A stretch of 64,000 nucleotides of DNA from Entomortierella parvispora E1425. Lineage: Eukaryota; Fungi; Mortierellomycota. Within the stretch, counting starts at the first letter, position 1, and every line of letters starts with the position of its first letter. Below, one piece after another: positions 1-64,000 of this stretch. A model generated the notes under the pieces. It was given only the letters and a program-made list of their open reading frames with translations, did not search any database and was not told the origin of the DNA. Where the stretch lies: positions 3,410,001 to 3,474,000 of the forward strand of contig BQFW01000002.1 in the NCBI GenBank assembly GCA_020891255.1. The letters run 5' to 3'. The position numbers and the translations under genes were made by a program.

Positions 1-34
1 AGAGTCGACTTACTTTCTCATTCGTTCACTTTAG

Positions 35-1442
35 CCGCTGCTTGGAGCTTTGGAACAAGAACTTTTTGTCCACTGAAGTCGGATCCCACCAAAATTGCAT
101 GCATGTACACGAAGAACGGTAAGAAAGCTCTTTTTTTTTTAAAAAAAAGGCGGACAAGTCTCCATACTGACCACAATTATTCTTCACGATAACTGATATT
201 GTACTTCAGGGTTCGATCATCTGGCCATCGTCGACTCCAAGGAGAGGACCCTGAACAATATCCCTACAGAATTCCAACACATCCCCGAAGTGTCCGCCTC
301 CAGAATAGGCGACGACGACGTCTTGATTGTGACCGCAGGAAGCTACATGATTCCATCTCAGACAATCGCCTATAACCTGCGTACTCATCAACATGACGTG
401 TTGCTACGGTCAAGCTCCGTTGAGGTTCCCAAGGACTACATCTCGAAGCCGGAACCGATCATCTTCAAAACTACTGGCGGCCATTGTAAGAGGCCAATGT
501 CTTTGGTGGTAACTGTACACCGCTCCTCGTTCTGACCTTGTTGTTTTTTCTATTATATAGCTGCCTATGCCCTCTATTATCCACCAACGAATGCTGAATA
601 CTCAGCTCCAGAGGGTACTCTGCCTCCGCTTCGTGTTATGTCTCATGGAGGTCCAACCGATCATTTTCCATGCGATCTGAACTGGAACATCAACTACAAC
701 ACGTCTCGCGGAATCGCCTGCGTTGCTGTCAACTACGGTGGTTCCACAGGATACGGACGCGAGTTCCGCAATCGACTCCGAACTCAATGGGGAGTTGTGG
801 ATGTAGATGACTGCTGCAACGCAGCCAAATTCTTGGTCGAGAGAGGAGATGTTGACAAGGAGAAGCTGGCCATCGTTGGAGGCAGTGCTGGAGGCTATTC
901 TACCTTGGCATGCGTGGCTTTCAGGGATGTTTTCAAAGCTGGTGTGAGTCATTTTGGTATTGGTGAGCTGGAGACCTTTGTAAAAGACACACACAAGTTT
1001 GAGTTGAAGTACACCTTCAGTCTTCTAGGACCTTATCCGGAGGCCAGAGACCTCTATTTGGAGCGGTCACCATTGTACTCGGCGGACAAAATCAGCTGTC
1101 CTTGCGCGTTCTTCCAGGGGCTGGAAGACAAAATTGTTCCTCCCAACCAGGCTGAGAAAATGGTGGAGGCGGTGGAAAAACGTGGATTGCCCGTGGCTTA
1201 CATCACGTTTGAGGGAGAGGGCCATGGTAAGGAGATCAGTTATTATTTTCCCCTTTCTTTCGGACTTCGCTTTACTGACCATGACCGTATTATAACAATG
1301 GTTTTTAATAGGTTTCGTGAAACCCGAGAACGTGCGCATGCAATTGCAGGGCGAGATTTCGTTCCTTGGACGTATCTTTGGTTTCACTCCCTTTGATGCT
1401 GTCCCGATTGACATTATCAACGAAGATGCCATTGGCAAATAA
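35..1442 (+). CDS. Peptidase family S9 (dipeptidyl aminopeptidase/acylaminoacyl peptidase-like), 3' part; 5' end lies outside the window
   Basis: Spliced exons give [25 protein letters not shown], nucleophile motif [16 protein letters not shown] (Asp) and EGEGHG (His). An intron from about 1227 to 1309 joins to [25 protein letters not shown]...IGK, stop TAA at 1440-1442. Confidence 0.9.
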
Positions 1443-1858
1443 CAAATCACAGACTAGGTAGTCGTACGATCAGTCCCAAATACAGCAATCCAAAGTGAAC
1501 TATGGAACCATGGCAACACGTCCTATGTGCAGATATGTTAATATCATACTCCGAACGGACCAGGCTGAACTGAGCCGATGTTTGAGTGGGGGGTTGAGGG
1601 TTGGACGAGAAATTTCTCATTGTCAATCTCGGAGCGGACAAAAAAAAAAAAAAAAAAAAATGAAGATCCATGCCTTGGTCCGTGTAATAACACTTACTGA
1701 CACGTCCGGCAATGGCCTGTCTTTGGATGCGTCCTGGTTGGACGTCTCGTTTTATGAAAATGCTGGTGTATATGTTTATGTTTGGACGTAACGTAATCTA
1801 CAATGATGAACTTTTCCTTCCTTCACTTCAAACCATTCCTCGTTGCTGATTTGTTTTC

Positions 1859-3877
1859 TTAGATGGACTTTGAATCCTTCAAGGACTGGATCTTGTCGCC
1901 GTCGTATCCCAAGACATCCTTCAACACCTCGTCTGTGTGCTGGCCCAGCAATGGTGGTGGGGTCCTGATAGATGGCTTGGTGTGCGAGTATTTGACAGGC
2001 GTTCCGCACAGCTTGATCTTTCCTGCCTTTGGATGCTCAATCTCGTGGACCATGCCTCTTGCCAACACTTGGGGATGGCTGAATGTCTGAGCAATGTTGT
2101 TGATTGGCGCGAATGGTACACCCTTGCCCTCCAAAGCCCTCAGCCAGAACTTGTTGTTCTCAGACTTCAAACGGTTAGTCAGGATCCTGATCAGCTCATC
2201 GCGGTTTTCCACTCTGTCCCTGTTGGTCCTGAACTTTGGGTTATCACTCAACGAATCCAACTGCATGACTTTGCACAGTGTCCGGAACTGCCCGTCGTTG
2301 CCGGCACCGATCATGATGTGGGAATCACGGGTCTGGAGGACCTGGTAGGGCACAATTGAAGGGTGGGCGGTACCCATTCGCTTGGCTTCCTGACCAGCAA
2401 TGAGGTAACTGGAGCCAATGTTGGCCAACGTCGCGACCTGAGACTCGAGCAGAGAGCAGTCGACATGTTGACCGAGTCCAGTTCTGTTGCGTGCAAACAG
2501 CGCGGCCAAGATACCACCATGGGCGTACAAGCCAGTGGTCAGATCTGTGGTAAAGAGGATACGTCACAGAAGTATCAAGAAGAGGAAAATTAAGGTGGTT
2601 TAGTTCGTAGCACAGGGGAAAGGGAGGTCCTTGAATTCCTAGGATCATCGTCCGGCTTACCTGTAACGGCGACACCGACCTTGACAGGGGGACCATGCTC
2701 CTCTCCTGTGATATACATCAGTCCGGCCTCGGCTTCGATCATGACATCGTATCCAGGCCTAGACGAGTAGGGTCCTGTTTGTCCATAACCTACATACGAC
2801 GGTGCAAAGAGAGGAGTTAGCAAAAGCAATGCTTTGCCCTCTTCGGCGTCCTAGCCAACCCAAGATGAACATCCATCCACGTGGGGTCCTTACCAGTAAT
2901 AGAGGCATAGATCAATCGGGGGTTGATAGCGCTCAGCTCTTCATACCCGAGTCCCATCTCTGCCAGCTTTCCGGGGACGTAGTTCTCGACGAGGACATCG
3001 ACCTTCTTGACCATATCATGGATCAGGGCCTTGCCGGCTTCGGATCGGATATTGACAGTGATAGACTTCTTGTTCCTGTTCACGCTCAAAAAGTAGGCAC
3101 TCTCATGGACGGGGTCCTCCTGATCCACAGTGTTGATAGCAAAGGGTGGACCCCATGCGCGGGTGTCGTCTCCTCCTTTGGGGTTCTCGATCTTGATCAC
3201 CTCTGCACTGTTGTCCAGAAAGAAAGAAAAAAAAAGAGTCAGCGACGCAGAACTGTAGGAATGAAGGTGTCGATCGCAGAGTCATCAGGAGTCTCCTAGA
3301 GTCTCTTCTACTGATCGTGAAGAATAAAAGAGTTCCTTCACTCACCCAAGGTCGCCCAACAGCTGTGTGCAGTATGGTCCAGCTAGGATGAAGAAGCAAA
3401 GAGCGTAGGATGGTCCAGAGTCAGTGTTTTTTTTTCTTGCGTGAGAATTTTTTGCCAGAAAAAAAATTTTTTTTCCTAGGCGTGCAGGAAGGGCCGTAGG
3501 ACAGACGGAACCTTGTCCGCAGAAGGACAGGAGGAGCTGAAGAGAGGCAAAGGCGTCTTACCAAGGACACGCGTCAAGTCCAAAACACGGATCCCGTGAA
3601 GGGGACCAGGTTCAGGTGTGGCGACCTTCGTGGCAGGATCAGCTGTGGTCGTGTCCACGACGGTAGGCTCGCGTTTCACGTCAGAGACACCTCCAGGCAC
3701 CTGAGTCGAGAAAGCGCGGCCGGCGAAGGACTTTCTTGACGAAACAAGAGTGCACTCTTGTCTCAACAGTGCCGTGGCCGACAACAGTGGTGCTCTTTGA
3801 TGAGGAGTGTGGGTCTTGGACGCGGCTCCGGCCACAAGAGTCGAAAGACGACGCGACTGATTCCTAAAGGACTGCAT
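1859..3877 (-). CDS. CoA-transferase family III (CaiB/BaiF; SUGCT-like), probable mitochondrial presequence
   Basis: Exons encode [90 protein letters not shown] and [15 protein letters not shown] at 3877 starts an Arg/Ser-rich N-terminus ([14 protein letters not shown]). Confidence 0.92.
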
Positions 3878-4048
3878 CTGATGAAGGAAAACTTGAGATC
3901 TGAAGAAAGAAAAGTGCGTGATGAGGGGCAATGAGACCGTGAAATGAGTAGCAGGATGCAAGCTCAAGGTAGATGAGGAACTGGAGAGTGGAGAGAGGGT
4001 GAATGAGGAGACGCGATGGACTCTAGGAATGCCTGATTCGTGGTGGCC

Positions 4049-4055
4049 TTTTATA
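4049..4055 (-). promoter_or_regulatory. TATA box (TATAAAA) of the CoA-transferase gene
   Basis: ttttata on the + strand, about 170 bp upstream of ATG 3877. Confidence 0.45.
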
Positions 4056-6327
4056 CCGTGCTCCAACTCAGCACCTCGTTGCCCTTTCATAAGCCAGCCT
4101 TCAGAGTGCTGTAAGGGAGTCAGGGCAACCCACTTGGCCCGCCGTCTGTCTTCCTACGGAGAGTGAAAACAGCAATGAAAGGAAGACAAGAGTACTCAGT
4201 CCGTAGGTTGTTCGCGTAGTCTGCAGCCGACAGGGAGTGACTATTGGGTTCTTTGTGCTCGGAGCCGAGACAAAAGAGACAATAGACCACGATCAAGTCA
4301 GTCGTGCGTGAGCCACGACAGAGAACAGGGCGAATATGATGCGATATCGTGCTGGCTGCAAGACAAGCGCTGTAGGCGTCTTTCTCTGTCTCTGCATCTC
4401 TCTACGAAAAAGACAAAAAAAAGAACCTTCTCCCCTCGCATTGGCTCAACATGTGCCCAACCCAGGTCAACTTGCGTGGGAGGGTATTATTTTCTCTCGC
4501 TGTTGGGTCGATATCGAAAGCCCCTTCATAAGCGGATATCCATTCCATTGGCTAGAAGACGCGCTCAAAAACAATTGACTGACCCTTTCTGGTCCAGATA
4601 GGACATCGTCTACGTCCTCAATGGCATTTTTACGTGGTGACGGGACAAAAAAAAATATTCAGAGGCAGCGGCATGCACACCACAGATGAAATTGCGTCAA
4701 AGCAGGGGGGTTGGGTCGGGTCATGGACCTTTAGCCAGTCTGATGCAACACAGCAGGAAGGGAAGGGGGTTTTTTTCAGGTTGAGAGCATTCTTATTTCA
4801 TCCAGACAGAGATTGAATTGGGTGAGGAGGGTCCTACTCTATTTTAATTTCCATGCCCGACACGCACTTGGTCCATCGATACATGCTTGCTTGCGCCAGT
4901 GAGCCACTCTGATGTGGCAAGCAACCCCTCATGTTTGTTCTCCTCCCTCCTTGTGACGGAAGGCGCCGTTGTGCCATCTTCTTCAACAGACACTTTTTCT
5001 TTCGCCACCGCGTTATATTCTTTTAGACTGCAAGTACCGAGAATCAAGGATTAAAGACTTTCCGGACGATGATGATCATCGAGAACACAGCATGTGCGGT
5101 TCAGACAAACGTGTAGCAATAGTGGATAATCTGCAGATGGTGTAACAAACGGCGGACCAAAATGACGGATTGTGGATGTCCTTACTTTTCGCATTCTTTC
5201 CTTCTGTTTCCCTCCGCTTCGATCATTAAAAATGTTGCTAAGGAGAAGCGGTAGTCGCAGTCAGACTCACTTTGATTGTCGACTCCCCTCGTCTACCTTG
5301 TGAAAAGAAGAACTTTTCATGTGAGTTGTTGGTAGAGGGCAACGGAGGAAAAGTTAATGTTGCCATTGACCCCCTTCCATCTTTGTGTCCTTTCAAATAC
5401 TCTTCCCTCGGAGCTATTGATTTCGGACGACAGCCTCTCCCAAGTCTTGAGAGATTGCCTTACCCATTATCTAGCGATAAAGAAAAACAAACAACGAGTG
5501 GCGAGGGATGGTGTCCTTTATTTTCATCTCCGCCCTCCCGAAATGTTGCCATGTCCTGCTGGTCTGCTGGTCGAGTTTGGCGTAATAATACGCTTTTGGT
5601 CCTGTCGAGTGCTCGTGCCCTCCTTCCTCTACCATCAACCATTTTGCCCCCGTGCCATCGGTAAATAAGCAGGAATGAACTTGTCCTCCAAGGTGGTGCT
5701 AAGAATGACAAACGAGAGACAGCTACTGCGATGGAGTCTACTAGACTGTACTGACAGAGTAGATCCACCAGAGACATGCATAGACCTAACGGCACAATCG
5801 GTATAAAGTGAACAATAACGTGTTCTTCTATCGCAAGGTACCTGGAGCATTGAGAGAAAAAAAAAGTGAAAACGCGCTTTTTGATCCGGAGTTGTCTGCA
5901 CTTTCCCACGCCTCTCCGACACTTTTTTTTTTTGTGAAGTCCGCTGGTTCTCCAACCGGCGATGAGCCTGCTGGCGGAAAAAGACCATCGCTATTTGTCT
6001 TTGAACTGACTGGCCTTGAAGAATGGAAGACTTGACGTCTCAGACAGAGTCAGGCATACGACGGGATAATGCTTGTCGAGATAACGGCATAGCAATTGGT
6101 TTATTTTTATTCATAATCATTCATTTTTTTGGGTGAGTAGGTCCTGTTTGCTTCCCTTCCTTTTTTGTCAAAAGCGATAGTATACAACAATTACGAGAGG
6201 AAAGAGATATAAAGGTGTTAAAGAGAAACAATAGGCGATAAAAGGGTAGGAGCTATATAGGTATGTGGGGAAGAGGTGTGTGTGGGGGAGAGAGAGAAAA
6301 GAGAGGGAGGGACAAAAATCATCATCA

Positions 6328-9300
6328 TCAGTGGGATTGTTGAGGATGCTCCATTCTGGCGATGGTCGCCCGACGCTTGCGTGAAAAGTAATCCACCGTT
6401 CGATCGTCAGGTTGGATCTGCAGAGCAACGATGGAAGCATCCGAGGGTGTCAGCGGTCCAGAGTTGCGACGTTTCTCACCGCGAAGCAGTGTTGGCATGG
6501 CAGCATCAGAGGAGCCAGCGGCAGAGGCATTGGTGATGCTTTGACGCAAGGGTGACTGAGGGCTACTGCGAGGTTGAAACTGCGACTGCGATTGAGACGA
6601 GTGCTGCGAATAAGAATGGGAAGAATGTGGGTGAGGGTGCTCAGGGTGGTAGGGTTGGTGATGGTATCGAGGTTCCTGCGGATGGTGATGCAAAGGTGCA
6701 TTGTTGCGAGGAGAAGAAGACGACGTTGAAGGATGATCCAAGGCTATTTCGCCTCGGGTCGGGCGATGGCTATCATGGCTGACAGTCCGACGGCGTTCCG
6801 AAGTCAAAGTTGCATTGTTCTGCTGTTGCTGCTGCTGGTAGTGCTGTTCCTCCCTCGCCCTCTCCTGTGCCATGGATCCACGTCGCCGACGTTCTAGGTT
6901 AGAGGTACCTCCATTGCCATTATGGTTTGAGACAGCAATGTCCATAGCCTCTGTTCTAGCTTTCACACTCTGCCGCTTGTTCTGGAACCAAATCTGAACC
7001 GTACGTGGGCACATGTTGGTCAACTTTGACAATCGATGACGTTCCTCGGTGGAGGGGAAGTAGGAACGCTCAAAGGCCGCGTTCAGGACCGACAGTTGTT
7101 CCGGGTTGGCTCTCTTGCGCTTGGCTTTGACCCCATCATCTGGTACAAAGGGATCCACATCCTGACCGCCTACACCGCGGTCACGCTTGCCAAGCGCACT
7201 GCTCCAGATCGGCTTGGACGCGTTTTCACTCTTGGGGCTGACTTCTTTGGGAGAAGTCACTCCAGAGGATGAAGCACCCATATCGAATGGATGGACAGAG
7301 TGACTCACAGAAGCCCTTGTAGTCGATTCTGTTGCCGTCGAAGCTGTCATATCCTGACCAACTGCACCACTGGGTCTTCTGTTGCCTGTCCCGACTGAAG
7401 CCAGGGATCCGGTACCATATGCTCGGGATTGTTGATCGGACGAATCCAAAGATGCCTCAGGTCGGGACACACCTCCATACTCAGATTCTCGTCGAGGAAG
7501 AGCAGATGATGACGATGAATATGAGGGCCGACGCTGTTGTTGTCCTTGAGGGTGTTTCAAAGGAACAGCGTGAGCGTAATGTTGATACCAGCTTGGTGGC
7601 TGAGGGTCAGACGTTGGCGAGTAACCAGAGGGATCTCCAATTGACTGCCGGGATCGATCGCTGGGGCGAGAATAAGATGAATCTCGTGTCCAACTACCAC
7701 GAGGCCCACTATCGCGTCGGTCATCTTCATAGGCCGCCTGTGCCTGTGAGGGCCGTCGTTCGTACGAGTCCTGGTGACTGTATGAATACGGTGCCGTGGG
7801 TCGCTGTGAGAACTCTGGAGGTTCCCGTTCATCGGGGATGTTGTGCAGTGGTCGAGAACCAAATGCCGCAGAAGGAGCCAGGGGCGGTGGCAAAGGAGCA
7901 TCTGCCGCATCCAGACCATAGACTCGCTTGGGTGGCGCCGCAAGCGCAAAGTTCTAGCAGGCACGAAAAGTCGATGTGTGTCAGCTTGATGCACGTGATC
8001 AATCGGAAAAGTGGGTGGCTGACATGACAGGTTAGAACGTTCGTTACCTCGGAAGGGTGGGGAGAAGGCAGTACGGATCCATGGCTGGGTCGTCGATGTT
8101 CACTTTGGAAAGATCCACGGGCGGTATGCGACTGATAAAGTGGACTGCCCACCATTCGAGTGGACTCTGATGGACGCTCCCGATCATAGTACAATGAGGG
8201 CGGGGAGTGCATGGCAGACATAGGAGGCGAGCGGGGGCTCTGATATTCTTGTGGATGTGATGGGTGGTGAGGTTGAATGGATGGTCGCGTGCCAGAGAGA
8301 AGGGGGGCATGCTCCTGGGTCGGGGATGCATCCAAATAAGGCCCATAGTTTTGTTGGTGTAAGGCATAGTCTCGCCTAGACTGCTCTGTGCGCCGCTGCT
8401 CAAGAGATGGGGCCTGGTCCCGGACTGGAGGGTAGGGATATGACTCCCCATGGTAAGGAATGACGGACATTGATGCAGACCTTTGGGTACCTGCAGGTCC
8501 ACCTGCCGGTCTGGTCGCAAAATGTGATACAGAGTAAGAGTGGGTGCTCCGTTGTGTCGATGATAGTGGTTCTCCGGTCATGGTCTGCTCACGATTATAG
8601 CCAAAGTCAGCTCGGCCATAATCCGACGGTCTGCGCTGTTGGCCGTGCTCCTGATAAGGTGGAGGTGGAGGAGTGAATCGGTCTAAGGGACCTGGCTCTC
8701 GCGTCGGATATGAGTACTGTCTCTGGTGAGAAGATGTTGACGCGATCTCGTGGTGACCAGCGTGGTATGCAGGAGACTCACCAAAGCTCTGGCCTGATCT
8801 AGATGATGGCGAGGGCGTAGGTGCACCAGATGTTGGCCGCCATGGTTGTTGGTGCGACCAAGAGGGCTCAGGTGAAGAACGCTGGTGGTCCAGTGTGGTT
8901 GTCTCCTGTTGCGAATGGCGTCTATTATTGTGGTTGTGTTCATAGTGTTTGGGTGGAGGCACATTCTCCTGCACTGCTCTTGGGTCCACATTCTTCTGCA
9001 CGGCTCTTGGGTCGTTTGGGTGCGCGCGACTGTCCCACGGTGCAGGGGTAGATGTGGCAGTGGTCGTGGAGGGAGGGGGCGAAACTGCATCCACGGCGCA
9101 AAGGAGGTTCGAGATGTGAATCCGAGAGTGGGTCGACTGCTGCCTGTGCTTGAAAGTTCCGTGGTCGACGGTCTCGTCTGAATTCTCTTTCGTCTCCCCT
9201 ACGACCATCTTGTCTCCCGAGGAAAAAGGTTCCAGTGTCCTGACTGGCGGGCTGGGAGTGCGATGGAGAGGAGGATGGGGACTACTTCGTCGAATAGCTT

Positions 9301-9589
9301 GGCCCTTGATCGGAAATGAGTCGAAGGAAGAATCTGGGGTGGGTTTGTATGATAACTGAGGAGATTTTGCCATGCAGTTAGACTCTATACCACACCAGTC
9401 AAACGTTGGTGAGTGAGCGACGTTGTGACCACCGGCACCAGGACTTTGGGCACGGGGCGATGGGATAAAAGATGGAGTAGGTGAGAGTGGAGAAGAGGGT
9501 TTTGGAGAAGTCTTGAGCGAAGGGCGAGCGAATGGAGATGCGGTCGTGGGGTGGGTTGAGGTCCGAGGGAGCGTTTGGGCTCTAAGCAT
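6328..9589 (-). CDS. Large (about 1055 aa) low-complexity homeodomain transcription factor, Yox1/Yhp1-like homeobox
   Basis: ORFs 7829-9589 and 6328-7893 join in frame through a GT-AG intron at 7954-8047 (HPSE|NFALAAPPKRVYG). Homeodomain KRKRANPEQLSVLNAAFERSYFPSTEERHRLSKLTNMCPRTVQIWFQNKRQSVK; the WFQNKRQxVK end resembles yeast Yox1. Start codon uncertain. Confidence 0.85.
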
Positions 9590-12500
9590 TTATCTGACCG
9601 GCGGGTGTTGCAGATCTGGGACAGGGGATCGATATGAAGCAATTGCTCGGTCGAGGACTAGAAAGAAAGAGGGTGAAAGAGAGCAAATGTTGTCAGGAGG
9701 AGCCAAAGGATGACCTTGAAGTCATGGCGACAATCATGACATGGAAAGAGAGACAAAACAAGGCCGAGAACCACGGTCCGTTGTGTGAAAGGGGAAGGGG
9801 AGGAAAGGAGAAGGAAAAACAAGATGACAAGGATATGATCCCTGATATGAACTAGCTGACAAGCATGGGTAATGAATATTCTGCAGGAATAGGGAGTTCC
9901 TTTCATCATAGTCCGCCGTCCCCTCTTGCTCTCCCTCTGTTTTCATGTTTTGTTTGCTTGGCTTGTGCAGAAGATGTGGGATGAGGATGACGATCGACCC
10001 CCCTACTTTGCCCATTTGCTCTTTCGTTATGTGATTGTTGCCTTTTTGATACTTGCATTGCGCGGCTTTGCTCGCCACTGTATCTTCACCACCCCCTGCC
10101 AATTCCCAGGTGGGGCAAAGGAAAAGAGAAAATACGAAAAGTTGAGGAAAAGGGGAGAGGGCAAAAGGAAGAGGAGGGAAAAGGAAAGAAAGGAAAGGGA
10201 GATCATGCCATTGCTACTGCTTCATATGCACCAGAAGGGTGTGTAGGTGTAGAGAGGAGCAAGAGCAGTGCAGCTGCACCTATTCTATATGCAGTATTTT
10301 CATTATCTGCTTACCTTTTAGTTCACAGGAAAGGAGGGACTTCCCGAGGAGGTAAGTTGGTGCAGGACCAGATGCAGGACAGTGTTTTTTGATAAATGTT
10401 ATATGCCCGAGGTGCAGAAATGAATGATATGAGGATCAAGGGGCTAGGATAACAAACCAAAACGATGTGTGATGGCAGCAAGGAAGTCAGCAGAGCAGAT
10501 ATGTATGAAAGAGGAGAAGTGCTGCCTCGAGATGCATGAATTGGGGAAATGAAAAAGCGACTGCAAGAAAAGCAGAAATGAAAATACCAAAAGAGAGCAG
10601 AAGACAGCGAGAGAAAGCGAGCGGAGTGAACAAGTCGACCTGCTCGGATATTTGACGCTTGAAGGGCCGTGATCTCGCTGATGGGGACGATGATGGAGTG
10701 TTGCTGCTGCTGTGACGACCTGACTAGCCGATTGTCCGGGATGATGGAAGCAACGACGACAATGGTCTGAAGGTGGTGATCAATGACAAGAAACAGCTGC
10801 CACTTTTTTTTTGAGGATGACAAGAGGAGGGGCTGCGTTGGTGCTACAAAGGGGGATTTTTTTTTGACTCTGAAAGATAAAAAAAGTGCGGCAGGGTGCT
10901 CCAGAGAGTTGAAGAGGAGTGGCTGCTAGCACGAAAACTTTTGCTGTGGCTGTGATATCGGGGTCGCTTGGTCAAGGATTCTTGGTGAGAAGATGGAATG
11001 ATCGACAGAAGGAAGGGAGCTGGAAGTGAAGAAAAGGAGTGCGAGGAGTCCGAAGGTGACGATAACAAAAAATGGAGGGAAAACCAGCAGAGGGGGAGCG
11101 ATGATGGAGGGAAAAGAGAAATGAAATGAAAGAGACAAAAGGGGGGAGGGGAAGAAGGGGAGGGAAGGACACGGACGAGGCGAGAGGGCAGAGTCTGTCC
11201 ACTGGAGACACAACGGCTGCTGATGCAAAATGTTGAACTCAATAAGCCATGGCCCATGGCCCATGGTCCGGAGACTCGAGTCGACCCATTGCACCGATTG
11301 CTTCCAGAGAGGGAAAAGCGAGAGCAAGAGAACGAACTTCATTGTTGTTTTTGCATGAACACCAGAGATGCACAAATGAAAGAGCGATGTGTTCTTCCTC
11401 CCCTGGTCCTCCTTCCCCTGAACGCAAATTAATTCTTTTAGGCCATTCACGCACGGGTGAGGCAACCACCTTCACCCTCTTCTCTCTTTTTTCAGCCCTG
11501 TTGGCTTGGCTTGCTCTTTGAGTCGAACCAATGTGTGACCAGGATACTGCAATGCAATGCAAACCACATTGCAAACTTGTGTGTTTGTGTGCGACTTGCC
11601 GCTGAACACAAGAAAAAACAAAAACTCATTCACGCTTGGACACCAAAGTTTGCAAATGACATTGCATTACTCTTGCCTCTCCCGATGATCGATCGTCGTC
11701 ATCATGGTCGTGGAGCAAGGAGCCAGATGCGACGCAACATTATTAAAAAAAGTTGATTGGGAAGCACAAGGCATTCGCTCGTTGTTGCACATGGTTGCGA
11801 CTGTCGTAGTTCTCGTAGACTTGGTCTGGGTCAGGGTCACGCTCTCGGCCAGGGCCAGGGTCAAGGTCCCTCCTCCTGCCCGTCTCCCCTTCCCTCTCCC
11901 CCTCCATTCCTCCATTCCTCCATTCCTCCACATACCGCGTGTTCACTCTGTGACCTCGATGCAAGATCCTGCCTTGCACAGTGTCCAAGATGGGTTCAAA
12001 GTGGTACAAGAAAACTACGAGAAAGCGCGTTTTCCAGACAGTCTTAATCCGATCATTTTTTTTGCTCCCTTTTTTTTTGTTCGTCAGCAGAGGTGAAAAT
12101 GAAAATAGTCCTTTCTCCTTCCATTCTCTGAAGATATGAAGTGCTCCATACCCCTCATTTATCCCTCGGACATCATTCATCCAGACTCGGGGTCTTTTTT
12201 TTTTTTTTTTGAATCAGTTGTTTATTTCTCGCGGGAAAGGGACTGAAAAAAAAAGAGTCCTGGACCCTCTCTACTCCTCAGAGTCAACCATGCTTCTGAC
12301 CCGAAACAATAAGCTTATCCGACGATGGTTCTTTTGGTACTTTAATGAATGTCAATGTCGCCGACAGTGCATATCCAACTAATTTACAAACGACGACCAC
12401 TTCCCACTCACTCCCGCCCTCTCTCTCTCTTTTTTCTCTCTCGGACGTTCTTAATCACCTGTGAAAATCCGCCGCGCTCCGCCGTGCTCTGCTCATGGTA

Positions 12501-14278
12501 ATCATTCTCGTCAGCCATCTCATTTCTTTTCGAGTCGACGGCTCTCATTTGTGTGCCCCTGAGTCGGGTTGTACCCACATCTTGGTCGCGTTGTTGTGGA
12601 GACCAATGCATGTTCTTGTATGCAATATACAACACAGAAAAACTGATGAGGCGGCGGGCAATCATCATCATCATCATCCTGCGGGTCTTGTGCTACCAAC
12701 CTCATCTCTTTTCTCTTTTCTCTTTCTGATGTGCCTATTTTTAATCCTTTCTCATCCCTTGGCTTTGAGCGTCCTGAAGTGCTCACCGATTGAGCATCAG
12801 TGCGCAATGCACGGCATGTTTGCCTTTGAGTGTTTACACCCGCTATTCTCTCTGTTTTTCATTCTTGGACTCAAAACCTGATGAACCAATGGATACATCA
12901 TTTGGATGGCAGAGGGAGGAAAAGGGAAGGGGACAGGCCTAGAGGAAATTATGGATGCAGTAAAAATCACCGGGTCTCCGGGCTTGTTGTATTTCCGCGT
13001 CCTTTTTTTTTTTTTTTTTTTTTTTTCGTCTTCTCTGTGAGGCCTCTCAGGCTTATCCAAGAACCTCCAGTCTTTTTCATCTTGGCTCGTTACAATACAC
13101 TTTTTTTTTTGTTGATGCCGGTTGTTTGCTCTGTGCGGTGCTTACCGAGTTGTGTGACACCCTTTGGTGCACCTCCGTCGCGCCCGGACGCGTTTTCCCC
13201 TCGTACACCTTGGAATTTTTTCTTTTTCTTTCAACATGAAACTTGTGCACAAAATAAGATGCAATATTGTCACCCTCCACCACCCCCTGGACAGGATGTA
13301 GAAGATTTTCCCGAAGGAGCTTGTTCTTGGTGGTTTAGCATGAACTAGTAAAGTAGAGTGGTTTTTTTTTGGGGGGGGGGGGGGGGTGAGGTAGAAGAGG
13401 GGTGAGAATGGTGCAAGAAAAAGATGGCACTCGGGGACACCCACAGCACCAAAATGGGCAGACGAACAAATGGAATCTCTTCCGCGGAAGAGAGTGGGCA
13501 CAAAGGGCGAAGATGATGTGACGTTGAGAGGAAAGGAACAACCTCACTCGTTTTTTTTTTTTTTTTTTTTTTGCGCCATCCTGCAGACTCTGCAGTTAAG
13601 GCCAAAGCCGCACGTCGCCAATTCGCCATTGTGTGCGTGCGTGTTGTTTTTCAACCAACTGTCAGAGCCAAGCAGGGACTTGAGTGCTCCCTAGTGCCCA
13701 AACTTTTTTTTGCTCTGCAATCGAATTAGTGCTGAGGCCCAGAGCAGCCGAAGCAAAGTCAATCCCAAGTACCTCTGAATAGAGATCGGCGTCCGTTCTA
13801 TCGGGGGTTTCATACAAGTTCAACACAGCCAGAGTCGAGTTGGTCTTGGACGCTTCTGGCAGCACCCGAGTTCCTTTGTGTGATCAGTTCGATTTTCAAG
13901 TCCAAGGTGGTCAAAAGCCAACCTGGCCCAGAGTTCTTACGACAGCGTCAGAGCTTCCTTGTCTCCAATCGAGTCGGCACTGCAGTGAACGGCGTCGATA
14001 ACAGGGCCGCCTGCCTTGGATTTGATTTGGCAAGTGTTTCATAGAACACACCATCCAGCATCGCGCTGACCCTAGCATCCTACATCCTCTCCTTTCCTCG
14101 TTTTGACACAAACCGTTAGACATACGATACACTCCCACAACAAATGTAGGTCACCGTGTCACTCAATTGGATCCTGCCCTGCTTTGCTTGTGTTGTTTAT
14201 TGTCAAGGCTGTTCACTGAAAACTCTGCTATAAGAGCATCCAGTTCATGGGGTATTTTCCCCCTTTGAAATGGATCGT

Positions 14279-16043
14279 CTACTCAAGCTGCTGCTTACGG
14301 TAGTGGAATTCTTCGCAGACACGCAAGGCCGTCAAGTTGGATCCCAACTTGTTGATAGTCTCCTGATACTCGTCCTCCTCAACACTGTCGTGGACAATAC
14401 CGCCACCGGCCTGAAGGTACGCGACACCATCCTTGACCACCATCGTTCTCAGTGCGATACAGGTATCCAGCCCTCCTGCATAGTCAAAATGTCCGACTGC
14501 TCCAGCATACACTCCACGCTTCTGTTTCTCCAAATCCGAGATCAACTCCATGGCGCGAACCTTGGGTGCTCCTGATGTGGTTCCAGCGGGGAAGATACTC
14601 CTGAATGCATCAAAGGGCGACTTGTCGTCTCTCAAAGTGCCCGACACATTCGACACAATGTGCATCACGTGCGAGTACCGCTCCAAGTGCATCAGCGAAT
14701 CCACCTTGACCGTCTCGGGTTTGCAGATACGGTTCACATCGTTACGGCCAAGATCCACCAACATGATATGCTCGGCCCTCTCCTTGGGATCAGCCAACAA
14801 CTCCTCTCCCAAAGCAATGTCCTTCTCTTCAGTGTCTCCGCGCTTTCTTGTGCCGGCAATGGGGTGGGTATAAACAACGCGATCTTGAACCTTGACCAAC
14901 ATCTCGGGAGAAGCACCCACCAATGTGAAGTCCTTCAAATCCAGATAGAACATGTAGGGCGAGGGGTTGATCGATCTCAAGTGTCTGTAAATGTTGAAGG
15001 GGTGCAACGATGTGGGCTTGGCCAATCTTTGAGAAGGAACTGCTTGAATGATATCGCCCTTCTTGATATGGGTCTTCAAAGTCGTCACAAATCCTTCATA
15101 GCCTTCCTTGCCCACGTTCGAGACAGGCTCCTGTCCCAAAATGACGGGTGGTTGGGGGATCTTGGGCGTAACCTCGTTGTTCAGCAAATCAACGGTGATC
15201 TGAATCTCCTCCACAGCCTTCAAGTACTGGTTCTCGACCTCCTGAGGGTCCGTGACGTCTGAACGGTAGTGGGTCACGACCTGGATCTTTTGGTAGAGAT
15301 GGTCAAAGATGACGATTGTGTCGCAGAACAAGAAGACGGCATCAGGCAATCCGATGGGATCCTGAAGGTCATCACGCTTTGTGCGGGGCTCAAAGTACTG
15401 AACGTTGTCGTATCCAATATAACCGATGGCGCCTCCTGTGAAATCCTGGATACCCTTGACCTTGACATAGCGGATGTTGGCGAGCTCCTCTTCCAAGATT
15501 GTCAATGGGTCTCCCTGGAGCGCCTCTGCTGGTCCTGTCTTCAACACCTTGTAAGGGTCTATTATTTGGAATATGATCAAAATCAAATCGCTCCATGGTA
15601 AGTGAACGTTCATCCAAAAACCATAGTCTTCATCCTGTCTGCTGCGCTGCATCATGGCCAGAGAAGCACATACCGCTGCCGATAAAACTGTAGCGGCCAA
15701 TCTTTTCGCCTCCAGCAATGGACTCCAGAAGGAATGAGTAGTCGCACTTGTCTGAGACTTTGAGGTAGGCCATGACAGGCGTGAGCATGTCGGCGGGAAT
15801 CTCGGCAAAAATGGGGATCGTGTTGCCGGCATTAGCGGCGATGAGGTCCTTGACCTCCTCCAGGGAAGGCTTCACGGTAATCTACAATAGGAATAGCAAA
15901 TGGGGTGTTTAGAGAATGCAGGCTCACCCTTGCTGAATGTCGGTCATTCCTTGGTGGTTGTCCTTTCAATGCCTGCCATCAGTCGCGGTTGTTCCGTGTG
16001 TGGGCTATTGCGCGATGAGTAGGGGTCTTACGTTATGGGACAT
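14279..16043 (-). CDS. TRP2: Anthranilate synthase component I
   Basis: [112 protein letters not shown]. Predicted start ATG 16043 (MSHN exon) with short 5' introns. Confidence 0.96.
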
Positions 16044-16698
16044 TGGAGGGGATGCGAGCAGGAGTAAGGTGAAAGAGGAAGGAAAGACGGACTGAATGAA
16101 ACTGAATGAACGAGCGAAGGAGTCAGCGATCAGAAGAAGGACAGAAAGAAATAAATAAATTTTCATGTCCGCCCACCGTCCACGACGATCGATTGTGTGA
16201 TGCGATGGGACGCTGACTGACTCACTCTTTTCTTTTTCCAGCGGTTTTTTTTTTTTTTTTTTTTTTTGGTTTCTTCTGGCGGCCATTCTTCATCCTTCAT
16301 TCTTCCGGTTGCGGTTGCTGGTAGCTGTTGCCATGTCCCTTCCCTCCTCCCTGCCTGGATGTCCCCTCCTTCCCTATCCCTCTCCCTTTCCTCTTTTGCA
16401 CGTTGCGCAGCCCTATACGGCGCACATCTCGTGGCATCACTCCCGGCGTCATCCTCCACAAGGACTTCGCAGAGCTCCCCTGGGGCTCGAGCGTTTCCCC
16501 AACCCCATCCGCAAGCAGCCAATAAGGTTCATTCAGAGTTGCCCTATTGTCCCCCACCTCCCATTTTGCTTCCCTGCCCTGTGGCGGTGTTTGTGCGTGG
16601 AGGAAAGACATTCTAGCGCCACCAATCTTGAGCTGAAAGCCCTTTTTTGTGTTTATTCGATATGTACAAAGTTGCATCTTTCTTTCTCTCTTTTCTTT

Positions 16699-16702
<4 letters not shown>

Positions 16703-16736
<34 letters not shown>
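16703..16736. repeat. (CT)n microsatellite abutting the TauD stop codon
   Basis: About 17 CT units read directly from the sequence. Confidence 0.95.
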
Positions 16737-16740
<4 letters not shown>

Positions 16741-17926
16741 GCGGTCGTGGCCGAAGCGCGACCATCGGCCTCGGCCTTGGCCTTCTCTGCCGCCTCCTGC
16801 TTGGCCACAATCGTCTTGGCGGTCGCCGCCCAGGCCTTGGCCTGTGTGCTCGAGTTCTCCTTGTCAAAGTACGGCTTCTCACCCGAGACCGTAACTCTCA
16901 ATCCCTGTCTAATGTGTGGACGAAAGTCCGCGACTCCCGTGTGGAAGGTCGAGCGGTTGTCCCAGATCGCGACCGAACCCTTCTCCCAGTGGAAGCGCAC
17001 CTGGTAGTCCAACCTCTTGGTGATCACATCCGTCAGGTAATCCAAAATCCACTTGGATTCTTGCGCCGAGACACCATCAATCTCGCGTGTGAAAACTGGG
17101 TTGGTGAAGATGGACTTCCAGCCTGTCACGGGGTTGGTGCGGACCACAGGGTGAGAGGAATCGTTCAACTTGCCAAAGGTCTTGCGGCCAGTGTTGGCCT
17201 GGAAGATACGGAAGATATCTGAGGTATGGGTAGCGGTAAGACCCTCCAGGAAAGTCTTGATAGCGGGCGAGAGGTCATCGTACACGGCGTAGCCATTGGA
17301 CCAGACAGTGTCGCCACCAGCCTCAGGGATGACGTCAAACTTGAGGATCGAGAACGAAGATGGGGCAGGCTCAAAGGACACATCCGAATGCCACGAGTTG
17401 TTGGTGTTGTAGCGTCCGGGAGGGCTATTGCGTTGCGTTGTTGTTGAAGGAAAAATAGGTGAATGGGGTAAGCCATTGTGTTTTCCTCATGCAACGCATC
17501 GAATTACCAAGGTCAAGAAATATCAATTTACCTCAAACGCGAGTCCAACACAATGACCTCGGGGCTTTCCTGGTCATGGGGCACCAAGGGGTGAACATGG
17601 AGGGGACCCCAGCGAGAACCCAATTTGACCTGCTCCTTACGATCCAAGTCATCTTGGTCTCTGAACCAGACCACACCACGCTCGGCAATAAAGGCCGCAA
17701 GCTCCTCCGATTGCTGCTCCGTCAGTTGAGAGAGACGGATGCCGTGCAACTCAGTACCGATCTTGGGCGAGTAATCGATGCGCTTGGTCACACTGGCAAA
17801 AAGGGCCTTCTTGTCTGGGTCGGCGCCCTTGCCGGCGACACGGGTAGCATGCGTGTTACGATCGGCCAAGGACTCGTCGCCTTGGGAGGCATCAAGGATG
17901 ATCTTGTCAGCTGCAGTAGTGGCCAT
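16737..17926 (-). CDS. TauD/TfdA-family Fe(II)/2-oxoglutarate dioxygenase (JLP1-like sulfonate dioxygenase)
   Basis: Two exons: PKIGTELHGIRLSQL..LAAFIAERGVVWFRDQ..WGPLHVHP, then WHSDVSFE (HxD), GGDTVWSNGY, HPVVRTNPVTGWKSIF and WDNRSTFH (distal His) followed by R..LR. Substrate not determinable from sequence. Confidence 0.92.
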
Positions 17927-18038
17927 TTTTGATTGTTTGTTGAGTGCTTGTTGTTTTTGAGTGGTTGGCGGGAAAGAATGTCGAAAGAATGAACTTGATG
18001 TTTAGAACAAGCCAAAAAGGGAGGGAAAAGCGCGCCAA

Positions 18039-18044
18039 TTTATA
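18039..18044 (-). promoter_or_regulatory. TATA box (TATAAA) of the TauD gene
   Basis: tttata on the + strand, about 115 bp upstream of ATG 17926. Confidence 0.45.
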
Positions 18045-18715
18045 GGTCGGAAACCACTTTCATGTTGCCACGGGAATACTTTAGCCGTGGTGCCTTGCTC
18101 TGTTACCCGGAAGAATGTTGATCATGAGGACCCATTGGGGTATGTCGCGTCTTTAACACGAACTGCCCTCACAACGCAATAGAAATGACATGAGCATGGG
18201 AGAGCTTTCTTCCTGTCAGATGGCGTGAAGATCTCGATGCGCCACCAAAAAAAAAAAAACTTCAAGTCAATTGATCAAGAGAAATCGGGTACGATCGTGC
18301 ACGGACACAACTCCAACAGTTGTCGATGGGCAACAAGGATAGCGCGAGATCAATTTCGGGATGGCGCGAACATCTCCGAGAAGGCGTAGGAGAAGGTGGT
18401 GAAACGTGGAGGGAGGGTCACCAGTTTGAAGCAAGACTAAAAAGACGCGTTCTCCGCTCGAGATGGCAACATTTTGCTGCCCTTGGAGGCTGAATGTCTT
18501 TGTGGCACCTTTTCAAACCTTCAAAAAAAAACGAAGATATCGCATCATTTTTCGACTGCCATTCGACATGATCACCTTCAATCCCCACTCACAGTATCTG
18601 CTTCTTTATCATCATCAAGAATATTGGGCTAGCATCGACACATGCGATTAAATTTTTTATTTACAGGCCCAGGATCGACAATTCCTTTTGGGTTAGGTCG
18701 TCTTTGATAGGCATC

Positions 18716-21700
18716 TTACGGCCTTGCCACTCGCCTGGGTTCGCCAGCAATAGTCGCACGCTTATATCCTTGCTTTCGATCCGCAGTCGGCCCCAGCGAA
18801 TCTCTACCTCTTGTTGACGCCGAATATGACGAGTTTGGTGATTGTCCAGCAATGCCGCCACCGCCAATAGATCCCCGAGACCCAATCGATCGATTGTATC
18901 CATATCCTCCTTGGACTGAAGGACGTCTCTCCGAAGACGAATATGTCGTCGATTCTCCTTCTGCAAAGGACACTGAAGGCGAGGTTCCTTCGCGTTGATC
19001 CTGTACAGCTGCGTCTGAAGCAGAATAGTTTTTCAAAGAGGGCCGTCGTGGCCCCCCAACGTTGCCACCGCTCTCCGAGTTCGAGGCTTTATTTTGATGG
19101 CGCTCATCGCCATGATCGACGCTGCCGTTTCTGATCCGCTCTTGAGGGGTCTCGATCTCCCTTTCGACACAGAGTCGTCCAAGAGCACCATCTCCATTCC
19201 TGCTCAAGATTTTAGCTGCTCTCATAAACTCCCCTCGAATAGTGAACAGGCTAGATTTGTAGTGAGAGAAGATACGGTTAATTAAAGCAAGCAATAAGTG
19301 TGTTGCAATCGTCAATGCCCCCTTTAGTTTGAAAACAACACTCTCTTTGGACTCACCTGAAGCGATCAACAGGTCTGCCTACGTTATGGTTCAACTCTGG
19401 GAGAGGAAATAGTGAAAGATACGAGTATTAGTAACCTTGATTTACCAAAAGGCATGGGTCATCAATAAATAACTGTCATACCGAATGGATCTTCAATGCA
19501 GAACAAATATCTGTTCTTCACAACAGGCGGTCTGTTTTCTGGTGGCGCTGAGGAAGCCGTCTGCTGATCAGACGCCTCCCCTTCTTTAGGCGATACCGGA
19601 GCATCAGGTTCTCCCTCTGTTGGCGATGCTTCTGCCTCAGGCTGCTGTAGAGGATCCAGAGGCTGTGAATCTTCGGATGGCTGAGACTTGTCCTTTGGTT
19701 GCGTTTGTTGTTTCTCTTGTTGCTGGTCTTGACGTTGCTGCTGATTTTGCGGTTGGGTGTGCTAAATGAAGGAGGATTAGAGTCAGATCGAATGCAACAA
19801 GATAACCTTTAAGTACGGGTTCGGTGTCCTTACATCCTTTGTCCACTCTTTCTCTTCCTTGGTCAGGAGTCCTCCCGATCGGATGCTGACAGCGTGGGTG
19901 GTGTATTTGAAATCACTGGCATAGTACCTGAAGAACTCATATAAGAGCTCTCCGACAGACTGCTGCAAGCCTTCAGGCGTCGGCTGCCAGTACCGTCCCA
20001 GATTGGCCACATCCTCAAAAAAGTAGCGGTTGAACCCCTGGCAGTCCCAGATCGGAATGTCGCCATCCCCGGGCACGATCGATTGCAGATTAGGAAGGAC
20101 GCCTCTGCGCTGCAACACGTGGATAACCAGTAGCACATACGCGTAACTAGAATTGTGGGAGGTCAGAGTAGTTGTTAGTCCCACATCATCGCTTTTCCGC
20201 ACCGCCGCAAAGATGGACGACAAACAGCTTACCTTGACAGTGAGCCAGTGTAGGGATTGTTGATCTTTCTGCGCTTGGCCCAGTGCTTGACAATCACCAC
20301 AATGTCGCGAACACGACTGTCAATTTTGCAATACGCTCTCAAAAGACGCGTGTTCCAAATCGCCAAGTCATTCTGGTATCCAATATCACAGGCGATTCCG
20401 TTGATATGATTCAGCTTCACAATGGGGACTCGGGCGCGCTTCAGCTGCAAAATGTTCTCAAAGTCGGGATCCTGTTCCAGACGATTTCCTATCCGCTCTA
20501 CAAACTCCACTGGCGAAACCTCATCTGCACCTTCCTCGCTGTTCAGGAAAACACAGACATCCATATCTGCGTTTGCAAGGGCCAATCCATTGCCGGAAGA
20601 TCCAAACGGGAGAACCTCAGCTTCGCCAAACACTTCTGTAGCGATGTCAGACAACCTGATATTAAATATGTTAGATACCAGTAACCAAGATCAAAATCCT
20701 AATAATCCAAGCACTCATCAACACCAGTACATACTTTTGAAGAAGAGCAATTTTTCTCGTTTCCTCTTCTGCTTTGGGGTGGAGTTCTTGACACAGGCGC
20801 TCTGCATCCCGACTGATTTGCTCAAACGTATGAAACGACGGCCTGTAAGGATCATACTTCTTGTCCGAATAGAAGTCAATATCCTTCACAGAAAATCGCG
20901 ACTTGGTAGTCGAGGGTTGATATCTAGGCTGTTCTCCTTGAGCTGAAGGATCCTGGAAACGGCGGTCGAAAAAGCTGGAGCGTTGCTGAGAGGTCGAAGA
21001 TGAAGGCGTCAGAGAGTCTCTATTCGCCTTTGAGCCGCCCGTGGAGGCTCTGGCACTTGGTGGCGTAACTGGGTTATCAAGAGAGAATCTTCTGAATTGA
21101 CCTATCAACTCTCCTGTCTGCGCTTGCTCAATCTCCTGGACAGTCAGAACCTGCCCTCCAGGGACAAGTGGAGAGGGGGCTGCTCCCATGGACGGTCCAC
21201 CACTATTGAGGAGCTTGTTGATCTGGTTTTCGATCGCCTGTACCTCCTGAGAACGAGGCCTTTCCTTGCTGCCTTGCTGTTCTTGCAGTCCATGTTGCTG
21301 ATATTCCTCGGGTTTCCTTGGTCCCGAGGGACTTTGCTCTCCTACATTCCGTTCAGATTGATGGAGAGACGACTCGAACGACTGTCCTGCACGCTGCTGC
21401 TGTTGCTGCTGCTGTTGTTGGTGTTGACGTTGCATCATTTGTTGGTGTAAAAACATTTGATGTTGCATTTGGAGGTGTTGCTGATGCTGCAAATGCTGCT
21501 GCTGCTGGTGAAAGTGGAACTGAGGCTCTTGATCCGGTCTAGGAAAATGTCCAAATCCTGGAGGAGGCGTCATCGAGTTCATGGGCATGAAAATAAGACC
21601 ATTTGGTGTCTGAACTGGGACCATAGGGGGCATCTGACCACCAAACTCCTTTTCGAATCCTGGAGGTCCCAGTCCGCTACCCCTGTTGAACATGGAGCCA

Positions 21701-22269
21701 GTTTGATGTGGTGGTCCTGTAGGCTGCGGTGAATTGTTTGCGTTTCGATGGATTGCATTTCCTTGGTCAGTCAAAGATACACTATCGGCCTTTGGAGCGC
21801 CCGATCGAAGCGTCTGATCATCAACCATCCGCTGGCCATCTTGCGAGAGCAAACTAGTTGCTTGGTTATTGGACGGCGAGGAAGCTCGGTCGGCATCCGA
21901 AGAGAAAGGATGAGGGCCAGCACCGAAATAAGGAGACTGCTGTCCATGGAACATTTGCTGTTGCATCATGTGGTGATGTTGCTGTTGTTGCTGCTGCATC
22001 ATTTGTGCAAGGGCTGGATGCATAAAGGGCGGCTGGAAGGGTGAATTTGATCTCTGATGGGGGTTCATCCCCTGGCCTAGTTCTCCGTCGTCATTGGGGC
22101 CAGGTCCGGGGAAGGCATGCATGGGGAACGTGGATTGTTGTGGAGGCAGACCCTCCTGGTAATGTTGCTGCAACTGTCGACGGGGATCCTGGCCTGATGC
22201 AAATGCATCCCGCGGCAACTCTTGATCACCCATTGGTTGGTGGGCCTGTTTCGAGGGCGGCTGTGCCAT
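18716..22269 (-). CDS. Cid1-family terminal RNA nucleotidyltransferase (predicted terminal uridylyltransferase) with Q/P-rich disordered N-terminus
   Basis: PFGSSGNGLALANADMDVC (DxD at 20559-20567), ARVPIVKL, IACDIGYQNDLAIWNTRLLRAY, VKHWAKRRKINNPYTGSLS, LSSYAY-like helix and spliced IEDPFELNHNVGRPVDRFSLFTIRGEF (PAP-associated domain). First true ATG at 22269; the ORF-track start at 22323 is GTG. Confidence 0.9.
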
Positions 22270-22644
22270 TTGGTGGCGGGCTGGAATCAAAGACGCGCTC
22301 TCTGGAAGGGATGCGCGCAGCACACAGACTCTTTTACAGACACACGCGCTGGAAGGTGAAGGAAAAGGAAAACAGGGACCTCAGTGGAACGTAATGGGGT
22401 GATGTTGGCCTGCAGGAGTCGAAGCGCGCGCAATGTGGAAAAGAAGTGTGCCCTTGCAAACGCATGCATGTGCCTCCCTGCTTTGGCTCCAAAGGGTGTT
22501 CCCTCGGACAAGGCATGAGTCTGCCGCACAAGCCACCGAAGCTCAGCCCGCCAAGGAAATGCGCCACCAAAAATTTGGAAGTCACTCTGAAATTTCGGAA
22601 CGGATGGTACATGGTCCAAGCCAAAAGAACATATATCACAATAA

Positions 22645-22907
22645 GGGTCTACGCTGCTCTGTGGGAGTTTTGCCGCTCCATTACACTTTGCAAGCCGGGT
22701 TCGACACCCGGTGTAGACTCCTTATGTCAGGTTATGCAGTATGACGCCCCTCCCGCTGTAGGCCTATCCTCGAGGGGGGCGGTGAGCCTTCACCCCTGCG
22801 CTGGCCAGCAGAGTAAAGGGTGTGGTGCCTATCACTGGGGGGAGTCGAGCGGTCCCATTCGGGGCCGCTTGAACTCTTGTTCCCGGGGCCTAATACTTTC
22901 TTCTTTT
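22645..22907 (+). ncRNA. Candidate Pol III structured RNA, copy A (tRNA-like head, hairpins, oligo-T end); family unknown
   Basis: B box GGTTCGACACC 22698-22708 in a 5-bp T-arm stacked on a 9-bp stem (GGGTCTACG/TGTAGACTC); degenerate A box CTGCTCTGTGG; strong hairpin 22842-22876 whose G-U pairs favour the + strand; T4 at 22904-22907; colinear homology with 59005-59295. Confidence 0.6.
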
Positions 22908-24033
22908 CTTTTCACCACATGGCTCATGGTTCCCACTCCCATGTCTCCATGGCATCCCTGATGTCACCAGAACTCTCTTGTCCTCAATCAATCAATCGCG
23001 TACCACACGCAATTTTAGTGGCGCGACTTTTTTTGGGCTCAGCTCACTGCCACGGAGGTCAACGTTCATGGTGCCATGGTCAATGCTTTTGGGAATGGAG
23101 ACAAGGCTGATTGTTTGCGTTTTCACTGCTGTTTATTATTACTTTCTTTCACTCTCAACTACTCTCGAAATCTGGCCTGCTCTCAGTCAACTTGTTTTCC
23201 TCCTTCTCTTTGACAAGCAAGAGTGAAACAAGCCGTGCAGGGCGCGCCAACGAGCAGGCGGCAGGCCATCGCACCCCAATAATAGTTTGCATGTACCATA
23301 AAGGACACGTCTTTTTTGGTTTGTATGGACAACCCCACGAAAACCATACGCTTTTGCCAAAGACTGGTTCGGAAACCAACCCAAGGACTCTGTTGGACCA
23401 TGATGTTGCCTGAGCAGAGCACCTATAAACACCTTCTTCATAAACACCTCCAGTATTGCACAGTGAAAAGGGGGGATAGGAACCAGAGGGCCACAATTCC
23501 CGTCTCATCCCGGTGAGAAAACAAAGATGCGAGCGGATCACCTTCTCGACTTTGTAGTGGACATTTGCCCTTCCCCTCTCGAACGTAGACCGCGACTTTA
23601 TCTACTTGTCCAAGAGGGTTGAAGAAAGGACGGTTGAAAAGGATTGCGATGGTGCTGGCACACAACCTTCTTATACGGTCAACACCCAACGGACCCCCGT
23701 TATGGAGGCTGCACCCAAGTTCCAGGTGCCGTTACAAGACGTACACCCGGGAAGTCCGTTGATTCTCAGGATGGCGCAGCAGAACGAGTCATGTCCACAC
23801 CCAGCCTTACCTGGCAGCACATCGCAAGTAATACGCAAGTCTAGGGGAAGGGGAAATGGAGCGGAAAGGGGGAATGAAAAGGAAAGAACAGGTGGACGAT
23901 TGGAAGGGAGGTGGATGGGTGGAATGAATGAAAATGAGGACAATGCGATTCCATCATGGAAAATTGATTTTTATTTTGTTGCGTGGTTGAAGTTCTCGGT
24001 GTTGATGCTCTTTGGTTCGCCTTGATGAATGAA

Positions 24034-26336
24034 TCAATGACCAAGGAGGGCTGCAAACGTCTTGTTCATGAACATGCCTTCAGGGTCGTACTTCCTACGG
24101 ATCGCCTCAAACTCATCCAAACGACCGCCCGTCTGCTGTCGCAGATAGGGCACGATGCCTGGGACATGTTCCCACATCTTGGCCCAATGGGGTCTATTCA
24201 CGATTAGACCGAACAATGATATTAGATACTGCATCTCAACAATTGCCATAAAGTTTCAACCTCTCCTCAACTTACTTTGCTTGGAACTTATCCATCCAGT
24301 ACTTGCCTACTCGGGCAGAGAAATCCTCGTAGCCCTTAGTATTGATCACAGAGAGGATCTCGATCATACAAAAGATCGCGTCTTTGTCTTCGTCGTACGC
24401 GCTTGACAAGGTCATATCCGATGCCTTGACGAACCTCATCTCCATCGTTAGATTCAGCGAGTAGTTGTTTTGGCCTGCCTCTTTGTAGATCTAGGAGAAA
24501 GATTGCACCTTCCGTCAACAGCAGCCATTCAGGTACTCTGGAAATGTACCGTCTCAACATCAGCAGCAAACATACCTGGTCAATCACGTAGTTCCAAGCT
24601 AGTACCACATTCTCAAAGTTATCGTCGGCCTTGAAGGCCATCTCCATATCCAAGCCTACACATAGATCGAACAAACGAAAGCATCAGTGTCTGTCAAACA
24701 ACAGCAACTTTGTCTCCTTTGTCTGATTCCCACCCTCTTGTCCCACAACTCGATAGCTGTGCACCCCTCCCTTTCGGTCTTCAATGTCGAGCGTTCCTCC
24801 CATGAACATGAATTGTAGACTTACAGGGGATGTTGTCAATGCCGGCCTGGTAATGAATCGCGTCAGGAGCTTGCAAGACCTTTTCGGAATCAGACTTCAT
24901 CACCGTGAAGATCAGGCAATCCAAAAACGGGGTGCAGCTCGGGTTCTGCGCCATGAACTCGTACAACTTGTCTCCAAAAGTTGTCTCCAAGTTTTGAGTG
25001 ACCTGCAAAAACTTTTCTTGGTCGGGTGATACCGTGACAGGCAAGGTCGATCGTTGCCATTGCTTGACCCACAAATGATCGTTGGAGGCACCTAAACCGG
25101 AGGTGTTGAAGGGCCAGTAAAAGATCTCGGTCGATTGGTTCCCGAGAACCATGGCCTTGATCTTTGGACCGCCGACCTGGGGGGATTCAAAGTAGTCGCT
25201 CAATGGAGGGAATGTGTCGGTCTACCCAAAACAATTTTGTGGGGAAAGGTATAAATGTGCAAAAAAAAAAAAAAAAAGTGGATTTTCATGAACGAGCATG
25301 TTAGTAAAGTTGTTTCTTCTCTTTTCGATCACACGAAAAGAGACGGCTACTCTATGTTACCATGTGCAGGTTGAACATTGGCTCAACATTCATAGTGTAG
25401 CTGTAGATGATCCCGAATAAACCGAGGTTGATGACCGCAGCTGCAAACTCCTTTGGGTCCTTTTCCCTTGAAAAAGTGTTTAAGACCCCGTGGGCATCGA
25501 TGATCTTGACTTCGCTCACAAGGTCTGGGAGCGTTCGGGTCTCGGTTGCTGCTCCGTGCTAAAGAGAAAGAAAGACAGGGAGAACGAGAAAAATAAGAAT
25601 CGGGGTCATAACTGCTATTGTGGGGCGTGCTGCTGTGTAGTGTGGAAACAAGAAGACTGATCATGAGTACAACGTACACATCCTAATGACAGGATACCAC
25701 CGTATCGGACCTAAGATCAGGGTTTATGTAGAAGGAGGGGGCATTTTAGTTTTCTCAAAGAATCATGGCCTAGCCGCACCCATAATGGCTTACAGAGTCC
25801 AGGACAACGTTGGATGGCAAAGCGAGGGGTGGGTCATGAGCACGCAGCAAGTCGTCCAAGTCCTTCACCAGGACACCGGTTTCCATCTCGACCGTCCATA
25901 CATCACCCTCGACATGAACCGGGGCATAGATCTTTTTCATGTCGTTCACTATGACCAAGTAGCCGTCGCTCTGAATTACTGATGAAGACGACCAAGTGTG
26001 ACCTGTGGCCGCACATCGGATTTTTTTCTTTGCCTCAGTGGCCTGTTGCACAATCGCAAACAGCTCCGTCAGAGTCGTAGGGTGGAAGATCTGAGCTGGC
26101 ACACAAGTCTGGTTGCCAGCCCAATTGGACCACGCGTTCGGATTTGGTGCTGCCATGTTGCGATTACTGTTGTCGTTGTCGCTAGAGGGGATTACGATGG
26201 GGTGGGCAGCCACTTGAAGCCCCTCCACCTGGGAATCGACAGATACACGCTCTCGACTTTTTTTTCCTTCCTTGGAATGGGAAGTGAGATCAATGATGTC
26301 CTTTTTCAGACGACGGATGAACGTGTTGAAGGTCAT
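24034..26336 (-). CDS. FAD-linked oxidase, D-arabinono-1,4-lactone/L-gulonolactone oxidase-like
   Basis: WSNWAGNQTC, RCAATGHTWS (covalent-FAD His motif), VRYGGILSLGC|HGAA, NLGLFGIIYS, TMEMRFVKAS and C-terminal RPHWAK; at least six introns. Confidence 0.88.
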
Positions 26337-26805
26337 TGGGAGGTTACAAGGGTTGAAAGGACTTGAAAATGGATACTGGATGACAGAGAAGAGAAGGTCG
26401 CGGTAAGAGCGAAAACAGTGTGGAAAGGTTTCCTTTGGCTACATTTTATGTTCCTGGCTGGATTTGGCCAGCAGGTGCTGGTCTGTCTTGTGTCCCCAGA
26501 AATCAGGCCCAAGCCCTCCTTCGGTGCATCAGCCAGCCTAGCGCCATCCTAAGCTCCAGAGTTCGAATACCACAAGTACTGCGCCTAATTCGTCTTGGAC
26601 TTTCTGCATTGATCTCGATACTGGACATATCCTATGACACCTATCTACAGCGGTCATAAGCATGCTGCGCCTTTGTAGAAAGAGAAGAGGGTTTACTTTT
26701 CGGAGGTTTTTTACTTTTTTATTTTACAAGATGTTCATGAAGAGTGAATGAAGTTGTCACAAGGGTGGGATAAATTTCATCGCCAACTTGCTCTTTTCAC
26801 TATAG

Positions 26806-29800
26806 TCATTCATCAACACTGGTGGGTCGTGAGCTACCTCCACTGCCATTGATACCGTCACCACTGTTACTACCCGTACTTCCTCGATGAGTGTAGTTGG
26901 TTGCCGTCGAGACTTGACTGTACATTGATCCCGAGCCAACGCCACCCCCGTTAGGGCTCAGTCCCGGCCAGCTCTGAGTTGATCCGCTAGCACTTGTCCT
27001 GGAAGATGGGTTCGAAGGAGCCGAATTCTTATTCTTGGGCGGCTCTCGGATCGTGCTCAACTCATCCACCATCCTCTCGGGCACCCAAGGTCGCGTCAAC
27101 AGGTAATGCAGGATTAACTGTTGGGTCGGTCGGATACCATTGCCAGAAACATCGTCTTCTTCTTCATCGTAAGACGATTGATGAGTGATGTTTCCTCCAA
27201 TAATCTGTCGATCCACTGAACTTGTTCTATACTTGGCTGTCCGATGCAATGCTGAAGTCAATGAGGGTGCCCGGAAATGATGATGATTTTTGGTCGCAGC
27301 TTTGATATAGGATCTAGGTGGCTGTGATGAATATTTGGGACCCGACTGGTATGCTGTAAGGGTCATCAGCAAATCCTGTATCCGAACATCGTCTTCAGGC
27401 GCAAACTGTGTACTGATCGAGGATGGGGCGCTGCCAGGTGAAGGTTTTTCTCTGAGGCTGGAGGTAGCAGGGATCGAGGCCGAGATGGGCGGTGCTGCAC
27501 TGCTGCTATTGTTACCCTTCTTGACTGCTGCCAGTAAATAGGTGATGTCCATGATAAATGTTCCCAAAAATGGTACCATGGGCCTCCGAGCCGCTTCCTT
27601 GGCGCGGAAGCCTAAATTGGATAGGCTGTTGCTCACGCCGTTGAGATTTAAAATGTCTAACTTGCCGCTGCCACTTGGTGCCGAGGTTGAGGACGTCGAT
27701 ATCATTGCCGAGTGTTGAACGGGTGAGACCATGGCTGGGGACAACAGATGAGTTCCAGCGTTCAAACTGGTCATCATTTCCCTGTACTTTCCATAATTCC
27801 GTCCTTCACTCATCAGTTCCGAAAGTGTTTCCAGCTTGTGCATGCTCTTTCGAGGAACAAATCCCCAGGTGCGTTTCAGTCGTTTCACTGGCGGCGTTCC
27901 AAGAGCGGACAGAACCGCTTTGAGTGTCTGGAAATTTTCGAGTTCGTGCAGCTTGACTGCCACCTTGACCCAGTAGTGCATGCATTGAGCACGTCCCGAG
28001 GCTTCTGGAGGAAACAGGACTGAGTACTCAATCATCCGAGTTAGATAATTGAAGAAATCCGTTGAAGCCGTAATGGTTCGGTGAGGTGTTTTCGGTGAAT
28101 GTGTCAAAAGAGCCGAGGGCGGAATCTCCAAAAAGATGGCCGACTCGACCAGCGTCAGTTGGTAAGCAACCAGGTAGGCCGGAAACTCGAGAATAGAAGT
28201 GATACTGGCAGATCTATACAGAAGCTCCCGTACTTTGGTGATTGTGGCCATGACATTGGAGATCATGGAGGTGTACTTGTTCAGATTCTCCTGTAGGGTT
28301 TGTACATCCACATCTTGGTCCTGTGAGTCCTTTTTGGATCCAGAAGTCTTTTCTTGGAGCATCAGCTTGGTCTCTGACAGCTTTGCGGAGCAACTCTTTT
28401 CCTTCTCGACCAAGGTCCGATGGGTGGTTCGAAGGGGTGTCACCGGGATCATAGGAATATGATCCGAGGGTCCATAGGTTTTTTGATCTAGTTGATCTTC
28501 ATTGTCGCCACTAATCCGTTCCGCCTCGACCATGTTTGTCGGGTCGACGCTACCGTCTGGGATGACGGAGATGAACGAGTTTGTTTGACCTAACGCAGTG
28601 TACTGGAGCAGGGTATAAGGCCGGGAACGATCCGCGGATGAAATGCTAGAGGATATGCTGCAAGGCGAGAGTGTCGGTGATGAGGGCACAGAAAGAGGGG
28701 TTCCTGGACGACGAGCTGGTGTGGGGATGGCGATGCTAGGGGATGACGCTCTCCTGTTTAGTGTTGGCGAAAAGACATGGCCTGTGTGTGTAATTCGAGG
28801 ATACATGTTAGTTGACGTGACTCCACTTTCCTTTCTCTTCTGCTCTTTCATGAACCAATGGACAAACCTTCCAAATCATCGTCATCTTCATCCTCATCGT
28901 CTTCATCTGTATCGTCGTCCTCCATGGAATGCTCTTCAGGTTTGGCGTCGCTCAATTTTCGGTATAGGCGGGCAGGTTTTGGTGGCAAGGGTGGTTTTGA
29001 TTGTGGTGGTGACTCTAGACCAACAGAGTACAAGCTCTGGGCTGGCATAGACTGTGGACGGGCCGAATGGTCCGGTCGTGGCGCTAGAGTGTGTACACTG
29101 TTGTTGTTGTTGTGATGATGGTGCACAATGCTCCGATGACTCTGTGTTGTTGTACCCTCCATAACGCCATTCTCTGAAAATCCTAGAATCGGGCTTCTAT
29201 TGGTGGGGGTTGGGGGAGTTCCGGGTTGCTGTGGAGGTCGCCGCGTTGGTTTGGGTGGGATCGATGGAGTCGGCCGACTTGGGGGTGGCGGTGAAGTGAT
29301 GCCGCTAGGACTTCCCGGACCAGAGACTGAGTGCGATCTCGAGACAAAGGCGGAGATCCGAGAGCTGGCGGGCGAGGGTGTGGATGATGAGGATGATATT
29401 GTCGCCTGGGGCTCTGATCCAGGGTCCGCAGAGACAGCAGAGGCCTGCAGCTGTTCCGTGAGCATGGTGACGGTCCGTGTCTGTCCTGAGGTTATCCGAT
29501 CTGAATGGCGCGAGAGCGAAGTCTTGCGCGGGATTGCTGGTGGCTCATTGATGGCTGCGATAGCAGCATTGTGTTTCGAGAGGATGTCCTGAGCAAAGCC
29601 GACGCTCGACCGGGCGACGGATATGAGCGACACGGTTGTCGCGGATGTGATGGCGACTATTGACAACATTCAGAAAGAGAGGAGCAGAAAACAATGAGCC
29701 AAAGAAAGGACGCCAAAGAAAATAAAGTGGGTCTGGAGCGCGAACTCTGACCAGGACAGGTGCACGCGTCGTGGTCATTCAACAAAGGGCATGCAACGTA

Positions 29801-30040
29801 CCGTTGGCAATGAACTTGACTTTGCGGAGCTCGATCGCGGCAAGGTCAATGATGTCCAAGTAGGTAAAGTAGGCATCCTGGAATGAAGAAAGAAACGAGG
29901 TCAGGTCGGGGCGGGTCATCAGGTTTTTGGAAGGATGGTTTCACGATAAGAGAGCGATATTAAAAACAAAATTAGTGTCTGTGTGTGTGTGTGTATGCGA
30001 GCACGGGTCGTCGGATGACAAAGGAGAGCGAGGCATGCAA

Positions 30041-30071
<31 letters not shown>

Positions 30072-30140
30072 TGGTACCTTGAAGTTGCCGGAGGACAGGG
30101 CATCGGCTGACCTGGCCAGCATGGACTGGATCTCGTCCAT
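26806..30140 (-). CDS. RasGEF (CDC25-homology) protein with N-terminal helical (MIT-like) segment and Pro-rich/acidic linker
   Basis: Exons 30140-30078, 29877-29802, 29656 to about 28870, then from about 28785 to the stop at 26806. CDC25 domain: AYQLTLVESAIF..TDFFNYLT..RAQCMHYWVKVAVKLHELENFQTLKAVLSALGTPPVKRLKRTW..NYGKYR..VPFLGTFIMDITYL. Confidence 0.85.
30041..30071. repeat. (CTGT)n microsatellite in RasGEF intron 1
   Basis: About 8 units read directly. Confidence 0.95.
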
Positions 30141-30751
30141 CGATGAAATGTATGCTCTCTCTTTTGGGATGGCCAATGGGGCCCCGGAAGGTGCTAGAGC
30201 CCAGACGTTGGAGGACGACGCTGGAACAAGGGTTTGACAAGTAGAGAGCGGGTCGGTCGACAGAGAGAGATAAAAGCTACAAAGAGAGGGGGACGAAGAA
30301 TGCGAAGGAGCAAAAGAGTGGATAGAAAGAGTGGACAGGAAGAGTGGACAGGAAGAGTGCTGTCAAAGGACGGCTGGATTCAGCAGGGGCAGGGCTGGTC
30401 GGGATGGGGTGCAGAAGAGAAGGAACCCGGACAGCAGCGAATGACGAGCAATGCGGAGAATGAGAGCGAGGCAGGGATGGAGGGGATGGAAGGAAGGATG
30501 GAAGGAAGGAAGGATGAACAAGCTGGGCGAAGAATGAATGACTGACTGACTGAATGACTGAATGAACGAGAGGGAGGAACAACGAACAAAAGAAGGAAAG
30601 GAAAGGGAAAGGAAAGGGAAGAAAAAGAACAACGAGAGACAGGGAAGAACAGCGCACAACCACCGTGCAAAAAGAGGTGCTCCTCCTGCTCTCACTCTCA
30701 GTCCTGTTCCCTGCCTGGTGTTGACTTGCTTGTCCTCTTGTCCATCCATCC

Positions 30752-32514
30752 ATGCCAAAGGTAATCCCGCCCTTGATTACTTGTATGCCCTCACCTGGCG
30801 CTCATGTCCTGTCCTTTTCTTTCTCCCTCTCTCTGTCTCTCTCTCTCTGCTCGTCTGGTGTCTGCACCGCCGACAATGAGGCTGACAGACAGCCCAGATC
30901 CGAGAATGAACCCCTCCTCGCTCGAAACGCAACGCCCATGCTTCATGGTCCTCCTGATCACGCCCTGCCCCTTCGCCGCAGGTCGACTCACCCTTTCTTC
31001 TCGTCCTTCCTTCTCTTCCCTCAATAGCACGCCACAGCCAATGATTCAAAGCTGGCCCGCGCCTGCCAGGTGAGTCTCGTCTCTCAATCTCTGTGTTTCG
31101 TTGGTGTTTTGGTCCACTGCTCTTTGGCCTTTGGTCATTTTTTTTCCCTCTTTCTTTTGCTTCGTTTCTTCTGTTGCTCATTGACAAACGTGCTTCTTTG
31201 ACTGGGGCTGTGTGTGTGTCTCCTACTCTGTGTGTGTGCATGCTGTTCTTGACCCAATCACCATGCAATCCTTTCCCCCCCCCCAAAAAAACCACCCTCT
31301 TTTCTCACTCTCTCTTTCTTTCTCTCTCTCTCCATAATAACTCAGCTTCCCTCGGCTCAGTTGAATGACATGCTTGGGTCCGGCAAGGACTATACGCCTG
31401 CAAGGTATTTAATCGCTCTGCTAAATAATCCCGTCATCGAAGGAGAGACCGAGACTATTTGTGGAGAAGGAGCTAGGAACAAGGTGCACGCTGCTGGTGG
31501 TACCCTCGGCGCACAAAAGAGCCTCTTTGGTTCCTTCTCTCTCTTCCCCTGTCTCTCCTCACTGTTTCCGCAACTAGATGATTAATTTTATTCCGTCCCT
31601 CGGGCTTCCGTTTGCCTCTCTCCTTCTTTCTGCAAATATGACAGCGATCCTAGCTGCGCCCTGTCCACGGTGGCATACCATATCAATGACATGCCAGAAA
31701 TGCTGCTAAAGTTCGCGGTTGATCTGGTCGAGTCCAACATGAAAGAGCTGTATGTGACCTAAGCGAGAAACCACTTTGGATGGGCGACATGCACCGCACC
31801 GAGGAGAAAGGAGAAACTAACATTTTCATTTTTGTGCCTGCATGCGACGAAACAACTTGGTCATCAGGTACATGAAGTCAAAGGATGGATGGTGCCGAGA
31901 GGATAAAGAGGACGAGATGGAGGATGAGCTTTCGCGGTATCTGATTACCTTCTGCGACAACGTGCCCGTCGCCATGGTTCACTTTCAGTTTGTAGAAGAG
32001 GAAACCATGACCGATCGGGATGCTGAGGTGGCTTATTGGTAAGCAACTTTTAAGTCTTGATGTTCCATGATGACCAATTTAGAGAAGAGTGATCAAGTCC
32101 ATGCTCACAGTGAGTACCTGCCGTTGAATATATAGCTTTGAGATCCAAGTTACACCCGGATACCAGCGAAAGGGTATCGGTGCGTATCTAATTGGACTTT
32201 TGGAGTCCATTGGAAAACAGGCGGCGATGGACAAGGTCATGCTCACAGTCTTTAAAGGTATGCCCTTGACCTTCGGATGCCCAAAGGCTATTTCTCCCAA
32301 AGACGCGTTAGTCACGTGAATGAACTTTCTCTCCAATAGCAAACACAAGCGCTATCAAGTTCTACATTGACCAACTCAAGTAAGTACACCTTCGGCCCGA
32401 TCGAGAGAGTGGAGAGCCCTGCACGAGAGGAATATGCATTGGGTAACGGTTTCCCAACGCCATCAAAGGCTCTATCGCCTCCTAGTACTGATCTTGAAAA
32501 CCATGATGCATGGA

Positions 32515-32545
<31 letters not shown>

Positions 32546-32659
32546 CGCTGTTTTTGCATTTGTAGGTACAAATACGACGAGATCTCTCCTTGCGTCTGCC
32601 TCACGCGGGGGAGGGCATCCCGGTTTGACTACGAGATTCTCAGTAAGGACCTTTTGTGA
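30752..32659 (+). CDS. NAT4: N-alpha-acetyltransferase 40 (NatD, histone H4/H2A N-terminal acetyltransferase); missed by the ORF track because of small exons
   Basis: Spliced translation: ..FAVDLVESNMKEL|YMKSKDGWCREDKEDEMEDELSRYLI..VAMVHFQFVEEE..EVAYC|FEIQVTPGYQRKGIGAYLIGLLESIGKQAAMDKVMLTVFK|ANTSAIKFYIDQLK|YKYDEISP..DYEILSKDLL, stop TGA 32657-32659. Has the QRKGIG acetyl-CoA motif and the NAA40-type YEILSK tail. The MPK first exon at 30752 is less certain. Confidence 0.88.
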
Positions 32660-35100
32660 GGTTTTGAGAGGAATAGACCCCTTCTTCTACAAACTCTCTC
32701 ACTCTCTGACTCTCACTTGAGAATCACTCGCGACGTCCAAGGGACTGTGGTGTCGACGTAGAGTGTATTAATAAAGTGGATGAAATTATATCTGCAGGAG
32801 TCTTGCAGGAGTCTCGCAGGAGGTTTGCAATGCGATTGTTTTTAGCAACATACTCGTAGTGGGATGCGTCAACTGACCCACAAAGATCTGATCCGATTTG
32901 CTCCATGTTCCTCTCAAGAACACTGGGTATTTCTGGCGATATTCACGCACTTGAAAATAACAAACAAGAAGAGCTCGGTCCCTCTCTTCTCGTCATCCTG
33001 CACAAAATGCTTTTTTTTTCTTTCTCTCAACGTTGTCCATGTCGCTCGGAGGACTTTTTTTCTTTCCTTTCTTTGCGATCGCAGCTCGAAAAAAATCCTC
33101 CTTTGCCTTTTCGTCTCGGGGTCTCGGGGTCAGAGCGATTACATTATACCTCCGTCTCCCTGAATCTCGCATATCAGAGAGAATTTTGAAGGGGGAGGGG
33201 AATGATGGTTTTTTTAACGAGCCTTTTTGAACGCATGGACCTCCGCAACAAGTCCCGAAAACAATAGCCAAAGCCTGGTCCCATATGTTTTTCAAATGTC
33301 AAAAAAATATCAACATGATGTCCAAGCAAGGGCCATTTGTTCAAACAAAAGCGCACACACACACAAAAAGAAAACAATTGGGAGGGTGGACCGGAAACTA
33401 TGGGGCAAAGGCCACTATGAACTTTGAGCATCCATGACTCTAATTGGACAAAGCGCGCTATGGACAATCTACCATTGACTTCTAGGCGAGGGGAAAGGGG
33501 GCAAAGATGCAGAAAAGGAGGGGACCTTGGTTTTGTGGGACCCAAAAAATCAAAACAAGAGTGCCGCTTTTCCCCTCCCCTTGGGCGGGAGAGGAACTAT
33601 GGTCGATGGCGATGCACGCTTTGGGCACACTCCATCCAACAAATGACAAAGCCAACAATCGAGCGGTGCTTCAATCCACACGACTCCGCTGCCATAGCCA
33701 CCTCCGCAACCACAATCGCAACTGTGTCCATCTCCTCGCGCACAGAACACATCAAAACACACGCACGCACCTTGACATTGGCCAACTTGCTGGTAAACTC
33801 AAACCCGTTTAGAAGAATGGGTCCTAGTAGAATATTCAGGGGACAGAGAAACACACAGAAAAAAAAAAAGATCAACATACAAAACCCACACATTCTTGTT
33901 TTCTATAACAAAACGAGTGTCAATGGATTGAGAACTTGAGAGCCTCGAACATTTTGGACAACATGCATCGTTGGCACATGCGATGCGCGTGTTGAGAACC
34001 CAAAGAACCCTGAAGAGAGAATGGGCGGAACTAAAAAAGTGGCCACAAATACAAGACGGAAAAGTCGAGAAGAAAAGTAAAAACAACAAAGTCGAAGGAA
34101 GCACAAGAGTGGGAGAAATCAAAGAGCGATTAAAAGAGGACAAGCGGCCAACCATTGAACCATGGGCCCACCAGTGTCGCGGGTGTTGTTTACATTGTGC
34201 ATCCATTGTGCATCCACAAACTGCACACAAGCATGGGACAAGAAACTGTGTCCTCTCCATCAGATGCTTGACAATCAACGGCCCCAAAAGATACTGTCCT
34301 TCCCATGCCTTCCTCATGGTGTATTTTTCTCGTCCAGATCTGCTCGTCGATAATAGATCCCACCAGAACAAACAACTGCAAGAACACAGAATGTTGAGCA
34401 AAAATCCCAAAAAAAACGCAGCGAAGACGCGAGAAGGGATGGACGAATGGGCTTGCAGTTGGCGGCCGACTGCAGAAAGAGGGGAGGCTGAGAGACGGGA
34501 CGGACGGATGGACGGTGTATCATGGTCGAGGCATTGAAAAGAGGCATGTCCTGCTCAGTTCTGGTCTTCGCTGCCAACGTTTAAAAGGTCGCGCCGATGT
34601 GGTCGCGGGAAGTTCATCTTTGTCCATCTTCAATTCCCTCTCTTTCTCTCTATCTCTTTGTCTTTGTCCAACCCCCAGCCCCAATCCAAGCATTGTACCA
34701 TTGCACCATTGACGCTTGCGCCTTTCCTCTTCTACGGATCCTGTGTCTTCTCCTCTTTCACCCTTGACGCCCTTCCTCGCTTGGCCACTCACCTCCGCCT
34801 CCTCTGCCTCCTTCTCCCCCCACGCTTCACTCGACCCGGCTCCCCTTCACATCTCGTGTCGATAAGATATCCTCTTTTCTTTTTTCCCTCCTTTTTTTTT
34901 CTCTTTTTCTTTGTACTTCCTTCGCCCTTTTTTTCCCTTCTTTCTCTTTCTCTTTCTCTTTCTGTTCTTTTCTTCTCCATCACCCTATTGCATCTCCATT
35001 CTGGTTCATTCTTTGTTTTCCTCCAACTCTGCATTCAGCGCCCCTTCCCTTTTTACTCTTTACTCCTCATTCCTCTACTCATTCGCCCGTTCTAGTTCGA

Positions 35101-37739
35101 ATGCTAAACCTCCGACGCTCACTCCAAAGTAAGCAAAGCTCCGAAGTACCTGCCGTTGTCACAGGCATGGCCCCTCCACGCAAAGTCATCAAGGCCCTTT
35201 ACGACTTCAAGCCCACACAGCCCGAAGAACTGACCTTCTCCAAGGGCGACTTCTTTCACGTCGTGGGCAACGAGGATGATGAGGACTGGTACGAAGCTGC
35301 GAACCCGATCACAGGAGCCCGTGGCTATGTCCCCGTCAACTACTTTCAGATTTTGGAAAAGTCGGCGCCTTCAGGGGGCGGCGTTGGTCTGGGTGGAAAG
35401 CATCAACAGCAACGCTATCGCCAAAGGAATAGCGACCAGAGTCTAGAAGACAGTGGCAATGACTCTGGAGCCTTCACAGATCCTCCTCAACCCTACCAGC
35501 AACATCATCAAGGTCATCACCACCATCAGCAGCACCACGCCCATCAAGCTCGCGCTCAGGGTCATACACACTCTACCAGTAGCGTCTCTGTAGCAGCCGC
35601 TTCGGCCGTGGCCCCTGTCAATATCTCACCCTCGCTATCGCAAACAAGCAGTACTGGCATGAGCATGGCCTCGCCGCAACCACCAGTACCCAAATGTCAG
35701 CCATTGTATGGTATTGTGCTCTATGACTTTGGAGCCGAGCGAACGGATGAGCTAGATGCCAAAGCCGGGGATGCCATCCTAGTGATCGCCCAGTCTAACG
35801 AGGATTGGTATGTGGCCAAGCCAATTGGGAGGTTAGGAGGCCCTGGTCTGATCCCAGTCAACTTTATCGAGATCCGGGATATGGTCACAGGCAAGCCCAT
35901 CAACGTGGCAGAGATGCTGAAGCAAACCGGCACGGCGATCCCTCGCGTGGAAGAATGGAAGAAACAGGCAATGGAGTACCGGGCCAACAGCATACCTTTG
36001 GGTCGCATCGAAGATGCCGCGCAACAGCAGCAACAACCACAACAACCTGTACAGCAGCAACAACCTTCTCAGACGTATCCATCACAACAGCAACAACAAC
36101 AGTATCGGCAACAGCAGAATGGAGGACCGACGATTCAGCAGCTCAAGAACAAGCTTTCTCGAGATCTCAAGCAACAACAGCAGCAGCAACAAAACGGACA
36201 TAATCGCCATCAGTCAGAAGATGTGAGTCGACGTGTGGTAAGTTCCCTCTCGCTCGCTCTTTGACCCCATGCCTTCGCTTGCTTGTCCTCTGTTTACCTT
36301 TTGTACCCCGACACCCTGGACTCTTATTGCTCAGGAGCAAAGAGAACGAAAGGGATTGGGCACTGACCTGCCAAGTACAGGTGGTCCCGCGCAAAAACAA
36401 AAAAAAAAAAAACAAAAAAAAAACCAGCAATACAACAACAACACGAGAGGGAAAAGGAGGCGGGTATCAGGTCTGGTAGCACGTTACTGCACCCAGTACC
36501 CCTGTCCTTCCTTCCCCTTTTGCCTCCTCTTCCAAACGTTCCCTCTACACAACCTTCAAAAATCCTCCGTACCACACACGAATTGGATTACGAGCTGTGG
36601 TTAAGATTTCTTTTGGTTAGGTTTTCTTTTTGACCCTTTATTTTCTTTTTTTTTTTCTCTACCGCGTGTAGGATACATACTCGCGACCCATTTTACCTCC
36701 GACGAATCGGTCCTACACAGATGCATTCGAGGACAGTCAGAGGAATAGCCGCCACTCACAACAGTATCAGCTGTTGGATCCCTCACGGGTCGTAGTTGAC
36801 GCGTCTGTCGAATCGTTTCATCATGAGGACGACCAATACTGGTTCACTGTCCGTGTAGAAATGGAAAATGGTGCGATCCGGAGCCTCTTCAGACTTTATG
36901 AAGATTTCTACAACTTTCATATTGCACTTCTGGAGGAATTCCCAGTAGAGTCGGGCCGGACAGGAGGTCAGGCTAGGATCTTGCCGTTTATCCCCATCCC
37001 CCTGCAACAGGTCACAGATATCGTAACAGCCTCAAGACGGGTGGATTTGAACGAATACGTTCATGAGCTGTGTCGATTGCCGACCAGGATCACCCACCAT
37101 CCACTCATCGAACAGCTATTTGAGGTCAAGGACGGCGATACAGAGATGCCACCGCCACCCTCTCAACAACCACATCTGTCAACCATCTCTACCTCCACCA
37201 CAGCCACAACAACTACAAAGACGGACCGTCGCACATCTCCGACCACTCAATTGGGCAACGCCACCACCCACAACAACAATACAACTACTTCTACCACTAA
37301 TACTAATGGCGGCTCTACCACCAACACCACCACCAACGCTCGGGCCAATCTACGGGCGGCTGTATCAGCCGCCTCTGCCTCCGTGGGACATGTGCCCGCA
37401 GTATCCACCGCCGCTTTGACCGTTGGCTCCACCTCTGCCACCGTCCCAGGGGCAGGGGTCGGCACAGGATCCTCAGGGATGGTGATGACCTCTGGCACGA
37501 TGGAAGAGATGGTCAAGATCAAGATTGCGTATCTGGACGATATTATGGCAATGAGGATACCGACCTCCATCTCCTTGGAGGTGTTGCGGAAACGGATTTT
37601 TGAGCGATTGGGCATTGACAATGACAAGAATCTGAGCTACCGGGACGACCGGGGCGGCTTTGCAACCCTCCAACGCAACGCCGACATCAAGAAGGCGATT
37701 GAGCGGAGTGGCGGGAAACTCATGATTTACGTCGATTAG
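35101..37739 (+). CDS. BEM1: Polarity scaffold Bem1/Scd2 (SH3-SH3-PX-PB1)
   Basis: SH3-1 KVIKALYDF..ELTFSKGDFFHV..WYEA..GYVPVNYF; SH3-2 YGIVLYDFGAERTDELDAKAGD..WYVAKPIGRLGGPGLIPVNFI; PX (YEDFYNFHIALLEEFP..ILPFIP); PB1 (VKIKIAYLDDIMAMRI..LSYRDD). Intron 36223-36671. Confidence 0.95.
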
Positions 37740-38104
37740 AAGGAAAAAAAGAGAGAGAGAGCGAGAGAGAAAAAAAAAAAAAAAGAGTGAAGAAAACGGC
37801 CGAAATTTTAAGAAATAGCTCAGTGCTACTACCAGCCGCCACATGTCTTCAAAGGCATTGACCAATAGATGTAACGAACAAAGAAAAATAAACCAAACCA
37901 CATATACCCGAGATCCATTCTCCGCTGCTTCCCTCTTTCTCTTCTTCTCTTTGCTCTTCATTTTCAACGCGCTCAAAAACCACGTTTTTTTTTTTTTTTT
38001 TTTTTTTTTGGGCTTTTTCCCCCCTCTGTCGCATGATAAACAGATATATTCCGATTTTTTTTTATATTCTATGAAAAGAGAAAACAATGAAAATGATGAT
38101 ACTT

Positions 38105-40329
38105 TCAGAGTTTGAGCTTCCAACCCAAGACCTGCCAAGTCCAAGCAAGAGCCGACACGACGCCGATATAAGCAGTCAAGATCCCCAAGGCCTGTGCCGT
38201 GGGCGTGTACAGGGTCTGGACAGAGAGATTGACCAAACCCGTAAAGATGTTGGCGACCAGGAACACGGCCAATCCGTTCCTGTTCACTGCCTCCAGCAAT
38301 GGAGGTACCGTCAGGGGTGGCAGCAACACCGTGGCCGCAGGTCGCTGGTTCTTTTTGCTGCTCGCCGATGTTGACAGGTTGGCCTTGGCTTGCGCCCGCG
38401 CAATGGCCAGAGGCGAAGGCTCATCCTGGGTGATGACAATCTCTGCCAGGAGGAAGCACAAAATGTATCCAGTATTGAAAGTAATGACCCAGAAAAAGTA
38501 TGACAGGTTTGCCTGTGATCGGCCAAAAAAAAAAAAAAAAAAAAGGGAAAAGGAGAGTAATGATGAATATCCAGCTGGACTTTGTGCACAATGTCTTGCC
38601 CCTCGCCCCTAGAAAAGGGAAGGCTCTTCCTTTTTTGTGTTTCCTAGCTTACCATTTGACGCGAAACGGGTATACGGAGGATACCGTAGCTGGTCATAAA
38701 GCCCATGCAGAGCAAGAATCCTAGACTGACCAGGATCATAGCCAACTTGCCCTTCTTTGCCTTCTTCTTGTTGCTTTGCTTCCGCATAAAGAAGTAGGGA
38801 TCGTTAGGAAGTACATAGAGTCCAACATCGACGCCCACCAAGAAAATAGCAAGATAGCCTACGTGTGAAGGACAACAAGAGGAGTTAGAGAGGCCCTTTC
38901 GTAACATGGTCGTAGTAATGTCCTGTGTGTCTTTTTTTGCCTTCTTACCAAAGAAACTGAAGATGCCCTCCTTGTTCATACTGATAATATCAACTCGGGG
39001 TGCGTGTTGGATGAACTCCTCAAGACCTCCGAATGTCAAAAAGCATTGGTAAACTAGCAAAAAAAAAGGTGTTTGTTAGATATAGAATCAAGGTTTTCGA
39101 GGTACGCTAAAAGATTTAGCCATGGCTCTCGATCACAGCCGAATGGACAAAAAGGATGCAGAAAGACATGTCTCCTTACCGACAGCAACAGCAGTTCCCA
39201 AGATAGAGAAACGCACATAGTCAGCCAGACTCCTGAAGAGGGTCACGAAGATGGGCAGGAATCCCAAAGTGAAGAAGAAGTTCCAGTGCATGCCGTATTC
39301 TGTGACATGCTCCTGATAATCGACTCCCTTGGTCGAGATGTAACGGCCCAATCCCAAGATCAAAAGGGGGATAGAAGTCCTCATGGCCAAAGTCATCTGC
39401 TTTGCAAATGGCATAGTCTCCTTCTTGAGATATCCACGAGCAGACACAACTCCTGACGAGAACACGAATGAGCCAACACCAAGATCCATCTATGAGAATG
39501 TGAGCTCGGGTCAGTGCACTGCAGGATCGACAAAAGAGCGCTATAGTAGGGTGAGGGCCAAAGTTTTCAAACTTACGAGTGAAGTACCGTAGACCTCAAC
39601 CTTTCCAAATCGACGAGGAAAAATGGGGAAATCCACGGCCAAGATCGCAATGCAGGTCAAAATCATCATTCCAGCACGGTACACGCTCAAAAAGATCTTG
39701 TGAGGGGTTTCTGGAGTCTTTGCCGCCCTGACAGACTTTCCAGTCGATCCGGCCACCCCACTGTCCAACTCGACCGTGGCATGATCGACCGCGGGTCCCT
39801 TTCGTTGACGCACGTCCTGATCCTCCTGTTCCTGAATGCTCGATTGAGTTGACGATCCAACACTCTCCTTTTCCTTTCCGCTCCTGTCATCGTCCTCCTC
39901 GTCTATTTCTTCTTCGTCTGATTCTCTCCATTTGAACTTTTTCTTCTCCTTTCTCAACACCTCATCGGAGGGGGGTCCACACACAGACTTGATCACGCCT
40001 GCAAAAGCCAAAGTGGCAAACGACCAGAGGTAGGCATAGTCTGCAAAGACAGTGCACCCCAACAGCAACGGCACGACCAGGGTCATGAAGTCCAACAGGA
40101 AAGATCCAGGGCTATTGCGGATCTTGGTTTTGGCTTGTTTGGAGGCCGTGGCGAGGATGCGATGAGCGGGCGAGGAAGGATGGTACTTTTGGATGGTCGC
40201 CCAGAGGATGAATGTAGTCAGGGCGGATGCGGTGACAAGAGTGGCCTCGCTCATGGACCCACCAGTATGGCCCGTCACCCAGGCCTCCTTGGCAGCCTTG
40301 TAGGCAGCAGCGTCTGATTCGGTGCCCAT
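38105..40329 (-). CDS. GWT1: GPI inositol acyltransferase (PIG-W)
   Basis: [51 protein letters not shown]|[40 protein letters not shown] and [19 protein letters not shown]; multiple hydrophobic helices. Confidence 0.95.
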
Positions 40330-40435
40330 GGCAATGTCAATTCCCGAAGGTGATGTAGAAGCAGGAAGCAGGAAGAGATGAATTGAAGGAATTGATGGGA
40401 GCATGTTTTCTGAAACGCACGCAGGGGACATTTTG

Positions 40436-40469
40436 GTCACGTGAACAAACTCGGCGCGCTTTTGGCGCG
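40436..40469. promoter_or_regulatory. E-box GTCACGTGA plus tandem CGCG elements (including TTTTGGCGCG) upstream of GWT1
   Basis: CACGTG 40438-40443, GGCGCGC 40453-40459 and TTTTGGCGCG 40460-40469, about 110-140 bp upstream of ATG 40329. Confidence 0.35.
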
Positions 40470-43400
40470 TTTCTTTTCTTTTTTTTTTTATGTCGTCTAC
40501 ATGTACCCCAGTTGTAGGAACGAGTTTGATCGACCTCGGTGTCGAGAATCGGTCCTACCGTTAATCGCCGAACTCAAGTACACGTCTATTCAGTCCCGCG
40601 TCCGAAAAGTAGAGTAGCTCGAGAGCAATTGCAGGTCATGTGCCAACCATTGGTCCAGGCTGCTTCCCGCCAGTTTCAAGGGCAGGATGGTGCCGATGGT
40701 TTTACTACGCAGGGTCCAGATAATATTTCTATGACAATTGACTGCAGCCGGGATACTCCGGGGCACTCTAGATAGTCATTGGGATATGTATGGCCCTGGA
40801 TCCGTCTTCTCCAGGCCCCAGTTGTTTCATGCAGAACGCAGTGGACGCAAAGCTATTGTCCCTTGCTATTCAATCGATTTTGGCTTTCAAAAAAAGTCAG
40901 TAACTGCTCCTTCTTTGAACCGAGTCTTTGGGTACCCGGTTCTCCAGATGGATTCCTCTCTAGAAAAATGGCGCAAAAGCCAAGAATATAAAAACCACCG
41001 TAGCGCTCGAAACACGTCTTTGTTCTACCAATTTATATCTCCTAGCTAAATTTCGTTTTTTTTGGGTCCATGAAGGCATTGAGGGTCTCATTTTAGTCTC
41101 TGTTGGCGTCCCTTTTCTCTGCTTACCCCTTCTATCTCCAATTGTTATGTCATGAACACACAACGTCAGCCGAGGATCCCTTGCACCCTCTTGTCCACCC
41201 AGTCCAGGATCAACGATGTGCGTCATCGGTTCACTTGTCTTCCCCATTCTATTATTCTTTTTTTTCTATTGTCATCGTCATTACATTGCAATGCATTCAT
41301 TCATGAATGGATACTCGTCGAATTTGTGGCATTTTCATTGTCCATGCATGGAATCCTTGGACGGTTGAGTAATCTATATTACCGAAAGAGTTTGAATGTA
41401 CGTATAGAGTGCCTGTCTTGGAAGCAGGTACAACAACGATGCACGTTGAGAGGACAACATTGCCAGACAGGACACTGCAAAAAGAAGATTTAACAGCCGT
41501 GCTAGTGGAGGACAAAGTTGTTTTCTCGTAATAAATGAACGACATGGCTCCTTCGAAAGAGCAAAAAAGGAATAGAACGAAATGGAATTGTTCGTGAATA
41601 TGCAAAAAAATCTTTTTTTTTTAGATGTTTGGTGGTGTTTATTTGTTTTTTTAGCAAGAGGTCAGTGGAGCACAACACATGCAGGACAAGACAAGGTTCG
41701 GGAGTGTTTGAAGGCTTGACATGTCCGAAAGGAGAGGAGAGATAACAAGAGGAAACATCCTCGATTCAGGCGTCGATGTGACGCTAGGGGCGAAAGGGTT
41801 GTTGTCACGGACGTCGGAGTCTTTCGAAGACAAAGATCGAGATCCAGGACCGATAGAGTTTGGGATACCAAAAGGAAAATACAAGTATGATTGGGTAGAG
41901 GTTAATGCTTTCTTTTGTGCTGCTCCCTCGCCAGCCCCATGTTTTTTGAGAGTCGGTGACCACTCAAGGCATCACGGTATACCGAGAACCTCGAGGGGGA
42001 AAATGTGTTCCAGTTCCTGTCCTATTCTGCTTTTGTTTTTATTGTGTTCCACTGTGTTGTTGTTGTTTGCCACGCACAAGGACAGGTCATCTAATTGAAA
42101 TGCAGGGCATGGCATGGCGATGTTGAATGGGTTCGTAAACCCTCTTCAAATTTCCAATCCATCTGGTCGGCACTTGGAGCTTCCCAACAGTGAAGGTGCG
42201 GGAAATGACGCAGAATTTGGCCGATCACACAAGTCAAATAGCAATTCCACAAGAGGAAGAGCAGGGGGCTCTTGTGGGAAAGCCTGCTTGTGGTTCGTTT
42301 GGTTACTTCTGTGATGAACAAACCAAACCAAAAAAACATTCACTTTTCATTTATGCAAAAACAGCTCCCCATGTCTTCCATCCCTTCTGACCATCGGGGA
42401 ACAAGTCTTCTCAACTGCTTTTTTGGCCCTGATTGTCGAGTTCATCGAAACCTTATCTTGGCGCTAATGCGTTTTCTTCTTCTGTCCCTTTTTCACCTAA
42501 TAATGTCCGGGGTACGAGCACCTGTCGTAGAGGAGGGCACAGAGAAAAAAAAACAAAGGGAAAATATCGAGAATGACGTCAGGAGCAAAAAGAGCAGGGA
42601 AACAAGTCGTCAACAGGCATTGAACTGGGAGCGGGGTCCCTGATAAGAAAGAAAAAAAGAAAAAAACACAAAAAAAAAGACGGTGACCACCAACAGACAA
42701 CATACGTTGTGGGGAGGAAATCTCAGGCTCTCACACCATTGCAAAGCACGCACTTCTGATAGGGTTTATAGTCGTTGTTGTTGCACGCTCCAGGTGCAAC
42801 CAATTGCGACAGGCAACTTCCTTCCTTCCAGAGCCGCTTCCATGACGGTGTGAAAATGTGGGAGGTGTAAGCCGCAGAATACGGTGCGATCATCCGGACA
42901 TCCTTTTTTTCAAAAATAAAGGGTGAAAAAAAAAAAAAAAAAAGCGCGTCGCGCACTGTCGCAAAAGAGAACAGGGAAGAAAAAAAGCACCGGTCGCGTC
43001 GATCCATAATTGCAAATTTGACGATCCTCCTTGTCCTTTTTAGAGTTGGCCCGCGATTTCCAAGGGCGGATATGATGTCAGGCATCTCTCTGCTACGAAT
43101 TGATTGGTCGGTGAGAATGCTCTCTGCAACAAAGCGGGTGGGCCAGGCGGCGAAACCGGATTCTCCGCCTCGAAAGTCTGGCCACAAAAGCAGTTTTTGC
43201 TGTTTTCCCTTTCATTCAGGGATGTGTCGCCTGGACTTGAGCGAATGGGATCGTTTAAAAGGGACTCGACTCGCTGTTTGTGCTCTCTCTTTGACAGATG
43301 CGCGCGCAAGAACATAGGGATGAACAGAGAGAGCGAGAGCATCGTTAGGGAGGGGAGAGCATGTTGGGAGGAGTTGCAATGGAAATTATAACGTAAAAAA

Positions 43401-43601
43401 AAAAAAAGGAATGAAAGAAATGTTCGCGGATCAGTAAGAGTGAGAAAGTGAAGGACCCTGGGATTCGGAGATTGTTGTCTGCACACGGTGTTCTGTAGTA
43501 TCCCTCGTTACCCCTCCTATTCCTTCTCTCTCTGCACCTTGCTGGATACTGACACTTGTGCGGATCTTGGAACGTTGCGCCTTAATCAAATGAGCGAGAC
43601 G

Positions 43602-43632
<31 letters not shown>

Positions 43633-44531
43633 GCGTCGTGGGTGCTCTTCACTGAGTCAAGATCATGTCAAGTGTTTCCGGTGGACTGGGTTCCCAATCC
43701 CACGGATTGTTTGGACAAGGCATGATTCATGGCGCAAAACATAAATTGACAATGTCGAATTGTTCTTATATTAGTGTTTCTTGAACGTTCATGAAGACAG
43801 GGCTACTCCACCAATATGGACAGGACCTGTAAAGTGAAGGAGAGCAGGGTACGCTATGGCTCCAATGAATTGACTGTAAGAGCGTGTTATCGTGCAAGTT
43901 CCTACTTCGTCGACAGAGCTGGATGTGAAGGAAGGAAGGTGAAGACGAGAGCAAAAAGAGAAGGGAGTGAGGGTGTGCATTGGAGATGACGAGTTGCACA
44001 AGGTGGCCAGCGATGACGACGGCGTGGGTACACCCATATACTGTACTGGCCTTTTCCCTTGAATTCTTGGTTTCCCTCGAGTGCGATAGGGACCAGGAAA
44101 GAGAGCAAGCGATGGGCGAAGTGCCACGGACGGCGAAGACTGAATAAAGAGTCAATTGAATGGACTCCCGATTCGATTGAATCCGATTGAATACAAACAC
44201 AAACCATCCCGTATAAAATGGACCGCAATCTTTGCTTTTCCTCCCTTCCCTCCCTTCCACCTCATCATCCTCGCTCTTTCTCTTTCACTCTCTCTCTTCT
44301 CTCTTCTCTCTTCTCTCAACTCTCAACTCTCTCTTTCTCTCTCTCTCTCTGCCATCTCTCTATCTGTGTGTTCTCTTTCTCTCTATCCTCTCTCTCTCTC
44401 TCTCTCGAGTTTCCTCCTTCCCGCTTCTACTTCTAAAGAAAGACGAACCCCTGCCCTTTTGGATACTCCTAGCTCATCAACCTTCACCCAACACGCCCCT
44501 CTTCACCTTTTCACCTGCTCCCTCGAAATCC

Positions 44532-46110
44532 ATGTCTCTTGATACTCCTAATAGTGACATCCGTCGAGGTAATTATCTTCAGTTGAATAAACTCGTGGGG
44601 TTTCCTCCCTCTCGTTTCTGTGTCTCGGACCACAGGGAACACGACGGCCACAACAACTTGCACCAAAGTTGGCCCCACGATGTAGTGGTTATATGGTTCA
44701 TATGATAATATGAATGATATATACTCACTGTCGCCTGTCCTCTATTTTCTTTGTTGCCCATATTTGCCTTCTGTCTCGGTTTTTCTCTGGATCCTTGCGC
44801 ATGGATGATGATCAACCAACTCAATAGACGCCAACCTCACACCAAGCCGCTTTCTGTTGGAGTGCGGCGCCTTTACCCCAGGATTTGGACTGAACCTGGA
44901 GAGCTACAACCCGTTCGATGCCAGCTACAAATTCCTGAATACCGGCACGCCTAAGGCCGAGTCAAATCCCTTTGATATTTCTTTCCGCGTCCCTTCCAGC
45001 TCCGTCTCCGTCCCGAACAACGTTAACCAGAACCAAAGCTCGGTGAATGAAGGTCAGAAACAGCAACAGACTGCTGTGAGAGGCCACCAGCAACAACAGC
45101 GCGCCTTTGACCGCCATCCTTGGGCTGACATGATGTTTGACGAGGTTCCTATGCCCATGCCCCACATGTCGCCTGGACTCTCCTCTGCCTCGTCTACATC
45201 CTCACCTACGTCGCCTCCTTTGGACTCGCCACCAACACATTCTTCTTCTTTGGAGCAATTCCCTTCTATCACCTCGCAGGCCCAACTAGACGCTCATGGC
45301 TATACCAACCAATCCATGTTCTCGTTTGATACATCAAAAGAGCGACAATCCGGTCGGTTTGAGTATGCCACCACTCATTCTCCCAGGAATCCCGCCACTA
45401 TTAACCCAAGCCAGGCTTTCAGTGAGCAGGCTGACCTGGTCCAGAGTGGTGCCGCCCTTCGATCAAGCCATGAAGACGAAAGTGATTTTGAGCAGCCCGT
45501 CGAACATGATGCCCACTCAGATAGACATATGAGCGAATATCCCGAGGATAGTGAGATGGCTACCGAGCTCCCTGGCCTTCGCACGCAGCATGGCCGTCAA
45601 TCTTCCATGATGAGCAATGCCTCGGCAAATCTCATGGATGACGCCCAAGACTCCTCAGGAGAGCCATATGCCAAGAAATCAAAGGATCGCAAGGCCGCAC
45701 CCAAGACCACCAAAGTCTCCAAGACCAAGAAGACAGCCGATGCTTCATCCAACAAGTCCAAGGCGTCCGGCAAGCCCTCATCCCGTAAACGATCCTCCCA
45801 AGATCAGGAAAGTCCCGAGGTCAAGCGCCAAAAGTTTTTGGAGCGGAATCGAATGGCGGCATCCAAGTGCCGTGAGAAGAAGCGACTCCAAACAATGAAG
45901 ACAATTTCGGATGCGGACGAAATTACAGTGCGCAACCAGCAGTTGCACGAGTCACTGGGCGAGCTCCAGGAGGAGGTGCGGTTCTTGAAGAACCAGATCT
46001 TGGCCCACCGGAACTGTGGCTGCGACGTGATTCAAAAGTTCCTGCAGACCAGCTACGACTACAATGGGTCTCAGTCGTCTCCATCGCCCTTGGCGTCGAT
46101 GCACTATTAA
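44532..46110 (+). CDS. ATF/CREB bZIP transcription factor (Atf1/ATF2-like)
   Basis: Basic region EVKRQKFLERNRMAASKCREKKR with leucine zipper and terminal LAHRNCGC. Predicted exon 1 44532-44568 (MSLDTPNSDIRR) spliced to 44828. TATAAAA at 44212-44218. Confidence 0.9.
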
Positions 46111-46952
46111 GTGGATCCCCTTCCCTTGCACGTTGTGTCGCCCGTATCTCCATTTGAGATCCACCACTTTCACCAGCATGTCCAGCATTTATCACACACC
46201 CTGTCACCTTCAATTCGGTCTGCTCCGAAGCGACGCAAGTGATTCCCTTCGCTGTATTATATATATCTTCTTATCCGCCCCCCTCTCTTGTACATAATAA
46301 AGAATTAGGACCTTCGGGTCCATGATCCGTTGCACGAACCAACTGTTGCACATGCAGGAACAGAACACCTTGACATTTTCACGTACAAAATGCCTGTACG
46401 TAAAATGACCTCAATGCGAAACCATGTGGGTGGACACACATTGCGTGTTTGCCCCAAAGGGAGGAGAATCCCAGGGGGGGTGGACAGGGCTGCGGATGGA
46501 GCGGCGGGGGCGTGCGCAACTCTCCAACGATGGAGATGGTTGCGATGATGAGGGAGCACTGGAGCTGTACTTGGAGATGACCAATCGTCCAGAGTAAAGT
46601 AAGCAGACACGGTCTGGTCTTTCGCGGTCTGGCTGGCTGTCAAACTGAGCGAAGGAACAACCGCCCGTTTTGGCCCCCCCAGGAGCGAGCGACGAAGACA
46701 GGCAATGCTCTCAATTCGCTCTTGCTCTCTTTCTCTCTCTCTCTTCTCGCCTGCCTTCATCCATCCATCCATCCATCCTCTCCATTCATTGTTCATCTTC
46801 ATTTCTTTCTTTCCGTTGCCCTTCCCCATCCTCTTCTCTTTATTACTCACCCTGCCGCAGCTACTAGACCACTCCCTCCCTTCCCCAGTGTCGTTCACCA
46901 GTCCTGATCTAGCTCAACTTGTTCATTCATTCCATACAACAACTCTTTCATA

Positions 46953-48486
46953 ATGACGACAAGTACACCCGCACAAGCGTCCCCATCAGCCGTAAGTACC
47001 CTCGAGCCATTCAATCTTTGCTCCTCAGGAGGGCCACCTTGGCGACAGCAAGGCCCCGCCGATCAATTCGACGCTGTATCCATCGCCCCTCGCTGAGCAC
47101 GCGAGTAACTAAATGATTTTATCGAAACTCATCCCGGGATTTTCGGGTTGGACATGAAGGAGAGAGGAACCTGATGATTTCCTCTCAGGTTGAGTTGGCG
47201 TTCACCCTTGTGGCGATGACCCAGACGCCCGTGGCTCAGAGGCGCACAAAGAAGACGTAATTGCTGCCACAGGAGCATCCCATGAGAGGGCATCGATATC
47301 AAGCTTGTGTGTCTTCGTTGTTGTTTGCGTTTTTGTTGTTGTTTTTGGGGTGCATGTTCTCAGCCTTGCTGTCAGTCCCGCTCTGGGTCGTCCAGTCAAT
47401 GCATCGGTCTATCGACGGCAGAGCGGCAGAAAGGAGATAACATGAAGTGTTGCGGGCTTCCTTCAGATCTCGCACTATGACGTGCATTTGTGTCGCGGGA
47501 GTTTATTTCAGCTGTTTTTTTTTGTTGTTTAGTGGGGAACTTTACCCCAAGAGCTTGGGTGCCAGTATGGAGACGAGAGAGATCATGACTAACGCAAAGA
47601 GCTATCCGTTCTTTTTATATCCATTGTAAATCAAATAGACTAATGCAGCGGAGGATACCGTCGCAGCTTCAGGTGCTAGCGCGCCTGAGACGACACAAGC
47701 GCAGGGAGCAGAGGGACATGAGCACGAGGACGATGGAGACGAATTTGACGACGACGGCATCATTGATCATACGACGTTTGACCAGCTTTTGGAGATGGAC
47801 GACGAGGAAGATCACGAGTTCTCGAGGTCTTTGGTCTGGAACTATTTCGAGCAGGCAGAAAAGACTTTTAGCGATATGGACAGCGCCATGTAAGACCCTC
47901 CGCAATGGCAGATTTGATACTGTTTGTTTTACGTACTTTGTCAGCTCTCTCGCCAATTTTTACTGCCTTGCAGCAGAAATGTGAGATTTTCAGATTTCTC
48001 TCCTGCAGTGGCACAAAAGTGGATCGAGAATGGTGCATGCTCGCCTTGTGGCACTGGGATACATGCCTGTCATGCGAGCTAGTCCCCTTTTCTGCAGAGG
48101 ACCTTGAATTTCAATTTTATCCTACATCAATTTTCTCAGGAACTCCCCATTGCCCCTGGAAGAATCAATTGGACTCATAGACCCATAAATTATATTTTTT
48201 CATTGTCAATAGGTCCAAGTTGGATTTCCCAGATCTTTCGAGGCTCGGTCACTTTTTGAAGGGATCATCTGCAGCTTTGGGACTCCGGAGGGTGACAGAG
48301 TCGTGCGAGCGGTTGCAGCATTTTGGAAACCGCAAGGATGCAACAGGCTTGAAGACGATTTCGAACGAGGAGGCCGAGAATCTGATCCGGGCGCTCCTTG
48401 TGCAAGTGCGGGACGAATACAATGAGGCCAAGAACTATCTGACTGTGTTTTACGATGGTGAGGAGGGCTTGGAGGAGGAATCTTAG
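46953..48486 (+). CDS. YPD1: Histidine phosphotransfer (HPt) protein
   Basis: Exons 46953-46991, 47639 to about 47889, and about 48211-48486 give IDHTTFDQLLEMDDEEDHEFSRSLVWNYFEQAEKTFSDMDSAM|SKLDFPDLSRLGHFLKGSSAALGL..ESCERLQHFG; canonical HFLKGSS phospho-His motif. Confidence 0.95.
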
Positions 48487-48907
48487 AGACTTTTTTTTTT
48501 TTGTTTCTTCCTCGAAGAGGACAGCAAAAAAAAAAAAAAAAAAAAAAAGAAAGAAAAAACAAAACGGACAGGCAAAAAACACCTCGCCAGAAACAGAAAA
48601 AGAAAAGGAAAGCCTCTCCATGTCGGCTGGACTCGACCCGTGCCACTGAACAAACAACACTCAACGATACGCTTATTGAAAAAAAAAGAAGCAAATAAAG
48701 AAACAAACATTGGCATGTCGACCTGGGTGTCTTCGTCTGTCTCCACGATCCACGACCAGAGTCCAGATTTTTCAGTCGTCACGTGCGTTTTCATTCTGTC
48801 TGTGCTGGCTGACCCTTTTTGCGCGCGTTTCCTTTCGTCGTCCTCCCCTTTGCCTCTACCCTTCTTTCTTTGTATCTTGTTGACAGAAAGCACGCGACTC
48901 GGACACC

Positions 48908-51900
48908 ATGAACTCAATACAGCACATCGATGAGCTGGTCAAGGAGTATCTCTTGGTAGGCGACATTCCCATCTTGGACTGGACCCTCGAGGAAAAAAAG
49001 TCGCGTCACGGGAGCAATGGAGCATGGAGGGCAGCTGCGATAATGCAATGCATGCATGCATGCATGGACAACCCACTGTGAATTCTTCCGAGGTCTCTAA
49101 CATCCGCTTCCTTCTTTTCTGGACAGTTCCGGGGCTTCACCAATACCTATAAAGCATTCGAAGCAGACAGCAAGACGGACAAGGACAAAGGGTTCCAGGT
49201 TAGACTCTCCGCTTGCACTCTCTCGTCGCTCACGCACTAAAAGGACTAAGGACAACCCCTTTTGGAACTAACCAGATAACCGCTCGGCCGGGGGATCTTC
49301 CTTTATTTCAAAGGCGGAGAAAATTATCGAGGAGCTATTCGCCGCCATATCATCCATGGACTTGAGCTCATTGCTAGAACACTGGCGATACCTGGATATT
49401 CGTTACTTTTCGAGACTGGACCATCGATTTGCGGGCAGCGTCAAGAAGTTTGAACTGTGTCTGCTACGATACTACTTGATATTTGGTAATGAAGAGAAGG
49501 GACCAGAATGAGAGCGGACGATGGGATCCACTGGCTCGTAGAGAAATTGTGGTCCATGAAGGATCGGGAGAAGGACCTGCCGACTAACCTATTCTTTTGC
49601 AAACAACAGCAATCCAACATAAGCGTCGGGAAAAAGTCGTCGAGTTTTTTGAATTGCATGGCGCAGAACTGCAAGGGAACCCAGAGTGGGTGCGGTGGTT
49701 TGGTAGGTCTCTTTGAAAGGGCTTTTGAGTCTTGATTCTTTCTTGGATGCTGTACTAAGGGCCAATCCTCTTTTTCCATCTCAGCTCTTCCATTTTCAAA
49801 GAAACCCGAGACAGATCCAGAATTTGACTTGTTTTTCTCAAAGGCATGGCTTGATACATTCACAGTGTCCCTGCACAACTTTTTGAGCACAGTGTTTCAA
49901 AACATGCGTAAGATCCTGTTTTTTTCATTCTTTTCATTAGGACGAGGAACTGCGGATATTTTTGCTAATACTCTTTCACCTTGGTAAAAATCTTAGCGCT
50001 ACCAAGCTTGTTGTGCTTCAATATCGATCGACTCCACAGGAAGGCGCTACAGTGCGAGGTGGAGACACTTCAGAGTATGATTGAAAACCTGCGAAAGGAG
50101 ATCCAATCTAGCGACGCAGAGATCTCTTCCTTGCGTGACCAGGTACACCAATGGATACGGCGAAGGTTCTTGAGCTATCATGAAGAAGGGTATGACTAAC
50201 AAACTACATCTAATTTTGGAATTTTAGGTAGCCTTGAAGAAAGTGACCGGGGCTAGGAGAAGGCGTGCAGCGTCGATGGTGGAGCAACAAGTTGTCGTTG
50301 CTCAGGATCCCAAGCCAGACGTTCTCCCTAAACGTTCGGGATCACAATCTTCACATTTTTCGCAAACAAGTAGGTGTCAATCGGAGCAAGAGACTGTGTA
50401 ACAAAGAGAATGCTTCCTGGAAACCAGTCTACTGGTGCTGACAAGAACATGGGCACCTTATTCTTTAGATCGACTTGCAATTACAAACGCCCGGCGGCTT
50501 CGAGCTGCTTCAGACGCTGCTTCCTTGGCTAAATCCGAGGCAGAATCATCAGAGGGTAGCGTGACGACATCGTTGTCGGAAGAGGATCTTGCACGTTCTG
50601 AGGAGCCATTTATCATTGTCTCCCAAGAAATATTTTTGGAGCATCAATCCGGGATCACCCATGCCAAGTTCTCCTGTGAAGGCAGCCTGATTGCGAGTTG
50701 CGATGCTGAAAACATTGTTCGTATCTGGTCATATAACGGCTCAAGTTCGATGCCGCCGGCCAAAATCACGAATGGGAGTCATAACATCTTGTCATTGGCT
50801 TGGGAGACACGCGACCGATACTTGTTTTTGGGCTCGGACTCCAGTTTGGTACGGTGTTTTGGATTGGAGTCGAGGTCGATAGTGCACGAGATCAAGACGG
50901 ACGCCCAATACCCCAGGTACGTTCCTCGTGGGCCGTTGGATGATAAGCAGATGATAGATCTGTTGGTGGTGAGAAGAAGGATACTAAATCTAGCGACATC
51001 TCTTTGTCCACTCTAGAATCCGATGCCTGGCCTACTCTCCAGTAGAGGCGATCTTAGTTTGCGCTGTCTCTTCGATGGATGACACAACTGGAGCGTTACT
51101 CTCTGTTAACATGAAAACTATGGCGACTGATGTAAGGAATTCTGGAGGATCTACGCTCCAATAGAGCTTGACATTACAGGTTGTTCATATATCTTGTAAC
51201 TCATCCTCGCTCTTGACACATTTTTTCTTTCTAGCATATGGTCACTATGGACAACGGGTCCTCGGATGTGATAAACACGGTCGGCTTCAACCACAACGGC
51301 CAGCTTGTCGTTACGGGCGATGTTGGTGGCATGATCAAAGTTTACGGTAGGAGAACTGCTGTTCTTTTCTTTTTTATTTTATTTTATTTTTTTTTTTTTT
51401 TTGAGGATGCTCATGAATCAGTAGCGACGGTTTCTTATAAGCTATATATCCTTTCTTCTACTCAGATATCCGATCGTTGACAAGGATCATGGAATGGAGT
51501 GCATCCAGTCAGCCAATTCTCTCTTGCACATTCAGTTTTGACGAGACGTCTATCTTCAGTGTGGACAGTTCTGGCCAACTGTCTCAAGACTCGGTCCACA
51601 AACCTGGAAAGCGGATTGACACTTATCCTCTCCAGGGCTTCACTACTTCAACTTTATCCTCTGCCATGATGATGGCGACAACATCTTCCTCAGCCAGCAT
51701 CCGATCCATTGGCGGAAGTAGTATTCGGTCAAAGTCGTTCCTGAGGACAGCTTCCAGTGGTGGGTCTGTCCATTCATCAAGTATTCCTAGGATACAGCTT
51801 GAGGGTACTGGAGGAGCTGCTGGATCCGCCGCTGTCGACGTGTCATCATCGGGAGAAGCTAACACCGGTGGATCGACTTCTGCATCAACGAATACGCTGG

Positions 51901-52316
51901 AGGCTACCACAGCCAGTAGTGTCAGTAGCACAAAGCAGGGGAATAGCAGCGCAAAAGACAACTCGACCAGCACCTTGACGAGAATGAATGTTGGACCAGG
52001 ACAACTATTGAGCTGGAGTGGTGATACAGACCATGTCGTCATGGGTTGCGGGAACGCTGGTGTCATTGTCCAGGTAGGATACTTGATCGTCTCTATCACT
52101 TCTTTTTTGGTTTTTGCTGGCAATTCTGAGGCAATTATTGACTGACTCTACCTTTTCATAAAATAACATTGTTAGGCCAACGCTGGGCACCAAGTCCAGC
52201 CACTCGTGGGCCATTCTCATCCTCTGACTTGTGTAGATTGGTCTCCAGTTGTTGGAGCATGTTTGACAGGATCTGCGGATGGTACTATCCGTATCAGCAA
52301 ACTCATGCGGGTTTAA
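48908..52316 (+). CDS. WDR91: WD repeat protein 91 ortholog (N-terminal helical domain, coiled coil, C-terminal WD40)
   Basis: About 12 exons: [16 protein letters not shown]|[24 protein letters not shown]|[71 protein letters not shown], matching my recollection of human WDR91 (DELVREYLLFRGF..KEKGF..SLHNFLS). WD repeats from [14 protein letters not shown] to [14 protein letters not shown]. Confidence 0.88.
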
Positions 52317-52589
52317 GGCTTTCAAAAAAAAAAAAAAAAAATCAGATACCAAAATTAAAGAAAATCGATCAAGCTGAAGTATGAATTGTCCACCCGTCGT
52401 TGTTGAGAATATGGAGGCAGTACTTGAGTATCCTCTTTTTTTTGGTCCGCGCTCCAATCAGGGGGAGGAAGTGGCTATACTTTTTGATAGTTTTATTCCT
52501 CAACATTGAGCTATATGGAAACAAAAGGCGAGTGGAGACAAGGAACGAGATTGTCGATTGACAAGGGATATTTTTCCTTTTCCTTTTTT

Positions 52590-53480
52590 CTACTTGAGAA
52601 GAGCGGTGCCAAACTTCTCCTTGGCTGTCTGGTATGCTTGGATGAGGGTCTGCTCTGACAAAGGAACGTCCGAAAGGTTCTCTCTTGGTTTTGAGACGCG
52701 GGCCACAATTGCTGATGGGTCCGTCTCCAGCACAATTCTATAGGCACAAAGATGATAAAAAGTTCAGTGATACTGCAAATTTCTAAATCCATATAATGGT
52801 TCCAGTTTTTTCGAGACCAAAGGCAACAACGTGGTATTACCCCTCATCTATCGTCTCATCCAACGCCAACACAACAAGATCCAAGTTTTCCAAGATGACG
52901 CGCTTCGAGATTTGATGTCTGTTACAATAAGAGGCAAGATGCTGTCAGTTTCCATTCTAGAGTGGCTTCAATATAGGAGGATGTCGCCTCGACAAGATTC
53001 TTTACCTCAAGAGCATGGAGACAGCGTCCGAGAACGCGTTCAAGATGACAAGGAGCATGGCCTCGTTCTCTTCGGGCATACCAACAATGTAGAAGAAAAC
53101 ATCCTCATGGAAGCGGTAGAGAACAACCTGGTTATCGAAAAGAATAATCTCTCCTGTAATAGCCGAGCAAAAGTGGTCGACGGGGACGATAAAAAAAAAA
53201 AAGAGTCAGCTTCCGATTCCTTTTCCGTAGAGTCCACCCGGAAGACACAGTCCAGAGTCGCAAGAAAAGAGCAAAGAAAAGGCACGCGCTGATGTCAGCA
53301 AATGTCTCCTGATTCTTTACCATGAGGGGAGCGCTTGGTCTTGTCGTAAAGACCCTTCTCGAAAGCCTTCTGGTCCTTGGCCGAAGCGTAATCCTGGCCA
53401 AAGTACTTTGCGAGCACACGACCACCCTCGCTGTCGAGCATGACTACGGCTTTGACGGTGTAAAGAGTGAGGTTGACCAT
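52590..53480 (-). CDS. RET3: Coatomer subunit zeta (COPZ)
   Basis: LYTVKAVVMLDSEGGRVLAKYF..KDQKAFEKGLYDKTKR|GEIILFDNQVVLYR..VFFYIVG..EENEAMLL..ILENLDLVVL..IVLETDPSAIVARV..LSEQTLIQAYQTAKEK; stop TAG 52592-52590. Confidence 0.95.
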
Positions 53481-53782
53481 GGTGGTTTGGATGACAATAA
53501 ACGCAGGAAAGGTTGAAAAGAGCGATCGGTTGGATGCAGTCGGCTGTGGTTGATGGTTTGTCCTTGAAAAAGCACGCGTCTGGCTATAGGTCAAGTTGGG
53601 TCCTTTGTTGTTCCTGGCGGAGGATCGAGTGATGCAAGGTCGAAGCAAAAAAGAGATGGGAGCAGATGAATGAATTTAAGATGAGAAATAATCATGCGAC
53701 GTGGAAGGGAGCGAGAGCGCAGAGCGCAGGGCGAATTGATTCATTAAGGGGTGCACGGTTTTTTGGTGCCTTGCACGTCACT

Positions 53783-53804
53783 TGCATGCATGCATGCATG
53801 CATG
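53783..53804. repeat. (TGCA)n palindromic tetranucleotide repeat in the RET3 / Spo73-like divergent promoter
   Basis: tgcatgcatgcatgcatgcatg read directly. Confidence 0.9.
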
Positions 53805-53821
53805 TCTTTCTCTTTGTCGCC

Positions 53822-55523
53822 ATGTCCACCCCCATCACCGCCGGAATGAGCTCCGACTCTTCCAAGCAGGACGTCCTGCAACTAGAGATATCAAGAACCG
53901 AAACAGCGTCTGCTACCGAAGGTATCCTCCGCTCGCGCGACCTCGACACTGAACACGGCTCGCACCAGCATGTTTCAGGAAGAGGATCTGTCGACAAGGC
54001 CATCGCCGGCGCCACTACTACCTCTGCGGCAAACCCTACCGATGCGGTGACCAGCGCCTTTGAAATCATACAACTTTCAGGGGAAGAAGCGCGGGCCGAG
54101 CAGGAGCGTGCAGCCGAGAAGATCAGGCTAAAGACCCGGCCCATGACAAAATTCAACACGATCCGCCGTAATATTAACCAGGCACTGCACCACGATGAGC
54201 CAGGTTCAGGATTGGAACCGAGCGAGGCTGCTAACTTGCAGTCTCAAACAGTTTCCCCCGAGATTTCCTATGAAAGTTCCGACTTCAATCTACAGGAGGA
54301 CCCAGCTTCTGGACTTCCTGTTGATCACACCACCGCCAATGACCATCAGCAACCGCCGTTATCGGATCAAGAAGAAGACGCTACCCCCAAGAAAGACTCA
54401 AAGCTCATCAGCATCGAACCGCCTCGACTTGTGGATGCGGAAACAGCCCCCGGAGACTCGCGTTATTTTCAAGGGCCAAAAGATCCTCCCCCCGAAGGCG
54501 ACTTTGTGTACGACTTCTTATATCAACATGAACGAGGAGCATTCTTTCTGGGAACGCCTAATTTCAGCTCCAAGTCCCTCCTACCGGTTGACCCAGACGA
54601 ATGGACAAACAGCAACTTTGAAACTTCGGCCATGGATGTTTCCGATTTCGAGGTCCCTGATCCTAGCTGGGAGTGGGTCCACAAAAGCTGGCTCGTGGAT
54701 ATGACTGGAGATGTCGATGAGGATGGCTGGGAGTATGCCATGACATTCCATGGATCGCCTTGGCATGGAAACTATGAAGTGTTTCGATCATTTGCTAGGA
54801 GAAGACGATGGCTTCGACTCCGGAAACGGAAGGTACGTATCCCTTAATTCTTTGACTGACCACGAGTTACAAGGGAGACCAGTATGGAATGTGAACCTCA
54901 CCAGGGAAATTCATCGAAATAGGGCAAAACACTAGGAAAGCCAGAAAGGTTGCCTGGGCGATCATACCCAGAATCCATCAACTCGGCCACATGGTCTAAG
55001 CTGGATATTTCCCGGTACCTGGACCAACCATCGCCCTTCCCAGATGGAGAGATTGAAGACAAGAGCTCCATGAAGAAGGCGCCCAGCAGCATGGCCGGGC
55101 CGAGTAACCTTTCTGTACCAGCTCCCTACAGAAAACCAGTGGATCTCTACAAGATTATGAAAAAAGGCCGATCCGACAGAGAAAAGCTTGCCTACCTGGC
55201 ACAGTACGTTGTTCGGTACCCAGGCGAAACAGACGATATTGATCAACGACTGGAGAAGTACCTGAATCTGCTGGACTATGAAACTTCTCGTCGCGAGTTT
55301 TTATCGGTAAGTTTTTATCTCTGTCGAGCCCAAGTGCTACCAGAACACGGAGCAAACCTGACCGACCTCTACATTGTCCCAACCCTTTAACCTTACTTAG
55401 GTGATGAGTGCTTATGGACGCAAGGAAAGTCTCGCCCACGGTGCGGATCAATTGCAATTCTATTCGGACCAGCGCTTGCTCTCATCGGCAAAAGTTGTCT
55501 CACCTTCACGGATGCACTCTTGA
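53822..55523 (+). CDS. Dysferlin (DysF/Pex24-type) domain protein, Spo73/Mug65-like
   Basis: LYQHERGAFFLGTPNFSSKSLLPVDPDEWT..VPDPSWEWVHKSWLVDMTGDVDEDGWEY..WHG..RSFARRRRWLRLR, followed by spliced exons with SDREKLAYL and LQFYSD; stop TGA 55521-55523. Confidence 0.8.
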
Positions 55524-57222
55524 CTTCCAAGAAGCACCTATCTAGTATAACTCTATATACCACCATCTTCAACTGGATGAACGACAAGACCCCAAGACAA
55601 ATAAATACGGTTGTCAGACCACTTCAGGACCAATGCAAACCTACATTGGCTTGAACTCTAACATTGAGGCATCGCTCCCGAGGATTGTTGACTACCACCT
55701 CTGTTTCCGCCTTGCCGGGAGTCCTACCTAGTCTTCCCCCCGTTTAATAAGGCCACGAAAGGAGTATCACCAATGCTTAAAAGAGATACCCTGTAGATCC
55801 TAGCGTGTCCTACATCCTGCCTTCCGTTCTTTTTTTTTTTTTCGGTCTGTTTTATTCCGGCGGCAAATAGACCTTATTTCTAGAAATATTTTCCGTTTAG
55901 CACTTTTCTTGCAACTCGATGTAGATCCGTTTCTGCGCACACAGTCGTCCTTGATAGACAGATGGTAGGCACAATCGCGAGAGATAGGCAATACATCCTA
56001 CCGAAATAAGAGACGCGTTTTGGTCTCCTACGATTTTTTTCTAGTAGGAAGGCCACGCCCAGCTGATAACGTTCCTATCGAGTATCTTTGTGTTTGTGTT
56101 CAATTATGAATGATTTGCGTTTGATTGCAATTTCGAGAGGGAGAGGCATGCCCTGGATTTACACTTTTGAATATGGTTTCTCAGACCGGCAAAACGAAAG
56201 AAATGGAAGGAAAAACAACAGATTTTGGGTGCCAGACCAGGTAAAGGGCTCTCACAGATTTGAAGCAAACAGAAATCCCGGCGAACTCAATTCTCCCTCC
56301 TTTCCCTCTCCACACGACTTGCGCGCAGAAACTTGTTGTTATTGTTTCTCATTCTTTAACGCTGAACTCCGGGATCGCCTCTTTTCCACTCTTTTTTTTT
56401 TTTTTCTTTTTATCTTTTCAATGTCCCTTCAACTCTCTTTTCGTTTTTGCCGGCAATGGAGATGGGGTGTATCAAAAAAAATGGGTTTGGTATCTCCATG
56501 TTAATATGATTGCATTTTCATATTCGGTTTCGCTTATATTGATGGGAGAGGTCCATCTCCTTTGTGTTGTACCCCTGTCTCCCTTTCCTGTTCCTCATTT
56601 CCTCTGGGTTCATTTCCAGTTCAGAGATCCTCGTGTGCAGCCTCGTCTCATTATTGCATACCAGAGCCATGGGATTTCACCCTCGTTTCCTGACGATTTC
56701 GACAACAGTGATATTGAGGTCTCCCCGTGGCAATGAGTTTTCTAAAAGTACCACCTGCACGCCGCTCTTCATAGCGAGAGGTCCCGTTCCTATGGCTCGG
56801 TCAGCAACAGCTTCTTTGTGACTAGGGCGGTTTTCAGCACATCAGTTGCTCACTGCGACAACGACTTCAATTTTTTTTTTTGAGTTGTATTGGCAATGGA
56901 GTTGTAAGCAGCTGTTCTTTCTGGTCAGGTCATCCTGTTGGTCAATAGACACTGAACTTTGAGAGAGCACCTTGGGAACTAAGTAGCAAAAGGCAGGTAT
57001 CTTCTTTCTGTGTTGATAGACGAAAGAAACTACCGCGCTCATACTCGCGCACCCCCCATAACACCGTTCACCGAGAAGGAGAGAGGAGGTCATACCCAGG
57101 CGAGAGAGCAATTGAGACCGAACATGAATAAATAGTAGGAGTGTTCCCTCGGTTTTCTGATCTTTATCAACCCTCTCAGATCCCCTTCCAACACCTACCC
57201 TACTCCACCTCTTTTTTCAAAA

Positions 57223-58405
57223 ATGATGATGATGAAAACCACCCTTGTCGCCACCGCCTTGGCTTGCTTGTCTGCCATGACTGCCCAGGCCCACGTTGGT
57301 CTCAGCAACCCCTGCGGCCGTTACCAGCCTAACGCTGGATGCCCCGCTCCCCCACGTAAATAACATGAAATACAGGCTAATTGGCCAACTGCAGGCGCTT
57401 GGAGTATTTTCATCGACGATCATCACGTCTTTTGTTCAAGGATACTTACTGACAATCCATTCTCCTTTTTCTATTGTCATAGCCGGCCAGGGCGTCGATT
57501 ACGATATCAACTCTCCCATTGGAACCCAGCAGTCTATCAACGCCCCCATCTGCAAGGTACGTTCATCACTCCCTCCTCCCCCCCCCCCAAAGAATCTTGT
57601 TGAAAAAAAAAAAATTCAAAAGAAACTCTAGGTTAAGTAATTCAATCGTTCCTTTTGACATCTCTAGCACACCGTCCCCTACACCACCCGCACAGTCTAC
57701 AAGGCCGGTGATACCATCAACACTGGCTACTCTGTCGGCGCCTCCCACGGCGGTGGACATTGTCAGTGGGCTCTTTCTTATGACGATGGCAAGACCTGGG
57801 TTGTCATCAAGACCATGATCCGCGACTGCTTGAAGGGCGTCAACGGTGGTGACAGCTACTCTGTCCCCGTCCAAATCCCCAAGGATGCTCCTTCGGGCAA
57901 GGTCACCTTCCAGTGGATCTGGAACAACGCTATTGGCGCGCGTGAGATCTACTCCAACTGCGCTGATATCGAGATCAAGGGCCAAGATGGTGGCTCGGTC
58001 TCGGGTGTCGAGCCCCTCTTCGCCAACTATGGACCCAGCGCTCCTGCTATCCCCGAGTTCCCTAACCCCTCCGATGATGATAAGCACGAGTTGTTCTCTC
58101 AGAGAAAGGCCATCACCATCAAGGTCGCCGGTTCTGGTGGAAACCCCGCTCCTCAGTCCCCCAAGCCTACTTCCCAGCCCGCCCCTATGCCTACCTCCAA
58201 GCCTACCTCCATCCCCGTCCCCAAGCCTACCTCCATCCCCGTCCCCAAGCCTACCTCCAACCCCGCCCCCAAGCCTACCTCCAAGCCTGCCCCCAAACCC
58301 ACCTCCAAGCCCACCCCCACCCCCACCAAGAAGCCCACTCCCAAGCACCCCAGGCGTACCCACAGGGCTAGATACCACAAGGCTCAGCACAACCAGTGCA
58401 ACTAA
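57223..58405 (+). CDS. Secreted lytic polysaccharide monooxygenase, AA11-like (chitin-type), with Pro/Lys/Thr repeat tail
   Basis: Signal peptide ending AQA, then His (57292-57294) as mature residue 1; second His in SHGGGHCQ (57746-57748); [21 protein letters not shown] with Tyr at 57950-57952. Compare AA11 signatures HGGGSCQ and NREMYMNCA. Two introns. Confidence 0.85.
58160..58345 (+). repeat. Coding 24-nt tandem repeat (PKPTS-x-P-x units) in the LPMO tail
   Basis: Repeated cccaagcctacctcca units encoding [32 protein letters not shown]. Confidence 0.9.
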
Positions 58406-59004
58406 ATAGGGAAAAAAAGAATTGATCGTACTTCTTCCTCCCCTTTGTCTCTGATCGTGTCCATGTCCCTTTGAATAAACGCGCCCCGCCTTTGGACATG
58501 CGATCCGCTGGCGTGGTCGTTTTTCAATACCTACTCACCAATGCTTTTCCAAAGCACCATTTAACAATGATACATGTACCATCCTCAACTGCCCTGCGCG
58601 CTGTCAGCCTCCCCCAGCTTTCCTGAAATCGCGCACTTGAAGTCTTGGGGGAGAAAGGGGATGGGGGTTTGGTGAATCGTGTTTGATGAATGAACCCACC
58701 TCCACGCTTTGGAGGTCCAGCCTCAGATGACCTGAAGAGTGGTAAAGTCACTGATCCTCTCACTTAAAGACAATGGCATTGAGCTTTCCTTCTAATCAAT
58801 GACTGCATGTCGTGAGCATGCCTCACAGAGACAGAAGAGATGACTCTGCAGGGACCAGTGCAGAAAGAGCGAGAAAATCTGGGACCTAGTCCACAAGTTG
58901 CCCTTTTTTTTTGGGCGTGCTTCGCCCATGCCCCCATGGTCAATGGTTCAGGTCACGTGAAAAATCGATACAAAGGGCATTGACCGCAAATTTAATTGAG
59001 TGAA

Positions 59005-59295
59005 GGACTATGTGTAGTGTAATGGGAATTCAACCGCCTATGAAGCTGCACGCCTGGGTTCGAATCCGGGCTCGGGTCTAGACTTTACTCACCATTTGCT
59101 ATATACATACGTCTCTCCCCGGTATATAGGATGGCCTCTCGGGAGAGCTGTGAAGTTGGTACACATGCCCGTTGGTACGTGATACCCGTTGGTACGTCAT
59201 AACTGCGAAAAGCGGCGGCGTAGCATGCTCATGAAGGGGGAGTCTAGTCACCTGGAAAGGGTGGCTAGATTTCTTGCTCCAGGATACTTCTTTTT
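59005..59295 (+). ncRNA. Candidate Pol III structured RNA, copy B (tRNA-like head, hairpins, oligo-T end); family unknown
   Basis: Consensus A box TAGTGTAATGG 59015-59025 and B box GGTTCGAATCC 59057-59067 at tRNA-like spacing, but acceptor, D and anticodon stems do not pair. No T4 run until TTTTT at 59291-59295. Hairpins 59111-59148 and 59236-59275; colinear with 22645-22907. Confidence 0.62.
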
Positions 59296-60374
59296 CCTTT
59301 GCTTCTTGACAAAAAGGAAAAAAGAGAAAGCCTCGATTGAAGATCTTCAAGGTGTGATCCAAATGTTTGGTGGCGTCTTTTTTTTTTTTTTTTTTTTCTG
59401 TCTGGGCTCAACAGTGGGCATTGCGTTCAAAAAGTTGCAGGTGCATGCAATGCTGAATGCCGCCAGGAATGAATTAAAGTTGACCATTAGCATGGTTGTT
59501 GAGTTTTGCACTCTGCTTTCTGAGTTTTGAAAGTGGATACGGTGGGCACCGTTCGCTTTCACGCGCCTAAAGGGTGTTGAGGTGTTGAAAAAAGGAAGCG
59601 CAGCCGGCGCGGGGGAACCTTGTAGCGTTGGAATGGCCTGGACCCAGCGATATGAGGGAATCGCGCTCTGACCGCGACACTGGTGCTCAGGTCCTTCCCA
59701 ACGTTCGCGATGCTCTTTTTGCAGATGGACGGTCTCTGCTAGGAACGTCTCGCCGTTTTTGCCTTGTCCTCTTCTTTTCTTTACTTTTTTGAGCACCATA
59801 CCCAAAGCCCACGATCATCAACCCATAAAGATCAAGATAGTGTGAAGGATGTCCAGCTGTTGCAACAAAGCCTGACCCGGTCCCCAAGATCTCAGAGATC
59901 TGCAAAGAGTATCTATGGAAAATTGTCCGGAATTCTTTCGCGCTATACTCGAGTTCACGGGGAGGATGGGAAAAGGAGAGGGGAAGGGGGAGCGAGGAAG
60001 AGGTGCAGGAAAACGGAACAAGGATCAAAGAACGTGGAACGAGGGCTAAGAGTTAGCCAGAGGGATAGGAGATCATGGTTGAGAAGAAGGGAGAGGGGTG
60101 AAGGAAAGGAGTGGACGTGAGGAAGGGGGTGAAGAGGTAAGGGGAGAAAAGAGTGGAATGTGATGCATCTCAGAATGGGTCACGCAGCTTTGAGGGCACT
60201 GTCGCATGGAGCCGAGGTAAGCAGGGAGAGAGGTAAGGTGGCTGACTTGCAGGTTGCAGGAGTCCTTATTCTTGACGTCGACGTCCCTGGTCTCCACGCA
60301 CTCACCGGATGCTACTGATGATAGAATCTCGTTTATTGCAATAACAATACGTTCAAAATTGGATCAGACAACAA

Positions 60375-62257
60375 CTACGCACTCTCCGACTGGCCGCTTT
60401 CACCTGCAGCCGCAGCCGCAGCGGCGGCCGCTGCCATCTCAGCTTCCCTTCCTTCAATGGTCTCGCCCTTGATCGTATCAATGATATCGCCCTCAATGCT
60501 CAAGAAGCCCACTTGGTTGCAGACGCGAACTACTTCCTCTGCCAACTCGACGCTCATGTTGCCAAGAGACTTGTTCACATTCTCCAACGATCCAGAAATG
60601 ATGGCCTCCTGGAAATCCTCTGGAAGAGCCGCAAAAATCTCGTGAATCTTGGGATCGGCATCGGCTGGGGGTCCTGTGATATGGATCTGTGTGCCTGGAT
60701 CAGCAGCCTGAAGTTGGATCGTTTCTACACCAGCAGGGGAAGCAATCTCAGGACGCTCCTGTGCCATGACGTTGCATCGTTCCTTGATTCGGTTGTATGT
60801 GTCCTTCCAGTCATTTTGGAAAATCTTCAGTGCTGCGTGAGAGTTGTCACGAATTCTATTGTGGTTAACATAAAAAGTTGAAAGATGTCAGTGTCAAGCA
60901 ATCCCTGTCCTCACTTGCCTTCCTATTGTTCCTCTCTCGTCTCCATGTCTTTCATCGAATCCACGAGCGTGTTATTATTTTTACCTGTGGAAAAAGAGAC
61001 CGACGCCATCCTTGCCCAACTGTGCGCAGTACTGCAAGATGAGGGCCTGGTGGACACAGTTGGAGGCATAGGCCTCATCGCCCTGGATTTGCGACTTGAA
61101 CGCCTGCGCCATAATTTCGTCCGAGTACTTTTGAGTGGCGAGATAGGGATGCTTGGAAATGTAGACCAAGGATGCGTCAAAACCCTTGGTGTGTGAGAAC
61201 TCCATTGCCGTCTGCGACACTTCGACTTCATCATCGTCGGAATCATCCGAATCAGCACTTGCGCTGCTTGCTGCTGCGGCCTTTGACTTTTCAGCGGCAG
61301 AAACTCCTCCCTAGGATAATAAGAGACGTGTCTTGGTTGGTACAAAAATATGATGTGATGCCTCCATTGGATGCACTTTTCTAGCAGTTACTTACAGCGC
61401 TTCCAGGGTTAAGAGTCTCAATCACTTTGGTCTTCTCAACAACCTTCTTTGGCTGCTTGACGGGCTCCTTGGGCGCAGGGGTGGCTTTGGTGACAGCCTA
61501 TGGAACAGCAGATCCATTTGAAAAAGAAAATACTAGTTAGTGAACGATTCGATCTCCACTGACGTTGTTCCAGTCGCTTGTGCCCTTTTCCTTGTAATCA
61601 CTAGAAAGCATGCGAAGATGGCATTGGGAGGGGGGGGGGGCAACCTACCGTCTTGTCAAATCCAGTGACGAGCTTGTCAGAGGTGAACTTTCTCTTCTCG
61701 ACCGTCTCCAACTTCTGCAACTGCTGAACAGTCTCTCTGTACTTCTTTTCGAGGTTGTCGATTTCAGCGTCGATTTGATCTTCAGTCTGAGCGTTTTCGA
61801 CCATAGAAGAGCTACTCTGTTGTATCCTGCCAAGCTGCTTCTTTAACGCCTCTGCCTCATGCTTCAAAGCCAAGATCTTTGTCCTGCGAGCATCGCGCTC
61901 GCGATGGAGCTGCTCCTGCTTCCATCGGATCATGGAGCGCTTGTCAACCTAGAGTACAAAATAGAGTCCACCCAAGATCGTTAGTCCATATGGTCTTGTT
62001 TAGGAGAGGTGCGGAAGTCTGGGGCAAATAATCAAAAGCCGTGGCGTAGGTATGCAGCAATATAAATCCTCCGCAGTTGGGGTTTGACTTGCTGCATACC
62101 CATCCAATATTGACAACACGCCTTGCAGTAAAAACCCAAACAATAGCGACACAAAGAATGAAAGAGAGAGCGATGGTCGTACGTTAGGATGGCATTCAAT
62201 GTCCGAGTCATCCGAGACCTCAAAGTCGTCCCATTTGGAGTAGTCGATGGCAGACAT
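60375..62257 (-). CDS. CDC37: Hsp90 kinase co-chaperone Cdc37
   Basis: MSAIDYSKWDDFEVSDDSDIECHPN (CK2-site SDD motif)|..MIRWKQEQLHRER..; middle domain YASNCVHQALILQYCAQLGKDGVGLFF; C-terminal KIHEIFAALPEDFQEAIISGSLENVNKSLGNMSVELAEEVV. Confidence 0.96.
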
Positions 62258-62360
62258 GGCTTGTCTTGTGAATCGTGATGGGTAAGGATGGAGTGGGAGG
62301 GGATGGGGTTGGATTGAAGTAAAGAACAATGGTTGCAACACAGATGCACCTTCGCGCAAA

Positions 62361-62380
62361 AGAATAATCTCGAAATCTCG
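62361..62380. promoter_or_regulatory. Imperfect heat-shock element upstream of CDC37
   Basis: Four in-phase alternating pentamers aGAAt-aATCt-cGAAa-tCTCg (two mismatches to nGAAn/nTTCn), 105-125 bp upstream of the ATG. Confidence 0.4.
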
Positions 62381-62612
62381 AAGTAAGTCACGTGCACTGC
62401 ACCAGCCCCTTTGGGTCAGATGGACGGAGCGCGTCTTTCTCTCCTTTCGCAAAAGATCAGATCCCCGTTCTTCCTGGCACCCACCCGTCCTGTTCCTTCA
62501 GGTCTCGATCAAGTAAAGGATGCGCGTGGTGTATTGCCCAGTTGCTCAGTCAATGAACGGGTCCTCTTCTCTTTTATTTTATCCCTCAATTAAGAGCTCG
62601 TTCAGTTCGCTC

Positions 62613-62640
62613 GACAGACAGACAGACAGACAGACAGACA
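62613..62640. repeat. (GACA)n microsatellite
   Basis: About 7 units read directly. Confidence 0.95.
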
Positions 62641-63770
62641 TCGGACTTTGAGTTGAACTGCACTGACACTGCACTGCACAGCATGGTTGCACTGGGGAGG
62701 GGCATCGCGCCTCACGATGAATCCGCTGGAGCCAGGCAGACAGCCAGACAGTCAGACAATTACCTGGCTGGGCTCTCGCACCGCAACGATTGTTTTCCAT
62801 CCGCTTCGATCTCTGCTCGGTGCGGTTCTGCTCTCGAAATTGTCAGTCTATTTTCATCTTTCCGTCGCAGTCGCAGTCGCCCTGCTGGTGCCTGGAGTGG
62901 AGAGACAGGAAGAAGGGAAAGAACAGAAAGAACAGAAAGACAATCGGTCCTCCTTCTCCTTCTCCCTTCCTTCTTTTCTTTCCTTCTTTCGCTTGATTGA
63001 ATTCCTTCATTTCACCCCCTACCCCATCTCTCAATTCATCTTCCGAGTGGGCATGTCCCTTTTGTAACGACCCAACCACAACCCCCTTGCTTGTTCGTAT
63101 GTGATGACATCGTACGACTCACGACCCCATTTTATGACATAGACCTCTTTCTTTTTATTCTCTTACGACCTCGGCCTTTTCTTCTTGACCGACCCTTTTT
63201 TTTAAGCCCTTCCCTGCGTTCATATCTCGTTCTGATCTGCATTCTCCCCTCTGTTTGCTGTTCGACCGCCTGCCCTTTGACAGCACCACTCCACACCTCC
63301 GTCAGACACACGCAACAAAGTGGTTTTTGAGGAGAGCAGCAGCATTGCACCATTGACGTGTTTCTTCTCCTTGCCTTGTGCTTTTCCCTTCCTTGTTTGT
63401 GCCCAGAGGGTCGATAATCCTCCGCTGTGCCTTTGCCTTCCTGCAATTGCTCTAACAAACAGCCTCCGCTTGGCTCGTGAAGTGGACGCACGTTCATCTT
63501 CCCACTGACACGCGGATCTCCATCAAAAAGAAACAAAGCGTCCTTCCCTTCCCTTCCCTTCCCTTCTTCCCTTACTTGCTGCATCTATCTATCCCCCACC
63601 CATCCACTGCCACCCGCCTCTTCTTCTTCTTCTTCCCCTCCCTCTTTCCCCCCCCCTTTTTTTCCATCCCACCTTTGTCCAACCTCTTTATTCTTTTCCT
63701 CTCCACATTTCAATCCATCTCAAAAAGAACCCCTCATTACATCCTTGGCATCCACTCTTCTTTGCTTCCA

Positions 63771-64000
63771 ATGCCACAGCTCTTAGAATCCACGCGATCC
63801 TTCCTAAAATCATCAACGCGACTGGGCCGACGCATGAGCAACAAGGACGAATCGGCCGACTCTTCGACCGCGACCGAGACCTCCTCCAACACCGATCACA
63901 ACCTCCACTACTATTCCAATAACGGCGCTGTCCGTGCAGCTTCTGTCAAGGACGACACGACCGCATCCACAACCACCCATCGCCCCTCCACCCACAACCG
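63771..64000 (+). CDS. 5' end of an unidentified gene, truncated by the window edge
   Basis: ATG 63771 after a long pyrimidine-rich leader; frame stays open to the edge (MPQLLESTRSFLKSSTRLGRRMSNKDESADSS...). No recognisable domain in the visible part. Confidence 0.5.
   Translation, partial: MPQLLESTRSFLKSSTRLGRRMSNKDESADSSTATETSSNTDHNLHYYSNNGAVRAASVKDDTTASTTTHRPSTHN

Follow-up and report, generated by a model that had tools for sequence, protein, structure and literature searches.

A tRNA-headed structured element in two diverged copies in Entomortierella parvispora: a possible SINE-like module next to a candidate HDV-like ribozyme

Fungal tRNA-derived SINEs (SINE2 type) include MgSINE, and assignment to this class relies on dispersed copies, target-site duplications and a tail in common with a partner LINE. 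The element of Entomortierella parvispora described here resembles these SINEs in its tRNA-related head with boxes A and B, followed by an unrelated body of ~200 nt, in its conserved 3′ hairpin and tail region, and in its dispersed multi-copy state, with copies of different ages of which some are decayed. It departs from them in its homology, which, unlike that of a simple SINE, runs on for hundreds of bases past the T-rich end, in its low copy number, in the candidate ribozyme on the opposite strand that bounds the unit, and in that no target-site duplication can be assigned. BC1 RNA and the ID elements, as well as the rodent 4.5S RNAs, are tRNA- or SINE-related Pol III RNAs of proven expression; the present element appears to be comparable in being a small gene family and a source of repeats at once, within longer repeated units, while lineage and sequence are different and transcription of the E. 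parvispora element is predicted.

There are well-documented non-LTR retroelements, and deleted derivatives of such elements, whose exact 5′ end is formed by an HDV-like ribozyme (PMC3774820, PMC3414825, PMC3185411, PMC4035085). As in R2 and its SIDEs and in L1Tc/NARTc (same four reports), the 5′ boundary of the repeated unit coincides exactly with the candidate ribozyme here, the unit has no coding capacity and is situated downstream of a host gene in the same orientation, such that co-transcription and self-cleavage are plausible, and an A-rich (GAA)n tract is found on the same strand ~365-380 nt downstream of the ribozyme start. In contrast to these systems, a structured, tRNA-headed module of Pol III type lies antisense to the 3′ part of the unit, no ORF-bearing partner was seen at the locus, and the Rfam score of the candidate ribozyme is below threshold. 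Helenus/TRIMp3 elements are likewise repeats with a tRNA-derived Pol III promoter and no working tRNA, reported within the fungi from Pucciniales and a few Agaricomycetes, and not from Mortierellomycota (PMC10886601). [quoted passage not shown] Membership in this group was rejected on finding one head in the block, no internal direct repeat, and no TG...CA ends with a matching duplication. A further precedent is provided by dicistronic tRNA-linked Pol III genes, such as the plant tRNA-snoRNA and the Yarrowia tRNA-5S genes (PMC2566860), which have in common with the present element a tRNA-shaped 5′ promoter part that could be removed by RNase P/Z to free the downstream RNA; the tRNA is real in those genes, whereas the present head has an aberrant anticodon arm and is not recognized by any tRNA model. 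In a literature search no description of a SINE-like tRNA-headed family in Mortierellomycota was found. If the reading preferred below is correct, such a family in an early-diverging fungus would be physically coupled to a retroelement family headed by delta-type ribozymes, a concrete case for how Pol III modules and ribozyme-processed retroelements combine, and annotators should be aware that 'orphan structured Pol III RNAs' in the E. parvispora genome may be repeat-borne.

The window, i.e., the whole stretch of 64,000 nt that was analysed, contains an ORF of 681 aa which is identical (100%) to the RasGEF protein EMPS_01922 of E. parvispora, and a second gene matching EMPS_01930. It is located on record BQFW01000002.1 of assembly GCA_020891255.1, of which a retrieved annotated locus spans 3453822-3475523. 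Two elements were located on the plus strand, copy A (22645-22907) and copy B (59005-59295). Both genes flanking copy A are on the minus strand: one encodes a Cid1-type nucleotidyltransferase and starts near 22323, the other encodes an ALO-type oxidase, has its 3′ end towards the element and extends from 24034 onwards. Copy B is likewise intergenic, with a DUF7492-like gene on one side and, on the other, the minus-strand gene Cdc37, which has its 3′ end at 60375. A 171-codon open frame on the plus strand (22446-22961) spans copy A and looks accidental; its translation, when compared with 1.8 billion representative proteins, gave a single match, to an unrelated repeat protein. The features of copy A and its surroundings, with one block downstream of copy B, are the following.

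22609-22644, plus strand: upstream stretch inside the multi-copy block, common to a third copy (C)
22609-22619, plus strand: CATGGTCCAAG, upstream of the head of copy A
22631-22640, plus strand: TATA-like ATATATCACA, upstream of the head of copy A
22645-22721, plus strand: tRNA-like head with a cloverleaf-like fold (-31.8 kcal/mol)
22647-22653 and 22712-22718, plus strand: acceptor-like stem, 7 bp
22656-22668, plus strand: D-like arm, 4 bp
22695-22711, plus strand: canonical T arm, loop UUCGACA, B box GGTTCGACACC
22720-22744, plus strand: linker of 25 nt after the head, its length kept in A, B and C
22745-22782, plus strand: hairpin 1, a C-rich/G-rich stem with an inner AGG...CCU hairpin, found in A, B and C
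22780-22837, plus strand: middle domain closed by helix M (CGGUGA/UCACUG)
22838-22886, plus strand: terminal hairpin, 17 bp with one bulge, between the conserved single-stranded motifs GGGGGAGUC and CUUGYUCCMGG
22893-22913, plus strand: ATACTT, then a (TTC)n-like T-rich run with two T4 stretches
22914-23172, no strand assigned: rest of the putative composite unit, depth 6-10x
23014-23041, no strand assigned: block TTTAGTGGCGCGAC-T7-GGGCTCA, found also downstream of B and C
23173-23277, minus strand: candidate HDV-like self-cleaving ribozyme with G1 at 23277, folded manually as a double pseudoknot
23278-23828, no strand assigned: further repeated segment, 4-13x, non-coding, absent from copy C
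59366-59416, plus strand: TTTGGTGGCGTC-T19-...GGGCTCAAC block downstream of B, homologous in C and A

The ordered plus-strand blocks that the original prediction had reported as common to A and B were all found in place.

22662-22676 in A and 59023-59037 in B: TGGGAGTTTTGCCGC and TGGGAATTCAACCGC
22714 in A and 59079 in B: TAGACT
22745 in A and 59110 in B: CGCCCCTCCC and CGTCTCTCCC, exactly 25 nt after TAGACT in both
22838 in A and 59236 in B: GGGGGAGTC
thereafter in both: CTTGYTCCMGG, then ATACTT plus the T-rich run

A pattern for the B box and T arm matched twice in the window, in copies A and B only, and the motif GGGGGAGTCKAG is likewise confined to the two elements. Under strict local alignment the T arm alone aligns, and no better than controls. 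With permissive scoring of the whole elements, none of 1282 genomic control segments scored as high, the bodies without the tRNA-like head were likewise above all 1282 segments, and the alignment reached z values of 5.7-9.6 against shuffles, so that the comparison with shuffled and genomic controls came out in favor of the predicted homology. nhmmer with copy A as query recovered copy B at E 0.05, and the identity of the two is ~58%; judged by these scores, A and B are truly homologous, although distantly so. The extra length of copy B is mostly due to a tandem duplication of the 13-nt CCCGTTGGTACGT (59166-59196). The sequence upstream of A was compared with that upstream of B and with that downstream of A, and the ribozyme region with the sequence downstream of B; in none of these flank comparisons was the similarity above controls. 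Comparisons of structure and homology rest on three independent sequences (A, B, and C); MAFFT alignments of two or three copies misalign the T arm and the 3′ domain, hence the RNAalifold results were discarded and nhmmer profiles were used in place of a covariance model. Two short motifs recur nearby: TTTTTTTGGGC is present at three window sites (23028, 38003, 58906), the exact 12-mer CCATGGTCAATG at 23074 and 58934 only, and both co-occur only downstream of A (23028-23085) and upstream of B (58906-58945). This pairing is probably a rearranged or repeated piece of the unit, with the wider flank alignments not above controls.

In the terminal hairpin, 16 of 16 aligned pairs are maintained between A and B through 12 substitutions, with three to four pairs changed on both sides and two to six on one side, depending on the register; the probability of keeping all pairs under random placement is ~5e-6. 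In a count of paired cells the value is 100%, compared with 39-58% when the partner strand is slid, and four pairs are changed on both sides, with none in the slid controls. Each copy has four to five G-U pairs, which can form on the plus strand only, and the hairpin is more stable on this strand (-32.0 kcal/mol) than on the minus strand (-21.2). An uninterrupted stem of at least 16 bp was encountered in 0 of 418 control windows. The compensatory changes in the terminal hairpin, and the restriction of G-U pairs to the plus strand, were thus borne out. In hairpin 1, A and B differ by one pair altered on both sides and another altered on a single side; the compensation put forward originally is real, and the register pairing 22749 with 22778 is one of two possible in a run of G. 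The closing pair of helix M is A-U in copy A and C-G in copy C, with both sides changed, and five of its six pairs are kept in copy B, which retains hairpin 1, helix M and the 17-bp terminal hairpin. Folding per domain favors the plus over the minus strand by 6-18 kcal/mol, with the exception of hairpin 1, for which both strands fold equally well, and the head of A (plus ~4 kcal/mol better). For the whole elements, fold z-scores are -2.7 and -2.1 on the plus strand, compared with -1.7 and +0.3 on the minus strand. In view of the compensatory changes, the plus-only G-U pairs and the strand-biased folding, selection has maintained a plus-strand RNA fold in the lineages leading to A and B, in agreement with the original prediction.

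This fold could not be assigned to a described family. Rfam 15 gave no match at gathering score over the whole window, the families 7SK, vault, Y and snoRNAs included, and nothing except noise over both elements at E≤10, in agreement with the expectation that no described RNA family would match either element. The hallmarks of SRP, RNase P/MRP, U3, snRNA, 5S and telomerase RNA had been stated to be missing, and none of these families had an Rfam match. Readings as H/ACA, C/D, SRP or RNase P/MRP RNA were rejected, with no pockets or boxes seen by eye and no support from Rfam.

Promoters of Pol III type 2 are recognized by boxes A and B 30-60 nt apart and an oligo-T terminator downstream. The consensus of box B, GGTTCGANNCC, is perfect in both A and B, and that of box A, TRGCNNAGTGG, is matched at seven of nine specified positions in B and at four to five of nine in A. 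Copy B thus carries a good box A (TAGTGTAATGG) plus the B box, and its head is damaged: A is opposed to A at one position of the acceptor stem, the T loop is longer by one G, and 5 nt are inserted before TAGACT. In copy A the anticodon region is aberrant on inspection, being 3 nt too long, with no 5-bp stem and 7-nt loop. ARAGORN found no tRNA gene in the window and seven fetched loci, hence no parent tRNA for the head, and the Rfam tRNA model had no match over either element even at E≤10; a canonical tRNA gene was rejected on the basis of ARAGORN (0 genes), the Rfam tRNA model and the aberrant anticodon region. Upstream of A there is a TATCACA motif, which is also present at position 5702 of the contig carrying copy C. 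T runs downstream of the heads comprise T4+T4 in A and T5 in B, followed by T7 and T19; the distance from the start of the head to the strong T run is ~390 nt in A and in B. The T-rich run of copy A would be a weak Pol III terminator on the plus strand. On the minus strand it reads as a (GAA)n-like A-rich tract, which is longer in copy C, and the number of TTC repeats differs between strains (insertion behind 22897).

Assembled DNA contigs of E. parvispora were compared over 21400-24100, with depth taken as a proxy for copy number. Copy A was found to lie inside a multi-copy block of 1.25 kb (~22579-23828). Single-copy contigs have a depth of ~80 (79-80) and end on the left at 22608 (X1) or 22627 (X3), and the single-copy flank restarts to the right of the block at 23799-23828. 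Unitigs covering 22738-22892, 23013-23168 and 23255-23454 have depths of 270-320 and zero base differences (one gap in the last), and that covering 23496-23816 has a depth of 380 and four differences. The depth summed at ≥80% likeness amounts to ~870-930 in the head, ~320 in the middle domain and 470-770 downstream. The block is represented by ~4 copies identical over the contigs compared, besides several diverged ones, and there are ~10 heads at ≥80% likeness. The middle domain, at a depth of ~4x, is the least-kept part of the family, and in a deletion variant one contig joins 22767 to 22858, such that 90 nt of the body (22768-22857) are absent. A variant diverged by ~8% is collinear from the terminal hairpin into the downstream sequence. 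In the second strain X3, ~3% diverged in the flank, the block has the same left junction. As had been noted originally, there is no clear target-site duplication, A-tail or poly(A) around the elements; the 5-mers found are at chance level, and the ends of the element are undefined.

A third copy, C, was identified at 5714-6253 of L009, a 7.5-kb metagenome contig of a close relative, which had been retrieved with the Pex24-like gene as anchor. The genes on L009 have 73-84% DNA identity to those of the window, with the same order Pex24 ... Cdc37, and copy C occupies the same Cdc37-proximal intergenic region as copy B, in the same orientation; the intergenic sequences that precede the Cdc37 3′ end in the window and on L009 cannot be aligned. 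Copy C matches copy A with an nhmmer E of 5e-21 (4.5e-29 with flanks), and has no nhmmer match to copy B, which shares only the downstream T-run block. Homology of B and C is thus seen in 59366-59416 at 84-92% identity, with nothing significant beyond; the TTTGGTGGCGTC/GGGCTCAAC block gave E 4e-4 and 0.012 against L009 6026-6062. Copies B and C are decayed, copy C because it has lost ~20 nt of the head (box A region) and the 5′ arm of the terminal hairpin. The homology of A and C proceeds in collinear blocks, 22695-22812 (80%), 22989-23041 (77%) and 23165-23276 (73%), and then stops. It spans ~650 nt and crosses the T4 and T7 runs, at which a Pol III transcript would have ended, from which it follows that simple retroposition of a 265-nt Pol III RNA did not give rise to the copies. 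Across copy C runs a frame of 203 codons, called a 'gene' on metagenome contigs, which looks accidental; its homologues are only in its own cluster of contigs (99.6-99.9% identical). Among other Mortierellaceae, RasGEF-anchored loci of Gryganskiella, Mortierella alpina and Dissophora had lost synteny and had no element, and Pex24-anchored loci of Gryganskiella and Linnemannia had neither a Cdc37 neighbor nor an element. A metagenome scan with the tail pattern returned three matches, all in unrelated sequence of protein-coding character, i.e., chance.

The class of HDV-like ribozymes is defined by nested helices P1-P1.1-P2-P3-P4, a G at +1, a wobble or G-C closure of P1, a C in J4/2, and self-cleavage. 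For 23173-23277 on the minus strand all five helices can be drawn: P1 has 7 bp, with a G-U at the predicted cleavage site, P1.1 has 2 bp, P2 6-7 bp and P3 3 bp, P4 is long, and the 8-nt L3 is similar to its counterpart in HDV; J4/2 contains the C and, at 7-8 nt, is longer than usual. The Rfam model RF00094 matches 23279-23201 (minus strand) with 24 bits, below its gathering score of 50, and a ribozyme descriptor, written after the site had been seen, gave one match in the window against 0.1 per shuffled window. In copy C, P1 of the ribozyme contains two mismatches and P2 one or two, which is consistent with a dead copy. By three independent lines, position 23277 is at once the predicted cleavage site, the end of the A-C homology and the point at which high-copy contigs diverge; these have loose ends at 23228 and 23277, where they run into unlike sequence. 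The 50-nt core of the ribozyme reaches ~90x the single-copy depth over 23220-23310, which points to a sizeable family of retroelements with delta-type ribozymes in E. parvispora. A gene on the ribozyme strand immediately precedes the unit at A and again at the locus common to B and C, an arrangement to be expected if the unit is released from read-through transcripts. The 550-nt segment 23278-23828 is inserted exactly at the 5′ end of the ribozyme.

Taking together the homology, the strand-specific conservation of structure, the multi-copy state, the decayed copies, the composite extent and the ribozyme-like fold, all of them observed, A and B are read with moderate confidence as diverged members of a small dispersed repeat family, in which a SINE-like module, tRNA-derived and of Pol III type, belongs to a composite repeat of retroelement origin. 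The plus-strand module would consist of the tRNA-derived head (B box and T arm, acceptor-like stem, box A) and a body of ~190 nt with three helical domains, within a composite unit that measures 650 nt or more and would be ended by the opposite-strand HDV-like ribozyme, itself belonging to a retroelement family with ~90 genomic occurrences. TFIIIC and TFIIIB on the head would direct Pol III transcription of the plus strand from ~22645, with termination either in the T-rich run (22898-22913) or further on at 23028, where the T7 run lies, and the RNA would fold into the cloverleaf-like head and three helices. The part under selection would be the terminal hairpin with its conserved flanks, most likely a handle for a reverse transcriptase or another partner protein, as in SINE/LINE pairs. 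Cleavage at 23277/23278 may free the unit from read-through transcripts of the upstream minus-strand gene, the ALO oxidase at A and Cdc37 at B and C, and the freed unit would then be copied, in a mode that is conjectural. Several points speak against a composite repeat. Target-site duplications, poly(A) and defined termini were not found, the copy number is low, and the location of structured RNA and ribozyme on opposite strands is unexplained by the standard SINE model. The perfect 17-bp hairpin of B, at a locus shared with the relative, is odd for an old neutral relic; furthermore, the ribozyme is below the Rfam threshold, its descriptor was post hoc, and contig depth is only a proxy for copy number. 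A variant of the composite repeat, which we regard as improbable, is a retroelement-derived unit encoding two functional RNAs on opposite strands, namely a delta-type ribozyme at the 5′ end of the element RNA and an antisense, tRNA-headed Pol III RNA kept by compensatory evolution, the latter serving, e.g., as element helper, primer, silencing decoy or domesticated host RNA.

On the other hand, the elements could represent a family of cellular Pol III non-coding RNA genes, kept similar by duplication or gene conversion, with a separate retroelement landing on their T-rich terminators, an account that we consider rather unlikely; if true, it would provide a new Pol III RNA family with testable helices. 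The compensatory evolution of three helices on the plus strand fits such genes, yet it is equally expected for selected SINE-like master copies. The conserved spacing of head and hairpin (the linker in A, B and C), the ~390 nt from the start of the head to the strong T run in A and B, the common intergenic region and orientation of B and C, and the intact hairpins of B also agree with cellular genes. Their body should hardly be the least conserved part, as seen in the depth dip and the 90-nt deletion variant; B and C are damaged in promoter or structure, about four near-identical copies share 900 nt of non-RNA flank, and neither the other Mortierellaceae loci examined nor the metagenome pattern scan yielded a homologue. 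The original prediction had favored RNA genes over SINE insertions, and this part was not supported, with copy A inside a 1.25-kb multi-copy block, copies B and C decayed, and a homology with C that runs ~370 nt past the T-rich 'terminator' to the ribozyme site; what stood was a plus-strand, tRNA-headed element of Pol III type with compensated helices and no described family. Many decayed copies with target-site duplications and no covariation had been named beforehand as the signature of an ordinary SINE, and of these the decayed copies were found, together with covariation and no target-site duplications. A further option is that the 1.25-kb block represents a solo LTR-like unit, or else a truncated copy, either of a non-autonomous 'retrozyme-like' element built around delta-type ribozymes or of a TRIMp3/Helenus-type element with a tRNA-derived Pol III promoter in its repeat. 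In Helenus, fungal elements included, tRNA-like sequences with both boxes occur within the LTRs (PMC10886601), and the block exists in ~4-5 copies; a low probability is assigned to this option, as a second repeat, a PBS, a PPT and TG...CA termini with a duplication of 4-5 bp are all absent from the locus, Helenus LTRs do not exceed 323 bp, and the unit of copy C starts at the ribozyme, without the 550-nt segment. Decayed tRNA pseudogenes, with downstream similarity due to chance or common intergenic motifs, would explain why strict local alignment recovers the T arm only, and some flank motifs, e.g., TTGGTGGCG, are indeed common in the window. This reading was rejected as very improbable, contradicted by the homology of the body, which alone is above all 1282 controls, by the existence of copy C as a third homologue, and by a 17-bp hairpin kept through 12 substitutions, with stems of at least 16 bp in 0 of 418 control windows.

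Two further observations concern the intergenic DNA around the elements. Purine-rich tracts (GGA/GAA-type) on the plus strand, at 23843-23935, 59960-60140 and L009 6254-6400, sit between the unit and the 3′ end of the minus-strand neighbor gene at three of three loci. The motif TTGGTGGCG is over-represented in the window (30 matches with at most one mismatch, 13.7 expected), examples being 22562-22570 (minus strand), 23015-23023 and 59367-59375, and possibly represents a regulatory site that is frequent between the genes of E. parvispora.

Follow-up and report, generated by a model that had tools for sequence, protein, structure and literature searches.

What is a sequence that keeps the internal promoter boxes of a tRNA gene on a broken cloverleaf and leads on into a series of hairpins: the gene of a new structured RNA, a dead mobile element, a relic, or a coincidence? 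The question is raised by a candidate Pol III unit, here called copy B, on the + strand of contig BQFW01000002.1 of the soil fungus Entomortierella parvispora (59005-59295; coordinates refer to the window, the whole 64-kb stretch of DNA that was analysed, which is 3,410,001-3,474,000 of this contig in assembly GCA_020891255.1). An earlier note on this DNA had paired it with a second unit, copy A, and had proposed that a tRNA gene was co-opted as the promoter or 5' domain of a new RNA.

Setting and promoter elements of copy B

Copy B lies inside a 2-kb gap, with an LPMO-like gene and CDC37 converging on either side. The flanking genes, the upstream elements and the head are as follows.

58405, + strand: stop of the LPMO-like gene (EMPS_01931), upstream of copy B
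58904-58945, + strand: T9 run, then GGGC and CCATGGTCAATG
58953-58960: E-box TCACGTGA; distance to the head 47 nt, to the A box 55 nt
59007-59084, + strand: degenerate tRNA-like head (A box, loop, B box, T stem, acceptor remnant TCTAGAC)
59015-59025, + strand: A box TAGTGTAATGG, 7/9 specified positions of TRGCNNAGTGG
59038-59044, + strand: anticodon-like loop CTATGAA
59057-59067, + strand: B box GGTTCGAATCC, perfect match, starting 42 nt after the A-box start
60375, - strand: stop of CDC37, beyond copy B

The two boxes, whose separation of 42 nt falls within the expected 30-60 nt, and the T-runs that come later give the layout of a type 2 Pol III promoter. Both had been called consensus in the earlier note, which is exact for the B box and overstated for the A box, present where it was placed as a near-consensus match. 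Across all five copies of the family described below, the B box is the best-kept part, and the best A box of the whole family is that of copy B. The E-box motif has three sites in the 64 kb against 0.98 expected, and since this one stands between two convergent genes, a Pol II promoter would be unexpected there. It is a possible upstream Pol III element, testable in an early-diverging fungus; ATCACGTGAC lies upstream of the heads in two copies from a related taxon (L010 and L012), and the E-box is degenerate in copy A and lost in a third such copy (L003).

The tRNA-like loop is present as described, and the statement that the head is not a working tRNA holds good. By direct reading, 5 of 7 pairs remain in the acceptor stem (GACTATG/TCTAGAC) and 3 of 5 in the anticodon stem, while the T stem keeps 4 of 5, with one G-G mismatch and a 6-nt insertion after it. 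ARAGORN called 0 tRNA genes in the whole 64-kb window, Rfam did not return RF00005 (tRNA) on copy B, whether at the gathering threshold or with E relaxed to 10, and tRNA genes were found neither in the window nor in any other DNA examined. A derivation from tRNA is supported by the 5' part, GTAGTGTAATGG...GGGTTCGAATCCGGGC, which resembles a tRNA from its D arm to its T arm. An ORF spanning copy B is spurious and, used as a search query, found nothing.

Hairpins, terminators and folding

Downstream of the head, the body and tail contain the following features.

59113-59147, + strand: C-rich/G-rich hairpin of 7 bp, CTCTCCC (59113) with GGGAGAG (59141)
59168-59197, + strand: tandem duplication, CCCGTTGGTACGT twice, 13 nt, period 17
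59203-59215, + strand: small hairpin CTGC-GAAAA-GCGG
59236-59283, + strand: conserved block GGGGGAGTC, 13-pair terminal hairpin (59242-59270), conserved block TCTTGCTCCAGG
59243 and 59260, + strand: terminal hairpin arms, TCTAGTCACC with GGTGGCTAGA
59291-59295, + strand: T5, the first T-run
59359-59429, + strand: tail, with the hairpin CCAAA-TG-TTTGG, GGTGGCGTC, T20 (59378-59397) and GGGCTCAAC

All three hairpins that had been predicted (the C-rich one, the small one and the long terminal stem) lie at the positions claimed for them. The first has a counterpart CCCCTC/GAGGGG in copy A, from which it differs by one pair changed on both sides from C-G to U-A and one changed from U-G to U-A; these pairs were counted by hand, as the register of the MAFFT alignment is off by 2 columns. 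The small hairpin has its equivalent in CTGC-N8-GCAG, present in copy A as well as in the sister copies, and the CCCGTTGGTACGT duplication is private to copy B, being absent from all other copies. The terminal hairpin, aligned between A and B, has 92% of the cells of its 13 pairs paired, against 31-54% when the partners are slid by 1-3 columns, and it shows three compensatory and three one-sided (wobble-type) changes. Its covariation, a level reached by 59 of 500 shuffles, is thin and suggestive only, as the hairpin is complete in only two sequences. The G-U pairs of this hairpin fit the + strand only; likewise, copy B folds on the + strand at -105.6 kcal/mol (z -2.5 against shuffles), whereas its - strand is no better than shuffles (z +0.5).

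As had been claimed, there is no run of four or more T from 59005 until T5 at 59291, and the next is T20 at 59378-59397. By yeast standards T5 is a weak Pol III stop; T20 is a predicted strong one. Intergenic T/A runs of 20-30 nt are common in the window (12997-13026, 16245-16267, 32518-32546, 37985-38009, 43608-43632 and others), and hence T20 beside the element is weak evidence for a retroelement tail. A search of Rfam with copy B and its downstream flank, at gathering thresholds and at E up to 10, returned no family, the best hits being miRNA-like and of low complexity (E above 0.2); a known family, which the earlier note had named as what would speak against a new RNA, is thus not among the matches at either level.

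Kinship of copies A and B

Copy A (22645-22907) differs in its state of preservation: its acceptor stem of 7 bp and its T arm are both perfect. It also has a T4 at 22668-22671 within its tRNA-like head, which would truncate the transcript if T4 stops Pol III.

The kinship of the two copies, asserted by the earlier note, receives a divided answer. BLAST of A against B found nothing significant, an in-window BLAST for a second copy of B returned only poly-T matches, and a covariance model derived from four sequences of the A type gave copy A 152 bits and did not list copy B at E up to 10. On the other side, a collinear global alignment of A and B scores 198, as against 140 +/- 9 for 300 dinucleotide shuffles (z 6.1; 0/300 reach 198) and 134 +/- 15, with a maximum of 172.5, for 274 random genomic segments (z 4.2). 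Moreover, the second-best window hit of an nhmmer profile of A-like units is the tail of copy B (59365-59429), on the right strand and in the right order, with an E of 0.003 in the window and 0.001 in L018; this tail, consisting of TTTGGTGGCGTC, the T-run and GGGCTCA, is the sole part of copy B that the profile recognises. Common to both copies, in order, are GGGGGAGTC, the long hairpin and TCTTGNTCCNGG. These blocks, the global alignment, the tail hit and the synteny described below favour kinship, and the BLAST and covariance-model misses count against it. We consider copy B only a distant relative of copy A, by a link that is real but weak.

Could copy B instead be a lone B-box-like motif beside random hairpins? 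The failure of BLAST and the covariance model to join it to A would fit such a coincidence, as would the fact that a GGTTCGAATCC-type match alone is not rare. However, the 25-mer around its B box has zero expected matches, the collinear alignment stands above all 574 controls, the profile hit falls in the right place, and a family member occupies the syntenic position in the sister taxon, so that we hold chance to be an extremely improbable explanation.

Upstream of the E-box, the segment at 58904-58945 resembles 23028-23085, past the strong T-run of copy A. The two share the exact 12-mer CCATGGTCAATG, which an exact-match search placed only at 23074 and 58934, both on the same strand, and BLAST found weak blocks between segment 58904-58945 and the segment downstream of copy A. 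It may be what is left of a neighbouring unit or of an element that was inserted.

Syntenic copies in a sister taxon

Three soil-metagenome contigs of a related Mortierellaceae taxon (L003, L004 and L005), chosen via close CDC37 homologues, have flanks that match those of copy B (window 56006-58203 at 73%; 60351-61314 at 84%), and no match to the window across the intergenic region that holds it. In each, the LPMO and CDC37 genes again enclose a family member, in the same orientation as copy B. The element of L003 is A-like rather than B-like. Its identity to A is 78% for the stretch that begins with the T arm and ends with the C-rich hairpin, and 74% across an HDV-like ribozyme that lies on the other strand; it is without the terminal hairpin as well as the E-box. 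A metagenome scan by body pattern returned seven loci, adding L010 and L012; four others (L007, L008, L009 and L013) are chance matches. L010, a locus that L014 repeats without difference, is orthologous to the locus of copy A, with flanks matching 21972-22784 and 24033-25714, and has lost about 90 nt of the body; L012 is a third family locus and may come from another genome than L003. The copies found thus number two in the 64 kb and three at sister-taxon loci, with nothing further in the one metagenome scan. The element is absent from two LPMO homologue loci that are not syntenic (L015 and L016, from Gryganskiella and another metagenome) and from the more distant CDC37 loci L001, L002 and L006. 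A spurious ORF across the L003 element, searched against 1.84 billion protein representatives, retrieved only L010/L014 again.

From this synteny with the sister Mortierellaceae taxon we judge the loci of A and B both to be old. The sequence of B's body has fared otherwise. Its conservation in a sister species, on which the earlier note had staked the case for a new RNA, is not found: since the element at B's sister position is A-like, and without the terminal hairpin, the body of copy B is left without a conserved counterpart. When the orthologues at locus A are compared, two islands alone rise above the rest, both with 84% identity: 22722-22771, just after the T arm and into the C-rich hairpin, and the ribozyme core. 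Copy B has neither.

The sister copies at A's and B's loci are 89-96% identical over about 740 bp, and the stretches compared between different loci are L003:1082-1820 with L010:1130-1752 and L003:1637-2390 with L012:360-1127. Their E. parvispora orthologues, in contrast, are 75% alike or unalignable, and A and B are barely alignable to each other. The high likeness across loci, taken with a LINE truncation point common to L003 and L012, indicates that the sister copies are mosaics produced by ectopic conversion or segmental copying. Such mosaicism explains the presence of an A-like copy at B's position, with the B of E. parvispora having kept the old, diverged sequence.

Similarity between paralogues takes in the untranscribed upstream E-box region and extends about 190 nt past the ribozyme; because untranscribed DNA is included, copying at the DNA level is favoured over SINE retroposition. 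Around copy A, a 10-nt inverted repeat, GCGCCACCAA (22562-22571) and TTAGTGGCGC (23016-23025), brackets the stretch from the E-box region to just before a T7, its left arm being also the left limit of the L010-L012 similarity. A MITE, as this repeat (GCGCCACCAA/TTGGTGGCGC) might suggest, was considered and rejected, since the similarity between copies runs past the right arm.

Mobile-element readings

Beside copy A lies an HDV-like ribozyme on the - strand (window 23277-23173), in which a descriptor scan finds the nested P1/P1.1/P2/P3/P4 fold complete: P1 pairs at 7/7 and P2 at 8/8 positions (UGGCCUGC/GCAGGCCA), P3 is GCC/GGC, L3 is UGCUCGUU, P1.1 is GC/GC and P4 is long. Rfam RF00094 gives it 24 bits only. 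Conservation of the core in the sister taxon stands at 84-86%, and the copies there have mismatches in P1 and P2. The ribozyme follows a lactone-oxidase-like gene on the same strand, and its equivalent in L003 comes after CDC37. Near copy B there is none: the descriptor finds no match in 58400-60400, Rfam has no hit, and local alignment stays at background. A loose form of the descriptor also fits 54056-54142 (- strand; P1 GGGCCGG/TCGGCCC), probably by chance, there being nine such matches in 128 kb.

The stretch upstream of the sister heads is a LINE fragment comprising the last 130 codons of ORF2, the 3' UTR and poly(A). It is 5'-truncated, 530 nt long, and placed at L012:344-900 and L003:1860-2393; against the E. 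parvispora LINE its ORF2 has 72% amino-acid identity (E 3e-62) and its 3' UTR 76% nucleotide identity. The conserved ORF seen there was considered as a gene and ruled out, being the tail of a dead LINE ORF2, as the absence of codon-position bias attests. The full E. parvispora LINE is situated 7 kb outside the window (L019:1-9285, equivalent to about 71.28-80.57 kb in window coordinates). Its ORF1 bears an RRM, its ORF2, 2323 aa long, has APE, RT and RNase H domains, and its 3' end, AAATGTTGC(A)n, has an A29 tail.

These components permit a reading in which the tRNA-like part is a passenger and the real unit is a ribozyme-led, internally deleted LINE derivative on the - strand, whose 5' UTR would contain the antisense of head and body. 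One strand of L003, and likewise of L012, does run from the ribozyme through antisense body and head, 130 ORF2 codons and 3' UTR to poly(A), and T7 and T20 can be read as A-tails of the - strand. However, the LINE piece of L012 has its own 15-nt target-site duplication (GTGATTCTTTATCAC), which makes it a separate insertion; copies A, B and L010 are without it; copy B has no ribozyme; and the G-U pairs put the structure on the + strand, the - strand of copy B being no stabler than shuffles. We accordingly view such a derivative as highly unlikely.

A second mobile-element reading takes copy B for a dead copy of a tRNA-derived SINE retroposed by a LINE. In elements of this kind, such as the fungal Mg-SINE type, a head related to a tRNA contains internal A and B boxes, and the 150-250 nt behind it form a body of unrelated sequence. 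The family is like them in its head with boxes, its unrelated body, its several diverged and dispersed copies and the decayed cloverleaf of copy B, and the LINE 7 kb beyond the window has poly(A) and looks active. It differs in that neither A nor B is flanked by target-site duplications, their flanks sharing only T-runs and 7-8-mers. An A-rich or LINE-matching tail is likewise wanting: the LINE 3' end AAATGTTGC(A)n has no match in A or B, and the + strand end is T-rich. Further, the copies found, two in the 64 kb and three at sister-taxon loci, are very few, A and B are both syntenic between taxa, and the homology of the copies reaches upstream of the transcribed part. A SINE origin of copy B is, on this balance, distinctly unlikely.

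A small family of tRNA-derived units and the place of copy B

The explanation we favour, and to which we give an even chance, is that copy B is a drifting paralogue that can probably still recruit TFIIIC and is perhaps transcribed. It would be an old member of a small family of tRNA-derived, Pol III-type transcription units in Entomortierella, whose shared plan would comprise, in order, an E-box; a tRNA-like head, degenerate but with A and B boxes; a body of about 200 nt of hairpins, the last a long terminal stem; a weak T4-T5 stop; and, 80-110 nt on, a hairpin followed by GGTGGCG and a long T-run. Members of the family would stay at fixed, syntenic places, having been spread and homogenised by segmental copying or ectopic gene conversion and not by recent retroposition. 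At copy B, TFIIIC would bind the perfect B box, and Pol III would start near 59003-59007 and read on through the broken cloverleaf and the body, with partial termination at T5 (59291) and full termination at T20 (59378). The RNA so predicted, of about 290-390 nt, would probably have no function of its own at this locus, where copy B may at most be a place at which TFIIIC binds in the gap that separates the converging LPMO and CDC37 genes.

This drifting paralogue has partial parallels in known Pol III loci. The RPR1 and SNR52 genes of yeast have a tRNA-like leader with A and B boxes before a different structured RNA, both in one transcript. Copy B is like them in placing such a leader ahead of a different hairpin body, and unlike them in matching neither RNase P nor a snoRNA nor any other Rfam family and in having a body that is unconserved between taxa. 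ETC (extra-TFIIIC) sites and tRNA-gene relics are intergenic, keep the B box best and retain synteny while the rest decays, all of which holds here; in contrast to them, the family of copy B also has an A box at the right spacing, an E-box and a terminator. These elements besides the B box make transcription of copy B plausible, on sequence evidence only.

Does copy B, then, work as the gene of a new structured Pol III RNA, with its tRNA-like head as promoter or leader and its body hairpins functional? Several observations would accord with this: promoter boxes and an upstream E-box are in place, the + strand is specifically stable (z -2.5), the terminal and C-rich hairpins show compensatory changes, family members have been kept at two syntenic loci, and there is no Rfam match. 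Against it, the body has neither a conserved counterpart nor a between-species island, L003 has lost the terminal hairpin and L010 about 90 nt of body, copy B has acquired its private 13-nt duplication, and the covariance model misses it. We therefore rate a working gene as rather unlikely. The earlier view of a co-opted tRNA gene with preserved boxes and distal stems survives insofar as the boxes do sit on a broken cloverleaf and the hairpins are shared with A; its further step, that a new RNA is preserved by selection at copy B, is not supported, in view of the unconserved body, the A-like element at the sister position, the body parts lost in the sister taxon, the missing between-species island and the private duplication.

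Copy B is, by our reading of the family, its most decayed member. A counterpoint to this decay is that it keeps the family-best A box along with a perfect B box and an E-box that is still intact, and these retained promoter elements could be a sign of continuing selection. It is an outside prospect that the family consists of lineage-specific Pol III ncRNA genes, with copy B still transcribed and its C-rich and 13-bp terminal hairpins binding protein; were it so, the Mortierellaceae would have an ncRNA family with a tRNA-like leader promoter behind an E-box, retained at fixed loci and homogenised by gene conversion like multicopy RNA genes.

The family itself is real and undescribed: it has no Rfam match, and in the literature searched neither a Mortierellaceae SINE nor such an element is described. 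A search of public sequencing runs found none that contains the copy B locus, the best sampled-word share being 0.04, and the reads retrieved matched it only in two low-complexity 31-mers. While copy B alone matters little, the family is of interest as a set of tRNA-derived units that persist at syntenic sites with concerted evolution.

A LINE insertion upstream of a family member

In L012 the LINE fragment ends about 50-60 nt upstream of the head and its A-box-like motif, and it is the 5' end of the fragment that points towards the head. The TRE5 elements of Dictyostelium sit 37-95 bp upstream of tRNA genes (PMC5006619; PMC3159450), a strategy described as unique to dictyostelids (PMC5006619). 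The sister-taxon fragment is like them in belonging to an APE-RT-RNase H LINE, in its target-site duplication and in its head-to-head placement at this distance; it differs in that one insertion event is concerned, in a fungal host and with a LINE of another clade, and in that copy B of E. parvispora itself has no such insertion. By this analogy, a fungal LINE may target Pol III sites. If LINEs of this kind do target Pol III complexes, then a family member was occupied at the time of insertion, as judged from this one event; and should the pattern prove to be genome-wide, LINE copies would constitute a natural map of Pol III-complex sites, showing which odd units of the present kind are occupied.
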